Of a stretch of DNA of 64,000 bases, positions 1-64,000 are shown piece by piece. This DNA is from a virus. Positions within the stretch are counted from its first letter, which is position 1, and every line of letters starts with the position of its first letter. The stretch is from the IMG/VR virus record IMGVR_UViG_3300032093_000017; one strand, 5' to 3'. The notes under the pieces are model-generated. The model made no database searches. It was not told the origin of the DNA and saw only the letters and a list, made by a program, of their open reading frames with translations. A program made the position numbers and the translations under genes.

Positions 1-153
1 CACGTTGAAGTTCTTCCAACTGCTTGGAATGTTACTGAACTTGAGGGGGAATCCTCTTGTGAATTTTTAATAAATAAGGTGTCAAAAGGAGATGTAATTA
101 TTCGTCATTTTGCTGGTGGACAACAATGGAGAAAGGAGTGGTTTGAACAATGA
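1..153 (+). CDS. 3' end of probable glycosyltransferase (truncated by window edge)
   Basis: Frame 1 reads HVEVLPTAWNV...IIRHFAGGQQWRKEWFEQ*; WN...IxHFAG resembles a GT-A C-terminal motif; the stop overlaps the next ATG. Confidence 0.5.
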   Translation, partial: HVEVLPTAWNVTELEGESSCEFLINKVSKGDVIIRHFAGGQQWRKEWFEQ

Positions 154-773
154 AAAAGTATTTTTTGGATTGTGGAACGAATTTAGCACAAGGTTTGATA
201 AAATTTATAGATGATGGAATTATAGATAGTACTTTTGAAATTCATTGTTTTGAACCAAATCCTTATGCAATTGAATTTTCAAAAAACAGATTGTTGAATA
301 GTAAGTATAAAAATCATTCTATTATTTTTAATGAGGTTGCTTTATGGACTGAAGAATGTAGTAAAGTTTTAACATTGGAATCATTTGATGGTGAATATTT
401 TTGCCAACAAACAGGTAATCTTTTGGGATATGATTTAAAATCTGGTGGTGCAACTAATATTATGGGTGATGAATGGAGCAAACCTGGATGGATTGAGGAT
501 AACTGGATTGATAAAAGTTTGGAAGTTAAATGTATTGATTTTTCAGAATATTTAAAAAAAACTGTCAATGAAAATGATTATGTCATATGTAAAATGGACA
601 TTGAAGGTGCCGAATATGATGTTCTTGGTAAACTTATAGATGATGATAGTATAGATCTAATTGATGAAATTTATATTGAATGGCACAATCATTTATTGAA
701 GACGAATTATGATACGCAAGCATTTATTGATGAAATGAAACGTAGAAATATAAAAGTTGAGAGTTGGATTTAA
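150..773 (+). CDS. FkbM-family methyltransferase
   Basis: FLDCGTNxxQG, FEPNP and KMDIEGAEY motifs. Confidence 0.8.
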   Translation: MKKYFLDCGTNLAQGLIKFIDDGIIDSTFEIHCFEPNPYAIEFSKNRLLNSKYKNHSIIFNEVALWTEECSKVLTLESFDGEYFCQQTGNLLGYDLKSGGATNIMGDEWSKPGWIEDNWIDKSLEVKCIDFSEYLKKTVNENDYVICKMDIEGAEYDVLGKLIDDDSIDLIDEIYIEWHNHLLKTNYDTQAFIDEMKRRNIKVESWI

Positions 774-775
774 TC

Positions 776-1393
776 ATGAAAACTTTCATTTGTCATTGGA
801 AAAAGTTAAAAAAAAGAAAAGAAGTTCTTTTAGAAGTTTTAAAAGAAGAAAAAATAGATGAATATGAATTTGTAACAGATTATGATGTTGATGATTGGAA
901 TATAGATGAAATTAAAAAAGAATTTCCAAAAATTTTTGAATTAAATCCAAAAGGAAGAAAGTTAAAATATTCTGAAATTTCTTTATCTTTAAAGCATATT
1001 AAAATAATTAATGAAGTCGCAGAAAAATACGATTATGCTTTAGTTTTGGAAGATGATGTAATTCTGTGTGATAATTTTCAAGAAGAATTTTTAAAGACTT
1101 TTCAACAACTTCCAGAAAATTGGGATTTGGGGTGGGCTGGAACTTGTTGCAATCTACATTCTTATCCACCTAAAGGAATGAGAATATCTAAAACAAATGG
1201 TTCTAGATGCACTCATGCTTATATTATAAACAATAAATGTGCAAAAAAAATTTTAGATGAATTGAAATATTGTAATGATGGAGCAGATTTTTATTATAAT
1301 TATTTGATTGAAAAATATCAGTTGAATAATTATTGGTTTGAACCTCCATTGGCAATACAAAATCCTGACTTTGATACAACAATACAAAATTAA
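776..1393 (+). CDS. Glycosyltransferase family 25-like
   Basis: SLSLKH, LVLEDDV and THAYII motifs; ATG at 776. Confidence 0.75.
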   Translation: MKTFICHWKKLKKRKEVLLEVLKEEKIDEYEFVTDYDVDDWNIDEIKKEFPKIFELNPKGRKLKYSEISLSLKHIKIINEVAEKYDYALVLEDDVILCDNFQEEFLKTFQQLPENWDLGWAGTCCNLHSYPPKGMRISKTNGSRCTHAYIINNKCAKKILDELKYCNDGADFYYNYLIEKYQLNNYWFEPPLAIQNPDFDTTIQN

Positions 1394-1394
1394 A

Positions 1395-2249
1395 ATGAAT
1401 ATATCTTTTTTAGATTTTTGGCAATACCCAAAAGCATTTAATCCAAATAATAATTTTTTTATTCATGTTATTCGTGAATTATTTGAAGAAGTTCAAGTTG
1501 TTCATCCAGAAGACGCAGATGTAATATTTTTTAGTTCTTTTGGCACTGAAAATAGAATGTATAAAAATTGTAAAAAAGTTTTTTATACGGGAGAAAATCA
1601 AAGACCAAATTTTAAAAAATGTGACTATTCTTTGACATTTGATTATGATAGTTATGATGGAAAAAATTTTCGTCTTCCTCTTTGGTATCTTTACATTGAT
1701 TGGTTTGGGGTAATGACGTATGATAATCCAGACTGGTTAATTCCTGAATCTTATCTTTATGATGAAAATGAATTTACAAAAAAAGAAAAGAATAAATTTT
1801 GTTCTATTGTTTTTGGTTCACCAATAGATAGTAGATTGCAAGCAATTGATAGTATATCTAAATATAAACTAGTAGATGTTTTTGGAAAAGTAAACAAAAA
1901 ATATTTTTTACCAGACGGTGAAAAATATAAATTAGATTTAATATCTAATTATAAATTTTCACTTTGTTACGAAAATTCGATTCATTCTGGATATCATACA
2001 GAAAAATTTTTACACGGAAAAATTGCAGGAAATATTCCAATTTATTATGGGAGTGATACCGTAAGTATTGATTTTAATGAACATTGTTGTATTAATGCTA
2101 GTAATATGAGTTTGGAACAATTAAATGAAAAAATTAAACAAATAGATAGTGATGATAAATTATATCAAGAAATTTTAAATCAACCTTTATTTACAGAAAA
2201 GATAAATCTTGATATAATAAAAGAATCTTTTTATTGTATTTTAAAATAA
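1395..2249 (+). CDS. GT10 alpha-1,3-fucosyltransferase-like protein
   Basis: FYTGEN, YKFSLCYENS, GYHTEK and IPIYYG motifs; ATG at 1395. Confidence 0.85.
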   Translation: MNISFLDFWQYPKAFNPNNNFFIHVIRELFEEVQVVHPEDADVIFFSSFGTENRMYKNCKKVFYTGENQRPNFKKCDYSLTFDYDSYDGKNFRLPLWYLYIDWFGVMTYDNPDWLIPESYLYDENEFTKKEKNKFCSIVFGSPIDSRLQAIDSISKYKLVDVFGKVNKKYFLPDGEKYKLDLISNYKFSLCYENSIHSGYHTEKFLHGKIAGNIPIYYGSDTVSIDFNEHCCINASNMSLEQLNEKIKQIDSDDKLYQEILNQPLFTEKINLDIIKESFYCILK

Positions 2250-2263
2250 ATTACTAAAAAATT

Positions 2264-2902
2264 ATGAATTATCAAAGACAACCTGATTTGCCTTATCCAC
2301 AACCTTGGGAATGGATTAAAGATAATATAGAATTTTCTGATGATGAATGTTTATATGTTGATGTTGGGGCAAATGATGGTTTGATTGTTTCCAATACAGC
2401 ATATTTTGATCTTGACCTTAATTGGAAGGGAATATGTATAGAACCACATCCTAGAGCATTTTCTGAATTAATAAAAAATAGAACTAATTCTATTAATTTA
2501 AATATTTGTATTTCTGATGAAGAAGGTGAAGTTGATTTTTGTGCTGTGAGTGGATATGCAGAAATGCTTTCTGGGATAGAAAAATGTTACCATCCAGACC
2601 ATAAAAAAAGGATAAAATCAGAGATTGAAAAATATGGTGGCAATAAAGAAATTGTAAAAATAATTTCAAAACCATTACGACAAGTTTTATCTGAAAATGA
2701 AGTAAAAAAAGTTGATTATCTTTCAATAGACACTGAAGGATCAGAATTGCAAATTCTCAAAAGTATTGATTTTGATGCTGTAGATATTAGAGTAATTTCC
2801 ACTGAAAATTCTTCTAAATCTGATATAAAAATATTTTTAGAAAGTAAAGGATTTGTTTTTGCTGATATGGTATGTTGTGATGAAATTTATTATAAAAAAT
2901 AA
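2264..2902 (+). CDS. FkbM-family methyltransferase
   Basis: VDVGANDG, WKGICIEP and LSIDTEGSE motifs. Confidence 0.85.
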   Translation: MNYQRQPDLPYPQPWEWIKDNIEFSDDECLYVDVGANDGLIVSNTAYFDLDLNWKGICIEPHPRAFSELIKNRTNSINLNICISDEEGEVDFCAVSGYAEMLSGIEKCYHPDHKKRIKSEIEKYGGNKEIVKIISKPLRQVLSENEVKKVDYLSIDTEGSELQILKSIDFDAVDIRVISTENSSKSDIKIFLESKGFVFADMVCCDEIYYKK

Positions 2903-2905
2903 ATT

Positions 2906-3631
2906 ATGAAAATAGCAGTTTGTTTTTCGGGAAAAACTAGAAATTTTGAAGATACTTATCCTTATTTTAAAAAAAATTTATTTGATAAATTTGATACTGA
3001 TGTATTTGTATTTTCATCTCCCAATAAACATGGATATGATTATAATATAAACAAAATTAAAGAATTGTATGATCCTAAAAAAATTATTTTAAATGATGAT
3101 AATTTTTATAAAAATATATCTAAGGAATATAATTTTAAAGACCCATTAATACAAATGTGGTATAATATTTTTCATGCCGATAAACTAAGAAGGGATTATG
3201 AAATTAAAAATGATTTAAAATATAATTATGTTTTTAGAATGAGATTTGATTTCTTTTTTATTAAAACTTTAAATGAAGTTTCAATAAAATTAAATGAAAT
3301 AGATGATAACACTGTTGCAATTCCATATAGGTGGAATTTTTCGGAAGTTCATCCTATGGCAAAAACTGACATGTTTTCTATAGGTACTTCAACATCTATG
3401 ACAAAATATTGTAATTTATTTGAATGTATAAATGATTATATTTTTTCTTTGCCAAAAAATAGTAATGGAACCCCTCATCCAGAATCTTTACTTGGAGTTT
3501 ATTTAAATTCAATTGGATTGAATGTGATTCCAACCGAATCACCATATGAATTTGAGTATCCTAATGAAATAGATATTGGATCTAAAGAACTTTCGTTTAT
3601 ATCAAATTATAGAAAATCTGCATTTGATTAA
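2906..3631 (+). CDS. Putative glycosyltransferase-like protein (paralogue of 6956-7639)
   Basis: MKIAVCFSG..R start, RMRFD and HPE motifs. Confidence 0.55.
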   Translation: MKIAVCFSGKTRNFEDTYPYFKKNLFDKFDTDVFVFSSPNKHGYDYNINKIKELYDPKKIILNDDNFYKNISKEYNFKDPLIQMWYNIFHADKLRRDYEIKNDLKYNYVFRMRFDFFFIKTLNEVSIKLNEIDDNTVAIPYRWNFSEVHPMAKTDMFSIGTSTSMTKYCNLFECINDYIFSLPKNSNGTPHPESLLGVYLNSIGLNVIPTESPYEFEYPNEIDIGSKELSFISNYRKSAFD

Positions 3632-3652
3632 CTATTGTTATTGTGATATAAT
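3624..3652 (+). promoter_or_regulatory. Sigma70-type promoter inside the glycan island
   Basis: TTGATT-17 nt-TATAAT with an extended -10 TG. Confidence 0.5.
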
Positions 3653-3674
3653 ACCTGTAGTAGTTTTTTTTTTT

Positions 3675-4301
3675 ATGACTGAAAGATCATACTCTAACGA
3701 TCCAACAAATGTAATAACGGAGTATCAATTCTGTCCGAATGATTGTCCTTCTCAAGTATTTGATTTGCCAAATAAAAATGAAATATCAATAGTGGTTGTT
3801 GGTGCTCATGATGGTGTTAATGGAGAACAATATGGATTGATGCCATTTCTTGATAATATTGATAATTTTAAAATCTATCTAATAGAACCAATAAAGTCAT
3901 GGTTTGATCAGTTGTACGAAGTTTATGGAAAATTTGGAGAACGTGTAGTATATTTAAATTATGCAATTACTGAAAAAACTTCAAAAATAAAAATGATAGA
4001 TCAGGGAGTCATGTCTAAAATTGGTGATGGGAATTTGGTAGTTGAATCAAAATCTTGGAATGATTTTATATGTGAAAATAAAATTAATTCTATAGATATT
4101 TTGCTTTTAGATTGTGAGGGGTATGAATTTAATATCTTGAAGCAAATTAATTATGAAAAAAATCCACCAAAAAATATTAGATATGAATATGTACATTCCC
4201 AAGATAAAGAGGAGATGGATTTGTTCTTAAAAAAAATGGGTTATGATATAACCTTAGATGATACTGACCCGACATATAATAAAGTTGCTAAAAGAGTATG
4301 A
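3675..4301 (+). CDS. FkbM-family methyltransferase
   Basis: VGAHDG, LIEP and LLDCEGYE motifs; ATG at 3675. Confidence 0.7.
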   Translation: MTERSYSNDPTNVITEYQFCPNDCPSQVFDLPNKNEISIVVVGAHDGVNGEQYGLMPFLDNIDNFKIYLIEPIKSWFDQLYEVYGKFGERVVYLNYAITEKTSKIKMIDQGVMSKIGDGNLVVESKSWNDFICENKINSIDILLLDCEGYEFNILKQINYEKNPPKNIRYEYVHSQDKEEMDLFLKKMGYDITLDDTDPTYNKVAKRV

Positions 4302-5092
4302 AGATAAAAGTTTTTGTAGTAACCTATAATAATTTTGAGTATTTAAAAAATAATATAGTATCTATTTTAAACTCTGATTTAGTTAATTATAATTATTCAA
4401 TAAATGTTATTGATAATTATTGCCAGGGAAATAAAGTAAAAAACTTTTGTTATGAAAATAATATAAATTTATTTGAAAATAAGTTAAGACCTTCTTTTTC
4501 TACAGGGCATCTATCCAGAAGTTGGAATCAATGTATTATTAATGGATTTAAAGATTTAAATAATCCCGATTGTGATATTCTTGTTTTGTGTCAAGATGAT
4601 AATTTATTTTTATCTGAATGGTGCAATGAATTGATTGGTCATCATGATACTTATGAATTTATTTCTATGGGTGGTGGTGATCAATTCCATTCATATAAAC
4701 CAGAACATATTAAAAAAGTAGGTTTATGGGACGAAAGATTTTGTAATATAGGTTATCAAGAATATGATTACTTTATTAGATCTTATATTTACAATAAAGA
4801 ATATTCTTCTATTAATGATCGAAAACACAAAAGATTATATAATACTATTGGAGATAAATTTATAAGTCATGATGACCATTTGATTGGTGGTATGAGAAGT
4901 GATCCAAGACATTTAAATAGTACAAAATATCATAATATATCACATCAAATTTTAATTCAAAAATGGGGAAGTGAAATTTGGAATATTGACTACTTAAACA
5001 CTTTATGTGTAAGTAAAATACCAAATTATGTATATTATCCTTATTTTGAAAAGGACATATATAATTTGAAAGAAAAAAATTATTTGATTTAA
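4298..5092 (+). CDS. GT2-like glycosyltransferase
   Basis: VVTYN, VIDN, QDD and VGLWDERF motifs. Confidence 0.65.
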   Translation: MKIKVFVVTYNNFEYLKNNIVSILNSDLVNYNYSINVIDNYCQGNKVKNFCYENNINLFENKLRPSFSTGHLSRSWNQCIINGFKDLNNPDCDILVLCQDDNLFLSEWCNELIGHHDTYEFISMGGGDQFHSYKPEHIKKVGLWDERFCNIGYQEYDYFIRSYIYNKEYSSINDRKHKRLYNTIGDKFISHDDHLIGGMRSDPRHLNSTKYHNISHQILIQKWGSEIWNIDYLNTLCVSKIPNYVYYPYFEKDIYNLKEKNYLI

Positions 5093-5118
5093 TTTTTTTA
5101 TTTATTTTTATTTTTTAA

Positions 5119-6486
5119 ATGAACAGTTTAGTTATCTTTGATTTGGATGGTGTCCTAATCGACAGTAAAGATTATCATTATGAAGCATTAAATCAAGCAC
5201 TTGGAAATGAGTATGCTATCGGTAGAGAAGAACATGTAAGCATTTATGATGGTCTTCCCACAAAAGCAAAATTAGAACTTTTAACCAAGAATAAAGGTCT
5301 TCCCGTAGATCTTTATGATAAAATTTGGAGAGAAAAGCAAGAAGCAACTCTCAAAATCTTTAATGACTGCGTTGCAAAAGATTATGAGTTGATGGGATAT
5401 TTCCAACAACTTGTAGATGCTGGATATAAGATTGCTGTTGCATCTAACAGTATTCGTAATACTGTAAAGATTATTCTCTTACGTCTTGGGCTTCTGGAAT
5501 TTATTGATATGTACGTCTCCAATGAAGACGTTGTTCGCAATAAACCATTCCCAGCAATGTATTGGAAGTGTATGACTGCTTTAGGTGCTCTTCCAGCAGA
5601 CACTGTAATTGTTGAGGACAGTCATATTGGTAGACAGGGAGCATTGGATAGTAAAGCGCACCTTGTTCCAGTGGAGAATAGAAAAGATTTAAATCAAGAA
5701 AAGATTAATAGGATTAAAAAGATTCTTAATGGCAAAAAACAAAAGGTTGCATGGGAGAGCAAAACTATGAATGTTCTGATCCCTATGGCAGGTGCTGGCA
5801 GTAGATTTGCTAGCCAGGGATACACCTTCCCCAAACCTCTGATTGAAGTTAGAGGTAAACCAATGATCCAAGTAGTGGTTGAGAATCTAAACATTAAAGC
5901 AAACTATACTTTTATTGTTCAAAAGGAACACTATGAAAAGTATAATTTAAATTATCTTCTTCCACTGATTGCTCCTAATTGCAACATTGTTCAAGTAGAT
6001 GGCATTACTGAAGGTGCTGCTTGTACTACTCTCTTAGCTAAACAGTTTATTGATAATGATGAACCTCTTGTAATGGCAAACTCAGATCAGTTTGTTGTTT
6101 GGGATTCAAATGAAACTCTTTATGCTTTTCAGAATGGAGAATGTGATGGAGGTATCCTGACATTCCCTGCAACTCATCCCAAGTGGTCCTATGCTAAACT
6201 TGGTGAAGATGGATATGTTGAAGAGGTTGCTGAGAAGAAGCCAATTTCAGAACATGCAACTGTTGGAATTTATTATTGGAAGAAAGGTTCTGACTATGTT
6301 AAGTATGCAGAACAAATGATTAAAAAAGATATTAGAGTCAATAATGAGTTCTATGTTTGTCCTGTATTCAATGAAGCAATTTCTGATGGAAAGAAAATCA
6401 GAATTAAAGAAATAGAGAAAGATGGAATGTGGGGAATTGGAACACCCGAAGATCTAAACTATTTTTTGGAGAACTACAAAGAATGA
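5119..6486 (+). CDS. HAD phosphatase / sugar nucleotidyltransferase fusion
   Basis: N-terminal FDLDGVLID, KP and ED motifs; C-terminal IPMAGAGSRF..PKPLI and GTPEDL motifs. Confidence 0.85.
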   Translation: MNSLVIFDLDGVLIDSKDYHYEALNQALGNEYAIGREEHVSIYDGLPTKAKLELLTKNKGLPVDLYDKIWREKQEATLKIFNDCVAKDYELMGYFQQLVDAGYKIAVASNSIRNTVKIILLRLGLLEFIDMYVSNEDVVRNKPFPAMYWKCMTALGALPADTVIVEDSHIGRQGALDSKAHLVPVENRKDLNQEKINRIKKILNGKKQKVAWESKTMNVLIPMAGAGSRFASQGYTFPKPLIEVRGKPMIQVVVENLNIKANYTFIVQKEHYEKYNLNYLLPLIAPNCNIVQVDGITEGAACTTLLAKQFIDNDEPLVMANSDQFVVWDSNETLYAFQNGECDGGILTFPATHPKWSYAKLGEDGYVEEVAEKKPISEHATVGIYYWKKGSDYVKYAEQMIKKDIRVNNEFYVCPVFNEAISDGKKIRIKEIEKDGMWGIGTPEDLNYFLENYKE

Positions 6487-6938
6487 AATTGATCGCACAT
6501 AGAGGAAATTTGAATGGACCAAATCCCACTAGAGAAAATAGTATTGATTATATTGAAGAAGCTATATCTGAAGGTTTTGACGTAGAGATTGATTTGAGAC
6601 ATAAAGATCAACGTTTTTATTTGGGACATGATGAACCACAATATCATGCACCTATGACTTGGTTAGTTAAATGGAAAGACAATCTTTGGATTCATTGTAA
6701 AGAACTAGAATCTTTAGACAAAATTTCCAATAGTCCAATAGATTTTAATTATTTTTGGCATCAGGAAGATGACTTTACGTTGACAAGCAAAAAATATATT
6801 TGGACTTATCCTGGAAAATCTTATACATCAAATTCTGTCATTGTTATGCCAGAAATAAATTTAGATATAAATTCATTTAGTAAATTAAGAACATATGAAT
6901 GTTTTGGTGTTTGTAGTGATTATCTGAATAAAATTTAA
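6483..6938 (+). CDS. Glycerophosphodiester phosphodiesterase-like protein
   Basis: IAHRG, EN, VEID and LGHD motifs. Confidence 0.7.
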   Translation: MKLIAHRGNLNGPNPTRENSIDYIEEAISEGFDVEIDLRHKDQRFYLGHDEPQYHAPMTWLVKWKDNLWIHCKELESLDKISNSPIDFNYFWHQEDDFTLTSKKYIWTYPGKSYTSNSVIVMPEINLDINSFSKLRTYECFGVCSDYLNKI

Positions 6939-6955
6939 AAAGAAGTTTTTTTACA

Positions 6956-7639
6956 ATGAAAATAGCACTTTGTTTATCTGGTCAACCTAGATATTTGGAC
7001 GAAGGATACAAACAAATTTATGAAAATATATTATCAAAATATTCTGTTGATACATTTATTCATACTTGGTGGGATTCTGCAATTACTAATCAAAAAATGA
7101 TAGGTTCTGATCATAATAGAACATATTTTTGGAAAGAAGATACTATACAATTAATAAAAGAATATTATTCCCCTATTGAATTTTTGTATGAACCACAGAT
7201 AGAATTTGAAACATATTCTGATGTGAATTATGAATTACTTACTCCAATGAATGTTCATAGTATGTTTTATTCAATCCAGGAGTCGAATGAATTAAAAATA
7301 AAATATGAACAAGAGAATAATTTTGTTTATGATGCAGTAGTTAGATGTAGATTTGATATTTTATTTAATAAATTTGATATTAAACTTATTGATTTGGATT
7401 TGAATTTAATCAATTGCTATATGCTTAATGATGAATTTCCAAATGATCAATTTGCAATTTCATCATCATTTAATATGAACATATACTCTAAGATTTTTAG
7501 TAATTTAGAAAAGTATAAACAATCTGGATGGACTGGATTTATTGGAGAAAGGATTTTAAAGCATCATTTAGAAATGAATAATTTAAATTTTAATAAAAAA
7601 ATTCAAGACAAAATAAACGTTAATATTATAAAAAAATGA
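6956..7639 (+). CDS. Putative glycosyltransferase-like protein (paralogue of 2906-3631)
   Basis: MKIALCLSGQPR, HTW, SMFYS, RCRFD and DQFA motifs. Confidence 0.55.
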   Translation: MKIALCLSGQPRYLDEGYKQIYENILSKYSVDTFIHTWWDSAITNQKMIGSDHNRTYFWKEDTIQLIKEYYSPIEFLYEPQIEFETYSDVNYELLTPMNVHSMFYSIQESNELKIKYEQENNFVYDAVVRCRFDILFNKFDIKLIDLDLNLINCYMLNDEFPNDQFAISSSFNMNIYSKIFSNLEKYKQSGWTGFIGERILKHHLEMNNLNFNKKIQDKINVNIIKK

Positions 7640-8589
7640 AAATAGCATTTCATGATAATTCTCTTTCTTTGAGGGGAACTACTGTAGCAATTTATGATTG
7701 GGCATATTGGACTAGGCATTATCTTGGAATTGAACCAATTATTATGTTTGATGTGAATCATTCTGCAAATGATTCTGGTGTTATTGAAAAATTTGAATCT
7801 GAATTTTCGGTATTTGGGTATTCAAATTTAAGCCAAATTGATACTATTTTGGAAAAAAATAATTGTGATGCCTTTTTGATGGAAAAGGGAGGTGAACCAG
7901 ATGGGGTACTTTCATCTGTATGTAAAAATTTAATTAATGCTATTTCTGGAAATTGGAAATCAGAATGGGTGCATGGAGATGTTTATGCTATGGGATCTAA
8001 ATGGTTATCAAAAATAACTGATTATAAAATTCCATATGTTCCTTACATGGTTTATCTTCCCAATACTGATGAAAATATGAGGAATGAACTGGGAATTCCT
8101 CAAAATGATTTAGTTTTTGGTAGAAATGGTGGATGGGAAACTTTTGATTTGGATTTTGTGAAGCAAGCAATTGTTGAAGTTTTGGAAGAAAGAACTGACA
8201 TTTGGTTTGTTTTTCAATTTACCGAACCCTTTGTCAATCACGAAAGAGTGATATATCTTCCTGGAACTGCTAATTTGGAAACAAAAGTTAAATTCATTAA
8301 TACATGTGATGTTATGCTTCATGCAAGACAAGTTGGTGAATCTTTTGGATTATCTTGTGCGGAATTTTCAATCAGAAATAAACCTGTTATTACTTATTAC
8401 AATTCACCAGAAAAAAATCACATAGATACTTTAGGAGAAAAGGGAATTTATTACGAAAATAAATCAGATATTCTTCATATTCTTAGAAATTTAGATAAAA
8501 ATGAAATAAATGTATTAGAATGGAATTGTTATCGGGAGTATTCTCCAGAAAAAGTAGTTCAAAAATTTAAAGAGGTTTATTTGAAATGA
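7636..8589 (+). CDS. GT-B (GT4-like) glycosyltransferase
   Basis: RGT near the N-terminus; GESFGLSCAEF...KPVI motif. Confidence 0.7.
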   Translation: MKIAFHDNSLSLRGTTVAIYDWAYWTRHYLGIEPIIMFDVNHSANDSGVIEKFESEFSVFGYSNLSQIDTILEKNNCDAFLMEKGGEPDGVLSSVCKNLINAISGNWKSEWVHGDVYAMGSKWLSKITDYKIPYVPYMVYLPNTDENMRNELGIPQNDLVFGRNGGWETFDLDFVKQAIVEVLEERTDIWFVFQFTEPFVNHERVIYLPGTANLETKVKFINTCDVMLHARQVGESFGLSCAEFSIRNKPVITYYNSPEKNHIDTLGEKGIYYENKSDILHILRNLDKNEINVLEWNCYREYSPEKVVQKFKEVYLK

Positions 8590-9479
8590 AATCATTAGTA
8601 ACAGGTGGAGCAGGATTTATTGGATCAAATCTTGTTGATGAATTGATTGAACTTGGACATGAAGTTATTGTAATTGATAATGAATTTTCCGATGTTCATG
8701 ATCAATTTTATTGGAATACAAAAGCAAAAAATTATAAGTATGATATTCGGGATTATGAAAATACGCGACCTTTGTATGAAGGTGTAGATTATGTATTTCA
8801 TCTTGCTGCTGAGGCAAGGATTCAACCAGCAATTTTAAGTCCTATTGAAGCAGTTAGTATTAATTGTGTAGGTACTGTTACAGTCCTTCAGTGTGCTAGA
8901 GAAGCAGGAGTAAAGAAAGTGATTTATTCTTCTACATCTTCTGGTTATGGATTTAATGAAAAACCAAATCACGAAAATCAACGAGATGATTGTTTAAATC
9001 CATATTCGGTATCTAAAGTTGCTGGAGAAAAACTCTGCAAAATGTATAATGACTTATTTGGTCTTAAAACAATTTCCTTTAGGTATTTTAATGTTTATGG
9101 TGAAAGGCAACCTTTAAAAGGACAATATGCTCCAGTTATTGGTATTTTCTTACGTCAACGAAAGGATGGTGAACCTCTTACTATTGTTGGGGATGGGGAA
9201 CAACGTAGAGACTTTACACACGTATCTGATGTAGTTCAAGCAAATATTCTTGCAGCAACAAAAGATATTGATGATGAATATTATGGTGAACTTTATAATG
9301 TGGGTAATGGTGTGAATTACTCAATTAATGAAATTGCAAATGTTATATCTGATAAACAAATAAATATTCCAGCAAGAATTGGAGAATCACGAATTACTCT
9401 TGCAAATAATGGAAAATTGAGAACCATTTTTGGATGGAGACCTCAAGTAAATTTAATGGATTGGATTAAAACTCAATGA
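8586..9479 (+). CDS. NAD-dependent nucleotide-sugar epimerase/dehydratase
   Basis: TGGAGFIG, YSVSK, RYFNVYG and RDFTHV motifs. Confidence 0.9.
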   Translation: MKSLVTGGAGFIGSNLVDELIELGHEVIVIDNEFSDVHDQFYWNTKAKNYKYDIRDYENTRPLYEGVDYVFHLAAEARIQPAILSPIEAVSINCVGTVTVLQCAREAGVKKVIYSSTSSGYGFNEKPNHENQRDDCLNPYSVSKVAGEKLCKMYNDLFGLKTISFRYFNVYGERQPLKGQYAPVIGIFLRQRKDGEPLTIVGDGEQRRDFTHVSDVVQANILAATKDIDDEYYGELYNVGNGVNYSINEIANVISDKQINIPARIGESRITLANNGKLRTIFGWRPQVNLMDWIKTQ

Positions 9480-10180
9480 ATTTATTGATAGAATATTTTA
9501 GATCCCCTGATTATCAGAGGCATAGTGAATATCTTACTTGTATTCACGAGAATTTGGAAAATGAGTACATTGATAAAGTTTATATTTTTATATCAGATGA
9601 TGCAAAGTTAAATTTTCAATCTGATAAAATAGAAATCATTCAAAGGGAAGAACGACCAACATATAAAGATCTTTTTGAATTTTGTAATGAAAATCTAAAA
9701 GATCAAATTTGTATTATTGCAAATGCTGATATTATTCTTGATGAAACTTTATCTGCAGTTAAAGAAACTAATTTAGATAATATTTTTGTTGCTTTAACAC
9801 GATGGGAAGTATTTTGCCAAAATGGTGAGTGGTGTATTGCTCCATTTGATAATTCTTCTTCCCAAGATGTTTGGATATTTACTTCACCAATTAAAACAAC
9901 TGATGAGATGGAATTTACTTTAGGTAAACCTGGATGTGATAATAAAATTGCTAAATTGATGGCAGAACAGGGATACATTTTAAAAAATCCAGGAAAACAA
10001 ATAGTATGTGCTCATTATCATATTTCTGGACATAGAAATTATAATAATGGTGATAGAATTCCTGGTCCATATACTTGCTTAGTGCCAAATAATGATATTA
10101 ATACAGAAACACAACTTATTGAAATTGATGGTTTTGATGAACAAGGACGAGCATACATTATACAGAAGGAAAGATCATAA
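9476..10180 (+). CDS. Glycosyltransferase-like hypothetical protein
   Basis: IANADI, SQDVW and GKPGCDN motifs; glycan-island context. Confidence 0.5.
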   Translation: MNLLIEYFRSPDYQRHSEYLTCIHENLENEYIDKVYIFISDDAKLNFQSDKIEIIQREERPTYKDLFEFCNENLKDQICIIANADIILDETLSAVKETNLDNIFVALTRWEVFCQNGEWCIAPFDNSSSQDVWIFTSPIKTTDEMEFTLGKPGCDNKIAKLMAEQGYILKNPGKQIVCAHYHISGHRNYNNGDRIPGPYTCLVPNNDINTETQLIEIDGFDEQGRAYIIQKERS

Positions 10181-10980
10181 TGAAAGTTGGAATAATCGGA
10201 AATGGATTTGTTGGTAATGCCATATACCAAAATCTAAAAAATAAGATTCAAAATTTATTTGTTTTTGATGTTGATGAAAACAAATCTTTAAATTCTTATG
10301 ATGAAACTATAAATTCAGATATTGTTTTTGTTTGTCTTCCAACACCAATGAAAAATAAAATGGGTGGAGGGTGTAATTTATCTTATATTGAATCATTTTT
10401 TGATACTCTTCCTAAAAATCTATCTGGAATTTTTGTTATAAAATCTACTGTTCCTATTGGAACTACCGAGGAATTGAGTGAAAAAAGATTAGATCTAAAA
10501 ATAATTCATAATCCAGAATTCTTAACTGCCAGAAATTCTGTAGAAGATTTTAATAATGCTGATAGAAATATTATTGGTGGAGAAAAAGAATCATCTCAAA
10601 AACTAGAAAATTTTTATTTAAACTATTTTCCTCATATCAAAACTATTTTAGTTTCTTCTGAAGAATCTGAATCAATAAAATACTTTTCTAACACATATCT
10701 TTCAATGAAAGTTACTTATTTTAATTTAATGTTTGATTTATGTGACAAACTTGGAATTGATTTTGAAAAAGTTAGAAGTGGTGTTTGTTTGGATAAAAGG
10801 ATTGGTGAATCTCATAGTTTGGTTCCGGGTATTGATGGAGACAGGGGATTTGGTGGAACTTGTTTTCCGAAAGATTTAAATGCTCTTAATGAAACTTTTA
10901 ATGATAACGATTTGAATAGTTCTATATTTTCTGAGATTTGGAATTATAACATTAAGATTAGAAAAAATATTGATTGGTGA
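10180..10980 (+). CDS. UDP-glucose/GDP-mannose dehydrogenase family (short form)
   Basis: GNGFVG, CLPTP, KSTVP, NPEFL and GFGGTCFPKD motifs. Confidence 0.85.
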   Translation: MKVGIIGNGFVGNAIYQNLKNKIQNLFVFDVDENKSLNSYDETINSDIVFVCLPTPMKNKMGGGCNLSYIESFFDTLPKNLSGIFVIKSTVPIGTTEELSEKRLDLKIIHNPEFLTARNSVEDFNNADRNIIGGEKESSQKLENFYLNYFPHIKTILVSSEESESIKYFSNTYLSMKVTYFNLMFDLCDKLGIDFEKVRSGVCLDKRIGESHSLVPGIDGDRGFGGTCFPKDLNALNETFNDNDLNSSIFSEIWNYNIKIRKNIDW

Positions 10981-11033
10981 ATATAATTTAGAAAATCATA
11001 ATACAATTAGGTATAAATTACTACTAGAGGGGC

Positions 11034-11080
11034 TTGACCCCTCTTTATTTTTGCTATATACTTTTGTAATGTTTCTTAAC
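11034..11080 (+). promoter_or_regulatory. Sigma70 promoter of hli with a degenerate HLR1 (RpaB) site
   Basis: TTGACC-17 nt-TATACT, followed by TTTGTAATGTTTCTTAAC (reverse complement GTTAAGAA-AC-ATTACAAA). Confidence 0.6.
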
Positions 11081-11089
11081 AAAACTTAT

Positions 11090-11299
11090 ATGACTGTAAC
11101 AACCAATGAACGTGGTCAGCAAAATATGTGGGCAATTGAACCCCCTGTTTATATTTCTGACGAAGATGCTATCAAATATGGAATGAAGACTTATGCTGAA
11201 CGTGCAGAACTTGCCAATGGACGCTGGGCAATGGTCGGTTTTGTTGCTGGTATCATTTCTTATGCTAGCACTGGCAACTTCTTCTTCGGAGTCTTCTGA
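11090..11299 (+). CDS. hli: High-light inducible protein
   Basis: AELANGRWAMVGF chlorophyll-binding motif. Confidence 0.9.
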   Translation: MTVTTNERGQQNMWAIEPPVYISDEDAIKYGMKTYAERAELANGRWAMVGFVAGIISYASTGNFFFGVF

Positions 11300-11385
11300 T
11301 GACTGAAGTAATCTTCACACTCACTGCAGTTGCCTTTTTCGTACTTTTGGGTTATGCTGTAGAGAAAGTCGCAGAAACTTACTGA
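11299..11385 (+). CDS. 28-aa single-TM peptide
   Basis: MTEVIFTLTAVAFFVLLGYAVEKVAETY; TGATG translational coupling at both ends. Confidence 0.55.
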   Translation: MTEVIFTLTAVAFFVLLGYAVEKVAETY

Positions 11386-11549
11386 TGAGTGCTGGAATGC
11401 TTGGGCAACTTAGTCTTGCCCTTCAACAACTTGTAGAAGAAGGTGCCTGGTCTGATGATGATGAACTTAAAGTTTGTATCGCAGGCACCCTAAAGAAAGA
11501 CAAATTTATTGTTATTCAAAACACAACTAAAAGAGGAGAAACAAAATGA
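11385..11549 (+). CDS. Hypothetical protein (54 aa)
   Basis: MSAGMLGQL...; coupled to both neighbours. Confidence 0.55.
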   Translation: MSAGMLGQLSLALQQLVEEGAWSDDDELKVCIAGTLKKDKFIVIQNTTKRGETK

Positions 11550-11665
11550 AAAATCTTTTTACTGAAAAGGCGGAACGTATTAATGGTTGGTTTGCAATGA
11601 TTGGATTCGTTGCTGCTGTCGGTTCTTATCTTGTTACTGGGCAAGTAATTCCAGGTGTATTTTGA
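11546..11665 (+). CDS. hli: High-light inducible protein (short, 39 aa)
   Basis: AERINGWFAMIGF...TGQVIPGVF; AGGAG RBS. Confidence 0.9.
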   Translation: MKNLFTEKAERINGWFAMIGFVAAVGSYLVTGQVIPGVF

Positions 11666-11676
11666 TGGAGGTTACT

Positions 11677-12204
11677 ATGCGTAAAGAACAATATCAAGTT
11701 CCTCAAGTAGAATTCGTATTTCGTGAGTCTGGTGAGTTTGTAAATAAAACATCTGCAGATCTTTTCGATGGAAAACGTGTGGTTATTTTTAGCTTGCCTG
11801 GTGCTTTCACTCCTACTTGCAGTGCCTATCAGTTACCTGGATTCGAAGAGAAATATGACGACTTTCTGGGTCTCGGCATCGACGATATTTACTGCATCTC
11901 TGTTAATGATGGGTTTGTGATGAATGCCTGGGCACAAGACCAAAACATTGAGAAAGTCAAACTCATTCCAGACGGCAATGCTTACTTCACACGTTCTATG
12001 GGAATGCTTGTCAATAAGTCTAACCTTGGTTTCGGAGATCGCTCTTGGCGTTATGCTGCAGTCGTGGATAACGGAATCATCGAAAAACTATTCGTTGAAG
12101 TGGGGCAACGGGACAATGCAGACACCGACCCTTACGAAACGACTACTCCAGAAGTGGTTTTCGAATATGTGAAGATAACTGTTAGGGAAACATCACAAGT
12201 TTGA
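11677..12204 (+). CDS. Peroxiredoxin (Prx5 / type II)
   Basis: PGAFTPTCS and SVNDGFVMNAW motifs; GGAGG RBS. Confidence 0.9.
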   Translation: MRKEQYQVPQVEFVFRESGEFVNKTSADLFDGKRVVIFSLPGAFTPTCSAYQLPGFEEKYDDFLGLGIDDIYCISVNDGFVMNAWAQDQNIEKVKLIPDGNAYFTRSMGMLVNKSNLGFGDRSWRYAAVVDNGIIEKLFVEVGQRDNADTDPYETTTPEVVFEYVKITVRETSQV

Positions 12205-12223
12205 AATAATAAGATATAATATG

Positions 12224-12257
12224 AAACCCTGTTGCTAAATAAGCAGCAGGGTTTTTT
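12224..12257 (+). terminator. Intrinsic terminator with a late promoter in its loop
   Basis: AAACCCTGTTGC-TAAATAA-GCAGCAGGGTTTTTT. Confidence 0.7.
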
Positions 12258-12263
12258 AGTATT

Positions 12264-12428
12264 ATGCCACGCGGACAATTGACCAAAGAAATCATTAAGT
12301 GTGAAGTTCTCAAATTAAAATCTGAGTTAGATAAGGAGTGGATGAATAAAACTGAATATGATCCAAAATGGTTGGCACACCATTATTTAAATAAGGTTAT
12401 TGACAAAATAGAAGAGTATAGGCATTGA
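12264..12428 (+). CDS. Hypothetical protein (54 aa)
   Basis: MPRGQLTKEII...EEYRH; follows a TAAATA promoter. Confidence 0.55.
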   Translation: MPRGQLTKEIIKCEVLKLKSELDKEWMNKTEYDPKWLAHHYLNKVIDKIEEYRH

Positions 12429-12465
12429 AATGGATAAATATCTTCAGTGTTTAGAAATATAAAAA

Positions 12466-13137
12466 ATGACATTAGATCTTCATAACTTTTTCAAGTATTA
12501 TGATGATGGTAATGCGAATCATGTATCAGCAGTTCAATGGTTAGAGGATAACCTTCCTGCTCAATTTATGGATGACTCAGAATCTGAATGGATTGGAATT
12601 TTTAGAACAAAACCACCAACTCCAGCAGTTCTTGATGTTCCATACTTTAACCAAGTAGACAACTATAGAGATGCACAAAGAACTTGCAACTCTTCATCGT
12701 GTGCAATGTGTCTTGCTTTCCTCAAACCAGGAAGCATTAAAGGTGATGATGAGTATGTTAAGAAAGTATTTGCGATTGGTGATACTACAGACCATGCAGT
12801 TCAAACTAAAGTTCTACAAGGTTATGGTATTAAATCACACTTTAGTTATAATTTAAGTTTTGTTGATATTGATAAGAGTCTTGATAGAGGAAAACCTGTT
12901 GTTATTGGTATTCTTCACCGTGGTTCTCTAACTTCTCCTACTGGTGGGCACATGTGCGTGGTCATTGGTAAGACTCCAGATGGTAAGGGATATTATATTA
13001 ATGATCCTTATGGTTCTCTCAATGACAATTATACTGGTCCCGTAACGAATGGTAAGAAAACCATTTATACCAAAGCAGTTCTTAAGCACCGTTGGGCACC
13101 TACCGGAGGGGACGGATGGGGTCGTATCTTTGATTGA
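12466..13137 (+). CDS. Peptidase C39-like protein with an N-terminal domain shared with the lysozyme
   Basis: VPYFNQ, CNSSSCAM, GHMCVVIG and INDPYG motifs. Confidence 0.8.
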   Translation: MTLDLHNFFKYYDDGNANHVSAVQWLEDNLPAQFMDDSESEWIGIFRTKPPTPAVLDVPYFNQVDNYRDAQRTCNSSSCAMCLAFLKPGSIKGDDEYVKKVFAIGDTTDHAVQTKVLQGYGIKSHFSYNLSFVDIDKSLDRGKPVVIGILHRGSLTSPTGGHMCVVIGKTPDGKGYYINDPYGSLNDNYTGPVTNGKKTIYTKAVLKHRWAPTGGDGWGRIFD

Positions 13138-13144
13138 TAAATAA

Positions 13145-13204
13145 TAATGCCTTAATTGGTTCGCATCTTTAAGGTAGAGGGGGAGCAGAAATGCTCCTTT
13201 TCTT
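13145..13204 (+). ncRNA. Putative small late RNA (two hairpins) antisense to the endonuclease leader
   Basis: TAAATA at 13138; hairpin GCCTTAA-loop-TTAAGGT; GAAA-tetraloop terminator; loop complementary to 13218-13227. Confidence 0.45.
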
Positions 13205-13240
13205 GTATAAATACTATTGCGAACCAATTTAAGAGTAGAA

Positions 13241-13876
13241 ATGATAAATCCTAACAGGTTTTATACCTATGCCTATTTGCGTGAGGATAGAACTCCTTAT
13301 TACATAGGTAAGGGAGTAAGATATAGATTATTTGAAGGTAGTGGAAAACCTTGTCCTGTTCCAAAAGATAAAAATAGAATAATCTTTCTCAAACAAAATC
13401 TTATAGAAGAGGAAGCATTTAAACACGAAACTTATATGATAAGTGTGTTCGGCAGAAAGATTGATGGTGGAATTCTTTTGAATAAAACTTTTGGTGGTGA
13501 AGGTGCTTCTGGTAGAGTAGTCAAAGATTCCACCAGAGTAATTCTTAAAGAGAAATGTAGTGGGTGGAAACACACACCAGAAGCAATAGAAAAAATAAGA
13601 CAAAGTTCTTTGAGTAGGATATATTCCCCAAAAAGTGAGGAAACAAAAAGAAAAATAAGTAATACTCTAAAAGGAAGAAAATTATCAAAAGAGTTGGTAG
13701 ATAAAAGAACTCAATCTGTCTGTAAAAATACTTATGTCATAATATCACCAGATGGGGTTAAATATAATACCAATAATTTAAAAGAATTCCAAAGACAAAA
13801 TAATTTAAAACATCTTTATGATGTGGTTTCTGGTAAAAGGAAACAAGAGAAAGGTTGGACTGCTTTTAAAATATAA
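13241..13876 (+). mobile_element. Free-standing homing endonuclease, GIY-YIG-like with NUMOD3 repeats
   Basis: FYTYAY...YYIGKG, E, LLNKTFGGEG; HTPEAIEKI and SEETKRKIS repeats; TATAAATA at 13206. Confidence 0.8.
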
Positions 13877-13898
13877 ATAACTAAAAAGGATTCGCAAG

Positions 13899-14342
13899 AT
13901 GGACGCACAAGATTTTCGTAGTCTTCAAGAAGCATATTTGGAAGTCGTTAGTAATAATAATGAGTTGAGTGAAATGTCTTATAAAAAACTTCCTGTCGGC
14001 AAAATGATGAGAAAAGTTGAATATAGGGCAGAAAGAGAAGCAGATACGAGAGCAGATGCAGAAACAGCAGACACAACTGCTTTTATGAGTCATAATCGGG
14101 CATTAAGAGCGCACAAACGCGCAGAAAGAAATAAAGAAAGAAGCAATAGAATGATAAATGTTGCTGATACTCATAGTAAGAAAGCAGCAAAGGCAAAATC
14201 AAAACTTAAAAAAGAACAAGTAGACATCTACGACATCATCCTCTCACACTTACTTGATGAAGGATATGCTGAAACTCCAGAAGCAGCAGAAGCAATTATG
14301 GTGAATATGAGTGAAGATTGGAGAGAGAGTATTATTGGTTAA
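13899..14342 (+). CDS. Late protein with conserved ends and a variable core, copy 1
   Basis: Termini nearly identical to 21650-22120; TATAAATA at 13872. Confidence 0.8.
   Translation: MDAQDFRSLQEAYLEVVSNNNELSEMSYKKLPVGKMMRKVEYRAEREADTRADAETADTTAFMSHNRALRAHKRAERNKERSNRMINVADTHSKKAAKAKSKLKKEQVDIYDIILSHLLDEGYAETPEAAEAIMVNMSEDWRESIIG
14223..14342 (+). repeat. 120-nt dispersed repeat, copy A
   Basis: 112/120 nt identical to 22001-22120 by manual comparison. Confidence 0.9.
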
Positions 14343-14348
14343 ATACTT

Positions 14349-14495
14349 ATGGAGAATGAAAACTCCTCGATTAATTTCAAGAGAAAGATCTTACAAAGAA
14401 TTAAAGATCTTACAAATCACGGAAAGCACTTAGAAGCTTCCAAACTTTTCAACAAATACTTTGGAGACGACAATGGCAAGAATCGATTTACATAA
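14349..14495 (+). CDS. Hypothetical protein (48 aa)
   Basis: MENENSSINF...; follows TAAATA; overlaps the lysozyme start. Confidence 0.4.
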   Translation: MENENSSINFKRKILQRIKDLTNHGKHLEASKLFNKYFGDDNGKNRFT

Positions 14496-15144
14496 CTTCT
14501 TCAAGTTCTATGACGAGAAGAACCCTAATCATGTGAAAGCAGTTCAATGGTTAGAAGATAACCTACCAGTCAAGTATCTGGAAGATAACGTAGATTGGGC
14601 GGAGATCTACAGAGGAAAAAAGGGTAATGCGGCACCAGCATCAGCACCATCTGCTGCCGCTCCTGTAGTTGGTGGTGACGATATGCCTATGATGGGTCTT
14701 AAATTAATCAAAGAGTTTGAAGGATGCCATCTGAAAGCATATCCAGATCCTCTCACTGGTGGACTTCCAATCACAATTGGTTGGGGTTCAACCCGCAAGA
14801 AGGATGGATCTGCATTCCATATGGGTGATACTCTCACACAAACAGAAGCAGATGAACTTTTGATTGAACAATGCAAGAGAGAATTTCTTCCTGCACTTCG
14901 CAAAATTCCACACTGGAATGAAATGTCTGATGGTAAAAAAGGTGCCCTACTTTCTTTTGCTTATAATCTCGGTGCTGGTTTTTATGGTTCTGGTGATTTT
15001 AATACTATCACTAAGAGACTGAAGAATAAAGAATGGGACTTAGTTCCCGATGCTTTATATCTCTACAGAAATCCTGGTTCAAATGTAGAAGCAGGTCTTG
15101 CTCGTAGAAGAAAAGCAGAAGGTGAATCTTGGAAAAAAGGTTAA
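14473..15144 (+). CDS. GH24 lysozyme (endolysin-like)
   Basis: IKEFEG..LKAYPD...TIGWG, SFAYNLG and GLARRRKAE motifs. Confidence 0.9.
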   Translation: MARIDLHNFFKFYDEKNPNHVKAVQWLEDNLPVKYLEDNVDWAEIYRGKKGNAAPASAPSAAAPVVGGDDMPMMGLKLIKEFEGCHLKAYPDPLTGGLPITIGWGSTRKKDGSAFHMGDTLTQTEADELLIEQCKREFLPALRKIPHWNEMSDGKKGALLSFAYNLGAGFYGSGDFNTITKRLKNKEWDLVPDALYLYRNPGSNVEAGLARRRKAEGESWKKG

Positions 15145-15162
15145 CCCTATTCACAAAGGAAA

Positions 15163-15519
15163 ATGACTACTAAGAAAAACGAAAATGCTATGGGACAACT
15201 AATTCGTATATGTATCTTGGGTTGGTCTGCTGCTCTTCTCACTGCAAGTTATGCGGGTACTCTATCTAAGATGGACCCAACTTTTATTGCTACAGTCTTC
15301 ACTGCATCTGCTGCTACTTTTGGTATTAATACAATGAAGAAAGGTGGAGATGATGAAGATGAAAAAAAGCAAGAACCTAAAAGAGAGGAGTTTGTAGAAA
15401 CTCCACCAGAACCACCTGCTCCTGAAGCACCACCAGAAACTCTTGAAGCAAGAGTGGAAGCACTGGAAACTAAAGTAGAAGATGGTGAAGGATTCGTTCA
15501 ACCACGCACAGGAGCATAA
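15163..15519 (+). CDS. Membrane protein (holin candidate)
   Basis: Two hydrophobic segments and a charged tail, directly after the lysozyme. Confidence 0.45.
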   Translation: MTTKKNENAMGQLIRICILGWSAALLTASYAGTLSKMDPTFIATVFTASAATFGINTMKKGGDDEDEKKQEPKREEFVETPPEPPAPEAPPETLEARVEALETKVEDGEGFVQPRTGA

Positions 15520-15632
15520 TGGCAAAATCAGCAAACAAAGGTAAGAAGGGTTCTTCTGGAGGAAAACAATCCAAGCAGAACCAGGGCAATGCTACAGCAA
15601 AGAAAGCAAAAAACGGTGGTAAGAAAAAATAA
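15519..15632 (+). CDS. Lys/Gly-rich 37-aa peptide
   Basis: MAKSANKGKKGSSGGKQ...KKK; GGAG RBS; TAATG coupling. Confidence 0.55.
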   Translation: MAKSANKGKKGSSGGKQSKQNQGNATAKKAKNGGKKK

Positions 15633-15732
15633 TGTTACTAGAAATTTTAATTGCTGGTAATATTATAATTGGACCCAATTTATGTAAAGTTGATTTTATA
15701 CACAATGGACATTTATATACGGTTGAATACAA

Positions 15733-15933
15733 ATGCCAAGAGAATGGAACACTCCTAAGAGAGAATCGTGGAATTCCCCCATCCACAACATATTGAAAGC
15801 AATAGATAACCACACCCGTCTCCATATGGAGACGGGTGATTTTTGGCACGAAGAACAAGCACAAATTCTAAGAAAGTATGTTAAAGATTTAAAAATTTGG
15901 ATTCACAAGCAAGAAGGTGTTTGGGATGAATGA
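15733..15933 (+). CDS. Hypothetical protein
   Basis: ORF MPREWNTP...; within the operon. Confidence 0.55.
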   Translation: MPREWNTPKRESWNSPIHNILKAIDNHTRLHMETGDFWHEEQAQILRKYVKDLKIWIHKQEGVWDE

Positions 15934-16031
15934 ATTTCCTTGGGGTGTAATTATAATTCTTTGTTCTGGTTTGATATTTACTGCCTATGTAATTTACTAC
16001 ATATTAAAGTTAGCATATTTGGAGATGAAAG

Positions 16032-16244
16032 ATGAAACATCTGAGTCTGATCCTATCAATCACAAGTCTCACCATTAGTGGTGCTCTTTGTGTAGGTGCT
16101 TATATTACTTACCAAAAAGCACAAAAGATTTTGGATAATCCAGAAGAATTTGTTGGTGCTGTTGTGGAGAAGCAAGTCACTAAAGCATTTGATAAACTTC
16201 CTATTCCTAAGATAAATACTGAGAAGTTTAAATTACCATTCTAA
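16032..16244 (+). CDS. Membrane-anchored hypothetical protein
   Basis: N-terminal hydrophobic helix. Confidence 0.55.
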   Translation: MKHLSLILSITSLTISGALCVGAYITYQKAQKILDNPEEFVGAVVEKQVTKAFDKLPIPKINTEKFKLPF

Positions 16245-16654
16245 TGGATAAAGACCCATATATCTACAGAGTAAAACAGGTATTAAGAGTAGTTGATGGT
16301 GACACAATCGATGCGGACATTGATCTTGGGTTCGATATTTCTCTTACTAAGCGAGTACGCCTTAGTGGTGTTGATACTCCGGAAAGTCGTACAACCGATC
16401 TCAAAGAAAAAGCACTTGGATTAGAAGTCAAAGAATGGTTGAAAAAAAATCTTGATGGTAAAAAAAATATTCTCATTAAAACGGAACTTCCAGACTCAAC
16501 TGAAAAGTATGGGAGAATTCTTGGAAGGTTATATGTTGATGATGTATGTCTTAATGATCGTATGATTGCTGAAGGATATGCTTGGGAATACTCAGGAGGA
16601 ACCAAAGTGAAGGATTTTGCTTTACTAGAATCAAAAAGAAAGTCGAGCTGCTAA
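16244..16654 (+). CDS. Thermonuclease (SNase family)
   Basis: VVDGDT, RLSGVDTPE and KYGRILG motifs. Confidence 0.85.
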   Translation: MDKDPYIYRVKQVLRVVDGDTIDADIDLGFDISLTKRVRLSGVDTPESRTTDLKEKALGLEVKEWLKKNLDGKKNILIKTELPDSTEKYGRILGRLYVDDVCLNDRMIAEGYAWEYSGGTKVKDFALLESKRKSSC

Positions 16655-17461
16655 TTTTTTAGCAATCTTTTTAGCGGGGGCAAAGAGAGGTTTAAATCTT
16701 TCTTTGCCTTCTTTTGTAAATTTATCTTTTATTACATCATCAATAATTATTTTATTATCAATCTCATAGAGAGCATTAATTTCAACTTGATCCCGAATGT
16801 ATTGTTCTATATTAGTTACTTGTTCTACTAGACGAGTTCCTTCTGCAGAATATTCAAAGATATCAATATGACCTTCTTCTGCTAGAACATAATGTAGGAC
16901 AGGTTTAACTTGTTTGATTTTAATTTTAAATTTGTTCTTGGTTGCTTCTTTGATGATTGGTTCTGCAGCATTCTTTAAAGCATTCAAAACTGTTGTAGAT
17001 GCTATTGTCGCAGCAGTGGTTACTACTGCGACAGCACCAGCCGTAGCAACAAGAGAAGGGTCAGGTAAATTAATATCGACTCCATAAACACTAAAAGTGG
17101 GTTGAGGTTTAGTATCTGCTGGTATTTCAGCAATCGGCACTTGGGAAGGAGGAGTTTGAGTAATCTGATTCAGTTGAAGAGGTGGGGTAGTATCTGGAAG
17201 ACCTCTTGGTTTTTCTTCCTTTAGATCTTCTTGTTTCTTTTGTTCTGCTCTCACTGCATAATCAAACTCTTCTTGTGTTGGGACATCAATTACTGGATAA
17301 TTGATAGTCGTATCTGGCATATTAATAATTGGCATATCAACACTTGGTATCACAGATCGTTCTGCTTTCCTAATTACGGGAGGTTCTATTGTTGGAATAA
17401 TTGATGGAGCATCAATCCTAGAAGAATTAATTTTTATTGGTTTTATTTCCATTTGCCACAT
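16631..17461 (-). CDS. Hypothetical Pro-rich membrane protein
   Basis: ORF in the minus-strand operon; one hydrophobic segment. Confidence 0.6.
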   Translation of the reverse strand: MWQMEIKPIKINSSRIDAPSIIPTIEPPVIRKAERSVIPSVDMPIINMPDTTINYPVIDVPTQEEFDYAVRAEQKKQEDLKEEKPRGLPDTTPPLQLNQITQTPPSQVPIAEIPADTKPQPTFSVYGVDINLPDPSLVATAGAVAVVTTAATIASTTVLNALKNAAEPIIKEATKNKFKIKIKQVKPVLHYVLAEEGHIDIFEYSAEGTRLVEQVTNIEQYIRDQVEINALYEIDNKIIIDDVIKDKFTKEGKERFKPLFAPAKKIAKKLAARLSF

Positions 17462-18011
17462 CCTGTATTCTTGGATACTTCACTACTATATCAGCACATA
17501 TTTTTGCATAAGGACTATCTGGATGAAATGAAATTCCATTCTTCACTGCCTCACCACACTTTAAAAGTCTCACAAGTTCAAAATCGAGTCTTGCTTTATC
17601 TGCTTCTGCTTGCTGTCTTGTAATTTCTACACGAGCTCGTGCCTTACAAAGTTCTTGTAATGAACCATCAAGAGGAAAATTAAAACCCAAACTCACTCCA
17701 AAGTTTCCACTATGAGATTGGTATGATGTTGGATCTTGACTTCCATTAAAACTTCCCAAAGAAAATGGGGCAATACTCATTGTAGGACCTTGACAAGAAA
17801 CTCCATTGCCAAATGTATTCAAGGCATAAGGACCTTGAAGCACCTGAACTGCCTGGTTAGTTACATTACCAGTTGCAGATGCTGAAGGTCCCGCAATATT
17901 TGTATTGCTTGGTGCCTGTTGTGCAAAAGCAGAAGTTCCGATTAATATTATTGCGTAAAGACTGATATAGTATTTGCTATAGAATCTTCCGTAGTTTTTC
18001 TGTCTATCCAT
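17427..18011 (-). CDS. Secreted hypothetical protein
   Basis: Signal-peptide-like segment ending AFA; several Cys. Confidence 0.6.
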   Translation of the reverse strand: MDRQKNYGRFYSKYYISLYAIILIGTSAFAQQAPSNTNIAGPSASATGNVTNQAVQVLQGPYALNTFGNGVSCQGPTMSIAPFSLGSFNGSQDPTSYQSHSGNFGVSLGFNFPLDGSLQELCKARARVEITRQQAEADKARLDFELVRLLKCGEAVKNGISFHPDSPYAKICADIVVKYPRIQDVANGNKTNKN

Positions 18012-18310
18012 GTTTCCTTTGCCACTCCAGGAGTCAGATAAGTCTCACTAAATTGGAATGGAGCACCTTGAGTTTGAATTGTGTAATTCATACCAGGAGT
18101 AGGAGTTCCTGGTATATTAATATTGGTGCCAGTGACTGTGTAAGATGTCCCAGTTGTATATTCTATTTGTTTGATGACCTCAACCACTTCAGTGCGTGTT
18201 TTTGTTTCTGAGGTGATTGTCCCACTAGTGAAGTTGGGAGTTACTGGTCCAGCGTATGAGGGACACATAACTCCCAGAACTGCAACCAGTCCGAGAGTTA
18301 TGTGTCTCAT
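17948..18310 (-). CDS. Secreted hypothetical protein
   Basis: Signal peptide; Thr-rich. Confidence 0.6.
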   Translation of the reverse strand: MRHITLGLVAVLGVMCPSYAGPVTPNFTSGTITSETKTRTEVVEVIKQIEYTTGTSYTVTGTNINIPGTPTPGMNYTIQTQGAPFQFSETYLTPGVAKETWIDRKTTEDSIANTISVFTQ

Positions 18311-18768
18311 TTAAATACACTTAATTCGACGGATCTTTGTGCTGTTCCAGTGCTTCCAGGACCACCGGCAGTGATAGTAGCAACACCAGTAGGAGTTAAA
18401 GTGCCTGCAAGAGATCCTTTATCTCCACCTAACTGAGTAGTAGAGTTGCTATAAAGGTTGGGAGAAGCAATTGTTCCAGAAGCTGCCGACTGAGTGGTGA
18501 CAACAGTATCTGCAGTAATTGATGTTTCTGAAAAAGTAAATGCTTGACCTGCCGTATTGACTTCATAAGAACTGGCAGTTCCAATACCGCCGAATGTATT
18601 TGCTTTAATATTTGTACCCGATACTGCATATGAGGCTCCAATTCTTTCTGATTGGACCACTGCCCCTTGAACGTTTAATTGTACCGAATCAGTGATTTTA
18701 GATGTGATTTCAGCAGCACTTGTAGGAATGGCAAAGAATAACGAAAAGGCTAATAGAAGTCTTTTCAT
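18307..18768 (-). CDS. Secreted hypothetical protein
   Basis: MKRLLLAFSLFFAIPTSAA signal peptide; minus-strand TAAATA upstream. Confidence 0.65.
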   Translation of the reverse strand: MKRLLLAFSLFFAIPTSAAEITSKITDSVQLNVQGAVVQSERIGASYAVSGTNIKANTFGGIGTASSYEVNTAGQAFTFSETSITADTVVTTQSAASGTIASPNLYSNSTTQLGGDKGSLAGTLTPTGVATITAGGPGSTGTAQRSVELSVFK

Positions 18769-18864
18769 TTTTCTATTTTATAGGACTAAAAGTATTTATC
18801 GTCACCATTTTTCATATTTAACTACTTGTGGTATGATATAAATAAGTCGAATTTATTAAATTTT

Positions 18865-19089
18865 ATGACCGAACAACAGGAACATCTTGCAAATCTCGTA
18901 AAGCAAGCACAAGACCTATCTCTTGAATTGGAAGGATTGCAAACTAAGGCTACAGCAAAAAGAGAACTTTTTCTGAAGGTTCAAGGTGCGATTGAGTATC
19001 TTACCCAAATTGGTGTAACTCTTCCAGAACCAGAACCAGAAGAAATTCCACTTCCAGAAACAGAAGAACCTGAAACGGAAGAAGAATGA
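18865..19089 (+). CDS. Hypothetical coiled-coil protein with an acidic tail
   Basis: ATG at 18865 after TATAAATA. Confidence 0.6.
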   Translation: MTEQQEHLANLVKQAQDLSLELEGLQTKATAKRELFLKVQGAIEYLTQIGVTLPEPEPEEIPLPETEEPETEEE

Positions 19090-19095
19090 GGTTTA

Positions 19096-19118
19096 GTCCC
19101 CGAAAGGGGACTTTTTTA
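19096..19118 (+). terminator. Intrinsic terminator
   Basis: AGTCCCC-GAAA-GGGGACT followed by a T tract. Confidence 0.85.
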
Positions 19119-19122
19119 TGAC

Positions 19123-19156
19123 TTGACACCAGAACCAGACCGTAGTATGATAAATA
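19123..19156 (+). promoter_or_regulatory. psbA tandem sigma70 and late promoter
   Basis: TTGACA-17 nt-TATGAT overlapping TAAATA. Confidence 0.8.
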
Positions 19157-19209
19157 GGTAAACAAATGTTAAGGATTCCTCATAATTCTTAACATTGTCA
19201 AACACCCGT

Positions 19210-19305
19210 TAACCGAGACCTATGGGTGTATAAGAACGTCTCTCATACCCACAATGGAGGGTGTTGTGGGATATACTGTAACCATCCAGTTCCCCCTGGA
19301 CTTTT
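19210..19305 (+). ncRNA. Structured psbA 5' leader, probably the PhotoRC-II motif
   Basis: Stems GAGAC/GTCTC, CCCACAAT/GTTGTGGG and TCCAG/CTGGA upstream of cyanophage psbA. Confidence 0.6.
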
Positions 19306-19324
19306 ACTTACCCTTTTAAAACAA

Positions 19325-20884
19325 ATGACTGCTTCAATCGCTTCACGCCGTTCTGGCGAAAATACCTGGGAACAATTTTGTAACTGGGTGACTTCAACCG
19401 ATAACCGTCTTTATGTCGGGTGGTTTGGTGTTTTGATGATTCCAACGCTGCTTACTGCTGCTACTTGTTTCATTATCGCATTCATTGGTGCTCCTCCTGT
19501 GGACATTGATGGTATTCGTGAACCCGTTGCTGGTTCTCTAATGTACGGAAACAACATCATCTCTGGTGCCGTTGTTCCTTCGTCCAATGCAATTGGACTG
19601 CACTTTTATCCCATCTGGGAAGCTGCTTCCCTAGATGAGTGGCTTTACAACGGTGGACCTTTCCAACTTGTTGTCTTCCACTTCCTCATCGGCATCTATT
19701 GCTATATGGGTCGTGAATGGGAACTCTCTTACCGTCTAGGTATGCGTCCTTGGATTATGGTTGCTTACAGTGCTCCTGTTGCTGCTGCGAGTGCAGTTTT
19801 CCTGGTCTATCCTTTCGGTCAAGGTTCTTTCTCTGATGCAATGCCTCTGGGTATTTCTGGTACGTTCAACTATATGCTTGTGTTCCAGGCAGAGCACAAC
19901 ATCCTGATGCACCCCTTCCATATGCTTGGAGTTGCTGGTGTGTTCGGTGGTTCTCTGTTCAGTGCAATGCACGGTTCTCTGGTTACTTCCTCGCTGGTTC
20001 GTGAAACCACTGAGAATGAGTCTCAGAACTACGGTTATAAGTTCGGCCAAGAAGAAGAGACTTATAACATCGTTGCTGCTCACGGTTATTTCGGTCGTCT
20101 TATTTTCCAATATGCGTCCTTTAATAACTCCCGTTCACTGCACTTCTTCCTTGCTGCCTGGCCCGTTGTAGGCATCTGGTTCACTGCTCTTGGTGTGAGC
20201 ACTATGGCTTTTAACCTCAATCGTCGGGGTCCCGTCCTAGCAATTTGACGGTAAACATCGGGTGAACTGCTGGAAGCCCTCCACAAATGGGTAATCAGCA
20301 TCCAAGTCCAAAGTACACTTTGGAAAGGTTCAGAGACTACCTGAGGAGTTCAGTCTCCTTAATAACAGGAATAAGTGCCCGACATCCTAAACGGATGAAG
20401 ATATAGTCCACTCCTTAAAGATGGTAAATTTAAGGGTTCAGTGTAACGGTTTCAACTTTAACCAATCTATCGTAGATAGTCAGGGTAAAGTTATTAATAC
20501 TTGGGCAGATGTGCTCAATCGTGCAGGACTCGGAATGGAGGTAATGCACGAACGGAACGCTAGATTTGTTGGTGTTCTTGCTTAGGAATAAGCATTAGTA
20601 AAATCGGGTTAAACGGGGAAACTCTCTATGAGACAATCCCGTACCAAGTCAGAAAGGGTTTAAGTTTTCTGAAAGGTCTAACGACTAGGTGGTGAGTCCC
20701 AACAATAATCCACCCACGAATGCCCGACATCCAGAACGGATGAAGAGATAGTCTGAACTTACTAGTGATAGTAAGAAGTAGAGGATAAAGAACCACTACG
20801 ATAACAAAATTGCACAACTTCCCACTTGACCTTGCTGCCGCAGAAGCAACTCCTGTTGCTCTTACTGCACCTGCAATCGGTTGA
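19325..20884 (+). CDS. psbA: Photosystem II D1; exons 19325-20217, 20444-20561, 20813-20884
   Basis: The spliced exons total 1083 nt (360 aa) and restore AFNL^NGFNFNQS and HERNA^HNFPLDLA. Confidence 0.97.
20218..20443 (+). mobile_element. Group I intron 1 in psbA (226 nt, no ORF)
   Basis: Exon ends in U and intron ends in G; IGS GGGGU pairs with ACCU^C; R GTTCAGAGACTA and S AAGATATAGTCC elements. Confidence 0.9.
20562..20812 (+). mobile_element. Group I intron 2 in psbA (251 nt, no ORF)
   Basis: IGS GGUGUU pairs with AACGCU; R GTCTAACGACTA and S AAGAGATAGTCT elements; terminal G. Confidence 0.9.
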
Positions 20885-20891
20885 TAAAATT

Positions 20892-20918
20892 GGAGACCCT
20901 TTACGGGTCTCTTTTTTT
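20892..20918 (+). terminator. psbA terminator
   Basis: GAGACCC-TTTAC-GGGTCTC followed by T7. Confidence 0.85.
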
Positions 20919-20971
20919 GTGCTATAATGGAGTTTAAGATTTTATAAATAGTTAAAAGATTAAACACCATA

Positions 20972-21493
20972 ATGAGAACCACGAAGATTTGTAGAACCTG
21001 CACACAAGAACTTCCTATCTCTGATTTTAGAGAAGGTCGTAGAAGGTGTTTAAGATGTGAGGAAAAAACTTATGCTGAAAACTGGGCAAGTAAAACTCAC
21101 ATTACTTGCAACAAGTGTGGTGTAGAAAAATTGATTTCTGAATATTACAAAGGGCACAAAAGGTGCAAGGAATGTTATAGTAAAGACTATAAGGATAAGA
21201 AACCTTCCTTTGATGATAAGAAGGACTATATGTTGAAATATACTTATGGAGAAGATTTTGGACTAGACGAATATAAAAAACTCCTTCAGGAACAAAATGA
21301 AGTTTGTGCTATTTGCTTTAATCCAAATACCAATGGTAGAAAAGATAGTAATAGTCTTTATGTGGACCACGACCATAATACTGGTAAAGTTCGTGGATTG
21401 CTTTGTAGCAACTGTAATAGAATGCTTGGTCTAGTTGGTGATAATTTAAATACATTAAGTAGTGCAGTTAAATATCTACAAAAGCACCAATAA
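20972..21493 (+). mobile_element. Free-standing Endonuclease VII-family homing endonuclease (F-CphI-like)
   Basis: CAIC...VDHDH.TGKVRGLLCSNCN; N-terminal CxxC repeats; directly downstream of psbA; TATAAATA at 20943. Confidence 0.85.
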
Positions 21494-21494
21494 T

Positions 21495-21614
21495 ATGAGT
21501 CATAATACCCAAAACGAACCTATACCTAACTGGATAATCTGGGCAGGCATAGGACTTATGATATTCACAATACTTTGCTTTGTCTTACTAACTGTTGGGA
21601 TGATTTATGAATGA
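21495..21614 (+). CDS. 39-aa single-TM peptide
   Basis: MSHNTQNEPIPNWIIWAGIGLMIF... Confidence 0.45.
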   Translation: MSHNTQNEPIPNWIIWAGIGLMIFTILCFVLLTVGMIYE

Positions 21615-21649
21615 GCAAAAGAATAAATAACTAAAAAGTATCTCATAAG

Positions 21650-22120
21650 ATGGACTCACAAGAACTTCGCAATCTTCAAGAAGCATATATGGAAGTTGTT
21701 GAAAATCAGAAACTTGATGAAGAAATAACTCCCGAAAGAAGAACACAATATAAAAGAGGTCTTAAAGTTAGACAAACAAACCAAGAAACTGGTTTTGGTA
21801 AAGGAAGACCAAGAAAAAGAGCAACCTCACCACAACCAGGAGCACAACATTATAGAAAAGGAATGACGCAATCTCATCGTGATACTATGAGAGATGCTGC
21901 GAGAGAAGAAAATCCCGAAAGACCAGAAGGTAGTGGTTCTCTTCCAAAGGGTAAAAAGTTAGAAAGACAAAAGAAAACAGGTGTAAGTGCTGAAAGTTTT
22001 GATATTTACGACATCATCCTCTCACATCTTCTTGATGAAGGATATGCTGAAACACCAGAAGCAGCAGAAGCAATTATGGTGAATATGAGTGAAGATTGGA
22101 GACAGAGTATTATTGGTTGA
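21650..22120 (+). CDS. Late protein with conserved ends and a variable core, copy 2
   Basis: Termini match 13899-14342; shares the upstream ATAAATAACTAAAAAG. Confidence 0.8.
   Translation: MDSQELRNLQEAYMEVVENQKLDEEITPERRTQYKRGLKVRQTNQETGFGKGRPRKRATSPQPGAQHYRKGMTQSHRDTMRDAAREENPERPEGSGSLPKGKKLERQKKTGVSAESFDIYDIILSHLLDEGYAETPEAAEAIMVNMSEDWRQSIIG
22001..22120 (+). repeat. 120-nt dispersed repeat, copy B
   Basis: Matches 14223-14342, including a 48-nt perfect run. Confidence 0.9.
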
Positions 22121-22142
22121 GTATAATGTGATATAATACGTA

Positions 22143-22168
22143 GGAGACCTGTGAAGGTCTCTTTTTTT
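22143..22168 (+). terminator. Intrinsic terminator
   Basis: GAGACCT-GTGA-AGGTCTC followed by T7. Confidence 0.85.
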
Positions 22169-22185
22169 ATGAGCAATAATACTCA

Positions 22186-22219
22186 TTGACCTCTTTTGTA
22201 AAGTATTGTAAACTAAATA
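22186..22219 (+). promoter_or_regulatory. psbD promoter with HLR1 site and late promoter
   Basis: TTGACC-17 nt-TAAACT; HLR1 at 22195-22212; TAAATA at 22214. Confidence 0.75.
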
Positions 22220-22243
22220 TGAGAAATACTAAAAGGAGGATTG

Positions 22244-23305
22244 ATGGTATCTTCATCACTTTCATTACCAAACCAACAACGAAGTTGGTTTGATTTACTT
22301 GATGATTGGTTGAAAAGAGATAGGTTTGTGTTTATTGGATGGAGTGGTTTACTTTTTATGCCTTGTGCTTACCTAGCATTAGGTGGATGGTTTACTGGAA
22401 TTACATTCGTCACGAGTTTTTATACACACGGTTTAGCATCCTCATTTCTAGAAGGTTGTAATGCGTTGACCGCTGCGGTAAGCACCCCAGCAGATGCTAT
22501 GGGTCATTCTCTTCTTCTGCTCTGGGGTCCTGAGGCTCAAGGGGATATCGTCAGGTGGTTCCAACTTGGGGGACTCTGGACTTTTGTGGCACTCCACGGT
22601 GCCTTTAGTTTGATTGGATTTATGCTTCGTCAGTTTGAGATTGCTCGTCTTGTAGGCATTCGTCCTTATAATGCTATTGCGTTTTCTGGTCCGATTGCAG
22701 TATTCGTTTCTGTATTCTTGATGTATCCACTGGGTCAGTCCAGTTGGTTCTTTGCTCCATCCTTTGGGGTAGCAGCAATCTTCAGGTTCCTGCTGTTCCT
22801 TCAGGGTTTCCATAACTGGACTCTCAACCCCTTCCATATGATGGGAGTTGCTGGTATACTAGGAGGAGCACTACTCTGTGCGATTCACGGAGCAACCGTA
22901 GAAAACACTCTATTTGAAGATAGTGAGCAAGCAAATACATTCAAAGCATTTGAACCTACGCAAGAGGAAGAGACTTACTCAATGGTTACTGCGAACAGAT
23001 TCTGGTCACAGATTTTTGGTATTGCTTTCAGTAATAAGCGTTGGCTTCATTTCTTTATGCTTTTCGTTCCCGTTATGGGTCTTTGGACTTCTTCTATTGG
23101 TATTATTGGTCTGGCTCTCAATCTTCGTGCTTACGATTTCGTGAGTCAGGAGATTCGTGCAGCAGAAGACCCTGAGTTTGAAACCTTCTATACCAAGAAT
23201 ATTCTCTTGAATGAAGGTCTTCGTGCTTGGATGGCTCCAGTAGACCAACCACACGAGCAGTTTGTGTTCCCAGAGGAAGTACTTCCGAGGGGTAATGCTC
23301 TTTGA
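22244..23305 (+). CDS. psbD: Photosystem II D2
   Basis: [14 protein letters not shown]...[10 protein letters not shown]; AGGAGG RBS. Confidence 0.97.
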
Positions 23306-23311
23306 TTTTAT

Positions 23312-23334
23312 AAGACCCTTCGGGGTCTTTTTTT
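23312..23334 (+). terminator. psbD terminator
   Basis: AAGACCC-TTCG-GGGTCTT followed by a T tract. Confidence 0.9.
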
Positions 23335-23383
23335 ATCACACAAGACCTATAGTAGTCCTACATACAACAGTTACTTCTTACTT

Positions 23384-23545
23384 ATGAAAACCTTAACTCT
23401 TACAGAAGAGCAAATCAAACTTCTTGCTGATGCAGTATGGATGCGTCAGCGTCGTTTTATTGCTGGAGACAAACGATTCAAAGAATATGGGGAGATACTG
23501 AATAATATTCTTGAAGATATGGAATACACTCCATCAAGATTTTGA
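23384..23545 (+). CDS. Hypothetical protein (53 aa)
   Basis: MKTLTLTEEQIKLLADAVW... Confidence 0.5.
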   Translation: MKTLTLTEEQIKLLADAVWMRQRRFIAGDKRFKEYGEILNNILEDMEYTPSRF

Positions 23546-23620
23546 ATGTTTTCAATTCATAACAAAATCTACCACATTAACAAGAACCCATTATAATTAC
23601 AAATGAGTTCTTACTTTTTT

Positions 23621-24283
23621 ATGAAGATCTTTTTAGATACAGCAGATGTTTCAATGATTAGTCCAGCATATGAGACTGGACTATTGGATGGAGTCACTAC
23701 AAATCCATCACTAATTCTCAAAAGTGGTAGACAACTCCAAGAAGTTATTGAAGAAATTTCCACAACATTTACAAATTTAGAAAGCATTTCAGCAGAGGTT
23801 GTTGCAGATACTGCCGAAGAAATGCTTTCACAAGCACAAAAATTTTATACAATTGCACCAGCAGTTACAATCAAAGTTCCTTGTACTGTAGAAGGACTTA
23901 AAGTATGTAAGTTTCTGACAGATAAGGGAATTCAAGTCAATGTAACCCTGGTGTTCTCAGTAGCACAAGCAATTCTTGCATCCAAAGCAGGAGCAACATT
24001 CATTTCACCTTTCGTTGGTCGTTGGATGGATAATTCAATTGATGGAATTGAACTTATCAAAAACATCCGTAAGGCATTTGATTACTCAGGAACATCTACA
24101 CAAATTCTTGCAGCATCTCTTCGTGATGTAAGACAGGTAGAACAATCTGCTCTAAATGGTGCTGATGTGGTTACAATTCCTCCTATTGTATTCTGGGCAA
24201 TGTATAGTAACATTATGACTGATAAGGGTCTAGAACTCTTTCAGAAGGATTGGGAAACCGTTATTGATAATCAAAAAGAATGA
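23621..24283 (+). CDS. talC: Transaldolase (TalC/Fsa type)
   Basis: IFLDTAD, GVTTNPS, IKVP and SPFVGR motifs. Confidence 0.95.
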   Translation: MKIFLDTADVSMISPAYETGLLDGVTTNPSLILKSGRQLQEVIEEISTTFTNLESISAEVVADTAEEMLSQAQKFYTIAPAVTIKVPCTVEGLKVCKFLTDKGIQVNVTLVFSVAQAILASKAGATFISPFVGRWMDNSIDGIELIKNIRKAFDYSGTSTQILAASLRDVRQVEQSALNGADVVTIPPIVFWAMYSNIMTDKGLELFQKDWETVIDNQKE

Positions 24284-25611
24284 AATCAATAGTTATATTT
24301 GGAGCAACTGGAGACCTTTGCAAAAGGAAACTTATACCGGCACTTTATTCTCTTCATAAGAAAAATCTTTTACCAAAAGGATTTAAAATTATTGGTGCTT
24401 CCAGAACCAAACATAGTAAGGAGAGTTGGGTTGAGATTTTAGGGCATTATTCTCAAGAGTTTATTAAAAGACTTAATTATGTTTCTTGTGACCTAAGTGA
24501 TGTAGAATCTTTAAAACTGATAGATTCTTATGATGACACCACTTATTTTCTATCAGTTCCTCCAGAAAGATATGTTGATGCAATTACCAATCTAAAAGAG
24601 GCAGGTAAGTTAGATGACGCAGAAAAATCCAGAGTCATTATTGAGAAACCTTTTGGCACCGATCTTCAATCTGCTAATCATTTACAATCTGTGGTGGCTG
24701 GATATTTACGCGAGAAACAAGTATATCGCATTGATCATTATCTCGGTAAAGATACTGTTAATAATATCCTTGCCACCCGCTTTAGCAATATATTATTGGA
24801 ACCACTTTGGAACAGGAACTTTGTAGAAGAAGTTCAGATCTTTGCAACTGAAACAATTGGTTGTGAAGGTCGTGCTCAGTATTATGATACTGCTGGTGCT
24901 GTGAGAGATATGCTTCAAAACCACATGCTTCAGGTGCTTGCATTGATTGCAATGGAACCTCCTTGTAAAAATGATGCTAAAGAAATTCGCAGAGAGAAGG
25001 TTAAGGTTCTCGCAGCGACAAGACTGGGTGATAATGTAGTTCTTGGACAATATGATGATTATAAAAATGAGGAAGGAGTAACTCCAGGTTCTCAAACTCC
25101 AACCTTTGTTGCTGGTGAGTTGTATGTTGATAATTGGAGATGGAAAGGAGTTCCATTTCACTTTATGACTGGTAAAAAAATGCCTGTAAATTGTGTTGAG
25201 GTTGTGATTAAGTTTAAGTCTCCACCACAACAATTGTTTGATGGGCACGATTGTAATGATAGAATTGTAATGAGATTGCAACCAGATCCACATTTGGATA
25301 TGAGTATTGATATTAAATCTCCTGGTCTAAATGATAAGGTAGAAACGGCAATTCTTCAGTATCATTATCCAGTAGAAAAAGCAATTGATGGTTATGTAAA
25401 ACTTTTTTATGATGCAATTAATGAAGATCAATCACACTTTGTTCACGCAGATGAAGTGTTAGAATCTTGGAGAATTGTTGATGATCTTTTATGTACTGGA
25501 GATCAATGTCGTATTATGACAATGCCATATCTTTATAACGAAGGTGTTTGGGGACCTTGGCAAAAAACAGAACTGATTACTAAGTGGGATTATCCACTCA
25601 AATTAAAATAG
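24280..25611 (+). CDS. zwf: Glucose-6-phosphate dehydrogenase
   Basis: GATGDL, EKPFG and RIDHYLGK motifs. Confidence 0.95.
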   Translation: MKSIVIFGATGDLCKRKLIPALYSLHKKNLLPKGFKIIGASRTKHSKESWVEILGHYSQEFIKRLNYVSCDLSDVESLKLIDSYDDTTYFLSVPPERYVDAITNLKEAGKLDDAEKSRVIIEKPFGTDLQSANHLQSVVAGYLREKQVYRIDHYLGKDTVNNILATRFSNILLEPLWNRNFVEEVQIFATETIGCEGRAQYYDTAGAVRDMLQNHMLQVLALIAMEPPCKNDAKEIRREKVKVLAATRLGDNVVLGQYDDYKNEEGVTPGSQTPTFVAGELYVDNWRWKGVPFHFMTGKKMPVNCVEVVIKFKSPPQQLFDGHDCNDRIVMRLQPDPHLDMSIDIKSPGLNDKVETAILQYHYPVEKAIDGYVKLFYDAINEDQSHFVHADEVLESWRIVDDLLCTGDQCRIMTMPYLYNEGVWGPWQKTELITKWDYPLKLK

Positions 25612-25621
25612 GAGTAAAAAA

Positions 25622-26653
25622 ATGAAAGTAGGATTGATTGGATTAGGTAGAATGGGTGAAGGTATGTCTCGTCGTATGATGAAGGCAGGAATAGAAGTTT
25701 GGGGTTACAGAAGAAATCTTGATAAGGCAAATGAATTATTTGAAAGGGGTTATATTTCTGGATATGCTGCCGATATTGAAACTCTTGTTAGGATAGTTAA
25801 ACGAAATAAAAATGGAGAACAACCTGGAATTTTTCAGATGGTTGTACCTGCAGAAACAGTAGAGGAGACTATCAATGAGCTACTACGATATTGTGGTGAA
25901 GGAGATATTATTATTGATCATGGCAATAGCAATTTTAAAGACAGTCGGAAGAGAGCAGAACGACTTGCAAAGCAGGGCATCCAGTATATTGATTGTGGCA
26001 CTAGTGGTGGTGTTTACGGTTTGGATCGTGGATACTGTCTTATGGTTGGAGGTGGAAATACTGCAGTCGCCACTTGTTCGCGCATTTTTAATGCACTCGC
26101 CCCAGGAATTGACGCTGCCCCCAGGACTCAATTTGACTCAGACATAACTTCTGCTGAATATGGGTGGTTGCATTGTGGTGGACCAGGTGCAGGGCACTTT
26201 GTAAAGATGGTGCATAATGGTATTGAATATGGTATTATGCAAGCATACGCAGAAGGATTCAACATTATCAAGAATGCAAATGCAGGTGCTCAGTATGTCA
26301 GAGAAGGAGATGCAGAAGTTGCCCCAATGGCAGATCCAGAATCTTACTGCTATGATATTGACGTTGCTGAGGTTGCTGAGTTATGGCGTCGTGGTAGTGT
26401 GGTTGGGTCTTGGTTACTTGACCTTACTGCTGATGTGTTACGCAGGGATGGTAGACTTAAACAGTTCTCTGGAGGCGTATCCGACAGTGGTGAGGGTCGC
26501 TGGACTGTTTCTGCCGCTGTGGATCTGGGGATTCCCGCTCCTGTTATTACTACTGCGCTATTTGAAAGATTTAACTCACGCAATCTCGGATCCTTCGGAG
26601 CAAAAATCTTGAACGGAATGAGGTTTATGTTTGGGGGACATCACGTTAGATGA
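25622..26653 (+). CDS. gnd: 6-phosphogluconate dehydrogenase (short chain)
   Basis: GLGRMG, AGHFVKMVHNGIEYG and FGGH motifs. Confidence 0.95.
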   Translation: MKVGLIGLGRMGEGMSRRMMKAGIEVWGYRRNLDKANELFERGYISGYAADIETLVRIVKRNKNGEQPGIFQMVVPAETVEETINELLRYCGEGDIIIDHGNSNFKDSRKRAERLAKQGIQYIDCGTSGGVYGLDRGYCLMVGGGNTAVATCSRIFNALAPGIDAAPRTQFDSDITSAEYGWLHCGGPGAGHFVKMVHNGIEYGIMQAYAEGFNIIKNANAGAQYVREGDAEVAPMADPESYCYDIDVAEVAELWRRGSVVGSWLLDLTADVLRRDGRLKQFSGGVSDSGEGRWTVSAAVDLGIPAPVITTALFERFNSRNLGSFGAKILNGMRFMFGGHHVR

Positions 26654-26772
26654 TTAGTTCAGAAACACCTTATAAATTGGATGAGATCATTCGTGATACT
26701 TGGCCACAACTTTACAGACCCATGAAAAAAGAGTATAATAAAGAAAAGGAAACTAAAAATGAAAAAGTATAA
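26650..26772 (+). CDS. Hypothetical protein (40 aa)
   Basis: MISSETPYKLDEIIRDTWPQLYRP...; ATGA overlap with gnd. Confidence 0.5.
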   Translation: MISSETPYKLDEIIRDTWPQLYRPMKKEYNKEKETKNEKV

Positions 26773-27070
26773 TGAAGAATATTTTTCAGTAATTGATAGA
26801 AACACTGGAAAAAAACTTATGGATTGTGGTTTGGAGGAAGATGCTCTTGAGATGGTTTCTTTTGATCCCCAAAACCGCACTTATACTCGCAATAAGTTTC
26901 TGATGGGTCAGGTGATTGATGTTGAGATACCAAAGGCACTGCCAACGAATGAAATTGCTATCAATACCAAACCTTATCAAGAGCATCAAGATGAGTGGAT
27001 GGTTGAGAAAATTAATCAATTACCACAAATCAAACTTCCTGATAGGCAAGCAGAACCTTTTATGGTATGA
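26759..27070 (+). CDS. Hypothetical protein
   Basis: ORF within the operon. Confidence 0.6.
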   Translation: MKKYNEEYFSVIDRNTGKKLMDCGLEEDALEMVSFDPQNRTYTRNKFLMGQVIDVEIPKALPTNEIAINTKPYQEHQDEWMVEKINQLPQIKLPDRQAEPFMV

Positions 27071-27195
27071 ATCATCGTAAAAGAAAACAATCTGAGAATC
27101 TTAAAAAGAAGAGGATGCACACCCCTGATCTAAATAGTCTAAGTCGTGCTTGGGCAAGGAGTGCTTGTGCTCATAAATACAAGAAAAAAAGTTGA
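27067..27195 (+). CDS. Basic hypothetical protein (42 aa)
   Basis: MNHRKRKQ...; ATGA overlap. Confidence 0.4.
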   Translation: MNHRKRKQSENLKKKRMHTPDLNSLSRAWARSACAHKYKKKS

Positions 27196-27202
27196 TAGTT
27201 AA

Positions 27203-28873
27203 ATGGGAAGATACGTTAAAACTAGAATCGTTACTGATGGATTGATTTATCTGAATGATGCTGGAAACTCTAAGTCATATTCTGGTGTCGGAACAGCAAT
27301 CAAGAATTTAGTTGGATATGGTGCAACTAATACATCATTTAATCAAACATTTGTATCTTCGGGGACCAAGAGTCATTTTGTATCAACTGGAGCAACTTCT
27401 TATATAAGCAATACAAACGTAAGTGTAAGTGCTTCAACAGGTAGTGGTTTTACTATTTGTATGATGATTAAACCACAGATTTTAAATACTGTTGATGGCT
27501 GGAATTATTGGCTTGAACAATTAACTTCCAATTCATTAATAGAATTTGGAGTAATTTCAAATGGAAGTTCCAATCCATTTTATCCTCTAAATGGGGGTGC
27601 AGGAACTGCTGGATGGCAGATAAAAGATAATTTAAAAATAGAAGGACAAAAAGTATTTACTTCAGTTGGTACTACTGCTTGGACTGTTCCTGTTGGGGTA
27701 ACTTCTATCACTGCTGTTTGTGTTGGTGGTGGAGGAGGTGCTGGTGGTGGAAGTTCTTTCTATGAGGGTGCTGGTGGTGGAGGTGGTGGTCTTTCTTATG
27801 GTTCCACTGCTGTAACTCCTGGTGATACTCTTTATATTAGAGTTGGTGCGGGGGGATCGGGTGGTAGATCATATAATTATGATAATGCTGGTTCTCAAGG
27901 TGGTGCTGGAAATGCAGGAGAATCAAGTTATATAAAAACTGGATCACATTCTGAAACTTCACTTCTTGAAGGTGGTGGAGGAGGTGGTGGAGGATATGCT
28001 GGTTTTCCTGATGCAGTTGGTGGTAGTGGAGGATCTTCTAGTGGAACCATAAGGACTAATGGTGGTTCTGGTGGTGCTGGTGGTAATGGGAGTAGCCTTC
28101 GTGGTGGAGGTGGAGGTGGTGCTGGTGGATATACTGGGAATGGTGGTGCGGGTGGGAGTGGTAGCAATGCTCAAAATGGATTTGCTGGATCTGGTGGTGG
28201 AGGTGGTGGAGGTGGAAATAGTTCTGCTAATCTATTGGAAGAGGTAGTTAATCCTGGTGGTGGAGTTGGAATAAATGAAGAAGGATCTGGAGGATCTGGG
28301 GGGACTGGCAATCAAACATTATTATCTTTAAATTCTGGGTCACCTGGATCTTGGGGAAGTAGGGGAACTGCTTCAACTGGAGATTCTACTAAACAAACAA
28401 GTAGATCTGTCGGAGGTCTTTATGGTGGTGGAGGAGGTTCAAGAACTTCTGCATCAACTTATAGATTTGTTAGAGATGGAGGAAACGGTGGTCAGGGTGC
28501 AGTGAGAATTGTTTGGGGTCCCAATAGATCTTATCCAATCAATAATACAGCAAATCCCATACCAGTAACACAATATGTAGAACTTAATGGTGGAGTATAT
28601 TTTGGTGGAGGAAGTTCAACTGACTGGAATTTTGTTGTTTTTGGAGTAACAACAAACTATTATACTTTTATATCTACAAATGGAAGCAATAAAACCTTAG
28701 GTTCTTCTAATGATTGGAACACAGCACCAGAAATTAACTTAAGTAAGATTTTTGGAACAGGAACAAGTAACTATAGTTGCTTATGGAACAATTGTATGAT
28801 TTATAATCGTGAATTAACAAATGAAGAAATCCAAATAAACTTTGAAGCATTTAGACGTAAATTTGGAATCTAA
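27203..28873 (+). CDS. LamG-like protein with an inserted glycine-rich domain (probable virion protein)
   Basis: IVTDGL..DAGN..SY N-terminus and IYNRELT.EEI..NF C-terminus flank a Gly-rich module; TAAATA upstream. Confidence 0.7.
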   Translation: MGRYVKTRIVTDGLIYLNDAGNSKSYSGVGTAIKNLVGYGATNTSFNQTFVSSGTKSHFVSTGATSYISNTNVSVSASTGSGFTICMMIKPQILNTVDGWNYWLEQLTSNSLIEFGVISNGSSNPFYPLNGGAGTAGWQIKDNLKIEGQKVFTSVGTTAWTVPVGVTSITAVCVGGGGGAGGGSSFYEGAGGGGGGLSYGSTAVTPGDTLYIRVGAGGSGGRSYNYDNAGSQGGAGNAGESSYIKTGSHSETSLLEGGGGGGGGYAGFPDAVGGSGGSSSGTIRTNGGSGGAGGNGSSLRGGGGGGAGGYTGNGGAGGSGSNAQNGFAGSGGGGGGGGNSSANLLEEVVNPGGGVGINEEGSGGSGGTGNQTLLSLNSGSPGSWGSRGTASTGDSTKQTSRSVGGLYGGGGGSRTSASTYRFVRDGGNGGQGAVRIVWGPNRSYPINNTANPIPVTQYVELNGGVYFGGGSSTDWNFVVFGVTTNYYTFISTNGSNKTLGSSNDWNTAPEINLSKIFGTGTSNYSCLWNNCMIYNRELTNEEIQINFEAFRRKFGI

Positions 28874-28896
28874 ATATTCATAAGTTGCAAAAACTT

Positions 28897-29265
28897 ATGA
28901 CTCCTCTTCATTCGTCCAAAGAATACTTGTTTAATCTTTATACAACAAGTTCTGGAGAAGCAAAACGAATATGGAGGCAACATATTAAAGAACATTGGAA
29001 TCATAAATGTGCTTATTGTGATTCTGAAGAAAACCTGACCATTGATCATATAGTTCCAAGATCAAAAGGTGGAACGGATTTCACAAACAATGTTGTCTGT
29101 TGCTGCCATTCCTGCAATCAAGACAAGAAACATACTCCTTGGGAAGATTGGTTTTCCGAACAAGATTTTTTTACAGAAGAAAAAAGACGTGCTATACTAA
29201 AATGGATGCACAATAAGAAGGAGCAAGTGCTCTATAAATATCCACAAAGACAAAATAAAGTTTAA
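28897..29265 (+). CDS. HNH endonuclease
   Basis: CAYC...TIDHIVPRSKGG...NVVCCCHSCN. Confidence 0.85.
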   Translation: MTPLHSSKEYLFNLYTTSSGEAKRIWRQHIKEHWNHKCAYCDSEENLTIDHIVPRSKGGTDFTNNVVCCCHSCNQDKKHTPWEDWFSEQDFFTEEKRRAILKWMHNKKEQVLYKYPQRQNKV

Positions 29266-29272
29266 AAGTATT

Positions 29273-29521
29273 ATGAATTTTACAATTTATTCAAAGCAAG
29301 GTTGCCCCTATTGTGATAAGGTTAAAATGGTTTTAACTCTTTTGAGTGAAACAAAGAAATACAATGTTATTTCTTATGAACTTAATACAGATTTCAATAG
29401 AGAACAATTTTATGCAGAATTTGGAGAAGGTTCAACTTTTCCTCAAGTTATTCTAAACGATAAACATATTGGTGGATGTACTGATACAATCACATACTTA
29501 CAAGAAAATAATATGCTCTGA
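29273..29521 (+). CDS. nrdC: Glutaredoxin
   Basis: CPYC, TFPQV and IGG motifs. Confidence 0.9.
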   Translation: MNFTIYSKQGCPYCDKVKMVLTLLSETKKYNVISYELNTDFNREQFYAEFGEGSTFPQVILNDKHIGGCTDTITYLQENNML

Positions 29522-29523
29522 TC

Positions 29524-29709
29524 GTGTCCATAAATAATTCTGAAAATTATAGCATTAATCGTGGTTTTGAGTTAATGCTTAGAAAAAAAGGAGGAGAGGA
29601 AAAAGAAACAAAATTGATACCAAAAACTTTCAATTTTGAAAAAGTATTTTCTCTACTCAAAAGAGAGATATACCTCAAAATTGAATTAGATATAATGAAA
29701 AAAAAGTAG
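29524..29709 (+). CDS. Hypothetical protein
   Basis: ORF within the operon. Confidence 0.5.
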   Translation: MSINNSENYSINRGFELMLRKKGGEEKETKLIPKTFNFEKVFSLLKREIYLKIELDIMKKK

Positions 29710-29726
29710 TCTCTCGGAGAAGATCA

Positions 29727-29963
29727 ATGACAGCAACATATTTAGTGTTTGGTTCTTTTTTAATTGTTTTATTTTTTATGGTGGGACTTTTTATCGGATG
29801 GAGTGCCAGAGAATATATGATGAACTATCAAGAAGGACCAAAACAAATTGCTTATCATCCAGAGTTTTACAATAAAAATGGTGAGTTAATTGATCAAGAA
29901 ATTGTTTCAGTAAGATTTGATCCTGATTATTTTATTGATGAAGATGATAGTGATAATGATTGA
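29727..29963 (+). CDS. Membrane hypothetical protein
   Basis: TM helix followed by HPEFY..NG; GGAG RBS. Confidence 0.6.
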   Translation: MTATYLVFGSFLIVLFFMVGLFIGWSAREYMMNYQEGPKQIAYHPEFYNKNGELIDQEIVSVRFDPDYFIDEDDSDND

Positions 29964-30000
29964 TAAATAAATTTAATTAATTTAATTCTGCATTAATTTT

Positions 30001-30591
30001 ATGACAATGACAGTAAAAGAAAAAACAACGACTAAAAGAACCACTTCAAAAGCAAAAGAAGTTGTAAATGAAAATATAGATCTTCCTGCAAATCCTTTTG
30101 CTTTTGAGGTTTTGAATCTTGCAAGTTCCCAGAGAACTAATGCAAAAAAAGTTGAGATTCTTAAAAAATATGAACACGATTCATTGAAAGCAATTTTTAT
30201 TTGGAATTTTGATGAGTCAGTAATTTCACTTTTACCAGAAGGAGAAGTTCCTTTTTTTGGTGATAATACAATGAAGACAACAACAATGTCTGAAAGAATT
30301 GAAGATTCAATTAGGCAAATGTCTGATTCTTCAATTGGAGCAATTGATCAAAAGTATTCCACTCTCAGAAAAGAATATACATTGCTTTATAATTTTGTAA
30401 AGGGTGGAAACGATTCATTAAATGGAATTCGCAGAGAGAGCATTTTTGTTAATTTGTTAGAGGGAATTCATCCTCTTGAAGCAGAAATTATTTGTCTTTG
30501 TAAGGATAAAAAATTACAAACAAAATATAAAATTACCAAAGAGATAGTTTCTGAAGCATATCCAGATATTACTTGGGGTAATAGAAGTTGA
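30001..30591 (+). CDS. Conserved T4-like phage hypothetical protein
   Basis: LPEGEVP and RRESIF..LLEGIHP.EAE motifs. Confidence 0.7.
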   Translation: MTMTVKEKTTTKRTTSKAKEVVNENIDLPANPFAFEVLNLASSQRTNAKKVEILKKYEHDSLKAIFIWNFDESVISLLPEGEVPFFGDNTMKTTTMSERIEDSIRQMSDSSIGAIDQKYSTLRKEYTLLYNFVKGGNDSLNGIRRESIFVNLLEGIHPLEAEIICLCKDKKLQTKYKITKEIVSEAYPDITWGNRS

Positions 30592-30851
30592 TTATGGTTT
30601 TAATACATAAAAATTGTGATCCATCTGTGGCAAACAATAAATCTTTGCCGAGAAATTCTTACTTGGTTGCATATCAAGAAAGTAATGAAAAAAAATATGA
30701 TATTGTTCAAGCAGGTTCTTTTGTAGAAGTATTTGATAATTACTATGATCAATATGGAAAAGGATGTATTTTAAATATCAAATGGTCAGAAGGAACAGTA
30801 AATCCAAAGTCATATAACTATCAAGTTAAAGATAAAAAATCAAAAAAATAG
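30588..30851 (+). CDS. Hypothetical protein
   Basis: ORF followed by a terminator. Confidence 0.6.
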   Translation: MIMVLIHKNCDPSVANNKSLPRNSYLVAYQESNEKKYDIVQAGSFVEVFDNYYDQYGKGCILNIKWSEGTVNPKSYNYQVKDKKSKK

Positions 30852-30860
30852 TTTGGAATG

Positions 30861-30883
30861 GGGGTTGATACAACCCCTTTTTT
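30861..30883 (+). terminator. Intrinsic terminator
   Basis: GGGGTTG-ATA-CAACCCC followed by T6. Confidence 0.8.
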
Positions 30884-30914
30884 GTGTTAAAATTTTGAGA
30901 GAGATTAGTATCTT

Positions 30915-31079
30915 ATGGACAGAGAAAAACTAAAACTAATTGTCCGTAATCTTGAATTGTTGGTTGATTCTCTAAAGGCAGAAATCTATTCTGATGTCTC
31001 TGCTTATAAACCTAAAGAACCAATGGGAAAAAGACCAATTTTAGATTACGACGAAATCTTTGAGGATAATAATGACTGA
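30915..31079 (+). CDS. Hypothetical protein (54 aa)
   Basis: MDREKLKLIVRNLELLVDSLKAEIYSD... Confidence 0.6.
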   Translation: MDREKLKLIVRNLELLVDSLKAEIYSDVSAYKPKEPMGKRPILDYDEIFEDNND

Positions 31080-31245
31080 TACTGGAAGAGCAAAGAAACT
31101 TGTAAAACTTCTTGAGAGGTTAATTAATCAAGATCATCTTTATACGGATGATAAAATAAAAGAAATGAAAGCACAACTTCGTACTGTAAAAGAAGAAATT
31201 GCACAATTAGAAGCAAAAACATCAAAAGGATTTGGAAAGAAATGA
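31072..31245 (+). CDS. Hypothetical coiled-coil protein
   Basis: MTDTGRAKKL...KGFGKK; GAGG RBS. Confidence 0.6.
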   Translation: MTDTGRAKKLVKLLERLINQDHLYTDDKIKEMKAQLRTVKEEIAQLEAKTSKGFGKK

Positions 31246-31997
31246 AACCAATTAAAGCAAAAGACCTTCTTGAATTAGATAAGGAAATGAAAGTTGTGAT
31301 GCTTAATCAAACACAACTTCCACAAACTCTTGTTTATCAGGGTGGAAAAAATGATTACTCTGAAGAACCTATTCATACAAAGATTCCACCAAATGAAAAG
31401 GACTGTGGTAAATGGGTTATTGAGCAATTACTTGCAAATGAACGTGGGCACTGGGGTCCATTGGAGCATCCTGCGATTACTTTGGATTGCGTTGGATTTG
31501 TTCATAATGTAATGGTTCAGGCACGAACTCATCGTGTTGGTGTGTCTTTTGATGTTCAATCTCAACGTTATACTGGTCGTCGTGTATTGAAAGTTGCAAG
31601 TGGAGATCTTAAACCAGAAAAGGTGTATTATGTGCGTCCAGAAGGTCTCTACCTTGACCGTAAAGGGCATAAGTACGAATGGACAAGGGAAGATTATGAA
31701 AGGCAGTTAAAGTTCTGTCTGGCAGCATCTGAGAGATATGCAGAAGGTTATAATACTCGTGGTATGGCAGAAGAACATCTTCGTGATTATCTTCCACAGA
31801 ATATTCGTCAAAACTTTGTAGTCTCATTCTCACTTCGTGCTGCACTTCACTTTCTTGATCTTCGTGCAAAGTTGGATGCTCAAGTAGAAATTCAGGCACT
31901 TTGTGAGGCAATGGTCCCTATTATTAAAGAATGGGTTCCTGAGATTTTTAGTTATTATGAAGAGAAGCGTCTCCATAAAGCACGTTTGAGTCCCTGA
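31242..31997 (+). CDS. thyX: Flavin-dependent thymidylate synthase
   Basis: GHWGPLEH, QARTHR...QSQRY and AQVEI motifs. Confidence 0.9.
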   Translation: MKPIKAKDLLELDKEMKVVMLNQTQLPQTLVYQGGKNDYSEEPIHTKIPPNEKDCGKWVIEQLLANERGHWGPLEHPAITLDCVGFVHNVMVQARTHRVGVSFDVQSQRYTGRRVLKVASGDLKPEKVYYVRPEGLYLDRKGHKYEWTREDYERQLKFCLAASERYAEGYNTRGMAEEHLRDYLPQNIRQNFVVSFSLRAALHFLDLRAKLDAQVEIQALCEAMVPIIKEWVPEIFSYYEEKRLHKARLSP

Positions 31998-32027
31998 TCT
32001 AAATAATCGTACATATTATTTTAACAA

Positions 32028-32270
32028 ATGGCAATATATCCAATTATTCACAAAGAAACTGGTGAAACCAAAGTGATTGAAATGAGTGTCAATGACATTA
32101 TGCAATGGTATAAAGACAATCCTCAATGGACAAGAGATTGGTCTCAGGGTTGTGCTTCTCCAGGAGAAGTAGGTGATTTATTGAGCAAACACGTTAGTAG
32201 AAACCCAGGATGGAATGATGTCCTCCGTAAAGTTTCAAAAGTTCCAGGTGCAAATGTAAAACCAATTTAA
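32028..32270 (+). CDS. Conserved hypothetical protein
   Basis: ORF before phoH; TAAATA upstream. Confidence 0.6.
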   Translation: MAIYPIIHKETGETKVIEMSVNDIMQWYKDNPQWTRDWSQGCASPGEVGDLLSKHVSRNPGWNDVLRKVSKVPGANVKPI

Positions 32271-32272
32271 CT

Positions 32273-33031
32273 ATGGCAAGAAAAAGAAGAAGCAATGATA
32301 ATCAACCAATCGGAGTTGGTTATACCTCCAAACAAATGAAGAGGAGAAAACCAATCAGTTCTGACTATCTGATTGATGTTGAACCTTTAACAGAGAATCA
32401 AAGAAAACTTTTTGAATCATATCAAAACGGAAAACATTTGGTTGCTTATGGTTGTGCTGGTACTGGTAAAACATTCATCAGTCTCTACAATGCACTTAAA
32501 GATGTATTAGATGAAACTACACCATACGAACAAATTTATGTTGTTCGTTCTCTTGTAGCAACTCGTGAGATTGGATTTCTTCCAGGGGATCATGACGATA
32601 AGTCTGCTCTTTACCAGATTCCTTATAAGAATATGGTAAAGTATATGTTCCAGATGCCAAGTGATGTTGATTTTGAGATGCTTTATGGTAATCTTAAATC
32701 TCAAGAAACTGTAAAGTTTTGGAGTACATCTTTTATTCGTGGCACAACTCTTGACAATTCAGTCATTATTGTTGATGAATATCAGAATCTTAATTTTCAC
32801 GAATTGGATTCTATCATTACTCGTGTTGGTGAAAACAGTAGAATTATTTTTTGTGGAGATGCTACTCAATCTGATTTGGTTAAAACAAATGAAAGAAATG
32901 GCATTAGTGATTTTATGAATATTCTAAGAAAGATGGATTCTTTTGATATTATTGAATTTGGAGTAGATGATATTTGTAGATCTGGACTTGTTAAAGAATA
33001 TATTGTTGCTAAACTTGAAGCAGGTTATTAA
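32273..33031 (+). CDS. phoH: PhoH-family ATPase
   Basis: GCAGTGKT, IGFLPG, RGTT, DEYQN and GD..QSD motifs. Confidence 0.95.
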   Translation: MARKRRSNDNQPIGVGYTSKQMKRRKPISSDYLIDVEPLTENQRKLFESYQNGKHLVAYGCAGTGKTFISLYNALKDVLDETTPYEQIYVVRSLVATREIGFLPGDHDDKSALYQIPYKNMVKYMFQMPSDVDFEMLYGNLKSQETVKFWSTSFIRGTTLDNSVIIVDEYQNLNFHELDSIITRVGENSRIIFCGDATQSDLVKTNERNGISDFMNILRKMDSFDIIEFGVDDICRSGLVKEYIVAKLEAGY

Positions 33032-33771
33032 TGCCCAATCCTTTAATTGAAAAATATAATGAACTATATGGTTCAAAGCAAAAGAAAATAGAAAGATTTA
33101 AATATGTGAATTTGAATCTCCCTCAATTGGAGAGGGAGACCATTGATGGAGTTCGTTATTATAAGGTTCCAAATGAAGACCAGTTAATTAAATTGGTCTC
33201 CATTACTTCTGTAACCAGTCATAAGAACCGTCAGTTTTTTGCTGATTGGAGAAAAAAAGTAGGAGAAGAACAAGCAAATAAAATCACAAAGCAAGCAACC
33301 AGTCGTGGGACTGATATGCATACACTTGCTGAAATGTATTTGAAGAATGAAGAGTTTAATTCTGAGGTTCTTCCAATTTCGCAAATGTTATTTGGAATTG
33401 CGAAACCTTATTTGAATAAGATAAATAATATTCACGCACTTGAAAATTCTTTGTATAGCAAAGTTTTAGGTATTGCGGGAACTGTTGATTGTATTGCCGA
33501 ATACAATGGTGAATTAGCAGTTATTGACTTTAAAACTTCTAAGAAACCAAAACCAAGAGATTGGATTGAGCATTATTTCGTTCAATGTGCTGCTTATGCT
33601 TGCATGTTATATGAAATGACTGGTATAATGGTAAAGAAATTTGTCATCATTATGGCTTGTGAAAATGGAGAATGCGAAATTTATGAAGAATACGACAAAG
33701 GAAAGTACATCAAGTTACTCACCGAATATATTAGAGAATTTGTTAGAGATAAACTTCAGCAATATGAATGA
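33031..33771 (+). CDS. PD-(D/E)XK exonuclease
   Basis: RGT.MH, GTVDC, IDFKTS and Q..AYA motifs. Confidence 0.85.
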   Translation: MPNPLIEKYNELYGSKQKKIERFKYVNLNLPQLERETIDGVRYYKVPNEDQLIKLVSITSVTSHKNRQFFADWRKKVGEEQANKITKQATSRGTDMHTLAEMYLKNEEFNSEVLPISQMLFGIAKPYLNKINNIHALENSLYSKVLGIAGTVDCIAEYNGELAVIDFKTSKKPKPRDWIEHYFVQCAAYACMLYEMTGIMVKKFVIIMACENGECEIYEEYDKGKYIKLLTEYIREFVRDKLQQYE

Positions 33772-34018
33772 TAAACTCAAGGAAGAATTAAATAACAAGT
33801 TTCTATGTCCTCAAAAGTTCGCTCAGGATATAGAGAATATTGTCAAAGAATCTAAAATCAATTATATTGATGCAATCGTCACATATTGTGAAGAAAATAG
33901 TATTGAAATTGATACTATATCTAAATTAGTTTCTAAACCATTGAAAGAGAAACTTAAAAATGATGCTATGGAATTGAATTTTTTGAAAAAAACTACTCGT
34001 GCTAAATTGCCATTGTGA
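33764..34018 (+). CDS. gp33: Late transcription coactivator gp33
   Basis: YIDAI..YCEEN.IE...KLVSKPLKEK..A..LNF; synteny. Confidence 0.85.
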   Translation: MNDKLKEELNNKFLCPQKFAQDIENIVKESKINYIDAIVTYCEENSIEIDTISKLVSKPLKEKLKNDAMELNFLKKTTRAKLPL

Positions 34019-34605
34019 CTCCTTTTGATGTATATAAAACTTACTTAGCATTCAAAAATCATTTTACAAAAGAAAATTACGATTACTTTAAATATTGTGG
34101 AAAGTCCAGAGCATCTCTGGACTCTTTTCATAAGAGGAAGGATAGGTATTTCTTTGAACGAACTTCCAGACAGAAAAATGATGATGAAATCAAAGCATAT
34201 TTTGTAGCAAACTTTGCAGAATGTAATGACACTCAATCTTTATGGATTGGTGAAATCATTGAGAATGGGGAACAAGTTTATACAAATTGGTTGAAAAAAA
34301 CTCAAAGTCTTTTTTACTTATTCAAAACAGAAGCAGAAATCTTTATAAACAAAGATAGTTTTGTGGAATTATTTGAGATAAAAAACAATCAACATCCAGA
34401 AATTCTCAAAAAGTATTTTCAAAAAGCAATCAGTTTGGAGACAATGGTTATATTGGATATGATATTGGGTTATGTGAAAAAGTTTGATAAGAAACTAACA
34501 GACCCAGTGTGGGAAACCGTCAGTCTGAGAATTCGCAAGTATCAACCTTTTCTAAATATTGATGTAGCAAAGTATAAACAAATTGTCAAGGAGATTGTTT
34601 TATGA
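34015..34605 (+). CDS. gp59: Helicase loader gp59
   Basis: YLAFKNHF...YDYFKY.GK...KRKDRYFF; synteny. Confidence 0.85.
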   Translation: MTPFDVYKTYLAFKNHFTKENYDYFKYCGKSRASLDSFHKRKDRYFFERTSRQKNDDEIKAYFVANFAECNDTQSLWIGEIIENGEQVYTNWLKKTQSLFYLFKTEAEIFINKDSFVELFEIKNNQHPEILKKYFQKAISLETMVILDMILGYVKKFDKKLTDPVWETVSLRIRKYQPFLNIDVAKYKQIVKEIVL

Positions 34606-34934
34606 GTGGATTTTTTGATTCAGAACAGGTCAGAGAATCTTTGTTTGAACTTGATGAACTTCAACACAAACTTTTTAGTGAATTATTTGAAATTCCTTTT
34701 TCCGATTCGGATAAAAAAAAGGACCTTCTAGAAACAATGAAGAATTTTTTAGAAAAACAAAAAGTCTTTATTTTTAGATTATCCCTATCTAATGACCCAG
34801 AAGCAATAGAAATGAAGAATCGAATTCTTGATTCTGCTTTATTATTTGGATTAGAACCAGGAGACAATATCAATACATTCTTTGCGAAAATGGAAGAGTC
34901 GATTGAAAACCTAGAAAAGACCCTTGACGACTGA
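34602..34934 (+). CDS. Conserved cyanophage protein (DUF1825-like)
   Basis: FFDSEQVR...RLSLS.DPEA. Confidence 0.6.
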   Translation: MSGFFDSEQVRESLFELDELQHKLFSELFEIPFSDSDKKKDLLETMKNFLEKQKVFIFRLSLSNDPEAIEMKNRILDSALLFGLEPGDNINTFFAKMEESIENLEKTLDD

Positions 34935-35005
34935 CCTTATATCTGCTATAATTAATACGGATAATACATCCAATACTCTCAATACAAAAAATACGGAGAA
35001 TACAA
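34924..35005 (+). promoter_or_regulatory. gp32 promoter and periodic AATAC leader
   Basis: TTGACG-17 nt-TATAAT; six AATAC copies at a 9-nt period. Confidence 0.75.
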
Positions 35006-35941
35006 ATGTCATTTGCTGATTTGAAGAAGCAATCAAAACTGGGTTCTTTGACCGAGAAACTCATCAAACAAGTTGAAAAACTCAACGACGGTGGTTCCAA
35101 AGATGATGATCGTTTTTGGAAACCTGTAATGGATAAAGGTGGAACTGGTTCTGCTGTAATCCGTTTTCTTCCTGCTCCCGAAGGTTGTGATCTACCTTGG
35201 GCTCAGGTCTGGTCTCACGCATTTCAAGGAACTGGTGGTTGGTTGATTGATAACTGTCTCACAACTTTGGGACAAAACTGTCCTGTATGTGAAGCAAACC
35301 GAGAACTTTGGAATACTGGTAGTAAAGATAATCAAAATATTGTTCGTGATCGCAAGCGCAAGCTTTCGTATTTCGCAAACATCTATGTTGTAAAAGATCC
35401 TGCGAACCCTGCGAATGAAGGACGAGTGTTCCTTTATAAGTTTGGTAAGAAAATCTTTGATAAGATTATGGCTTCTATGCAACCAGAGTTTGATGATGAA
35501 GAACCAATCAATCCTTTTGATTTCTGGAAGGGTGCTAACTTCAAACTGAAGTTGGTTAAGAAAGATGGTTATTGGAACTATGATAAATCTGAATTTGCAT
35601 CACCTTCTGCTCTTCTTGATGACGATGATGAACTGGAAGCAATCTACAAATCACTCAACAACTTGAATGATTTTGTTGCTCCAAGTGAATTCAAGTCTTA
35701 TGAAGATTTGAAGAAACGTCTTGATTATACACTTGGCCTCAAGGGAACTCCCAAAATGCAGGATCCTGAGACTATTGGTGAGGAACAAGAATGGGAAAAT
35801 GAAAGAACTGGAAAGTCTTCTGAACTTCCTAGCAATCTCCGTTCAGAACTGAATAGTTTGAGTTCTAGTAAGTCTTCCAGTAGTGAAGACGATGATGAGG
35901 ATGATGCTCTCTCATATTTCCAAAAATTAGCAGAAAGTTGA
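35006..35941 (+). CDS. gp32: Single-stranded DNA-binding protein gp32
   Basis: DDRFWK, AVIRFLP, CPVC and YKFGKKIFDKI motifs; acidic tail. Confidence 0.95.
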   Translation: MSFADLKKQSKLGSLTEKLIKQVEKLNDGGSKDDDRFWKPVMDKGGTGSAVIRFLPAPEGCDLPWAQVWSHAFQGTGGWLIDNCLTTLGQNCPVCEANRELWNTGSKDNQNIVRDRKRKLSYFANIYVVKDPANPANEGRVFLYKFGKKIFDKIMASMQPEFDDEEPINPFDFWKGANFKLKLVKKDGYWNYDKSEFASPSALLDDDDELEAIYKSLNNLNDFVAPSEFKSYEDLKKRLDYTLGLKGTPKMQDPETIGEEQEWENERTGKSSELPSNLRSELNSLSSSKSSSSEDDDEDDALSYFQKLAES

Positions 35942-35948
35942 AATCATT

Positions 35949-35975
35949 AAGGGAGGTTTATAACCTCCCTTTTTT
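35949..35975. terminator. Terminator between convergent genes
   Basis: AAGGGAGGTT-TAT-AACCTCCCTT followed by a T tract. Confidence 0.8.
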
Positions 35976-36267
35976 ATACCCCTGTGATTTTTGGATTATA
36001 ACCACGTTTAGTTGTTTGATTAATGTATTGAGATGACTCATCATATTTCATAATATTCTTTGTATCACTTATGAATACTGAAAGAAATTCTGGTTTTAGA
36101 ATTAAAATAAGTCTTTTCTTTTCATTTTGGTCAACCTCATATTCATAATTTGAAACTGCTTTAAAGTTATCTTTTGTTGATACTACGTTTCCTGTTGGTG
36201 CAGTAATTTTAGTATCTTGTTTTTCTGTAGATACTTTTATTTTTACGCCAGGTAATGGAGTTGCCAT
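35974..36267 (-). CDS. C-terminal part of baseplate wedge gp53 as a separate ORF
   Basis: VSNYEYE...NEKKR.I.ILKPE motif. Confidence 0.65.
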   Translation of the reverse strand: MATPLPGVKIKVSTEKQDTKITAPTGNVVSTKDNFKAVSNYEYEVDQNEKKRLILILKPEFLSVFISDTKNIMKYDESSQYINQTTKRGYNPKITGV

Positions 36268-36281
36268 TTTTTTATTTTTAT

Positions 36282-37124
36282 TTAGGATTGAGGTAGGAAT
36301 TTAAATACTGGAACAACCTTTCCGTCTTGAATTTCTCCGACAATTTCATACAATGATGGGTCCAATACAACATCGTTATCAAAGACAACATCACCGACTT
36401 GTATAGTTGTAGATATACTGTTTCTTCCAACTACTGCAAAACTTCCACCCCAACTATTAGGCCAATCTGATAAAGTGTTTGTGATTGAAATTGGTATGTT
36501 TGTATCTCGTGCTTTTACTTGTAGGAATGATTTATTAGTTTCAATATCTTTTACAATGGCATCAGTATTTTCATTAGATACATAATTTCCAAAAACACGA
36601 ACAAATTGATTTAAATTAATTGTGATTACATTGTCGGTATCATCACTTGGAAACTCAGATAGATTGTATTCAGTATCTGTTGTGTTTGTTGTGAGTGATA
36701 TTGTTTTTTGTGGGTCAACTTGCAAACCACCAGGAACAATCAATCTATCAAAATCATCTCTAACTTCTATTGTTTCGTAGTGATGGACTTGTGCTATTGT
36801 TTCATCATCACCATACTTATCCAAAAGATACTTATAAAGACTATTATCATCTAAAGGCCATTTGTCATTTAGATTTGTAATATTATTTGTAATTAATATT
36901 ACCCAATCAAGAGATGAATCATTATAAACTTTTTGCGCTACTTGATCTGGTCTCTCATTATCTATGATTTGATAATACTCAAATGCAGTAGTAGCATTTG
37001 CAATATCATCTCTAAGTTTTGCTCTTTTAAATAGATTTTTTGTTACCGTATAATCATCATTAAAACTTTGATTTGGAAAATTTGAGACGTACTCAAAGTT
37101 GGGAAGTTCTCTGAAGTATGACAT
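36282..37124 (-). CDS. gp53: Baseplate wedge gp53 N-terminal part plus an extra domain
   Basis: MSYF..LP, ERPDQVA..VY, WVILITN and HHYET motifs. Confidence 0.8.
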   Translation of the reverse strand: MSYFRELPNFEYVSNFPNQSFNDDYTVTKNLFKRAKLRDDIANATTAFEYYQIIDNERPDQVAQKVYNDSSLDWVILITNNITNLNDKWPLDDNSLYKYLLDKYGDDETIAQVHHYETIEVRDDFDRLIVPGGLQVDPQKTISLTTNTTDTEYNLSEFPSDDTDNVITINLNQFVRVFGNYVSNENTDAIVKDIETNKSFLQVKARDTNIPISITNTLSDWPNSWGGSFAVVGRNSISTTIQVGDVVFDNDVVLDPSLYEIVGEIQDGKVVPVFKFLPQS

Positions 37125-37125
37125 A

Positions 37126-38652
37126 TTAGTATCCTATATCGTTTTCTGTGATTTTATCATAATCACCAGATAGACCATCAAATATTGTATCTTGATAATC
37201 ACTTTCGTATACGGGTTCAATTTCTTGAAATCCTAAAGACATTGTATAAGAAACTGGTTGTCCTTCTTCATATGCTGACCATTGACCATCAGGAGCATAA
37301 TTTACGGATACTCCTTGAAGAGCACATATTTTAAATTTATTTACACCTGCGATTGATTTTCCTCCTACAGTTTTATATTCCAACTTAAACACATTAGGAG
37401 AACCAAGAAATACTGAACCATAACCAGCACCTTTTGTTGCATTAAGTTTTCTTGCAGCACTTCCTTGCTTGAAGAATCTGATGATTCTTCTTACATCTGC
37501 TGCCTCTGGTTCACTTCTTGGACTAAAACGATATGCGAATTGAAATTGACGGAGAGTTGGACCTTTGAATAAGAGTTCAAGATTTGAATTTGGAACTACT
37601 CCAGCTCCTCTTGCTAAAATACTTTCGGGAGAAACTTCAAATCCAGCTTTTTTTAATACTAATGACATTAATGATGATTTTACATCTGGGTTGTTAAAAT
37701 CTAATGCACCCATTTGTGCTAATAATGCTGCTTGATTTATTCCACCTGTTGGTAATGAAGTATTACCTTTAAGACTTGTAATTAAATTTGCTACTTCAGT
37801 TAAAAGTTGTTGTCCAGCTACTTGCCCCAATTTGGACCCAACAAATCCAGTAGCTGCCATTGTCATATTATTCATTCTATCATCCCCCCATTCCACATTG
37901 TTGGAATCTGAGATTCCAGAAGGAATTGGAAGAATGACTGTTCCTATTGATTCCTTTAAACCACCTTTCAATGCACTATTTCTTTGAACTCCTTCAGTGA
38001 ATATTTTTGAGATTTCAGTTTTATTTTCAAATAAATCTTCAAGAGGTGGTTTATAATTAAACATTGTAATGTGAAGAGTATCTTGTTGATTTTCAAGAAT
38101 ATCTTTTGGGTACTTTAAAAGACCTTTAAATAATTCTTTTTCATTTTTACTTTGGAAATTTTTGTTATTTCCTAAATTAAGTCCAGGGTCAAAAAAGTTT
38201 CCTTGTCCCGGTGGAGCAGAAAGTGCCGAACCTATTCCGGGAAAAACAGATGCTATTCCCGGATTTGTTCCTGCCGCAGCATTATTGACAATAAATCTTC
38301 CTTGATTTTGTGGTTGTGCTGCAGCATTAATCTTATTACCTTTTGCCGATCCTCCTCTCGTTTGGAAAGCAGCATAAGATACTTTATTGATAGTTGACGA
38401 ATAATCTTTTGCTAATTGTGTGGGTTTATTTTTATCCCCATCCTGAAATAATTTTGGGTCCTTTATAGCATCACTGGTCCAACTACCATTTAGAAAAAAT
38501 ACAGAAGGGGAAATTACATTATGTGGTGGTTGCTCTTTGAGTTGATAATCTCCTGTTTTATAGTTGTATTCAATTCCAAGTCTAATTGAAGTTGGCGCAC
38601 CACTTGGTTGTGATGTGTAATAATTGTCGTTTAATATTATCCAGTCAGACAT
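37126..38652 (-). CDS. gp48: Baseplate tail-tube cap gp48-like
   Basis: LPIP...DSN.V.W, ELLFKGP.LRQF.F and FQEIEP motifs. Confidence 0.75.
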   Translation of the reverse strand: MSDWIILNDNYYTSQPSGAPTSIRLGIEYNYKTGDYQLKEQPPHNVISPSVFFLNGSWTSDAIKDPKLFQDGDKNKPTQLAKDYSSTINKVSYAAFQTRGGSAKGNKINAAAQPQNQGRFIVNNAAAGTNPGIASVFPGIGSALSAPPGQGNFFDPGLNLGNNKNFQSKNEKELFKGLLKYPKDILENQQDTLHITMFNYKPPLEDLFENKTEISKIFTEGVQRNSALKGGLKESIGTVILPIPSGISDSNNVEWGDDRMNNMTMAATGFVGSKLGQVAGQQLLTEVANLITSLKGNTSLPTGGINQAALLAQMGALDFNNPDVKSSLMSLVLKKAGFEVSPESILARGAGVVPNSNLELLFKGPTLRQFQFAYRFSPRSEPEAADVRRIIRFFKQGSAARKLNATKGAGYGSVFLGSPNVFKLEYKTVGGKSIAGVNKFKICALQGVSVNYAPDGQWSAYEEGQPVSYTMSLGFQEIEPVYESDYQDTIFDGLSGDYDKITENDIGY

Positions 38653-39150
38653 TTATGGTGCGTCCCAAACTTTGGTTTTAAATACTGGTTGTCCTCGTCT
38701 ATCCACAAATTTCTCTGTCGGAAGTAAGGATACTCCTGCCCATTCTCCTTCAGGCACTTTGAAGAAATCACTCATTACTCCAGAGAAGAGATATTTATGT
38801 AAAGTTTTCTTGGGTGCATTTACAATACCTGATTTATTTAGATAAGAATTTGCAACTGCTTCACGATACTTTGGTGTTAGGTAGTGAAGATTTGAACCAA
38901 AAAAAGAACCTTCTCTTGGATTTACTTCAATGATATAAGATAGTGGATGCATATCCCAATAATCATACCTTTGAGGATACTTGGCACTGTACATAAAAAA
39001 CACTAAATCACCTGGAATAATGAAACTTGTATCCAACTGATTGATATCTTTTTTGTTGTATTCTAATAAAGAATTCATCAATGAATTGACATACCAACTG
39101 GTGCTTTTATATTTTCCTCCAGTTTCTTTTATAATTTCTTCTGCTATCAT
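38653..39150 (-). CDS. gp2: DNA end protector gp2-like
   Basis: FMYSAK..YWD.HPL, NLHYL and LPTEKF motifs. Confidence 0.7.
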   Translation of the reverse strand: MIAEEIIKETGGKYKSTSWYVNSLMNSLLEYNKKDINQLDTSFIIPGDLVFFMYSAKYPQRYDYWDMHPLSYIIEVNPREGSFFGSNLHYLTPKYREAVANSYLNKSGIVNAPKKTLHKYLFSGVMSDFFKVPEGEWAGVSLLPTEKFVDRRGQPVFKTKVWDAP

Positions 39151-39611
39151 AATTTGATACCTAATTCTTTTTCTGTCAGAACACGAAACTCATAATTTCT
39201 ATCCGCACAATATTCTTTTGCTGCTTCCCATTTTGCTTGATTGACTGCCCAAGTTTTGACTGAGTATGCCCAAGATTTTGTTTTTCTCTTTGGATTTGTT
39301 TCTGGCATTTTTAAATCTTTTTGTGGTTTAATCTCTACAACCAGATGCCTATTATTTCCATTTTTATCTTTATATTTAACGAAGAAGTCTGGGAAATATC
39401 TGTGAATTTTATTATCAATTGGAGAACGATAGGGAATCCAAAATTCTTCAGATTTCCAACCATTTACACTTTCAGTTAGGTCACAATATTGCATAAACTT
39501 CAATTCATATGATGACCTATAAACTATGTTTGTTGGGTCACCATTATATTTTTCTGGGTTTTGTGGTCTATATTTTCCTTGCCTATACTTACTATCTTCG
39601 TTACGAGGCAT
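39147..39611 (-). CDS. gp4: Head completion nuclease gp4
   Basis: P.NPEKY.GD..YRSS.E, HRYFPDF, EIKP and NQAKW motifs. Confidence 0.9.
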   Translation of the reverse strand: MPRNEDSKYRQGKYRPQNPEKYNGDPTNIVYRSSYELKFMQYCDLTESVNGWKSEEFWIPYRSPIDNKIHRYFPDFFVKYKDKNGNNRHLVVEIKPQKDLKMPETNPKRKTKSWAYSVKTWAVNQAKWEAAKEYCADRNYEFRVLTEKELGIKL

Positions 39612-39642
39612 ACATATTATATAATCTTAATCGTATTTATAA

Positions 39643-40347
39643 ATGGCATCAAGAGGACCAGGAGCAGGACAACCTGAAGTTGGTTTTTTGTATAAGACAA
39701 CAGATGAAGCATTAGAAATCTTTGGTAAATTATCCCTTACAAGTCAATTTAAGGTATCATTGCACTTGACTAATCGTGGTGCTGGTGATTTATTGATGAA
39801 CTGGTTGGCAGACGCAGGAATTACAAGTGATGGAGAATTTTCAAAATTTGACTTTTATTGTGCGGAGACTTCACTTCCTGGCGCAACCTTTGATGTCACG
39901 GAAGAGATTGGGTCACGTCAAGGAGTGATAGAGAGGTTTCCAACTAAAAGAGTTTATCCAGATGTTACAATGACATTTTATGTTGATTATGATTATAAAC
40001 TCATTCGTCTTTTTGAAGAATGGATGAATTATATCAATCCTGTTTATACAGATGCTGGAGAAGTTAAAGCAAATTCAAGGGGACAGGGAGACGCAAAAAA
40101 TCGTCCAGATTTCTTTAGACTTAAATATCCCGACACATATAAGAGAATTATATCAATTGTAAAATTTGAAAGAGATTTGAATAGAACTAATGATGTGCCA
40201 AGAATAACTTATCGTTTGATTGATGCTTTCCCTACAAACATAGCAGCAATGCCAGTGACTTATGAAGGAAGTACAATCACTAAAACAATAGTTACCTTTA
40301 GTTACTCCCGTTATGTAATTGAAAAACATAAAACGAGGAGTAAATAA
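39643..40347 (+). CDS. Tail-tube initiator-like protein (gp54/gp19 fold)
   Basis: SLPG, TFYVD, FEEWM and AFPTNI motifs. Confidence 0.65.
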   Translation: MASRGPGAGQPEVGFLYKTTDEALEIFGKLSLTSQFKVSLHLTNRGAGDLLMNWLADAGITSDGEFSKFDFYCAETSLPGATFDVTEEIGSRQGVIERFPTKRVYPDVTMTFYVDYDYKLIRLFEEWMNYINPVYTDAGEVKANSRGQGDAKNRPDFFRLKYPDTYKRIISIVKFERDLNRTNDVPRITYRLIDAFPTNIAAMPVTYEGSTITKTIVTFSYSRYVIEKHKTRSK

Positions 40348-40371
40348 ATAAAAGCACTGAACTATTGAATT

Positions 40372-41100
40372 ATGCCATTACCTAAGATTTCTACACCAAC
40401 GTATGAATTGGTTTTGCCATCAACTGGGAAAACAATTAAATACAGACCATTTCTAGTCAAAGAAGAAAAGATATTAATTCTTGCTCTTGAAAGTCAAGAT
40501 ACAAAAGAAATTACAAATGCAATCAAGCAAGTATTAAAAGATTGTATTTTAACAAAAGCAATTAAAGTAGAAGAACTTCCAACTTTTGATATTGAATATT
40601 TGTTCTTAAACCTTCGTTCAAAATCTGTTGGTGAGTCTATTGAATTAATTATTACTTGTGGTGATGATATGGAAACTCAAGTTCCAGTCACAATTTATAT
40701 TGATGAGATTCAAGTTCAAAAAGAAGAAAATCATAGCACGGATATTAAACTTGATAGTTCTTTAGTTTTAAGAATGAAGTATCCATCTTTAGACCAGTTT
40801 ATTAAAAATAATTTTGATTTTAACACAGAGCAAAGTACATCAAATATTGAAAAATCTTTAGATATTATTGCTTCTTGTATTGATATGATCTTTAATGAAG
40901 AAGAAAGTTGGGCAGCATCTGATTGTACTAAAAAAGAATTAGTTTCTTGGATTGAAACACTTGATTCAAATCAATTCAAACAGGTTGAAAACTTTTTTAA
41001 TACAATGCCAAAACTTGCACACAAAGTAAAAGTTAAGAATCCAAAGACTGGAGTGGAAAGTGAAGTTACGTTGGAGGGGTTAACATCTTTTTTCGGTTGA
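40372..41100 (+). CDS. gp26: Baseplate hub assembly protein gp26
   Basis: MPLPK..P.YEL.LPS, YRPFLVKEEK, DIEYLFL.LR.KSVGE and LEGL.SFF motifs. Confidence 0.85.
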   Translation: MPLPKISTPTYELVLPSTGKTIKYRPFLVKEEKILILALESQDTKEITNAIKQVLKDCILTKAIKVEELPTFDIEYLFLNLRSKSVGESIELIITCGDDMETQVPVTIYIDEIQVQKEENHSTDIKLDSSLVLRMKYPSLDQFIKNNFDFNTEQSTSNIEKSLDIIASCIDMIFNEEESWAASDCTKKELVSWIETLDSNQFKQVENFFNTMPKLAHKVKVKNPKTGVESEVTLEGLTSFFG

Positions 41101-41102
41101 GT

Positions 41103-41276
41103 ATGGCTTATATGGAATTGGAGTCATACTTTAGAATTAATTTTGCATTACTTCAATTTCATAAATGGCCGATTAGGGATGTTGAAAATATGATGCCTTG
41201 GGAAAGAGATATTTACTTAGCACTTCTCCAACAACATATTGAAGATGAGAAACTAAAACAACAAAATGCTCAATAA
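41103..41276 (+). CDS. gp51: Baseplate hub assembly catalyst (gp51-like, 57 aa); possibly also reached by -1 frameshift
   Basis: YFRINFALLQFHKW...ENMMPWERDIY; missing from the ORF track (<60 aa). Confidence 0.75.
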   Translation: MAYMELESYFRINFALLQFHKWPIRDVENMMPWERDIYLALLQQHIEDEKLKQQNAQ

Positions 41277-41300
41277 ATAATTCTAAAATAAGAAAGCAAG

Positions 41301-43076
41301 ATGGTAATAGGTTCGGTTCTGAACCCAGAAAGAATAGTAGGTAAGCAGAATACAAACCAACAACTCGCCAAAAATTTTATTTCTGGTGGTTCTTTTCTTG
41401 GAACATCTTCAATTGCTTCTGCTGCAAATAAAATAGTAGGATTTCAAAGAGGGACTGCAAAACCAGTCCCATCTTCAGTAGATTCAATCGTAAGTACTAT
41501 TTCTACAAATATTACAAACAATATAACAAGCACTTTAAATAATACTCTTCAAAGTTTCACTACAGATTATAAGAAAAGAGTATCTGATGTTGATTCTGCG
41601 AAACCAACCGGCATTCTAAGTAAGTTTTTAAGTACCTATAAGAGTGTAATACAATTCATTCAGTTTTTTGGCAACAAAAAATTTGTGAATAGAATAAGTG
41701 ACAATTTAAAAAATCTTTCTAAATCATTTACAGAAAGTTTTGAAGTTGCAAAATTGATTCGTCAGGTCATTGTAAAAATAGTACAACAATTATCAAATCT
41801 TCCAAAAGCATCTCCAGGTGGTGGAGGTGGAATTGACATTGATGTTGATGTTCCCATGGGTGGTGTCAGAAAGAGCGCACCACGAGGACTTGGTAATATG
41901 TTCAAGGGAAGAGGCAAAATGCTTGCCCTTGGTGCTGGTGCTCTTGGATTGGGTGCTGTTGGTGCTGGCACAGTGAATGCTCTTTCTAATGTTGATGAAA
42001 TTAGAGCAGGAATGCTTCAACCTGGAGATGGTGGAGACATCATATCAACGTTTAGTTCTGCAATAGAAAGATTTATTACAGCAATTAATACAATGATTGG
42101 TATTGGAAAGGGTCCTTCCAAACCTCCTGGTGGTGGTGCAGGAGGTGGTGGGGGAAGTCCTGGAGGTCCTGGTCCTGGAGGTCCTGGTCCTGGATCTCCA
42201 GTGGATTATAGTAATTTGAAAAGTGGTGATATATCTACTATGGCAGGCAAATCAGCAGTTTTATATGATGAATATAGAAATCTTGGATATACTGATGAGG
42301 GAGCAAAAAGATTAATTGCTGAAATTGGCAGAGAAGGTGGGATGGACAATAAAAACTTGTTTGGAACTCATACTGATCCTTCTGCAAAAATTCCTAATAC
42401 TGGTATGTTTAGTTGGAATCAAGATAGAAGAACTGCTTTAATCGATCAGGCCAAAAAGGCTGGGGTTTGGGATGAGACCAAAGGTCAAATAAAAGAAACT
42501 GCTGAGGGATTGAGATTCCAAGCAAGATTTTCTGCAAATGAAATTAAGACGAGAGGTGCTGGAGTTCCTGAAGCATTAACCACTCAAGGTTATTCTGGTG
42601 CTAAAATATCACAATTACTTAGAGATAAGTATATTGTTTATAGAACTGATCGTGGTTATTCTGGGGGTCCTGATCCAGAATATGGATCAGTTAAAACTGG
42701 AGAATGGTATAAAAAATTGACTCCAGGATTGGAAAAAACATATAAACCAAAACCAGGAATAGGAGGTAGTTATGAGGAATTGCCTAAAGAATATGCTGCA
42801 GCATATAAGGCTGGAAAATTAAAATTAGAAGAATACAACAACTTAGCAACAGGTGTTTCTCAAGTTGCTCAAACAGCAGCACAATCACAAACAAATATTG
42901 TACCAATAGATTTGTCTGGTGCAATGCCTCAACAATCTCAAGGTGGTGGAGGAGGTATTTCTGCACCACCATCAACTCAAAAAAATGGTCCATCAGTTCC
43001 ATTATTACCTTCTGCAAACACTGATAATTTTTTAGTTTTATATTCAAGAATGGTTTATAATATAGTAGACGGATAA
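41301..43076 (+). CDS. Tail/hub protein with a phage-tail-lysozyme-like domain
   Basis: LIAEIGRE...GMFSWN.DRR motif; position after gp26/gp51. Confidence 0.6.
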   Translation: MVIGSVLNPERIVGKQNTNQQLAKNFISGGSFLGTSSIASAANKIVGFQRGTAKPVPSSVDSIVSTISTNITNNITSTLNNTLQSFTTDYKKRVSDVDSAKPTGILSKFLSTYKSVIQFIQFFGNKKFVNRISDNLKNLSKSFTESFEVAKLIRQVIVKIVQQLSNLPKASPGGGGGIDIDVDVPMGGVRKSAPRGLGNMFKGRGKMLALGAGALGLGAVGAGTVNALSNVDEIRAGMLQPGDGGDIISTFSSAIERFITAINTMIGIGKGPSKPPGGGAGGGGGSPGGPGPGGPGPGSPVDYSNLKSGDISTMAGKSAVLYDEYRNLGYTDEGAKRLIAEIGREGGMDNKNLFGTHTDPSAKIPNTGMFSWNQDRRTALIDQAKKAGVWDETKGQIKETAEGLRFQARFSANEIKTRGAGVPEALTTQGYSGAKISQLLRDKYIVYRTDRGYSGGPDPEYGSVKTGEWYKKLTPGLEKTYKPKPGIGGSYEELPKEYAAAYKAGKLKLEEYNNLATGVSQVAQTAAQSQTNIVPIDLSGAMPQQSQGGGGGISAPPSTQKNGPSVPLLPSANTDNFLVLYSRMVYNIVDG

Positions 43077-45172
43077 TGAAAAAAGTACTTTCTTCTCCTT
43101 TAGTTTCTGCTTCCAATAACATAGTTTCTTTTAGTGGAGATTCCTCAAGAAGACTAAAAGGAATTCAGAGAGATGTTGTTGATTTCTCTAAGTTTTTAAA
43201 CACTCAAAATAAAGAAATTAATAGAATAAAATTACCTGAAAAAAGAAAAATTAAAGAACTTGCGAACTTAAACATTGCTTCAAGTTTTGGTTCTCCTGGA
43301 AATTTATTATCATCTTTACTTGGAGGGGCACTTGATGTTGCTGGTTTTCTTGGTAATATGTTCCCCCCAAGAGGAAAAATGGGTGCTCCTCAAAATACAA
43401 GAGGATTGAGACCACCAAAACCAATAGTTTCTGGTTCTAAGTTACAATTTGGAGGACTCAAATCTGTAGGTATTTTGAATGCAGTTTTTTCTGGATTGGA
43501 TTTTGCTCAGGGATTGGCAGAGGGAGAAAGCACAGGTCAAGCAGCATCGGGAGCAGTGGGCAATCTTGCTGGTTCATTACTTGGTGGTGCCATTGGGCAA
43601 GCACTAATTCCAATACCTGGGCTTGGTTTTGTAATTGGAAGTATGGCAGGTGGATTTTTGGGTGGTTACACCGCAGATAGAGCATATGAACTTGCAACTG
43701 GTGGTGCTGGAGGTGTGTCTGGAAAAGTTGAAGAAAAACTAAAGGCACAAGAACAACAACAAAAGGCATCAGTTCAAGAAAGTGGATTTGGTGATGTAAT
43801 AAACAGATTTAGTGACTCTGTAGGAAAGTTTGAAAACTTTGTCTATAAGTCATTTGCTTCTGTGGTAAATGGTGCCGCAGCTGCTGCTGGTTCTGATGAA
43901 ATGATGTTGGATTACGGTTTAGACCCAGATGCAATTCCAGATGCTCCTGAAATTCCAGGAGAACTTCCAGATATGACTGCTGAAGGTGGTCAAATGCCCA
44001 GCAAATATACTTCATCTCCTTATGGTTGGAGATGGGGAAGAATTCATAGTGGTGTTGATTATGCTATTACGGAAGGAACACCAGTAAGTGTGATTCAACC
44101 TGGTCAAGTAACATACGCACAATTTAATGATGGTGGGTATGGATATGCTGTACAAATTGCACATCCTGGTGGTTCTAGTAGTTTTTATGGGCACTTAAGT
44201 AAAATATCAGTCAAAGAAGGACAACAAATAGAACCTGGAACTGTAATTGGAAATGTAGGAAGCACAGGAAATTCTACGGGACCTCACGTTCATTTTGAAG
44301 TTAGACAAGGAAGTAAAAAATTAGAAATACCTACAAGTGAGGGAGATAAGTATTTTAGATTCGGTGGCAATGTAAAAGTCAAACCAAAGGCAGGAGTTTC
44401 GGGAGCAGGTTCTAATCCTTTTGTTTTAGAATTACACGCAGACCCAAATGCAAAAGGACAAAAGACAGGATTAATCCCAAGCAATACCAGTCCAGATACT
44501 GCTGTTTCTCAAGCACTTGTTTCTAGTTTCGGGACTTATGGTAAAAATTTTAGAGGAGGATTGGGTGTTACAAATAGAGGTGGAAATATTCTAGAGTCAG
44601 ATATGGCATTAGGTGCTGAAGCAAATGCAAAAAGAATAGTTGAAGCAATGATGAAAGACCCTAAACGTGCATATCATATTTTTGCAGGACACGCTGATGT
44701 AACAAAAGGTGAAACTGGTGCTCCTGGAGAAAAGGAATATAATTTAAAAACTGCTGAATTGGTTGAAAAATTAGCAAAAGCACAGAAATTAAATGTAATG
44801 TACCATAAATCTATTATTGCAAATGAAGCAAGTGATCCAAATTCAAATCTTTCCAGAATTAAAGCAATAATGGATGCTTCAAAGAGACCTGGAATAGGAG
44901 GTCCAGATTTAACTCCAGAGGCAATTGCTGCATATCAATCTGGAATGATTCAAAATCTCCAACAATACCCTTCTTATAATCAACTACAACAGGTTACAAC
45001 AATTATACCAATGATGATGAGTCCTCAAGGTGGAGGAGGACAACAAAAACCAGTCTTTATTCCAGTTGGAGGTGGTGGTGGAGGAACTGTAATTCTTCCT
45101 GGTCCAGATGAAGGACAACTGGTAAATAGTCTTATGAAGACTATGTTACTTACTAATCTGTCAGCAAGCTAA
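43076..45172 (+). CDS. Tail/hub protein with M23 peptidase and a permuted amidase domain
   Basis: HSGVD, YGHL and STGPHVHFE (M23); ELHAD and AGH...GEKEYNL. Confidence 0.75.
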   Translation: MKKVLSSPLVSASNNIVSFSGDSSRRLKGIQRDVVDFSKFLNTQNKEINRIKLPEKRKIKELANLNIASSFGSPGNLLSSLLGGALDVAGFLGNMFPPRGKMGAPQNTRGLRPPKPIVSGSKLQFGGLKSVGILNAVFSGLDFAQGLAEGESTGQAASGAVGNLAGSLLGGAIGQALIPIPGLGFVIGSMAGGFLGGYTADRAYELATGGAGGVSGKVEEKLKAQEQQQKASVQESGFGDVINRFSDSVGKFENFVYKSFASVVNGAAAAAGSDEMMLDYGLDPDAIPDAPEIPGELPDMTAEGGQMPSKYTSSPYGWRWGRIHSGVDYAITEGTPVSVIQPGQVTYAQFNDGGYGYAVQIAHPGGSSSFYGHLSKISVKEGQQIEPGTVIGNVGSTGNSTGPHVHFEVRQGSKKLEIPTSEGDKYFRFGGNVKVKPKAGVSGAGSNPFVLELHADPNAKGQKTGLIPSNTSPDTAVSQALVSSFGTYGKNFRGGLGVTNRGGNILESDMALGAEANAKRIVEAMMKDPKRAYHIFAGHADVTKGETGAPGEKEYNLKTAELVEKLAKAQKLNVMYHKSIIANEASDPNSNLSRIKAIMDASKRPGIGGPDLTPEAIAAYQSGMIQNLQQYPSYNQLQQVTTIIPMMMSPQGGGGQQKPVFIPVGGGGGGTVILPGPDEGQLVNSLMKTMLLTNLSAS

Positions 45173-46485
45173 TGTCACAATCTGTAGCAGCATTTAAACC
45201 AAATTATTTTATCATACAATCATTAGATGGTAGCAAAAAAATTGATATTACCAATTCATTATTGTTTTTTGATTACTTTGAGGATATTTTATCTCCTTGT
45301 ATAACTGCTACTGCACAAATAGTTAATAGTACAAGTTTGTTTAATCTTTTACCAATTCGTGGTGGAGAAAAAGTTTCCATTAGTGTTGATACTGCATTTG
45401 GTGAATTTTTATTTGATGGTGATACTGCTTTTTATGTTTATAAGGTTAGCAATCTTGATGCACAAAAGTCAAGTGAAATGTTCACTTTACACTTAGTTTC
45501 TCGTGAAGGTTTGACGAATGATACTGTCAGATGTGAAAGAAAATATACAGGTAATATTCAAACTACAGTAACTAAAATTTTAAAAGATGTATTAAAAACT
45601 AAAAAATTTAAGAGTGAAAATATAGAAGGAACATCAAATGATTTTTCTTTTATTGGAAACAATAGAAAACCATTTCATACTTTGACTTGGTTGGGACCAA
45701 AAGCAGTTCCTGCAAATGGTCAAAACTCTGGAACATCAGGTGGAGAGAATAGTGGAATCGCAAAAGGAACTGCAGGATTCTTATTCTATGAAAACAAAGA
45801 TGGGTTTAATTTTAGAAGTATTGATAGTTTAGTTTCAAGCACTCAAATTCAAAACAATAGTGCCGATAAGGAATCAATATATAATTATCAATATGCTCCA
45901 ATCATTGAGAGTAATAATGTAGAAACAAATTTTAGAATTTTAAACTATAAGTATGAAAAGAATATTGATTTGATGAAATCATTGAGAGTTGGTATGTATT
46001 CAAATAAAACATATTATTTTGATTTGTATTCAAACACTTTAGATATTTACAAATACACAGTGAAAGACCAAGTTAAAAATAAACTAGGTGCGTCTAAGAA
46101 TATTGCTGTTTCTGATGAATTTGGAGATAGTATTAGTAGAATTATGTTTAAAATTTCTGATAGAGGAAATTTGAATAATGATGGAACTGTAAGTGGCAAG
46201 TCAAGAAGTGGTGCGGATATGTCAATGTCTTATTCTAGATATAATTTATTATTCACTCAAGCACTAAATATGGTTATACCTTGTAATATAAAACTGAAAG
46301 TTGGAGATATTATAAATGCACAATTTCCGAGAATCAAAAGATCGGATAATAAAGAAGCAGATGATGAGCAAAGTGGAAATTATTTGATTAAAGAATTGAG
46401 ACATCATTTTGAAGGAAATCAAATGGTTACAAGTGTAAAATTAATTCGTGATAGTTACGGTCTTTACGGTCCTCAAAACGGGTAA
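45172..46485 (+). CDS. Baseplate hub protein (gp27-like)
   Basis: YFEDI.SP, FYEN.DGFNF.SID and SGNYLI..L.H motifs. Confidence 0.6.
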   Translation: MSQSVAAFKPNYFIIQSLDGSKKIDITNSLLFFDYFEDILSPCITATAQIVNSTSLFNLLPIRGGEKVSISVDTAFGEFLFDGDTAFYVYKVSNLDAQKSSEMFTLHLVSREGLTNDTVRCERKYTGNIQTTVTKILKDVLKTKKFKSENIEGTSNDFSFIGNNRKPFHTLTWLGPKAVPANGQNSGTSGGENSGIAKGTAGFLFYENKDGFNFRSIDSLVSSTQIQNNSADKESIYNYQYAPIIESNNVETNFRILNYKYEKNIDLMKSLRVGMYSNKTYYFDLYSNTLDIYKYTVKDQVKNKLGASKNIAVSDEFGDSISRIMFKISDRGNLNNDGTVSGKSRSGADMSMSYSRYNLLFTQALNMVIPCNIKLKVGDIINAQFPRIKRSDNKEADDEQSGNYLIKELRHHFEGNQMVTSVKLIRDSYGLYGPQNG

Positions 46486-46490
46486 GAAAA

Positions 46491-46700
46491 ATGGATTTAC
46501 AACAATTCATACATACTATAAATGATGAATTGGGAAATTCATCATTAAATAAACAAAGAAAAAGATACTTAGAAGCACATTTGGAAGAACTTTTGGAATA
46601 TCAAAAGAATAATCCAAATAATACTTTAATACCAAATGCATTAGAATTATTTTGCGATTTAAACCCAAACGCACTGGAGTGTAGAATTTACGATGATTGA
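46491..46700 (+). CDS. cp12: CP12 Calvin-cycle inhibitor
   Basis: LELFCDLNPNALECRIYDD C-terminus. Confidence 0.9.
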   Translation: MDLQQFIHTINDELGNSSLNKQRKRYLEAHLEELLEYQKNNPNNTLIPNALELFCDLNPNALECRIYDD

Positions 46701-48906
46701 AGAATCTTTATTGAAATCCAATTACATTGGCAAAGATGGTTTTTATTGGTGGATTGGACAAGTAGCAAATCAAAATTCTTGGAAAAGTAAATCTCAGTTT
46801 TCAGAAGAAAAGGGTTCTGACGGTCAAGTGTGGGCAGCAAGATGTAAGGTAAGAATTGTTGGTCATCATACTTTTGATGGTAATGTTCTTCCTGATGATG
46901 ATTTGCCTTGGGCACAGATTATGATGGACCCTGCTTTTGGAAGTGGTCAAGGTGGTATGGGAGCAACAATAAATTTAAAGGGTGGTGAGACTTGCTTTGG
47001 ATTTTTTATTGACGGAGATGATGCACAACAACCAGTCATAATGGGTCTTCTTCATCGTAGTGATGGTGTTAAGAATTTAATCTCAGAAGAGGTAATAGCA
47101 AAAGAAAAAAGTTCTCAATTCAAACCATTTACTGGACATCCTGGAAATAATATCCCAGCAACTCAAAGAAGTGCAAGAAAAGAAAAAGAAATTATTCCTG
47201 AAAATCCTCAAACAGAAACTTCTCCACTATCAACAAAAGACAAAGTAGATATTGCTTTTAATTCAAATGTTGGATTTTACACTGGGACTACTCGTGTATT
47301 TCCTCAGTATGGAGATAGACTTCAATTTGATGCATCATCTATATGGCAAGTTGCGAAAAAAGCAGATGTAGAAATTACAATACCTAATGGTTGTCAGAAT
47401 GGATTAATCGGAGATATTTCACAAGCTCTTCAGAGCTTTATGGCAATTACAAATGGATTAGACCGATATTTAAATGTTTATGTAGATACTGTATTAAATG
47501 AAATTGTAGATATAGGAAATCAAATTCGTAATACTGCTAGGTCTATACTTAGTATCGTAAAACTCATTATCAATAATTTAAGAAATACAATTTTTAAATG
47601 TATTACTTGGGCATTTAGAAAATTAGTCGGTCTTGTTGTTCCACAACCCCAACAAAAGATTGTTTTGGAATCAATGAAGAAAATTCTTGATGCAATTTTT
47701 TGTATTCTAGAAAAACTTCCATCAAGTCTTTTGGATTTTATTACAAATGCTTTACAGGATTTAGTAGATAGAACAGTAAATGTCCCTCTTTGTGCAGCAG
47801 AAGAATGGACTGCTGGAATTCTTGCTAAACTAATGAATGCGATTGAAGATGCATTATCTGATATAATGTCTGGTATTAGTTGGTTGACTGGTGGATTAGG
47901 AACAATTTCTGGAATTTTAAATCAAGCAAGTTCTTTGGCATCTCAAATTTTTAGTTTTCTTCAATGCACTGGACTTGCTTGCAAGAAACCACATACTTGG
48001 GCAGCAAAATTTGGACCAAGTGAAAAAGAAGCAGATGATTGGAAAAAAATGGTTAGTAATGTTAATGTGTTTAAAACTGCTGCTAAAGCAGGAAGTTCAA
48101 TAGAAGTTTCTCTTCGTAATACTCCTTTATATTCTGCAACTGATACTTTTGGGTCTGGATTTGGTGGTTTGATTGATAGAGCACTTAATAATGCATCTTG
48201 TGTGTCTAAAGTTCTTAATCCACAGAATCAGGATGATTTAATGAGAATGCCGATTGGAAGCAGATGGAAGACTTGTATACCTCCACAAGTTTATATTACT
48301 GGTGACGGAGTTGGTGCTAAAGCAATTCCAATAGTTGGTGATAATGGTAAGATTTTCTCTGTTCAAATTGCCAACAGGGGAGTTGGTTATACAAATGGAA
48401 CAACAGATGTAAGAATTGTTGATAAAAGTAATTATGGTTTAGGTGCAACTGCAAGAGTTGAGGTGAATGAAAAAGATGGTGGTATTGATAAAGTTATAAT
48501 TCTAAATTCTGGTGATGGATATTGTAAAGGCAATGTTACAGCACCAGGAATAAGTTCTTCTATAACTGGCACAGTACCAGGAATAAGTTCTTCTATAACT
48601 GGCACAGTTACTGATGTTGTGGTAGATAAACCAGGATATGGATATACAACTGGGGATAAAATTACTGATGGTAAAAATACTTATGAACCAATTATTTCTC
48701 CTGGAAGTGGAGCAATTGTAGATGTTAAGTTGCCAACAAATATTATAGGAGAATTTAAAACCATTCCCACACTAACTATAAATACCAACACAGGAGTAGG
48801 AGCAGAACTCATTCCAGTTATGCAATTTACTCCAAATTATTCTTCAACAACTGGTGTTCCAGCAGTCTCTGGAATCGCAGTAACCTCAGTGATAGATTGT
48901 GTATGA
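46693..48906 (+). CDS. gp5: Baseplate central spike gp5-like protein
   Basis: WWIGQV, R.KVRIVG.H, LPWA and GFFIDG.DAQQPVIMG (OB fold). Confidence 0.8.
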   Translation: MIEESLLKSNYIGKDGFYWWIGQVANQNSWKSKSQFSEEKGSDGQVWAARCKVRIVGHHTFDGNVLPDDDLPWAQIMMDPAFGSGQGGMGATINLKGGETCFGFFIDGDDAQQPVIMGLLHRSDGVKNLISEEVIAKEKSSQFKPFTGHPGNNIPATQRSARKEKEIIPENPQTETSPLSTKDKVDIAFNSNVGFYTGTTRVFPQYGDRLQFDASSIWQVAKKADVEITIPNGCQNGLIGDISQALQSFMAITNGLDRYLNVYVDTVLNEIVDIGNQIRNTARSILSIVKLIINNLRNTIFKCITWAFRKLVGLVVPQPQQKIVLESMKKILDAIFCILEKLPSSLLDFITNALQDLVDRTVNVPLCAAEEWTAGILAKLMNAIEDALSDIMSGISWLTGGLGTISGILNQASSLASQIFSFLQCTGLACKKPHTWAAKFGPSEKEADDWKKMVSNVNVFKTAAKAGSSIEVSLRNTPLYSATDTFGSGFGGLIDRALNNASCVSKVLNPQNQDDLMRMPIGSRWKTCIPPQVYITGDGVGAKAIPIVGDNGKIFSVQIANRGVGYTNGTTDVRIVDKSNYGLGATARVEVNEKDGGIDKVIILNSGDGYCKGNVTAPGISSSITGTVPGISSSITGTVTDVVVDKPGYGYTTGDKITDGKNTYEPIISPGSGAIVDVKLPTNIIGEFKTIPTLTINTNTGVGAELIPVMQFTPNYSSTTGVPAVSGIAVTSVIDCV
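48543..48608 (+). repeat. Perfect 33-nt tandem duplication in gp5
   Basis: ACCAGGAATAAGTTCTTCTATAACTGGCACAGT x2. Confidence 0.95.
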
Positions 48907-49487
48907 CAACTCCAGACCCACATTTAAGACAGACTGACCATTTTATAGAAGCTTGTGGAGTAGAAAGTCCTCATAATGGGAAGATAGACTATTCTTGCAC
49001 AACAAAAAAAGGTCAAGGATTTATCTATTATGAAAATGGTGATTTAGATATTGTTGCCGATAAAACATCAAAAGAAGTTGTCGGAAGAAAAATTACCAAT
49101 GAATCTGAACCAGCAAAAATTATTCGTGCGGAAAATGGAGGAATAGTACTATCTGCACCCTATGGAACTGTTACAATTGTTGCAGCAAACATTCGGTTTG
49201 TTGCTCTTGATGGAACAGGAGGAGGAGAGATTACATTTCAAGCATCTAAATTAATTCATCAAGACGCTCCAACGGTCACTACACAAGGAACAAATACAAC
49301 AACTGCAGCAGCAAATAATGCTTCAGTAACTGGAAGCACTGCATCTTTAAGTGCGAATACACAAGCAGAAGTTCAATCAGGAATAGACTCCGATAAGTCT
49401 TCTGTTTTGGGCAAAATATTAGATGCAATTACTAGGTTTAAAAATTTCTTTGCTTCCATTTGCTCTGATAATCCTGGAGGCAAATAA
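48903..49487 (+). CDS. Spike-associated structural protein
   Basis: Beta-rich ORF directly after gp5. Confidence 0.55.
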   Translation: MTTPDPHLRQTDHFIEACGVESPHNGKIDYSCTTKKGQGFIYYENGDLDIVADKTSKEVVGRKITNESEPAKIIRAENGGIVLSAPYGTVTIVAANIRFVALDGTGGGEITFQASKLIHQDAPTVTTQGTNTTTAAANNASVTGSTASLSANTQAEVQSGIDSDKSSVLGKILDAITRFKNFFASICSDNPGGK

Positions 49488-50311
49488 TGGCAGATTTTAC
49501 AGTTGCTAGCATTGGAGAAAAACTAATTGTAGGTCAATTGGATATGTCCTTTTTGACTGCTACTGCAGAAATTACTCCGGGAACAGCAGTTATTAATGGT
49601 CCTTGTTATATTGGTTTGACCCCACAGATTGGAGTTGCAAGAGCAACTTGTATGATTGGACCACCAGTGCCAGGTCTTACTGTTCCTGCTTCTCTTGAAG
49701 TTTCTGGAATCGCAAATTTTGTTGGAGATACAAATACAATAGGAATTTCTAAATTTTTGGGTCTTGCTATGAAATTAGCAGCAGATATATCTTCTGCTAT
49801 AAAAGTCAATTCGGGAGCACACATTTCCACTGCAAACAAAGTAATTACTGGAAATCTCAATGTTACTGAAAATGTAACCGCAGTTCGATATTTTGGAGAT
49901 ATTAGTGCTTGTGTCGGAAAAAAAAATTTTGATATTCCACATCCATCAAAACCAGGATGGAGACTAAGGCACGTTTGTATTGAAGGTCCAACTGCTGATG
50001 TTTTTGTGAGAGGGCAACTTGATAATAAAAATGTTATTGAACTTCCATATTATTGGAAAAATTTAGTTGATGTTGAGACCATTACTGTTCATCTTACACC
50101 AATTGAAATGCATCAAGAATTATTTGTAGATAAAATTGAGTGGGGAAATAAAATTTATATTAAAAATAATTCTGGTTCAGCAATTAAGTGTTATTATACT
50201 GTTTATGGTGAAAGAAAGGATACATCTAAAAATATTCCAGAATACGAAGGTACTTATGACGATTATCCAGGTGATAATCGTGAATATGTTTTAAGTGCAA
50301 TAAGGAGTTGA
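49487..50311 (+). CDS. Structural protein
   Basis: KNFDIPHP...RLRHVCIEGP...LP.YW C-terminal domain typical of phage fibre/spike proteins. Confidence 0.6.
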   Translation: MADFTVASIGEKLIVGQLDMSFLTATAEITPGTAVINGPCYIGLTPQIGVARATCMIGPPVPGLTVPASLEVSGIANFVGDTNTIGISKFLGLAMKLAADISSAIKVNSGAHISTANKVITGNLNVTENVTAVRYFGDISACVGKKNFDIPHPSKPGWRLRHVCIEGPTADVFVRGQLDNKNVIELPYYWKNLVDVETITVHLTPIEMHQELFVDKIEWGNKIYIKNNSGSAIKCYYTVYGERKDTSKNIPEYEGTYDDYPGDNREYVLSAIRS

Positions 50312-50314
50312 TAT

Positions 50315-51367
50315 ATGCCAGTACAGGAAATTATTGATGAATATAAATCAGAAATTGTTTCACTGGATAATCAAGTAAGTTCTTTGGGTACTTTGGTAGA
50401 TCCATTGCAATTGAAGATTAATCGTTTTATCAACCCTGTAGCACAACTTGATTTGGAAGTTTGCAATTTAACCGTAAAAATTAATCAAAAGATTTATGAT
50501 ATTGGAATTGTTGCAAACAATGCAAATGCTTGCGGATGTGGTTCAACTGCAACTCGTACAGAGGTCATTTATGATAGTGTTGGTGCTATAGTCGGAGTTA
50601 CAACAACAACTTACACTATTGGTAATTATTATTATTACGAACAAGTTAAAGCACATCGTATTAATGCAGAAAATACTTCATATACTGGAACTGATCCCTA
50701 TGGACCATATTTTGGAACTGACGGTTCTACAACTTTTACGACTGGAATAGGTTATGCTACCACTGTAAATGGAATTGACAATGATTCCATTACAAGTTTA
50801 ACAATCACAAATCCTGGTTATGGATACACACCAGGAACTTATTATCGTCAAGAATTAACTGGTGGAATAGGAACTGGTGGACTTGTTGATATTATAGTAG
50901 GAAGTGGAGGGACAATAATTACTTCAGTGATTGTGAATAATGGTGGAACTGGATATCAAACTAATCAAAGTGTTGGTGTTCTTTCATTTCCTGGTGCATC
51001 TTTTAACATTTCCCGTGTAGGTTCTCCTATTCTTGGTGTTGGTACAGATACTTATATTGTTGCAAGTTCTGGTGTAGGAAGTGTTTTTGTTCCCACCGTA
51101 TCCTCTGGAAATGTGAGTATTTGTTCCACATCTTGTGCGACATATTCATCTCAATTTACAATATTAAGTAATGATTTGTCATCTCTTCGTGCGAAACGAG
51201 ATAGTTTATTATCTGGAACCAATCATCTTAAAACAGAATCCAAAAAAATGTATGTACAAAGATATGGATTCGTTTTTGCACAAGGTGATTTAAATTCAAG
51301 AAAAAGTACGGTAAATAGTATTATAGGTACTTTATCTGATTCTACTTACGGCGATTATTTTGTATGA
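50315..51367 (+). CDS. Structural protein
   Basis: Coiled-coil ends; ITNPGYGY / NGGTGY repeats. Confidence 0.6.
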   Translation: MPVQEIIDEYKSEIVSLDNQVSSLGTLVDPLQLKINRFINPVAQLDLEVCNLTVKINQKIYDIGIVANNANACGCGSTATRTEVIYDSVGAIVGVTTTTYTIGNYYYYEQVKAHRINAENTSYTGTDPYGPYFGTDGSTTFTTGIGYATTVNGIDNDSITSLTITNPGYGYTPGTYYRQELTGGIGTGGLVDIIVGSGGTIITSVIVNNGGTGYQTNQSVGVLSFPGASFNISRVGSPILGVGTDTYIVASSGVGSVFVPTVSSGNVSICSTSCATYSSQFTILSNDLSSLRAKRDSLLSGTNHLKTESKKMYVQRYGFVFAQGDLNSRKSTVNSIIGTLSDSTYGDYFV

Positions 51368-54108
51368 GTATACTTTTAAGGGATACGAGAACTGGTCTTA
51401 TAACATCAACCGATTTAATTGAACCTTGGCTTGGATTGTATCTTCGTGAAAATCCAGATATTGTAAAAGTTGGAATTGCATTAAATGAAAATAAAAATTA
51501 TTATCCATATTTAAACGATAGTGCTATTGATAGCAACGATCCCGGTGTGAGTCTCGGATTAGTTTATAATCCTGGTTTGAATAGATTGGGAATAAACACA
51601 ACAAATCCACAAGCAACACTTGATGTTTTTGGTAATTTAAATGTAAGTGGTGTTGGAACAATTACAAAAAGATTTGACGTTGGGTATGGTGGGACAGTTT
51701 TTACTGTACTTAATAGTGGAGACTCAAATATTGTTGGACTCGGTTCAACTTATTCTGGAAATGTTGGTATTGGCAGCAACATACCAACACAAAAACTTGA
51801 TATTGCAGGAAGTATAAAAGTAGATGAAAATATATATGATTCTGTAAATTATTCTGGAGTTACTGGATATTATCTTTCCCGAGACATTAATGGAATTAGA
51901 TGGGTTGAAATAACCCCTGCCAGTGCTGCTGGAATTCTTGTTTATAATGACTTGTCTTTAATTGGAACTGGACAGTCTTTTTTTGGAATAAATTTTAACA
52001 CAGGACGAGGTGCTGGTGTTAACACTGATCCAGTTCAGGCATTTGTAAATTCAAGTAATTCAAACATTGCAGATGTTTATGTTTATGATTATTGGGATTA
52101 TGTAAATGGAAGTACATCAATCTACAGAAATTCTAATGTTGGAATTAACAATTCAAATCCTTCTTTTTCTCTGGATGTTGTCGGAACAGCAAGTGTTACT
52201 CAGACATTTCAAGTTGGAATTTCAGGCACAGTATTTACCACGACTGGAATTGGTTCGGTTGGAGTTGGAACCAATTTACCAATTAAAGATGTAGATATTG
52301 TAAAGGAGGCTTTATTCCAAAATACCGTAGAATTAAATTCCTCACTGATTGATATAAACAACAGCACTGCTACTGGAAAATTTGATTATCGTCTTTCTTC
52401 TGTAGGAACCGGAGTATCTTGGAGACCTTCTGGTGTTCAAACTCAAAATATCATATATGTAACCAAAGATGGTAATGATGCAAACAGTGGATTACTTGAA
52501 GGTGATGCAAAAGCAACTGTAGGAGCAGCAGCATCAATTGCACAAGATGGTGATACAATTTATATACGTCCTGGTGTTTATTTTGAAAATAATCCTATCG
52601 GTTTGAGAACTGATGTAACAGTATCAGGACAAGATTTGAGATTAGTCACAATCGTTCCACAAAATCGCACAAAAGATGTATTTCACGTTCGTAGAGGTTG
52701 CTTAATAGAAAATTTAAATTTTGCTGGTGGAGCACCAGGAGATCCAAATGCAGTTTCAATTGCTCATACTGGATGTGCAGCAGTTGCATTTCCTCCAATA
52801 GATATTGCCGACCGTGCAAATACTGGATATATTGCTGCAGGACCAACATTAGAAGGTCCATCTGGAAGATGGAGAAGTCCATACATTAGAAATTGTACCA
52901 ACTTTATGACAAAAAGTATTGGTATGAAGATTGATGGAAATCACGCAAGTGTTTCAGATCCTATTAATAATATTGGAAATAATCTCAAGTGTATGGTTTG
53001 TGATTCATTTACTCAATATAATGAAAATGGTATTGGTGTTTCCATTACAAACAATGGTTATGCTCAATTAGTATCTATTTTTACAATTAATTGTGATAAA
53101 GGAATTTATTGTGATAGTGGAGGATCTTGCGACCTTACAAACTCCAACTCTTCATTTGGTAATTATGGATTGTATGCAGTTGGATTGGGTTCTACAGAAT
53201 TTACTGGAAAGGTTAATCCTGTTCCTCAAAATTTTGGACCAGTTATAACAAGAGTAACTCCTGGTGTGAATGCAAATAGTGATAAAGTTGAACTTACAAA
53301 TGTAAAGGATGTATATAATGTACCACGAAGACCTTATGATGGTCAGGCTTTATTTTTCCAGATTAGTAATTTGGATGGGAGATATCCAGATGCAGCAAGT
53401 TTCCCAACTTTAACTTTACCGATGGTTAGAGTACAAGAAATTAAAATAATAGATGCTGGATCTGGATATAGTGCTTCATCTCCACCTAATGTCCGCATTA
53501 TTGATAGTAACGATAATACACAACAACCAAAAGGACCTCAAAGTATTATAGCACAATTAAGTCCCACAGTAGATGCAACTAATGGGAGTATCCTTTCAGT
53601 TGATGTGATAAGTAGTGGAAGAAATTATCTACCTACTCAAAATTTAATACTTCAAATTGATTCGCCAGTTGGTGCAGGTACTACTGCAACGGCAATAGTT
53701 ATTACACAACCAATTTATTATACAGTTGATGTTGCCACTCAAGTTTCTGCTGGTGGCACAACAACAGTTACATTTAATGAAAGAATTCCTTATGAGTTAT
53801 ATGGTGATGAAGATGTTTCATTAAAAAGAATTAGCAGAATTCTTACGAGTTCTCACTCTTTTGAATATATTGGTACTGGCACAAGTATAAATACTTCCAC
53901 ACCTTTTCAGGGGGCAGTTCCTATAAAAGCAAATGAAATTGTTGCTTTAGATGGGGCACAAGTACCATTCACAAGTACAGACCAAAAAGGTAATTTTGAT
54001 ATTGGAGAAGGTCTTCAGATTAATCAACCAACAAGAACAATTAGAGGGAGAGATTTCAGTAGAGCAATTCAGGCAGAAGTTACACCACTGATTTTAGCAT
54101 TAAGATAG
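51364..54108 (+). CDS. Tail fibre/spike protein with a beta-helix domain (module 1, gene A)
   Basis: VGI.T..P...LDV repeats; YVTKDGND and PYIRNCTNF motifs. Confidence 0.7.
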   Translation: MSILLRDTRTGLITSTDLIEPWLGLYLRENPDIVKVGIALNENKNYYPYLNDSAIDSNDPGVSLGLVYNPGLNRLGINTTNPQATLDVFGNLNVSGVGTITKRFDVGYGGTVFTVLNSGDSNIVGLGSTYSGNVGIGSNIPTQKLDIAGSIKVDENIYDSVNYSGVTGYYLSRDINGIRWVEITPASAAGILVYNDLSLIGTGQSFFGINFNTGRGAGVNTDPVQAFVNSSNSNIADVYVYDYWDYVNGSTSIYRNSNVGINNSNPSFSLDVVGTASVTQTFQVGISGTVFTTTGIGSVGVGTNLPIKDVDIVKEALFQNTVELNSSLIDINNSTATGKFDYRLSSVGTGVSWRPSGVQTQNIIYVTKDGNDANSGLLEGDAKATVGAAASIAQDGDTIYIRPGVYFENNPIGLRTDVTVSGQDLRLVTIVPQNRTKDVFHVRRGCLIENLNFAGGAPGDPNAVSIAHTGCAAVAFPPIDIADRANTGYIAAGPTLEGPSGRWRSPYIRNCTNFMTKSIGMKIDGNHASVSDPINNIGNNLKCMVCDSFTQYNENGIGVSITNNGYAQLVSIFTINCDKGIYCDSGGSCDLTNSNSSFGNYGLYAVGLGSTEFTGKVNPVPQNFGPVITRVTPGVNANSDKVELTNVKDVYNVPRRPYDGQALFFQISNLDGRYPDAASFPTLTLPMVRVQEIKIIDAGSGYSASSPPNVRIIDSNDNTQQPKGPQSIIAQLSPTVDATNGSILSVDVISSGRNYLPTQNLILQIDSPVGAGTTATAIVITQPIYYTVDVATQVSAGGTTTVTFNERIPYELYGDEDVSLKRISRILTSSHSFEYIGTGTSINTSTPFQGAVPIKANEIVALDGAQVPFTSTDQKGNFDIGEGLQINQPTRTIRGRDFSRAIQAEVTPLILALR

Positions 54109-54112
54109 TAAT

Positions 54113-54793
54113 ATGGCAGTTTCACCACTTAATACATATTTGACCATAGCAGTTCCTGTTGCACCAGGAGAACAAACTGTTTATACAGTTCCTACTGGAC
54201 AATCTTCTATTTTGTTATATGCTCAAGTTGCGAATGTTGGAGTCAACACTTATCCAATAGTTACACTTACACATAGAAGGGTAAGTAATTCTCAGAACAC
54301 AGTAGGAAATACAAGGAATACAAGAATTGCTAAAAATATAGAAGTTCCTCCAAATGATGTTGCTATTTTAATTGATGGCCGTCTAGTTTTAGAAAAGAGT
54401 GCAATTATTACTGACTCTATCGTTCTTTCAGGAATACAATCTGGAATTGTTTCAGTTTCTACTTGTTTTTACGATAATACTACAGGAATAACTACAGTTG
54501 AAACTTTAACTCCTCACAATTTTAATATTGGTGATGAAGTGACAATGAGTGGTCTTGCATTTACTTGTTCAAGTCAGTATGCGGGACTTACTACTACAAT
54601 TTTTCCATCACCTCAAAAGTCTTTTGTTATAGATTCTATTATTGGGAGTGTAGGAACATCAAAAACGTTTGTGACCAATTCTGGTATATCCATTGGTATT
54701 GCACACACTTATGTAAGTGGTGGTCAAGTAGGTCCGTTGCAAATGGAATTCATCTGTAGCATTCTTGAAACTAATGTATCTGGCATTGTATAA
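54113..54793 (+). CDS. Fibre-associated protein (module 1, gene B)
   Basis: Paralogue of 61138-61491. Confidence 0.6.
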   Translation: MAVSPLNTYLTIAVPVAPGEQTVYTVPTGQSSILLYAQVANVGVNTYPIVTLTHRRVSNSQNTVGNTRNTRIAKNIEVPPNDVAILIDGRLVLEKSAIITDSIVLSGIQSGIVSVSTCFYDNTTGITTVETLTPHNFNIGDEVTMSGLAFTCSSQYAGLTTTIFPSPQKSFVIDSIIGSVGTSKTFVTNSGISIGIAHTYVSGGQVGPLQMEFICSILETNVSGIV

Positions 54794-54795
54794 TT

Positions 54796-56577
54796 ATGAC
54801 AAAGTATTTAAGTGGAAGAGTAAAAAGAAGGTCACAGTCCGATTTAACAAGTGATAGATATAAGTACTTAGCAATAAATCAAGCAGAACCAAATCTTGGA
54901 GATCCTTCTTTACTGGAACAATCTCTTCCTTTTGGTCAACAATATCAAGTTGTTTCAGTATCTGGATATCCAGGGCAACGTTATTGGATTCCACCTGGAG
55001 GTGGATTGATACCTGGTTCTATTAGTGTTTATGATGAAAATATTATTGTTCCCAGTAATGCTGGTGTGAGTAGCATTACTCAAATAAATTTTGTTGGATC
55101 TGCAATTAGTGTAACTGGTTATTTAAATGCAGATAATTCCCCAGGAACTGGAGTTACTGTTAGAGTTTTTGCTCCAGGAAATAATCAACAAATATTTTTT
55201 AATAATAACAATGAGTTTGGAACTTCTTCATTATTGATTTTTGATAATGTTACTGGAATTTTAACAGCAGGAAAATCCATTAATGTTGGTATTGGTGCCA
55301 CTGTTTTGACTGCAACTTTAGATGGTTTAGTTGGAATTAGAACTGCAACCCCAACAGACCCATTAGACGTAAATGGAAATATAAGACTTCGTTCTGGTCT
55401 TAAAGATTTTAATAACAATGTAGGTATTGAAAGTTCTATTCTTGTTTCTACAGGTGCTGGAGTTTCTTGGACCTCCCCTTATGCTGCTGGTCTTCAGGGT
55501 CTTCAGGGACTTCAGGGCACTCAAGGAACACAGGGAACTCAAGGTACTCAAGGAACACAGGGAACACAGGGAACTCAAGGTACTCAAGGAACACAGGGAA
55601 CTCAAGGTACTCAAGGAACACAGGGAACTCAAGGTACTCAAGGTACTCAAGGTACTCAAGGTACTCAAGGAACACAGGGAACTCAAGGAACACAGGGTAC
55701 TCAGGGAACTCAAGGTACTCAAGGACTTCAGGGAACACAAGGAACTCAGGGCACTCAAGGCATCTCTGGGGAAGGAGGTGCTCAAGGAACTCAAGGAACA
55801 CAGGGTACTCAGGGAACTCAAGGTACTCAGGGAACTCAAGGACTTCAGGGAACACAAGGAACTCAGGGCACTCAAGGCATCTCTGGGGAAGGAGGTGCTC
55901 AAGGAACTCAAGGAACACAGGGTACTCAGGGAACTCAAGGTACTCAGGGAACTCAAGGTACTCAAGGTATCTCTGGTGGAGGAGGTGCTCAAGGAACACA
56001 GGGTACTCAGGGAACTCAAGGTACTCAAGGTATCTCTGGTGGAGGAGGTGCTCAAGGAACACAGGGTACTCAGGGAACTCAAGGTACTCAAGGTATCTCT
56101 GGTGGAGGAGGTGCTCAAGGAACACAGGGTACTCAGGGAACTCAAGGAACTCAAGGAACTCAAGGAACTCAAGGTCTTCAGGGAACCCAAGGTACTCAAG
56201 GCACTCAAGGTATTCAAGGTACTCAAGGAACACAGGGAACACAGGGAACTCAGGGAACCCAAGGTACTCAAGGCACTCAAGGTACTCAAGGTACTCAAGG
56301 TACTCAAGGTGCTACAGGAACAGGTACTCAAGGTACTACAGGAACAGGTACTCAAGGTACTCAGGGCACTCAGGGCACTCAAGGAACTCAAGGTGCTTCA
56401 GGTGTTACGAATATAACATTAACACAAACTGGTTATTCATGTACATATCCTATGTCTGCAAGTGGATCAACTATAACTGTTAATTCTAGTAGTAATGGAT
56501 ATGGAACTCGTTATGTCCAAACATACACACCTACAACTGAAGGATGTGATGGGGACATTTGGTATCAAATAACCTGA
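54796..56577 (+). CDS. Collagen-like fibre protein (module 1, gene C)
   Basis: About 100 Gly-X-Y triplets, mostly GTQ. Confidence 0.85.
   Translation: MTKYLSGRVKRRSQSDLTSDRYKYLAINQAEPNLGDPSLLEQSLPFGQQYQVVSVSGYPGQRYWIPPGGGLIPGSISVYDENIIVPSNAGVSSITQINFVGSAISVTGYLNADNSPGTGVTVRVFAPGNNQQIFFNNNNEFGTSSLLIFDNVTGILTAGKSINVGIGATVLTATLDGLVGIRTATPTDPLDVNGNIRLRSGLKDFNNNVGIESSILVSTGAGVSWTSPYAAGLQGLQGLQGTQGTQGTQGTQGTQGTQGTQGTQGTQGTQGTQGTQGTQGTQGTQGTQGTQGTQGTQGTQGTQGTQGTQGLQGTQGTQGTQGISGEGGAQGTQGTQGTQGTQGTQGTQGLQGTQGTQGTQGISGEGGAQGTQGTQGTQGTQGTQGTQGTQGISGGGGAQGTQGTQGTQGTQGISGGGGAQGTQGTQGTQGTQGISGGGGAQGTQGTQGTQGTQGTQGTQGLQGTQGTQGTQGIQGTQGTQGTQGTQGTQGTQGTQGTQGTQGTQGATGTGTQGTTGTGTQGTQGTQGTQGTQGASGVTNITLTQTGYSCTYPMSASGSTITVNSSSNGYGTRYVQTYTPTTEGCDGDIWYQIT
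55489..56403 (+). repeat. 9-nt coding tandem repeat (Gly-Thr-Gln)
   Basis: GGNACNCAR units with GISG(E/G)GGAQ interruptions. Confidence 0.95.
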
Positions 56578-56584
56578 TAAAATT

Positions 56585-57565
56585 ATGGCAGCTTCATTTA
56601 TTAAAAAATCCGATGGAAATTATTATTTGAGATTAACTGATAATACTACTTCAGTTAAATTTGCAGCAGTTGCTAATGCTGGAAATACTTATACGTTTTC
56701 AGTTAATGGAAGTGTAGTGGTATCAAAACCAGATGGTAACTCTAGCACTTTTTATTCATCAAGTGCAACTCCAGTTCCCTCTGGCGGATCTTTGGATAAT
56801 GGGTTTTTTCCAGGTTCGGAAACAAATTATACTTATTCTGGGTCTGGAACAAGAGATTATCTTTTATCGTTTACTTCTTCTGGTCCAGGAACACAATTTT
56901 ATCTTGGAGGAGCATCATTAACTTGGGGAGGATATGCTTATCCTGGAAGTGGGTACATTTCAAATCCCGTAGCAGTTGGTGTTAAAACTCCATTAAGCAT
57001 TAGAAATACAGGAACTTTAACGCACATATTTGACAATGACACCAATACAAATACATTATTTAATGGCACTGGAGCAACTTTTGTAAATCAAAATCCAAAT
57101 GCACCAGATGGTGTGCCTTGCGATTCAAATAATTTTAATTATTCACAAAAATATTATACAGTATATTGGAACACTGCATTCCCAAATAGTAATTATACAT
57201 TAAATATAACAATTTTAGATAATCAATCAGCATCTGGTGATCATGATGGTTTTATTAACTTATGTTCTATTGCAAATAAAACTACTTCTTCTTTTGATAT
57301 TCAATTTTACGCATCAAATGTTAATGCAATTAGTTATGTCAGATCATTTTCAGCATCTGCATCTTACGAATCATCTTGGTCTAACGCAGGTAATATTTTT
57401 ATCAAGAATGGTGGTTCTTGGAAAGAAGTTCAAACTGCATGGATTAAAAGGAATGGGTCTTGGGCAAAAGTTTTTCAGAATTATGGCAACTCATCTTGGA
57501 TAAACATGCTTGAAAATTTAGATGATGCCATTGACTTTGGTGTTCAAGTAATTGCCAATAATTAA
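56585..57565 (+). CDS. Fibre tip / receptor-binding candidate
   Basis: S/T/N-rich; IFIKNGGSWK...WIKRNGSW C-terminal motif. Confidence 0.55.
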   Translation: MAASFIKKSDGNYYLRLTDNTTSVKFAAVANAGNTYTFSVNGSVVVSKPDGNSSTFYSSSATPVPSGGSLDNGFFPGSETNYTYSGSGTRDYLLSFTSSGPGTQFYLGGASLTWGGYAYPGSGYISNPVAVGVKTPLSIRNTGTLTHIFDNDTNTNTLFNGTGATFVNQNPNAPDGVPCDSNNFNYSQKYYTVYWNTAFPNSNYTLNITILDNQSASGDHDGFINLCSIANKTTSSFDIQFYASNVNAISYVRSFSASASYESSWSNAGNIFIKNGGSWKEVQTAWIKRNGSWAKVFQNYGNSSWINMLENLDDAIDFGVQVIANN

Positions 57566-57713
57566 TGTTATTTCAATTATATATTTACTTGAACTGCTAT
57601 CCTCTTGACGACCTCCCCCCCCCAGATGCCCTTGTATATCATTTTGATCTTTAAAATATCTCGTAATGCATTGGCACCTATATAGTATAACAAAAAAGTA
57701 ATCGCAATAAGTA

Positions 57714-60700
57714 ATGGCGGACAGATTTCCACTTATAGCAAATCCAACAACTCAACAGATTGAGGAATTAGCACCTGGAGATAATCTCAATTTACAGAAT
57801 AGTGGAATAGTTGGTGCTACAACTATAACCGCAGATAAGTTTGTTGGAAGTTTAGAAGGAAACGCAACGAGTGCGGATAGATTAAATAATGCTGCGAATA
57901 TAACTTCTGGTATTGTTAGTACTTCTAGACTTAGTGGTTATTATGGAATTAATGTAAATAGTGCAAATATACTTACAAATGCTGCTGGTATAACTTCTGG
58001 TTTTATTAGTAGTGATAGATTATCTGGTCATTATCCAATTTCTGTTGATTCTGCTTCTTCTTCTGATGCTTTGACTGATGCATCAAATATTACAGGTGGT
58101 ATAGTTCCTTCCGAAAGGTTAGAGGGATTTTACGACATTAATGTAGGAACAGCAAACACTGCAAACATTATTACTCCTGGAAGTTTTCAGAATATTAGTA
58201 TTGGAGGAAATGCTGCTACTGCTACTACAGCAGTCAATCTTTCTGGTGGAACAGTTTCTGGTGTTGATTTAAATATTAGTGGCATTGGTACAATTGGAAC
58301 TTTAGGTGTTTCTGGTTTAACAACAACAACTAACTTAAATGTAACCAATTTAGCATCAATTGGGTTTGCTTCTGTAGGAGTTGCAACGATTGGATTTGGA
58401 ACATTTACAAATGTCAGAATATCAGGTGCTGCTACAATTGGGTTCTTAACAGCAACTAATGCTCGTGTTTCTGGAACTGCTACTGTTGGATTTTTAACTG
58501 CAACTAATTTAAATTCACCCAATGCAACTTTGGGAATTGTTACTGCAAATACACTCACTGGTCTTAATACATTATCTTCGTATGATGCAACCCTTGATTT
58601 TATTAATAATACTAGGATTACATCGGGTTTATTGGTTGGAACTGCAGCATCAATTGGAATTGCAACAATAGGATTTGGAACTTTTACAAATGTACGAGTA
58701 TCGGGAATATTAACTGCAGGTACATTTTCTGGTAATTTTAGTGGAGGAATAGTTGCTGCTGCTGCTTCTATTGGAATTGCAACAATTAGTTATGCAAATG
58801 TCGGACTTGCATCAATTGGTATTGCAACTGTAGGATTTGCCTCTGTTGGTATTGCTACTATAGGATTTTTAACCGCAACTGATGTTCGTGTTTCTGGAAC
58901 TGCTACTGTTGGTCTTTTAACTGCAACAACAATTTTCACTAATAATTATCTTGGAAATGGGGAATCCATAGTAGGTATTGTAACTCAAATTAATATTGGG
59001 ACCGGTCTTACTTTAACATCTACACAAACAGCAGGAAAGGGAATAGTTAATGTAGGAATTCGCACTACTATAGGAAAAACAATCTTTGTTTCCTTTGAAG
59101 GAAATGATTCAAACACTGGATTGTTGAATAATGATGCAAAGAAAACTATAAAAGCAGCAGCAGCACTTGCTTTACCTGGAGATACAATTAAAGTTTTTCC
59201 AGGAACTTATGTTGAAAATAATCCAATAGTTTTATCAAAAGATGTTTCAGTGGAAGGAACAGAGTTGCGTAACTGTTTAGTTTCACCACAAAACACTGGA
59301 CTTGATTTATTCCACGTTAATAATGGATGTCATTTAACAGATTTAAGTTTTGTTGGTGCTCCATCAACAAATGGTGCATCGGTAGTATCATTTCAACCAC
59401 TTGCTGGAGTTTCTACTCATAGATTTTTTGATGCTGCAAGAATGATTCGTATGAATCTTGATTTTATTTCTGAAGAAACTGTAGGATATTTAACCAGCAC
59501 AGATTATAAAAATCCTATATTTAATTCTGGAATAAGTACAATTAGAGAAGGTGTTGTATCTGCATTAAAGGCAGTATGCCATGACATTACAAGGGGTGGA
59601 AATTCTAAGTGTGTGGTTGCAGGAAAATCATATTACACTGCAGGAGGAGCACTTCAGAATATTGTTGGATTTAAAACCGAAACAATAGATGCCTTTAATT
59701 ATGCAGTAGGAATTGCAAGGTCTTGTATTAATAATGTTTCTTTTGCAAAAACAAGTGGTGGAAATTATCAGTCTTATTATACACAAGTAAAGGATGTTTC
59801 CATTCAAGCAGATTCTGCAACTGGATCTAATACTAATTTAAATTCTTGTTCAAATGTAATTTCTGCATTATATTCTTGTGTTGGAATTGTGACTACAATA
59901 ATTAATGATGGTTTGAGTGCTCTTGGTGGAGCAGGAATTAATACAACACTACCATCAGCATATGATGGACAATCAAGTAACAATTGGTCCAGCACAAAAC
60001 TTGAAGGAACAACGTTCTCACCTGGTGTCGGAATTATTTCAAAAGGTCCTTATATTCGCAACTGCACAAATTTTATACCAAATAGCATTGGATTAAAGGT
60101 AAATGGTTTTGATGCAGAACCTGGAGATGAAATTGATAATGGCATTCAAGGTTCTATGAGTGTTGATTCTTATACACAATATAATCAAGGTGGTATTGGA
60201 GTGTCAATTACCAATGGTGGTTATGCTCAATTAGTTTCTATCTTTACAATTTGTGATGATATTGCGATTTATACATCTTCTGGTGGTCAGTGTGATATTA
60301 CCAATTCTAACAATTCATTCGGAACTTATGGATTATATTCAAATGGTGTAGGGGATTACTCTAGTAGATCAATTTTTAGATATACTGGAACTGCAAATAC
60401 AAATGCTACTATAGGTCAAAATATAATTACAGTTTCTGGTTTGGGAACCAATAGACCATATCAAGGGCAAGCAATTTATTTTGGAAACTTATATTATTCT
60501 GTTGAATCTATAAGTGTCACTGATGGTGGTTCTGGTTATACATCGGAACCAATTGTTACAATTAGTTCTCCAACTGGTCCAAATGGAATTACTGCCGAGG
60601 CATTTCCTGTAATTGAAAATGGAAAAGTAGTTTCAATTAATGTTATTAGTACTGGTAATCAATATGTAACTGCACCAACTGTAACGATCAGTGGTCCTGG

Positions 60701-61136
60701 TGCTGGGGTTACGGCAACTGCTTCTGCAAATCTTGCACCAATATATTATAAAGTTGATGGTGCAACTTTACCATCTGCTGGCATTTCAACTATCACATTA
60801 ACTGAAAATCTAAATAATACAGTCAGTGCAGGAACTACTGCTTATTTCTCTAGAATGAGTTTGCAGGTTGCATCTACAATATCATTTGAATATATAGGAG
60901 CAGGCAATGCAATTGAATCTGCAAGACCATCTAAAGGTGGTGTGACAAGACAACAGAATGAAGTCGTTAGGATAAATGGAGGAGAAGTTGTTTATACTAG
61001 TACTGACCAGTCAGGAAACTTTAGAATTGGTGAGGGAGTAGTTATCAATCAATTAACTGGAACCATTAGTGGAAGATCCTTCAGTCAAAGTTTGTTAAAT
61101 ACAGTAACACCTTTACTCATTGCATTAGGAAGATAA
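57714..61136 (+). CDS. Tail fibre/spike protein (module 2, gene A)
   Basis: MADRFPL start; ATIGF repeats; C-terminal half paralogous to 51364-54108. Confidence 0.7.
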   Translation: MADRFPLIANPTTQQIEELAPGDNLNLQNSGIVGATTITADKFVGSLEGNATSADRLNNAANITSGIVSTSRLSGYYGINVNSANILTNAAGITSGFISSDRLSGHYPISVDSASSSDALTDASNITGGIVPSERLEGFYDINVGTANTANIITPGSFQNISIGGNAATATTAVNLSGGTVSGVDLNISGIGTIGTLGVSGLTTTTNLNVTNLASIGFASVGVATIGFGTFTNVRISGAATIGFLTATNARVSGTATVGFLTATNLNSPNATLGIVTANTLTGLNTLSSYDATLDFINNTRITSGLLVGTAASIGIATIGFGTFTNVRVSGILTAGTFSGNFSGGIVAAAASIGIATISYANVGLASIGIATVGFASVGIATIGFLTATDVRVSGTATVGLLTATTIFTNNYLGNGESIVGIVTQINIGTGLTLTSTQTAGKGIVNVGIRTTIGKTIFVSFEGNDSNTGLLNNDAKKTIKAAAALALPGDTIKVFPGTYVENNPIVLSKDVSVEGTELRNCLVSPQNTGLDLFHVNNGCHLTDLSFVGAPSTNGASVVSFQPLAGVSTHRFFDAARMIRMNLDFISEETVGYLTSTDYKNPIFNSGISTIREGVVSALKAVCHDITRGGNSKCVVAGKSYYTAGGALQNIVGFKTETIDAFNYAVGIARSCINNVSFAKTSGGNYQSYYTQVKDVSIQADSATGSNTNLNSCSNVISALYSCVGIVTTIINDGLSALGGAGINTTLPSAYDGQSSNNWSSTKLEGTTFSPGVGIISKGPYIRNCTNFIPNSIGLKVNGFDAEPGDEIDNGIQGSMSVDSYTQYNQGGIGVSITNGGYAQLVSIFTICDDIAIYTSSGGQCDITNSNNSFGTYGLYSNGVGDYSSRSIFRYTGTANTNATIGQNIITVSGLGTNRPYQGQAIYFGNLYYSVESISVTDGGSGYTSEPIVTISSPTGPNGITAEAFPVIENGKVVSINVISTGNQYVTAPTVTISGPGAGVTATASANLAPIYYKVDGATLPSAGISTITLTENLNNTVSAGTTAYFSRMSLQVASTISFEYIGAGNAIESARPSKGGVTRQQNEVVRINGGEVVYTSTDQSGNFRIGEGVVINQLTGTISGRSFSQSLLNTVTPLLIALGR

Positions 61137-61137
61137 A

Positions 61138-61491
61138 ATGGCAGTAGTAGCACTTAATACATTTAAAACTGTAAGAAAAAATTTAACCACTTCCAACGTT
61201 GGAATTTATACTTGTCCATCTGGAGTTGCTTCAATTGTAATTTTGGCACAAGTAACAAATGTCTCAACAGGATCAACCACTTATACAGTGACTGCTGTTC
61301 ATTCTAGAAGCACAGAATCTCCCACTGATTATAAATTTGCAAATAATGTTTCTGTTCCCCCCAATGATTCTGTAAATTTAATTCCAGACGGAAGACTTGT
61401 GTTGGAAACTGGTGATGTAATTAAAGTTTCGGCAAATTCTGATGATAATTTAAATATTGTGTTGAGTGTTTTAGAAACTGCAAAAGGATAA
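61138..61491 (+). CDS. Fibre-associated protein (module 2, gene B)
   Basis: PPND...DGRLVLE...S.LET motif. Confidence 0.6.
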   Translation: MAVVALNTFKTVRKNLTTSNVGIYTCPSGVASIVILAQVTNVSTGSTTYTVTAVHSRSTESPTDYKFANNVSVPPNDSVNLIPDGRLVLETGDVIKVSANSDDNLNIVLSVLETAKG

Positions 61492-61496
61492 TATAA

Positions 61497-62939
61497 ATGT
61501 ATAATTACACTTCCGGAAGAGTTAAAAAAGAAACAAGAACAGGAATCACATCCGATAGATATGAATTTTTAGGATTAAATCAAGCAGAGCCAGATCTCGG
61601 AGATCCATTGGTTGGTCCTTCTTCAGTTGGTGCAAATCCAGCACCACCTTCAATATCTGGTGATCAATATTTACTCGTTGCCAATAAAAATAATCCGGGA
61701 AAAAGATATTGGATTGCATCTTCTCAGGTATTGACTGGTGGTTTAATTCCCGGTTCTTTCACTATTTTTGATGATAATATTCAAGTAGGAGCAGCAAATA
61801 GTTTTAATGTTTTTAATTTAGTTGGTGATATTGTGTCAGTAGATCCAGTTGGTTCTGGGGTTTCCGATCAAACTGGAATTGCGACAATTAGATTTTCACT
61901 AAAAGCGCCTGGTCAAGCAAATCAAATAATGTATCACGGAAGTGGTAATTTAATTAGAGCAGCAAGTGGATTTGTATATTCTTCAGGAAATATTGGAATT
62001 GGAAGTAATTCTCCAACTGAAATACTGGATGTAAGTGGAAATGGTAAGTTTCTTGGATCTGTAAGTGCTTCAAGTTTTGTAGGTAACTTAACAGGTACAG
62101 CAACTACTGCTTCTGGATTAACTGCAACATCAAATATAAACACTACTGGTATTATAACTGCTTCAAGTTTTGTAGGTAACTTAACTGGAACAGCAACCAC
62201 TGCTTCTGGTGTTTCCACAGAAATAAACATTAACACTACTGGTATTATAACTTCTTCAAGTTTTGTAGGTAATTTAACTGGAACAGCAACCACAGCAACC
62301 ATAGCATCTACAGCACTTGGAGTATCAACATCAATTAGCATCAATACCACAGGAATTATAACTTCTTCAAGTTTTGTAGGTAATTTAACTGGAACAGCAA
62401 CTACAGCAAATAATGTAAGTTCTAGTATTAATATAAACACTAGTGGAATTATAACTGCTTCAAGTTTTGTAGGTAACTTAACAGGCACAGCAACTACAGC
62501 AACAAATGTAATTAGTGGTTTTGCATCTGTTTCTTCATTGAATGTCTCTGGCATAACTACGATTGGAAGTGCAACAACTTCCACAAATACACCATTACAA
62601 GTTGAAACTTATGGAGTAAAAACAGGAACTGGTAATTTTATTGCTTCAGTTGGAATTACTACATCCATAGATAGTTTTTCCATTACAACTACAGACTTCA
62701 AATTAGTTGAGTATTCTGTTCATATTGGATTTAGTAGCAGTATTCAAGTTCAAAAAGTTTTAATTATGCAAGATGGCATTATTGCAAATGCTGAATCTTA
62801 TGGCATTATGTATAACAAAAATGCTTTGGTTGCAATTGGAGCAACTTTGGATGGGACTGACTGTAAATTGCAAGTTACACCTCAGTCTGGAGTAAATGGA
62901 GTGACCACATATAGATTCGTAAGAGGAAGTTTATTATAA
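61497..62939 (+). CDS. Tail fibre protein (module 2, gene C)
   Basis: SGRVK..SDRY..NQAEPDLGDP; SSFVGNLTGTATTA repeats. Confidence 0.7.
   Translation: MYNYTSGRVKKETRTGITSDRYEFLGLNQAEPDLGDPLVGPSSVGANPAPPSISGDQYLLVANKNNPGKRYWIASSQVLTGGLIPGSFTIFDDNIQVGAANSFNVFNLVGDIVSVDPVGSGVSDQTGIATIRFSLKAPGQANQIMYHGSGNLIRAASGFVYSSGNIGIGSNSPTEILDVSGNGKFLGSVSASSFVGNLTGTATTASGLTATSNINTTGIITASSFVGNLTGTATTASGVSTEININTTGIITSSSFVGNLTGTATTATIASTALGVSTSISINTTGIITSSSFVGNLTGTATTANNVSSSININTSGIITASSFVGNLTGTATTATNVISGFASVSSLNVSGITTIGSATTSTNTPLQVETYGVKTGTGNFIASVGITTSIDSFSITTTDFKLVEYSVHIGFSSSIQVQKVLIMQDGIIANAESYGIMYNKNALVAIGATLDGTDCKLQVTPQSGVNGVTTYRFVRGSLL
62060..62500 (+). repeat. About 96-nt imperfect coding repeats
   Basis: (INTTGIIT)ASSFVGNLTGTATTA x5. 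Confidence 0.85.
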
Positions 62940-62984
62940 TTAATTTATCATTTCAAATGAAAACATAAATACTTAAAAACTCTC

Positions 62985-64000
62985 ATGGCAGATAAAGGTT
63001 TCGGTTTAAATCAACTAAATTTTACTGGAATAGCAGGAACTTCATTAATTGAGAGTGGAGATACTCTGCAGGTAAATGCTCCTTTATTTTCTGTTAGCAC
63101 AGATTTTTCTGTCGGTGGGAAGGTAAACTCAAATATAATTCTCTCAAGTTCTTATTCTATTGGTATTGGTTCTACTCAACCAAAAGAAAAACTTGATGTT
63201 TTAGGGAATATAAATGTTTCTGGTTCAGTAACTGCAACATCTTTTGTGGGATCTGGTACTGATCTCATTGGAGTAGCAAAAAATACAATATCTGCAATTG
63301 ACGAGAATAATTATTATTATCCAATTCTGACTCCATCTTCAGCAAATGCTGGTACTTATTCAACAGTTGTAGTTCCATCCAGTAAACTTGTTTTTAACCC
63401 ATCAGGTTTGTTGGGAATTGGAAGCACGACTCCAAATTATAATTTAGATGTTGTTGGTACTGGAAGATTTACAGGAAATTTAATTGCTTCAAGTTTTGTA
63501 GGTAACTTAACAGGTACAGCAACTACTGCTTCTGGATTAACTGCAACATCAAATATAAACACTACAGGAATTATAACTGCTTCAAGTTTTGTAGGTAACT
63601 TGACAGGCACAGCAACTACAGCATCCAATGTAAGTTCTACTATTAACGTAAACACTACAGGTATTATAACTGCTTCTAGTTTTACTGGAAATCTTACAGG
63701 TACAGCAACTACAGCATCCAATGTAAGTTCTACTATTAACGTAAACACTACAGGTATTATAACTGCTTCTAGTTTTACTGGAAATCTTACAGGTACAGCA
63801 ACTACAGCAACTACAGCAAATAATGTAAATTCTAGTATTAATATAAACACTACAGGAATTATAACTGCTTCAAGTTTTGTAGGTAACTTAACTGGAACAG
63901 CAACTACTGCCTCAGGATTAACTGCAACATCAAGTGTAAACACTACTGGTATTATAACTGCTTCAAGTTTTGTAGGTAACTTAACTGGAACAGCAACTAC
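62985..64000 (+). CDS. Tail fibre protein (runs off the window end)
   Basis: MADKGFG start after TAAATA; same repeats as the previous gene; no stop seen. Confidence 0.75.
   Translation, partial: MADKGFGLNQLNFTGIAGTSLIESGDTLQVNAPLFSVSTDFSVGGKVNSNIILSSSYSIGIGSTQPKEKLDVLGNINVSGSVTATSFVGSGTDLIGVAKNTISAIDENNYYYPILTPSSANAGTYSTVVVPSSKLVFNPSGLLGIGSTTPNYNLDVVGTGRFTGNLIASSFVGNLTGTATTASGLTATSNINTTGIITASSFVGNLTGTATTASNVSSTINVNTTGIITASSFTGNLTGTATTASNVSSTINVNTTGIITASSFTGNLTGTATTATTANNVNSSININTTGIITASSFVGNLTGTATTASGLTATSSVNTTGIITASSFVGNLTGTAT
63484..64000 (+). repeat. About 96-nt coding repeats shared with the upstream gene
   Basis: GCTTCAAGTTTTGTAGGTAACTTAAC units, at least six. Confidence 0.85.

Follow-up and report, generated by a model that had tools for sequence, protein, structure and literature searches.

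The window, i.e. the whole stretch of 64,000 nt analysed here (IMG/VR record IMGVR_UViG_3300032093_000017), is DNA of a T4-like cyanophage, and its nearest GenBank relative is the Synechococcus phage DSL-LC03 (Kyanoviridae), with 85 % identity over one gene only. Upstream of a homing-endonuclease-like gene it carries, in 5' to 3' order, a late-promoter box (P1), a hairpin with an anti-leader, an intrinsic terminator, a late promoter (P2), the leader and the start codon. The features of the locus are the following:

12466-13137, + strand: upstream gene, C39-like peptidase (endolysin-type; Pfam Peptidase_C39_2, E 8e-14; PHROG endolysin; 85 % identity to the DSL-LC03 endolysin)
13136-13143, + strand: P1, late-promoter-like box GATAAATA, from the sequence; predicted start G13149
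13148-13165, + strand: 5' arm (anti-leader) of the long-range masking helix, from the minimum free energy (MFE) fold, RNAalifold and covariation counts
13149-13175, + strand: HP1, local hairpin with a 7-bp stem (GCCTTAA, 13149-13155; 13-nt loop; TTAAGGT, 13169-13175)
13149-13204, + strand: predicted, hypothetical RNA of ~56 nt from P1 to the terminator, based on P1, HP1 and the terminator
13176-13204, + strand: intrinsic terminator, stem-loop GGAGCA-GAAA-TGCTCC (13182-13197) and U-run TTTTCTT (13198-13204)
13206-13213, + strand: P2, late promoter TATAAATA, from the sequence; predicted start G13219; in the loop of the masking helix and invariant across the alignments
13218-13237, + strand: 3' arm, i.e. 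the leader of the nuclease mRNA, from the MFE fold and covariation; leader motif TGCGAACCAATTTAAGAG at 13218-13235
13241-13876, + strand: homing-endonuclease-like gene of 211 aa, with a probable GIY-YIG-like N-terminal domain, NUMOD3 repeats and a C-terminal DNA-binding part

Sequence inspection of positions 13136-13243 recovered, each in its place, all the elements that a first-pass annotation had listed, i.e. the late box, the hairpin, the GAAA terminator, the second late promoter and the ATG at 13241. The TGA stop of the peptidase gene overlaps P1, the core of which (ATAAATA, 13137-13143, with a G just before) fits the cyanophage late consensus NATAAATA (PMC2984593). The anti-leader consists of the HP1 loop and the HP1 5' strand, while an SD-like AAGAG (13231-13235) lies within the 3' arm and the helix ends 4 nt short of the ATG. 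With its GC-rich stem-loop and directly adjoining U-run, the element at 13176-13204 has the make-up of an intrinsic terminator; it was absent from the list given by a consensus terminator scan of the window, presumably because the scan extends the stem into the U-run. Rfam gave no family match at the site, and a search of the window for other copies of the module returned none, i.e. only the antisense self-match and one weak match at E 4.6.

Nuclease, cassette and module family

The 211-aa product passes the Pfam cut-off for NUMOD3 and matches a PHROG homing endonuclease family (E 3e-9), and related proteins carry annotations as Seg-like or intron-type endonucleases. In 11 homologues the N-terminal pattern YxY..YIGKG..R..HE..N is invariant and is followed by NUMOD3-like repeats in variable number. 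The Pfam GIY-YIG-type model scored E 0.2, which is below its cut-off, and the best PDB profile match was a GIY-YIG protein, without significance (E 0.1). A Foldseek search with a predicted model of moderate quality (pLDDT 67) gave I-HmuI as the best match (E 8.5e-4) and the UvrC GIY-YIG domain at E 0.02-0.08. The downstream gene is thus homing-endonuclease-like, with a probable GIY-YIG domain.

The gene combines the DNA-binding extension of homing endonucleases (NUMOD3) with a presence/absence polymorphism at its site. In DSL-LC03, which is without the gene, the two lysis-type genes are adjacent and both nuclease and module are absent at this site; in the window they are split by a block from 13138 to ~14374 that comprises the module, the nuclease gene and a 147-aa ORF. 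Imperfect direct repeats of the peptidase gene end flank this block (13114-13137 and 14349-14374), the right-hand one being a degenerate version of the final ~25 nt of that gene. In alignments, this right-hand repeat matches the end of the gene in the nuclease-less allele of DSL-LC03; immediately behind it, the intergenic sequence common to the two phages sets in again. Since module and nuclease are missing together from the DSL-LC03 allele, the module, P1 included, came with the cassette.

Three further observations concern the cassette and its surroundings. The 147-aa ORF (13899-14342) has a paralogue starting at 21650, and the two share a nearly identical late-promoter box and leader (ATAAATAACTAAAAAG...ATGGAC; 13873-13901 and 21623-21652). 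The second lysis-type gene (14461-15144, lysozyme-like by PHROG) starts at ATG 14475 according to its alignment with DSL-LC03, as opposed to TTG 14461 in the mechanical ORF list. In a related locus (L033, 4331-4441, minus strand), an intact module is followed by only nine nuclease codons, joined to the 3' end of an ORF homologous to the 147-aa one, so that most of the cassette must have been deleted in that allele.

Judged by comparison with related loci, the window carries one copy of a control module of ~105 nt that is portable and accompanies free-standing homing endonuclease genes of T4-like cyanophages (Kyanoviridae). The ~105-nt layout precedes several GIY-YIG and HNH nuclease types on more than 80 IMG/VR contigs. 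An 18-nt leader probe retrieved 28 IMG/VR contigs, in each of which the ~100 nt between P1 and the ribosome site recur behind differing upstream sequences, and the nucleases behind these modules belong to two or more GIY-YIG types and an HNH type. Loci collected via nuclease homologues held diverged modules, the arms of which are entirely different yet still paired. Full modules are also present in the isolates S-SRM01 (six copies; L057-L069), S-B68 (L058, 44327-44427), B23 (L059, L062 and L066) and S-N03 (L060), where they stand before GIY-YIG, HNH and other small genes; the S-N03 copy has two terminator hairpins between its arms. The GenBank record of S-SRM01 shows no annotated feature beneath the module at 62406-62512. 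A nuclease-bound RNA, which the first-pass annotation had kept in play, is not borne out, given that near-identical modules precede unrelated nuclease families.

The genes upstream of the module end at or within P1 in nearly all contexts, and they are co-oriented with it wherever this can be assessed. Copies opposed to their flanking genes, in which P1 would be the sole source of the arm, were sought among 118 and gave five candidates, which we rejected: the true upstream gene is co-oriented wherever a family match exists, and the remainder could not be decided.

Masking helix and its known counterparts

The MFE fold of 13130-13260 (-37.5 kcal/mol) is a long helix of 13148-13165 with 13218-13237 that encloses the terminator, and it is more stable than expected (z = -4.4; none of 200 shuffles folds equally well). 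The ribosome-binding region (AAGAG) lies inside this helix, as in the T4-type masks. P2 is located 5 nt before the 3' arm, so that a transcript from its predicted start would lack the 5' arm; the P2 leader alone has no structure (0 kcal/mol). The complementarity itself had been proposed in the first-pass annotation, and it is found as described, i.e. the reverse complement of CTTAATTGGTTCGCA equals the leader over 12 bases, followed by a bulged T and three more bases. Perfect 12-nt inverted repeats with loops of 20-120 nt are only mildly unusual in a single window (four distinct ones observed, 1.4 expected), and the case against chance therefore rests on covariation among related modules.

Three folds recur in all 24 variants folded: the full RNA adopts the mask, the RNA from P1 to the terminator forms HP1 and the terminator hairpin, and the P2 leader is unstructured. 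In each variant the masking helix is the MFE structure, at -33 to -43 kcal/mol, with 16-22 bp around the terminator. A plain MAFFT alignment analysed with RNAalifold recovered the mask with compensatory changes in 18 of 24 pairs. In a covariance-model alignment of 29 copies, 97.9 % of the cells of the masking helix are paired and 20 of its 22 pairs show double changes, counts that none of 500 shuffles matches and for which slid controls reach 31-52 %, the alignments behind them having been fitted to the structures under test. The covariation between loop and leader in homologues, by which the first-pass annotation had proposed to judge its idea, is hence present, and the arm-leader complementarity is, on this comparative evidence, under selection.

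That annotation had left two readings side by side, i.e. a trans-acting RNA of ~60 nt or a cis switch on read-through RNA. What the two have in common, a pairing over the ribosome-binding region, is real and selected, and the cis form corresponds to the established T4-type mechanism. In I-TevI, I-TevII, I-TevIII and segB of T-even phages and in mobE of the Aeromonas phage Aeh1, the ribosome site is hidden in a hairpin on RNA that begins further upstream, and an inner late promoter gives rise to a translatable late RNA (PMC2988022). For cyanophage-like 'fractured gene' loci of ocean and lake metagenomes, the main text of Dassa et al. 2009 describes hairpins before free-standing endonuclease genes, with 15 of 16 leaders forming hairpins, 10 of them containing TATAAATA, and with two conserved motifs that are complementary in the stem (PMC2677866). 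Mask and nested late promoter have thus been published for nucleases of both T4-type and cyanophage-like origin, and the mask itself is not new.

The module shares with the T-even and Aeh1 masks a stable helix over the ribosome site, a late promoter TATAAATA inside the structure, a late transcript without the 5' arm and a homing endonuclease as the regulated gene. It differs from them in that its loop also holds an intrinsic terminator, its 5' arm is preceded by a conserved late box of its own and folds into a covarying local hairpin, the whole is a portable cassette common to several nuclease families, and the transcription entering the window copy appears to be late instead of early or middle. 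The metagenomic hairpins concern the same virus group and gene class, but the main text of that paper mentions no loop terminator, upstream promoter box, local hairpin or small RNA (PMC2677866).

The P1-hairpin-terminator unit

To obtain a sample unbiased with respect to P1, modules were picked by a 17-mer across the terminator U-run and P2, which yielded 93 unique instances; the 83 with a strong arm-leader duplex were used for the count. The motif [AC]TAAATA stands 19-24 nt upstream of the arm 3' end in 81 of these 83 modules, compared with 2.4 % of random 40-nt windows, and of the two instances that lack it there, one is no module. The same sample contains 43 distinct arm sequences, which, together with the double changes in 20 of 22 pairs, indicates that complementarity to the target has been kept by compensatory change, a pattern that fits cis and trans action alike.

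Of the 81 modules carrying P1, 79 have an HP1-like local hairpin that begins no more than 3 nt from the predicted P1 start (median z -2.2). HP1 and the masking helix are mutually exclusive. HP1 covaries as well, with compensatory changes in six of seven pairs and 88.9 % of cells paired, and so does the terminator (helix 3; seven of eight pairs, 97.7 % of cells), the U-run of which adjoins P2 in all copies.

In the window, both ATAAATA and CTAAATA are found 19-32 nt before 16 ORF starts on the + strand (30 box sites listed), from which the working late box of this phage appears to be [A/C]TAAATA and not T4's TATAAATA. P1 is an orphan among these gene-proximal boxes, being followed by a hairpin and a terminator and by no ORF. 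The base preceding the box varies among the late boxes of the window.

Taken together, P1, HP1 and the terminator predict a late RNA of ~56 nt (13149-13204), which folds as two hairpins (-23.5 kcal/mol). Beyond the known mask, the conserved unit probably represents an extra promoter and terminator that would release this antisense-like RNA. Cognate pairing in trans, after opening of HP1, is favourable by a net -12.8 kcal/mol in the window copy and by -12 to -15 kcal/mol in the six S-SRM01 modules, while non-cognate pairs mostly yield 0 to -8 kcal/mol; such orthogonality within one genome fits both modes of action and does not discriminate between them. The trans-acting antisense RNA of the first-pass annotation thereby gains indirect support from a promoter box in 81 of 83 modules, a covarying hairpin that starts at the predicted P1 start and a favourable predicted pairing energy, and nothing in the sequences separates trans from cis action.

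The module was looked for in the phages with published transcriptomes (Syn9, S-PM2, P-HM2, P-SSM2 and S-RSM4), where it is absent and only ordinary terminator-plus-promoter look-alikes occur. To our knowledge, no transcriptome exists for S-SRM01, S-B68 or B23.

No description of a conserved unit of P1, hairpin and terminator was found in the literature searched, which included the main text of PMC2677866, and the nearest parallels differ in substance. CfrI of cyanophage S-PM2 (Millard et al. 2010, as cited in PMC2984593) is likewise encoded by a T4-like cyanophage, non-coding and associated with a homing endonuclease gene, but, as described there, it is ~225 nt long and a true opposite-strand antisense RNA spanning the endonuclease gene and psbA, and S-PM2 is without a copy of the module. 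StxS is a small RNA arising from early termination downstream of a phage late promoter, and thus shares the arrangement of a late promoter followed at once by a terminator that yields a short regulatory RNA; however, it belongs to a lambdoid prophage, has host targets, is a by-product of antitermination control and involves no self-targeting leader mask (PMC7547250).

Loop-initiated antisense control of toxic or dosage-sensitive genes is a feature of the type I toxin-antitoxin pairs tisB/istR-1 and hok/sok and of the plasmid pair CopA/CopT. Like the antisense RNAs of these systems, the predicted RNA of the module would be small, would begin with a recognition hairpin and close with an intrinsic terminator, and would have as its pairing partner the leader and ribosome site of the mRNA of a potentially harmful protein. 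In contrast to them, it would be encoded on the same strand and in tandem, not opposite or divergently, its complementarity spans only ~18 nt, and both the RNA and its effect are predicted.

Proposed action in cis and in trans

Based on the above, we propose that the module may combine a mask in cis on any RNA that carries the arm with a P1-derived RNA of ~56 nt acting in trans. Comparison shows that the nuclease leader is paired with the arm over a stretch that begins near the predicted P2 start, stops 4 nt short of the ATG and buries the ribosome-binding region. RNA carrying both arms, whether by read-through from the upstream gene or from P1, would be translationally masked, and RNA begun at P2, without the arm, would be translatable. 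P1 would fire late as well, and most of its transcripts would end at the terminator, leaving the ~56-nt RNA with the anti-leader hairpin at its 5' end and the terminator hairpin behind it. Pairing of this RNA with P2 transcripts, in trans and initiated at the hairpin loop, would damp nuclease synthesis, so that the module would limit a potentially harmful nuclease in any genomic context in which it lands. We regard this combination of cis and trans action as evenly poised between holding and failing.

It is tempting to go further and to see in the P1-hairpin-terminator unit a real late RNA of ~56 nt that represses its cognate nuclease mRNA in trans by pairing between loop and 5' end, i.e. a built-in, tandem, antitoxin-like RNA of cyanophage homing endonuclease cassettes, with many mutually orthogonal specificities able to coexist in one genome. 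This we put forward tentatively, with somewhat more doubt than belief.

The transcription that reaches the window copy lends some weight to the P1 RNA having a role. Upstream of the module, a strong terminator (12223-12255) is followed by late boxes at 12235 and 12434, suggesting that incoming transcription is late; if so, a purely temporal mask in cis would gain little here, which favours such a role. The upstream terminator is itself of note as another promoter-inside-hairpin arrangement, i.e. a 14-bp hairpin whose loop contains the late-promoter-like CTAAATA (12235) and which is followed closely by a 54-aa ORF starting at 12264.

Should the module act in cis only, it would be a translational mask of the T4 type with an added terminator, its arm working on read-through RNA alone, and P1 would either not be a working promoter or give a short RNA without function. 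P1 could then have been kept as a spacer or stop-codon tract at the left end of the cassette, or polymerases from P1 stalled at the terminator could occlude P2, and HP1 could insulate the arm from foreign upstream context until the leader is made. We consider this a possibility to be taken seriously, if a doubtful one. The mechanism is established for the T-even and Aeh1 genes named above (PMC2988022) and has been noted, in the main text of Dassa et al., for cyanophage-like nuclease genes with TATAAATA inside hairpins (PMC2677866), and this paradigm accounts for the arms without any RNA acting in trans. Since all upstream genes that could be assessed are co-oriented, read-through would always be able to supply the arm in cis, and these genes nearly always end at or within P1. 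The long-range helix is retained more strictly than HP1 (97-99 % vs 89 % paired), and the invariable contact of the terminator U-run with P2 fits as well. Two more points count against the combined action in cis and trans: P1 and P2 are both late boxes, so that the regulatory gain from an RNA in trans would putatively be constant damping, and P1-hairpin-terminator units standing alone are rare, i.e. one in about 172, the single case in 1.46 Mb being on contig L138. The notion of a free small-RNA gene, for which stand-alone units would have spoken, was rejected on the strength of that single case. Regardless, action in cis only leaves unexplained why 81 of 83 modules keep an exact [AC]TAAATA heptamer at a constant distance despite a variable spacer, and why HP1 starts at the predicted P1 start, and the temporal benefit of such a mask would be small in the window copy with its late incoming transcription.

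At the other extreme, the terminator might be so efficient that read-through is negligible and all pairing takes place between a terminated RNA (either the small RNA from P1 or the 3'-terminal part of the upstream mRNA) and the P2 mRNA, resembling a tandem type I toxin-antitoxin pair. The canonical GC stem, tetraloop and U-run of the terminator with their strong covariation, the conservation of P1 and HP1, and the favourable and, within one genome, largely orthogonal cognate duplexes would all agree with this. We nevertheless think it improbable: intrinsic terminators are rarely complete, with ~30 % of transcripts stopping at the terminator inside mobE in T4 (PMC2988022), and read-through RNA must fold into the mask of -37 kcal/mol, so that some action in cis would be hard to avoid. 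Least probable of all, and very much so, is that no RNA device exists and the module is a DNA-level recombination or mobility cassette, like the promoter and stem-loop cassettes proposed to shuffle genes in T4-type phages, or an operator or target mimic of the nuclease, since, even if the module is mobile and delimits the inserted block on the left, and even if I-TevI binds an operator overlapping its late promoter (PMC2988022), compensatory changes in three helices point to selection on RNA or single-strand pairing and not on sequence, and one module serving unrelated nuclease families makes a protein-specific site unlikely.

Homing endonucleases are selfish nucleases, and their tolerance by the host phage demands restrained expression. 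Whereas the T4 mask with its nested late promoter depends on genomic context, the module looks self-contained, with its own mask, a terminator and two promoters, and this would account for the use of one leader by many nuclease families and at many insertion sites. Provided that the short RNA is real and acts as proposed in the combination of mask and trans-acting RNA, homing endonucleases would have their first described case of antisense control in tandem and on the same strand, T4-like phages would have a rare small RNA, and the arms and leaders would form a natural set of dozens of orthogonal pairs. If the RNA is not real, the module would still be a well-supported and widespread elaboration of a known mechanism that is missing from Rfam and from the GenBank annotation at the S-SRM01 site mentioned above.

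An ORF of 13 codons beginning at an ATG in the terminator loop (13191-13232) was considered as a leader peptide and rejected, because this ATG is missing in many variants, which have other loops. The stand-alone unit on L138 (minus strand, ~5000-5075 in reversed coordinates) consists of P1, hairpin and terminator without P2 or a complementary leader; an ordinary late box and an ORF follow ~55 nt further on, and the unit may be a relic of nuclease loss.

Follow-up and report, generated by a model that had tools for sequence, protein, structure and literature searches.

Organization of two late genes in the window

The window is a 64,000-nt stretch of DNA from a T4-like cyanophage (IMG/VR record IMGVR_UViG_3300032093_000017). 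Two short genes, copy A and copy B, are located on its plus strand, and each lies directly downstream of a free-standing homing endonuclease gene. The features of the two loci are listed below.

13217..13876, + strand: free-standing GIY-YIG-like homing endonuclease gene (N-terminal motif; Pfam NUMOD3, E 3e-4)
13872..13888, + strand: promoter and leader of copy A, late-promoter-like TATAAATA followed by the conserved leader ACTAAAAAG
13899-14342, + strand: copy A gene, ORF of 147 aa
13899..13973, + strand: acidic N-leader of copy A, residues 1-25, with L-Q-E at 9-11 and L-S-E at 23-25
13974..14222, + strand: basic core module of copy A, residues 26-108, net charge +12
14223..14339, + strand: acidic C-module of copy A, 39 aa, terminal form ending S-I-I-G-stop
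20972..21493, + strand: free-standing Endonuclease VII-type homing endonuclease gene (Pfam Endonuclease_7, E 5e-22), between psbA and copy B
21622..21638, + strand: promoter and leader of copy B, late-promoter-like AATAAATA followed by the conserved leader
21650-22120, + strand: copy B gene, ORF of 156 aa
21650..21721, + strand: acidic N-leader of copy B, residues 1-24, with L-Q-E at 9-11 and L-D-E at 22-24
21722..22000, + strand: basic core module of copy B, residues 25-117, net charge +12
22001..22117, + strand: acidic C-module of copy B, 39 aa, terminal form
22142..22170, + strand: intrinsic terminator 3' of copy B, a 9-bp GC-rich hairpin with a T-run

The initial annotation had described two genes with near-identical ends and basic, unrelated middle parts, and most of this description was borne out. 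The N-termini read MDAQDFRSLQEAYLEVV and MDSQELRNLQEAYMEVV, the last 39 residues are identical at 38 positions, and the last 120 nt contain 8 differences (112/120 identical) with a perfect run of 48 nt. The shared late-promoter sequence was found as an exact 16-mer, ATAAATAACTAAAAAG, which occurs twice in the 64 kb, each time 10-11 nt upstream of the ATG of copy A or B; when up to two mismatches were allowed, there were 4 matches against 0.25 expected. The shared N-leaders, of 17-25 aa and net charge -5, and the C-modules (-8 or -9) are acidic, whereas each core contains 23 Lys and Arg residues. As had been stated, core A (of the type YKKLPVGKMM...ADTHSKK...KLKKEQ) starts after LSE and core B after LDE, and LKKE and VSAE come next, respectively. 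The claim that the cores are unrelated held for core A against core B, which alone showed no significant similarity (BLASTP E 0.35), but each core proved to be a conserved module in other phages.

The endonuclease gene in front of copy A also matches PHROG 314 'homing endonuclease' (E 1e-9), and its stop codon falls inside the late promoter of copy A. The terminator after copy B has a predicted RNA fold of -17.4 kcal/mol (z -3.5), which none of 200 shuffled sequences equalled. No family copies beyond A and B were found by tblastn of the window.

A large family of modular cyanomyovirus proteins

Copies A and B fall into a late-gene family of very large size, which is found only in phages and is specific to cyanomyoviruses. 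The relatives comprised 2918 proteins of near length and 770 longer ones; they contain no Pfam domain, and none of the longer relatives is fused to a known domain. The C-module profile matched 4018 clusters at 50% identity, and copies counted through this module, as the initial annotation had suggested, amounted to 4-7 C-modules per phage genome. Sequence searches of Pfam, NCBIfam and PDB gave no significant match to the family, and PHROG only families of unknown function; among these, phrog_3708 matched the C-terminal part of both copies (E 1e-8 for A and 1.4e-7 for B). Family members in the GenBank records of S-CRM01, S-SRM01 and S-SCSM2R are labelled only 'hypothetical', none of them structural, and a literature search for the family motifs gave no match.

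A family protein consists of an acidic N-leader, at least one basic and mostly disordered core module, and an acidic three-helix module of 39 aa. The N-leader is 11-25 aa long and follows the pattern M-D/N-x-Q-x-x-R-x-L-Q-E-A-Y...L-D-E. The C-module is not always terminal: it is often internal, is repeated two or three times, or is trailed by long tails, and the longest architectures with repeated modules reach 540 aa. It occurs in a terminal form (Gly-stop) and in an internal form, which ends in I-x-E and is followed by another core. A late-promoter motif lies upstream of nearly all members, and most family genes of other phage contigs have the same promoter and the 5' UTR TATAAATAACTAAAAAGTATTTGTAAA in front of them.

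Of 560 core segments, 98% were net positive, and a given core type is kept across phages at 60-95%. The same core modules follow either an N-leader or a C-module; the core A module was found before or after the C-module in other proteins, and a 333-aa protein of phage DSL-LC02 has the tail of core B, PKGKKLERQKKTGVSAE, in common with it. Since the cores are mosaics, single-linkage clustering collapsed them into one giant cluster and gave no count of core types.

The AF2 model of the C-module shows three helices with a pLDDT of 88, while the full-length model was of low confidence (pLDDT 67). A PDB profile search with the C-module gave RNA polymerase beta-prime as its best match (E 0.02), Foldseek returned nothing with E < 1, and Pfam LisH matched one distant member only (E 0.021). 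The top VIA-align scores, Z 5.2 for ANTAR and 3.6-3.8 for UBA/CUE, are noise-level matches of generic three-helix type. The idea that the N-leader might be the final C-module helix in truncated form was dropped, as hhalign gave no signal (probability 0.1), and hmmsearch did not link the C-module to the gp22 scaffold (SDEW motif).

Conserved junctions and a possible route into the capsid

The prohead protease gp21 of T4 cuts after (L/I)-x-E. Motifs of this kind are conserved at the module junctions of the family. In the N-leader, [LIV]xE before A-Y is present in 278 of 282 members and the second motif, L-D/S-E, in 251 of 282. Of 240 internal C-modules, 198 close with [LIVM]xE, whereas all 127 terminal forms end in S-I-x-G-stop. 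[LIVMF]xE is a common pattern in acidic helices, and it is not enriched within the cores (551 observed vs 583 +/- 22 in shuffles). In gp23 of a related complete phage, SFLYE stands where T4 gp23 has SFLTE, the position of which fits the 65-residue difference between the T4 gp23 precursor and the mature chain; L-x-E is thus retained at the maturation site of gp23.

T4 IPII and IPIII start with MKTYQEFIAEA. At loci related to the window, 18 basic ORFs start with MKT[FY]xEF[IL]xE (for example, MKTYQEFISEA), and genes with such leaders lie next to family genes. These ORFs match core modules of the family at 54-64% identity (E 3e-22 to 4e-67), and one core module that they share is the very core that replaces core A in the related locus L043; core A and core B themselves had no match among them (E 0.02 or worse). 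Both the MKT-leader ORFs and one family protein (P0207) share modules with T4-GC119, a protein for which 13 peptide counts were recorded in virions of S-SM1 (PMC3037559, Suppl. Table 8), a link that runs via modules of other proteins and not via cores A or B. The virion proteome of S-SCSM2R lists one unnamed protein of unknown function only. The family leader, MDAQELRNLQEAY, is unlike the T4 leader and has only the (I/L)-x-E-A ending in common with it. No T4-type capsid targeting sequence was found at the start of the sampled C-module proteins, and searches of Pfam, NCBIfam, PDB and PHROG found no homology to IPI, IPII or IPIII.

The products of the family are probably packed into the phage head, as the T4 internal proteins are; the conserved junctions, the T4-type leaders on shared core modules and the module link to T4-GC119 strengthen this reading. 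Judged by sequence, they resemble T4-type internal proteins in having a late-promoter motif of the TATAAATA type upstream of both copies and most relatives, and a basic body. We lean, by a modest degree, towards a route in which the N-leader would load the proteins into the prohead, as the capsid targeting sequence does for T4 internal proteins, and a gp21-type protease would then cut after the [LIV]-x-E junctions (L-Q-E, L-D-E, I-x-E). The products would be units of a basic core with its acidic module, staying with the packaged DNA and perhaps injected along with it, and the library of cores would constitute a diversifying cargo.

A serious though unlikely alternative is that these are late cytoplasmic proteins which never enter the virion, for example a multivalent 'sticker and spacer' scaffold or a DNA- or RNA-binding protein. 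The acidic three-helix modules would then self-associate or bind a partner, the basic disordered spacers would bind nucleic acid, and [LIV]xE would be an ordinary feature of helices. The C-module is indeed a confidently predicted small helical domain repeated along long proteins, its best, non-significant fold matches (ANTAR, the RNA polymerase beta-prime dock, UBA/CUE) are nucleic-acid- or protein-binding three-helix units, and both the lack of LxE enrichment in the cores and the absence of a structural label from every family member in isolates agree with this explanation. However, none of these fold matches rises above noise (Z 5.2 or lower), and the explanation does not account for internal modules ending in I-x-E while terminal ones end in Gly-stop, for cores of the family standing behind a T4-type capsid-targeting leader, or for the modules held in common with the virion protein T4-GC119.

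The initial annotation had itself proposed another form of processing, in which both constant ends are docking propeptides and the protease cuts after LSE or LDE and again after LKKE or VSAE, freeing the swappable basic peptide. The conserved L-x-E motifs on the N side fit this proposal, as does a Glu five residues ahead of the C-module's Y-D, which is kept in 293 of 353 cases; the boundaries of the recombining modules also fall at LDE on the left and SAE on the right. On the C side, however, the residue at P3 of the conserved Glu is one of L, I, V, M and F in just 66 of the 353, and so a protease site in front of the C-module is without support and the release of a free core is very unlikely. 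In addition, the C-module is often internal or stands before long tails and is then no 'end', and the clean junction motif (I-x-E) lies after it, not before. With loading and cutting as favoured above, the C-module probably stays on its core.

Exchange of cores between conserved ends

The near-constant gene ends are recombination handles for the basic middle segments: homologous recombination within them swaps cores between paralogues and between phages. The window and L043 are 97.6% identical up to position 13949, have no homology from 13950 to 14207, and are 97.4% identical again from 14208. The related loci L049-L055 repeat this pattern, with a different core between near-identical flanks, and overall the flanks of copy A are 94-98% identical in phage contigs that carry another core. 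The breakpoints of copy A lie inside the conserved ends, at 13937-13949 on the 5' side (vs L043 and L049) and at 14208-14229 on the 3' side. Core B (21708-21993) is 94.8% identical in nucleotides to L005:1286-1571, where its counterpart stands after a C-module at the end of the protein. The core exchange that had been suggested from identity at silent sites is thus upheld by the swapped core between near-identical flanks, by core B in another architecture, and by the conserved synonymous sites of the ends.

In the promoter/leader and C-module, the DNA stays near-identical, synonymous sites included, across phages whose other genes are saturated there. The fraction of identical codons was 0.79-0.98 in the ends vs 0.52-0.71 in other genes of the same phage pairs (the flanking pepC39 and lysozyme genes, psbA and psbD), with a random expectation of about 0.53. 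RNA structure does not account for this, with fold z-scores of -0.6 to +0.5 in the ends. In distant members the same-codon fraction falls to 0.55 while the protein motif of the C-module is kept; therefore, the protein itself is also under selection. Gene ends that are more conserved in nucleotides than psbA, yet enclose cores exchanged between 97%-identical genomes, form an unusual pattern.

Homing endonucleases are enriched beside the family genes. An endonuclease lies within 400 bp of 16 of 80 family genes, vs 2.5 +/- 1.4 with random placement (about 6-fold), and these neighbours are of the GIY-YIG, HNH and Endonuclease VII types; the other 64 genes have no adjacent endonuclease. The endonuclease upstream of copy A is 99.5% identical in L043 and L049-L055, and its homologues adjoin family genes at many loci. 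Together with copy A it forms an insertion between pepC39 and lysozyme, which are contiguous at seven related loci. The order psbA, endonuclease, family gene, psbD is kept at five related loci. The adjoining endonucleases may supply the double-strand breaks that drive gene conversion. That the genes are mere passengers of a selfish or neutral landing pad, with conserved ends serving as endonuclease recognition sites or repair templates and cores as unconstrained filler with little function at the protein level, would suit the endonuclease adjacency, the insertion and the synonymous conservation, but is highly improbable given open frames kept in thousands of members, a C-module conserved as protein where codons are randomised, the net positive charge and persistence of the cores, and the majority of family genes without an endonuclease.

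Relation to known systems and implications

The closest known system is that of the T4 internal proteins (IPI, IPII and IPIII), which carry a capsid targeting sequence and whose loci are polymorphic in T-even phages (Mullaney and Black 1996; Repoila et al. 1994; reviewed in PMC3012670 and PMC9026906); in diverse T4 internal proteins the leader is the sole conserved feature (PMC3012670). Both they and the present family are encoded by late genes in several copies per genome; in both, the protein opens with a short N-leader that is conserved and ends in (I/L)-x-E-A, has a basic body, and is extremely variable among close relatives. In addition, ORFs at related cyanophage loci carry a leader (MKTYQEFISEA) close to that of T4. 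Unlike the T4 proteins, the family has another leader sequence and an extra conserved acidic three-helix module, often repeated to give polyprotein-like chains, and its junctions are conserved at the DNA level as recombination handles. T4-GC119 (SSM1_115, Syn19_101), a Lys/Arg-rich modular virion protein of unknown function (Sullivan et al. 2010, PMC3037559), is likewise modular and basic, and its gene varies from 276 to 2985 nt among cyanomyoviruses; however, it is without the family N-leader and C-module and occurs in marine isolates that are without the family.

Two kinds of mobile element also bear comparison. The GIY-YIG and Endonuclease VII-type genes of T4-like phages, like those next to the family, are intergenic and lie beside highly conserved targets, and they co-convert flanking DNA, whereas the target proposed here is a dispersed, multicopy gene end and not a single essential gene. 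Free-standing examples are Seg and Mob of T4, and F-CphI beside the psbA intron of S-PM2. The PeSLs attributed to Arbiol et al. in 2010 are reportedly mobile regulatory cassettes of T4-type phages, in which promoter and terminator flanks shuffle the genes between them. In PeSLs and in the family alike, short conserved flanking sequences mediate modular shuffling, but PeSLs are non-coding early-promoter stem-loops and the handles of the family are a late promoter and coding protein modules. The evolutionary pattern of the family is a clear natural example of cassette exchange in a lytic phage, and homing endonucleases appear to be coupled to it.

Of all the components of T4-like virions, internal head proteins are understood least, and to our knowledge none has been defined in cyanophages. 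IPI* of T4 shows that such proteins can be injected counter-defence factors. With thousands of clusters and several copies per genome, the family is large enough to form a major unrecognised part of cyanomyovirus biology. The capsid-cargo reading makes precise and cheap predictions, namely that the proteins occur in virions and are cut after L-Q-E, L-D-E and I-x-E, and the leader and junction rules could be used to load foreign proteins into cyanophage heads, as the capsid targeting sequence is in T4. A bolder and rather doubtful proposal is that the same coding junctions are at once capsid-loading and protease signals, recombination handles and targets of the homing endonucleases, in a self-homogenising cassette system. 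If this were true, cyanomyoviruses could draw on a common library of thousands of basic cargo peptides and continuously recombine them into polyprotein-like precursors. These would be cut in the prohead and enter the host together with the DNA, where they might act in counter-defence or host takeover, and the family would be a combinatorial, population-wide generator of diversity for injected phage proteins.

Two genes with near-constant ends and unrelated cores

The initial annotation had described two open reading frames with near-constant ends and unrelated cores, each downstream of a free-standing homing endonuclease gene. Both descriptions were confirmed.

Features around the two genes in the window
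13217-13876: free-standing homing endonuclease gene before copy A, GIY-YIG-like motif and NUMOD3
13899-14342: copy A, 147 aa
20972-21493: free-standing homing endonuclease gene before copy B, Endonuclease VII type
21650-22120: copy B, 156 aa
22142-22170: strong intrinsic terminator 3' of copy B (z -3.5)

The N-termini of copies A and B are alike, and their final 39 residues are identical at 38 of 39 positions. The final 120 nt match at 112 of 120 positions, including a perfect run of 48 nt, while the cores aligned alone are unrelated (E 0.35). The net charge is +12 for each core, -5 for the N-terminal leaders and -8 or -9 for the C-terminal modules (C-modules). An identical 16-mer, ATAAATAACTAAAAAG, lies 10-11 nt before each ATG; these are its only two exact copies in the 64 kb, and with up to two mismatches four matches were found against 0.25 expected. 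No third copy of the gene was found in the window by tblastn. Just in front of the GIY-YIG endonuclease gene, at 13206-13213, lies a further TATAAATA motif, so this gene too is probably expressed late.

The window comes from a T4-like cyanomyovirus, and its genes include psbA, psbD, baseplate and tail-fibre genes. Its sole match in a phage isolate collection was psbA, at about 82%. Two group I introns (Rfam RF00028) at 20208-20435 and 20552-20775 split this gene (19190-20850), with a short exon between them at about 20436-20551 and the final exon near 20812; a PhotoRC-II motif was located at 19190-19284. By summary count, a megablast search of 13200-22200 gave 12 Pseudomonas phage records at least 99% identical to some part of it.

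A large family of modular proteins

A search with the C-terminal end, proposed as a check on copy number, went far beyond two copies: run against 1.84 billion representatives, the C-module profile alone matched 4018 clusters (50% identity), and whole phage records have 4-7 C-modules each, scattered over separate loci. Relatives of copy A comprised 2918 proteins 80-258 aa long plus 770 that exceed this length, with a Pfam domain in essentially none, and 193 IMG/VR stretches encode relatives. The family itself matched nothing in Pfam or NCBIfam and only phrog_3708 (unknown function) in PHROG, and we found no paper describing it. Among isolates, divergent members occur only in a few cyanomyoviruses (S-CRM01, S-SRM01, DSL-LC02, DSL-LC03, B3, B23 and S-SCSM2R), which are freshwater and estuarine with one marine. 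Upstream of nearly all members stand the same TATAAATA-type promoter and 5' UTR.

The C-module had been regarded as a constant C-terminal end. A terminal form does exist and always ends in S-I-(I/L/V)-Gly-stop, but the module is often internal and followed by another basic segment, and some proteins of up to 540 aa repeat it two or three times. The same core modules appear in both settings, after the N-leader (...L-D-E) or after an internal C-module (...S-I-V-E-E-x-L-D-E); examples are AEGSYG, ELTGER, DSPYEKASD, ISDR, GEKPLP and GYKxLPxxKM. In other proteins the module of core A is found both before and after the C-module. In the marine isolate S-SCSM2R, ORF205 (L084:2501-4093) encodes a K/E-rich protein of 530 aa with the C-module at its very N-terminus; two genes downstream is an endonuclease gene of the SegE type.

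Taken alone, the C-module was confidently predicted to form three helices (AF2 pLDDT 88). Sequence and fold searches returned only generic matches (RNA polymerase beta-prime dock, E 0.02; ANTAR, Z 5.2; UBA/CUE, Z 3.6-3.8). For the module at window 14202-14339, the best profile and best Foldseek matches, all weak, fell on one short helical segment of the bacterial RNA polymerase beta-prime subunit (residues 370-392 in C. difficile, VMDKLVKEGYAHNIKSAKSIVEK), a likeness that is probably a generic motif.

Exchange of cores and homogenisation of the ends

Direct comparison of contigs supported the proposal that recombination exchanges the cores. Eight related contigs (L043 and L049-L055) are 94-98% identical to the window in DNA over the genes for pepC39 (C39-like peptidase), the GIY-YIG endonuclease and lysozyme, and in the place of copy A their genes encode 175 aa and 123 aa, with other cores. 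Identity with L043 extends to 13949, is lost at 13950-14207 and returns from 14208; with L049 it breaks at 13937 and is back at 14229. Core B (21708-21993) is 94.8% identical in nucleotides to 1286-1571 of another contig, L005, where a C-module precedes it and the core forms the protein end. The cores are thus discrete modules that recombine via the constant segments.

Silent-site identity of the ends had likewise been taken to point to recombination or gene conversion, and the codon comparison agreed. Between the window and other phages, identical amino acids in the ends used the same codon in 79-98% of cases, compared with 52-71% in pepC39, lysozyme, psbA and psbD of the same phage pairs and about 53% expected from codon usage. 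RNA folding of the ends revealed nothing unusual. Distant members (S-CRM01, S-SRM01, DSL-LC02 and others) kept 13-23 of 35 residues while the same-codon fraction fell to 0.55. The conservation thus has two layers: the module is under selection as a protein, and in the main clade the DNA has in addition been homogenised, for which frequent gene conversion or recombination is the best explanation.

A GIY-YIG or Endonuclease VII-type gene was found within 400 bp of 16 of 80 family genes in 61 dereplicated loci, whereas random placement in the same loci gave 2.5 ± 1.4 (maximum 8 in 2000 trials). HNH-type neighbours were also seen. The pepC39 and lysozyme genes adjoin directly in seven other loci, so the endonuclease and copy A are, as a pair, an insertion in the window's lineage. 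We infer that the conserved ends may be both the targets of homing and the templates for repair; this would spread and homogenise them. The pepC39-type protein (12466-13137) and the phage lysozyme (14461-15144) share at their N-termini a private module, about 45 aa long, DLHNFFK(Y/F)YD..NHV.AVQWLEDNLP.

Relation to T4 internal proteins

The late-type promoter and basic bodies of the family were counted towards a likeness to T4 internal proteins, and candidate processing motifs recur in it. Of 282 leaders, 278 have [LIV]-x-E directly before A-Y, and 251 have another L-(D/S/N)-E around residues 20-25. Of 240 internal C-modules, 198 finish with [LIVM]-x-E and 31 more have it close by; terminal ones have Gly-stop there, as expected if this Glu has a role only where more protein comes after it. 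In a related complete phage, gp23 has SFLYE at the position of SFLTE in T4 gp23, the site implied by the 521-aa precursor and 456-aa mature chain (PDB). Inside the cores there was no enrichment of LxE. A cut after Glu between core and C-module, as initially envisaged, was not borne out, with a hydrophobic P3 at only 66 of 353 such sites. Together with the motif pattern, this points to a scheme in which the leader would be removed and internal junctions cut after I-x-E, and the products would be units of basic core plus acidic module rather than free core peptides.

T4 IPII and IPIII start with MKTYQEFIAEA. Eighteen distinct basic ORFs starting MKT[FY]xEF[IL]xE (e.g., MKTYQEFISEA) were found in loci around family genes, and their first 10-11 residues are near-identical to the T4 capsid targeting sequence; the leader of the family differs from this type. 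These MKT-leader ORFs lack the C-module and, apart from one at -4, have net charges between +7 and +58. Several have late promoters, and they form arrays in related cyanophage contigs. None was found in the window, and we found no paper mentioning them in cyanophages.

MKT-leader ORFs (among others) and genes of the cyanophage cluster T4-GC119
MKT-leader ORFs: L078:4661-5965, L079:3262-4584, L077:3666-5966, L036:1165-2612, L006:2837-3223, L043:224-1888
T4-GC119: L090:1694-2857 (Syn19_101), L091:82-1569 (SSM1_115), L089:1274-2863 (S-E7)

The ORF at L079:3262-4584 is 64% identical over 166 aa (E 4e-67) to the stretch between the two C-modules of family protein P0164. Over 82 aa, the ORF at L078:4661-5965 shares 54% identity with L043:5706-6233, which takes the place of copy A in the 97%-identical phage. 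MKT-leader ORFs and the family thus have core modules in common; neither core A nor core B itself had a match among these ORFs. Their leader-proximal module is 68-84% identical to part of T4-GC119, whose N-terminus matches the tail of family protein P0207. T4-GC119 proteins are K/R-rich and hold internal copies of the module AKKCWxGYxKKGxQKLFGKTYNRCVK, which in the MKT-leader ORFs comes after the T4-like leader. In purified S-SM1 virions T4-GC119 was detected with 13 peptide counts, and gene length in this cluster varies between 276 and 2985 nt (PMC3037559, Suppl. Table 8).

The family differs from T4 internal proteins in its leader, its extra repeated acidic module, its polyprotein-like chains and its junctions, which are conserved at the DNA level and tied to homing endonucleases. 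A capsid-cargo mechanism is the best available explanation of this family, and we favour it by a modest degree.
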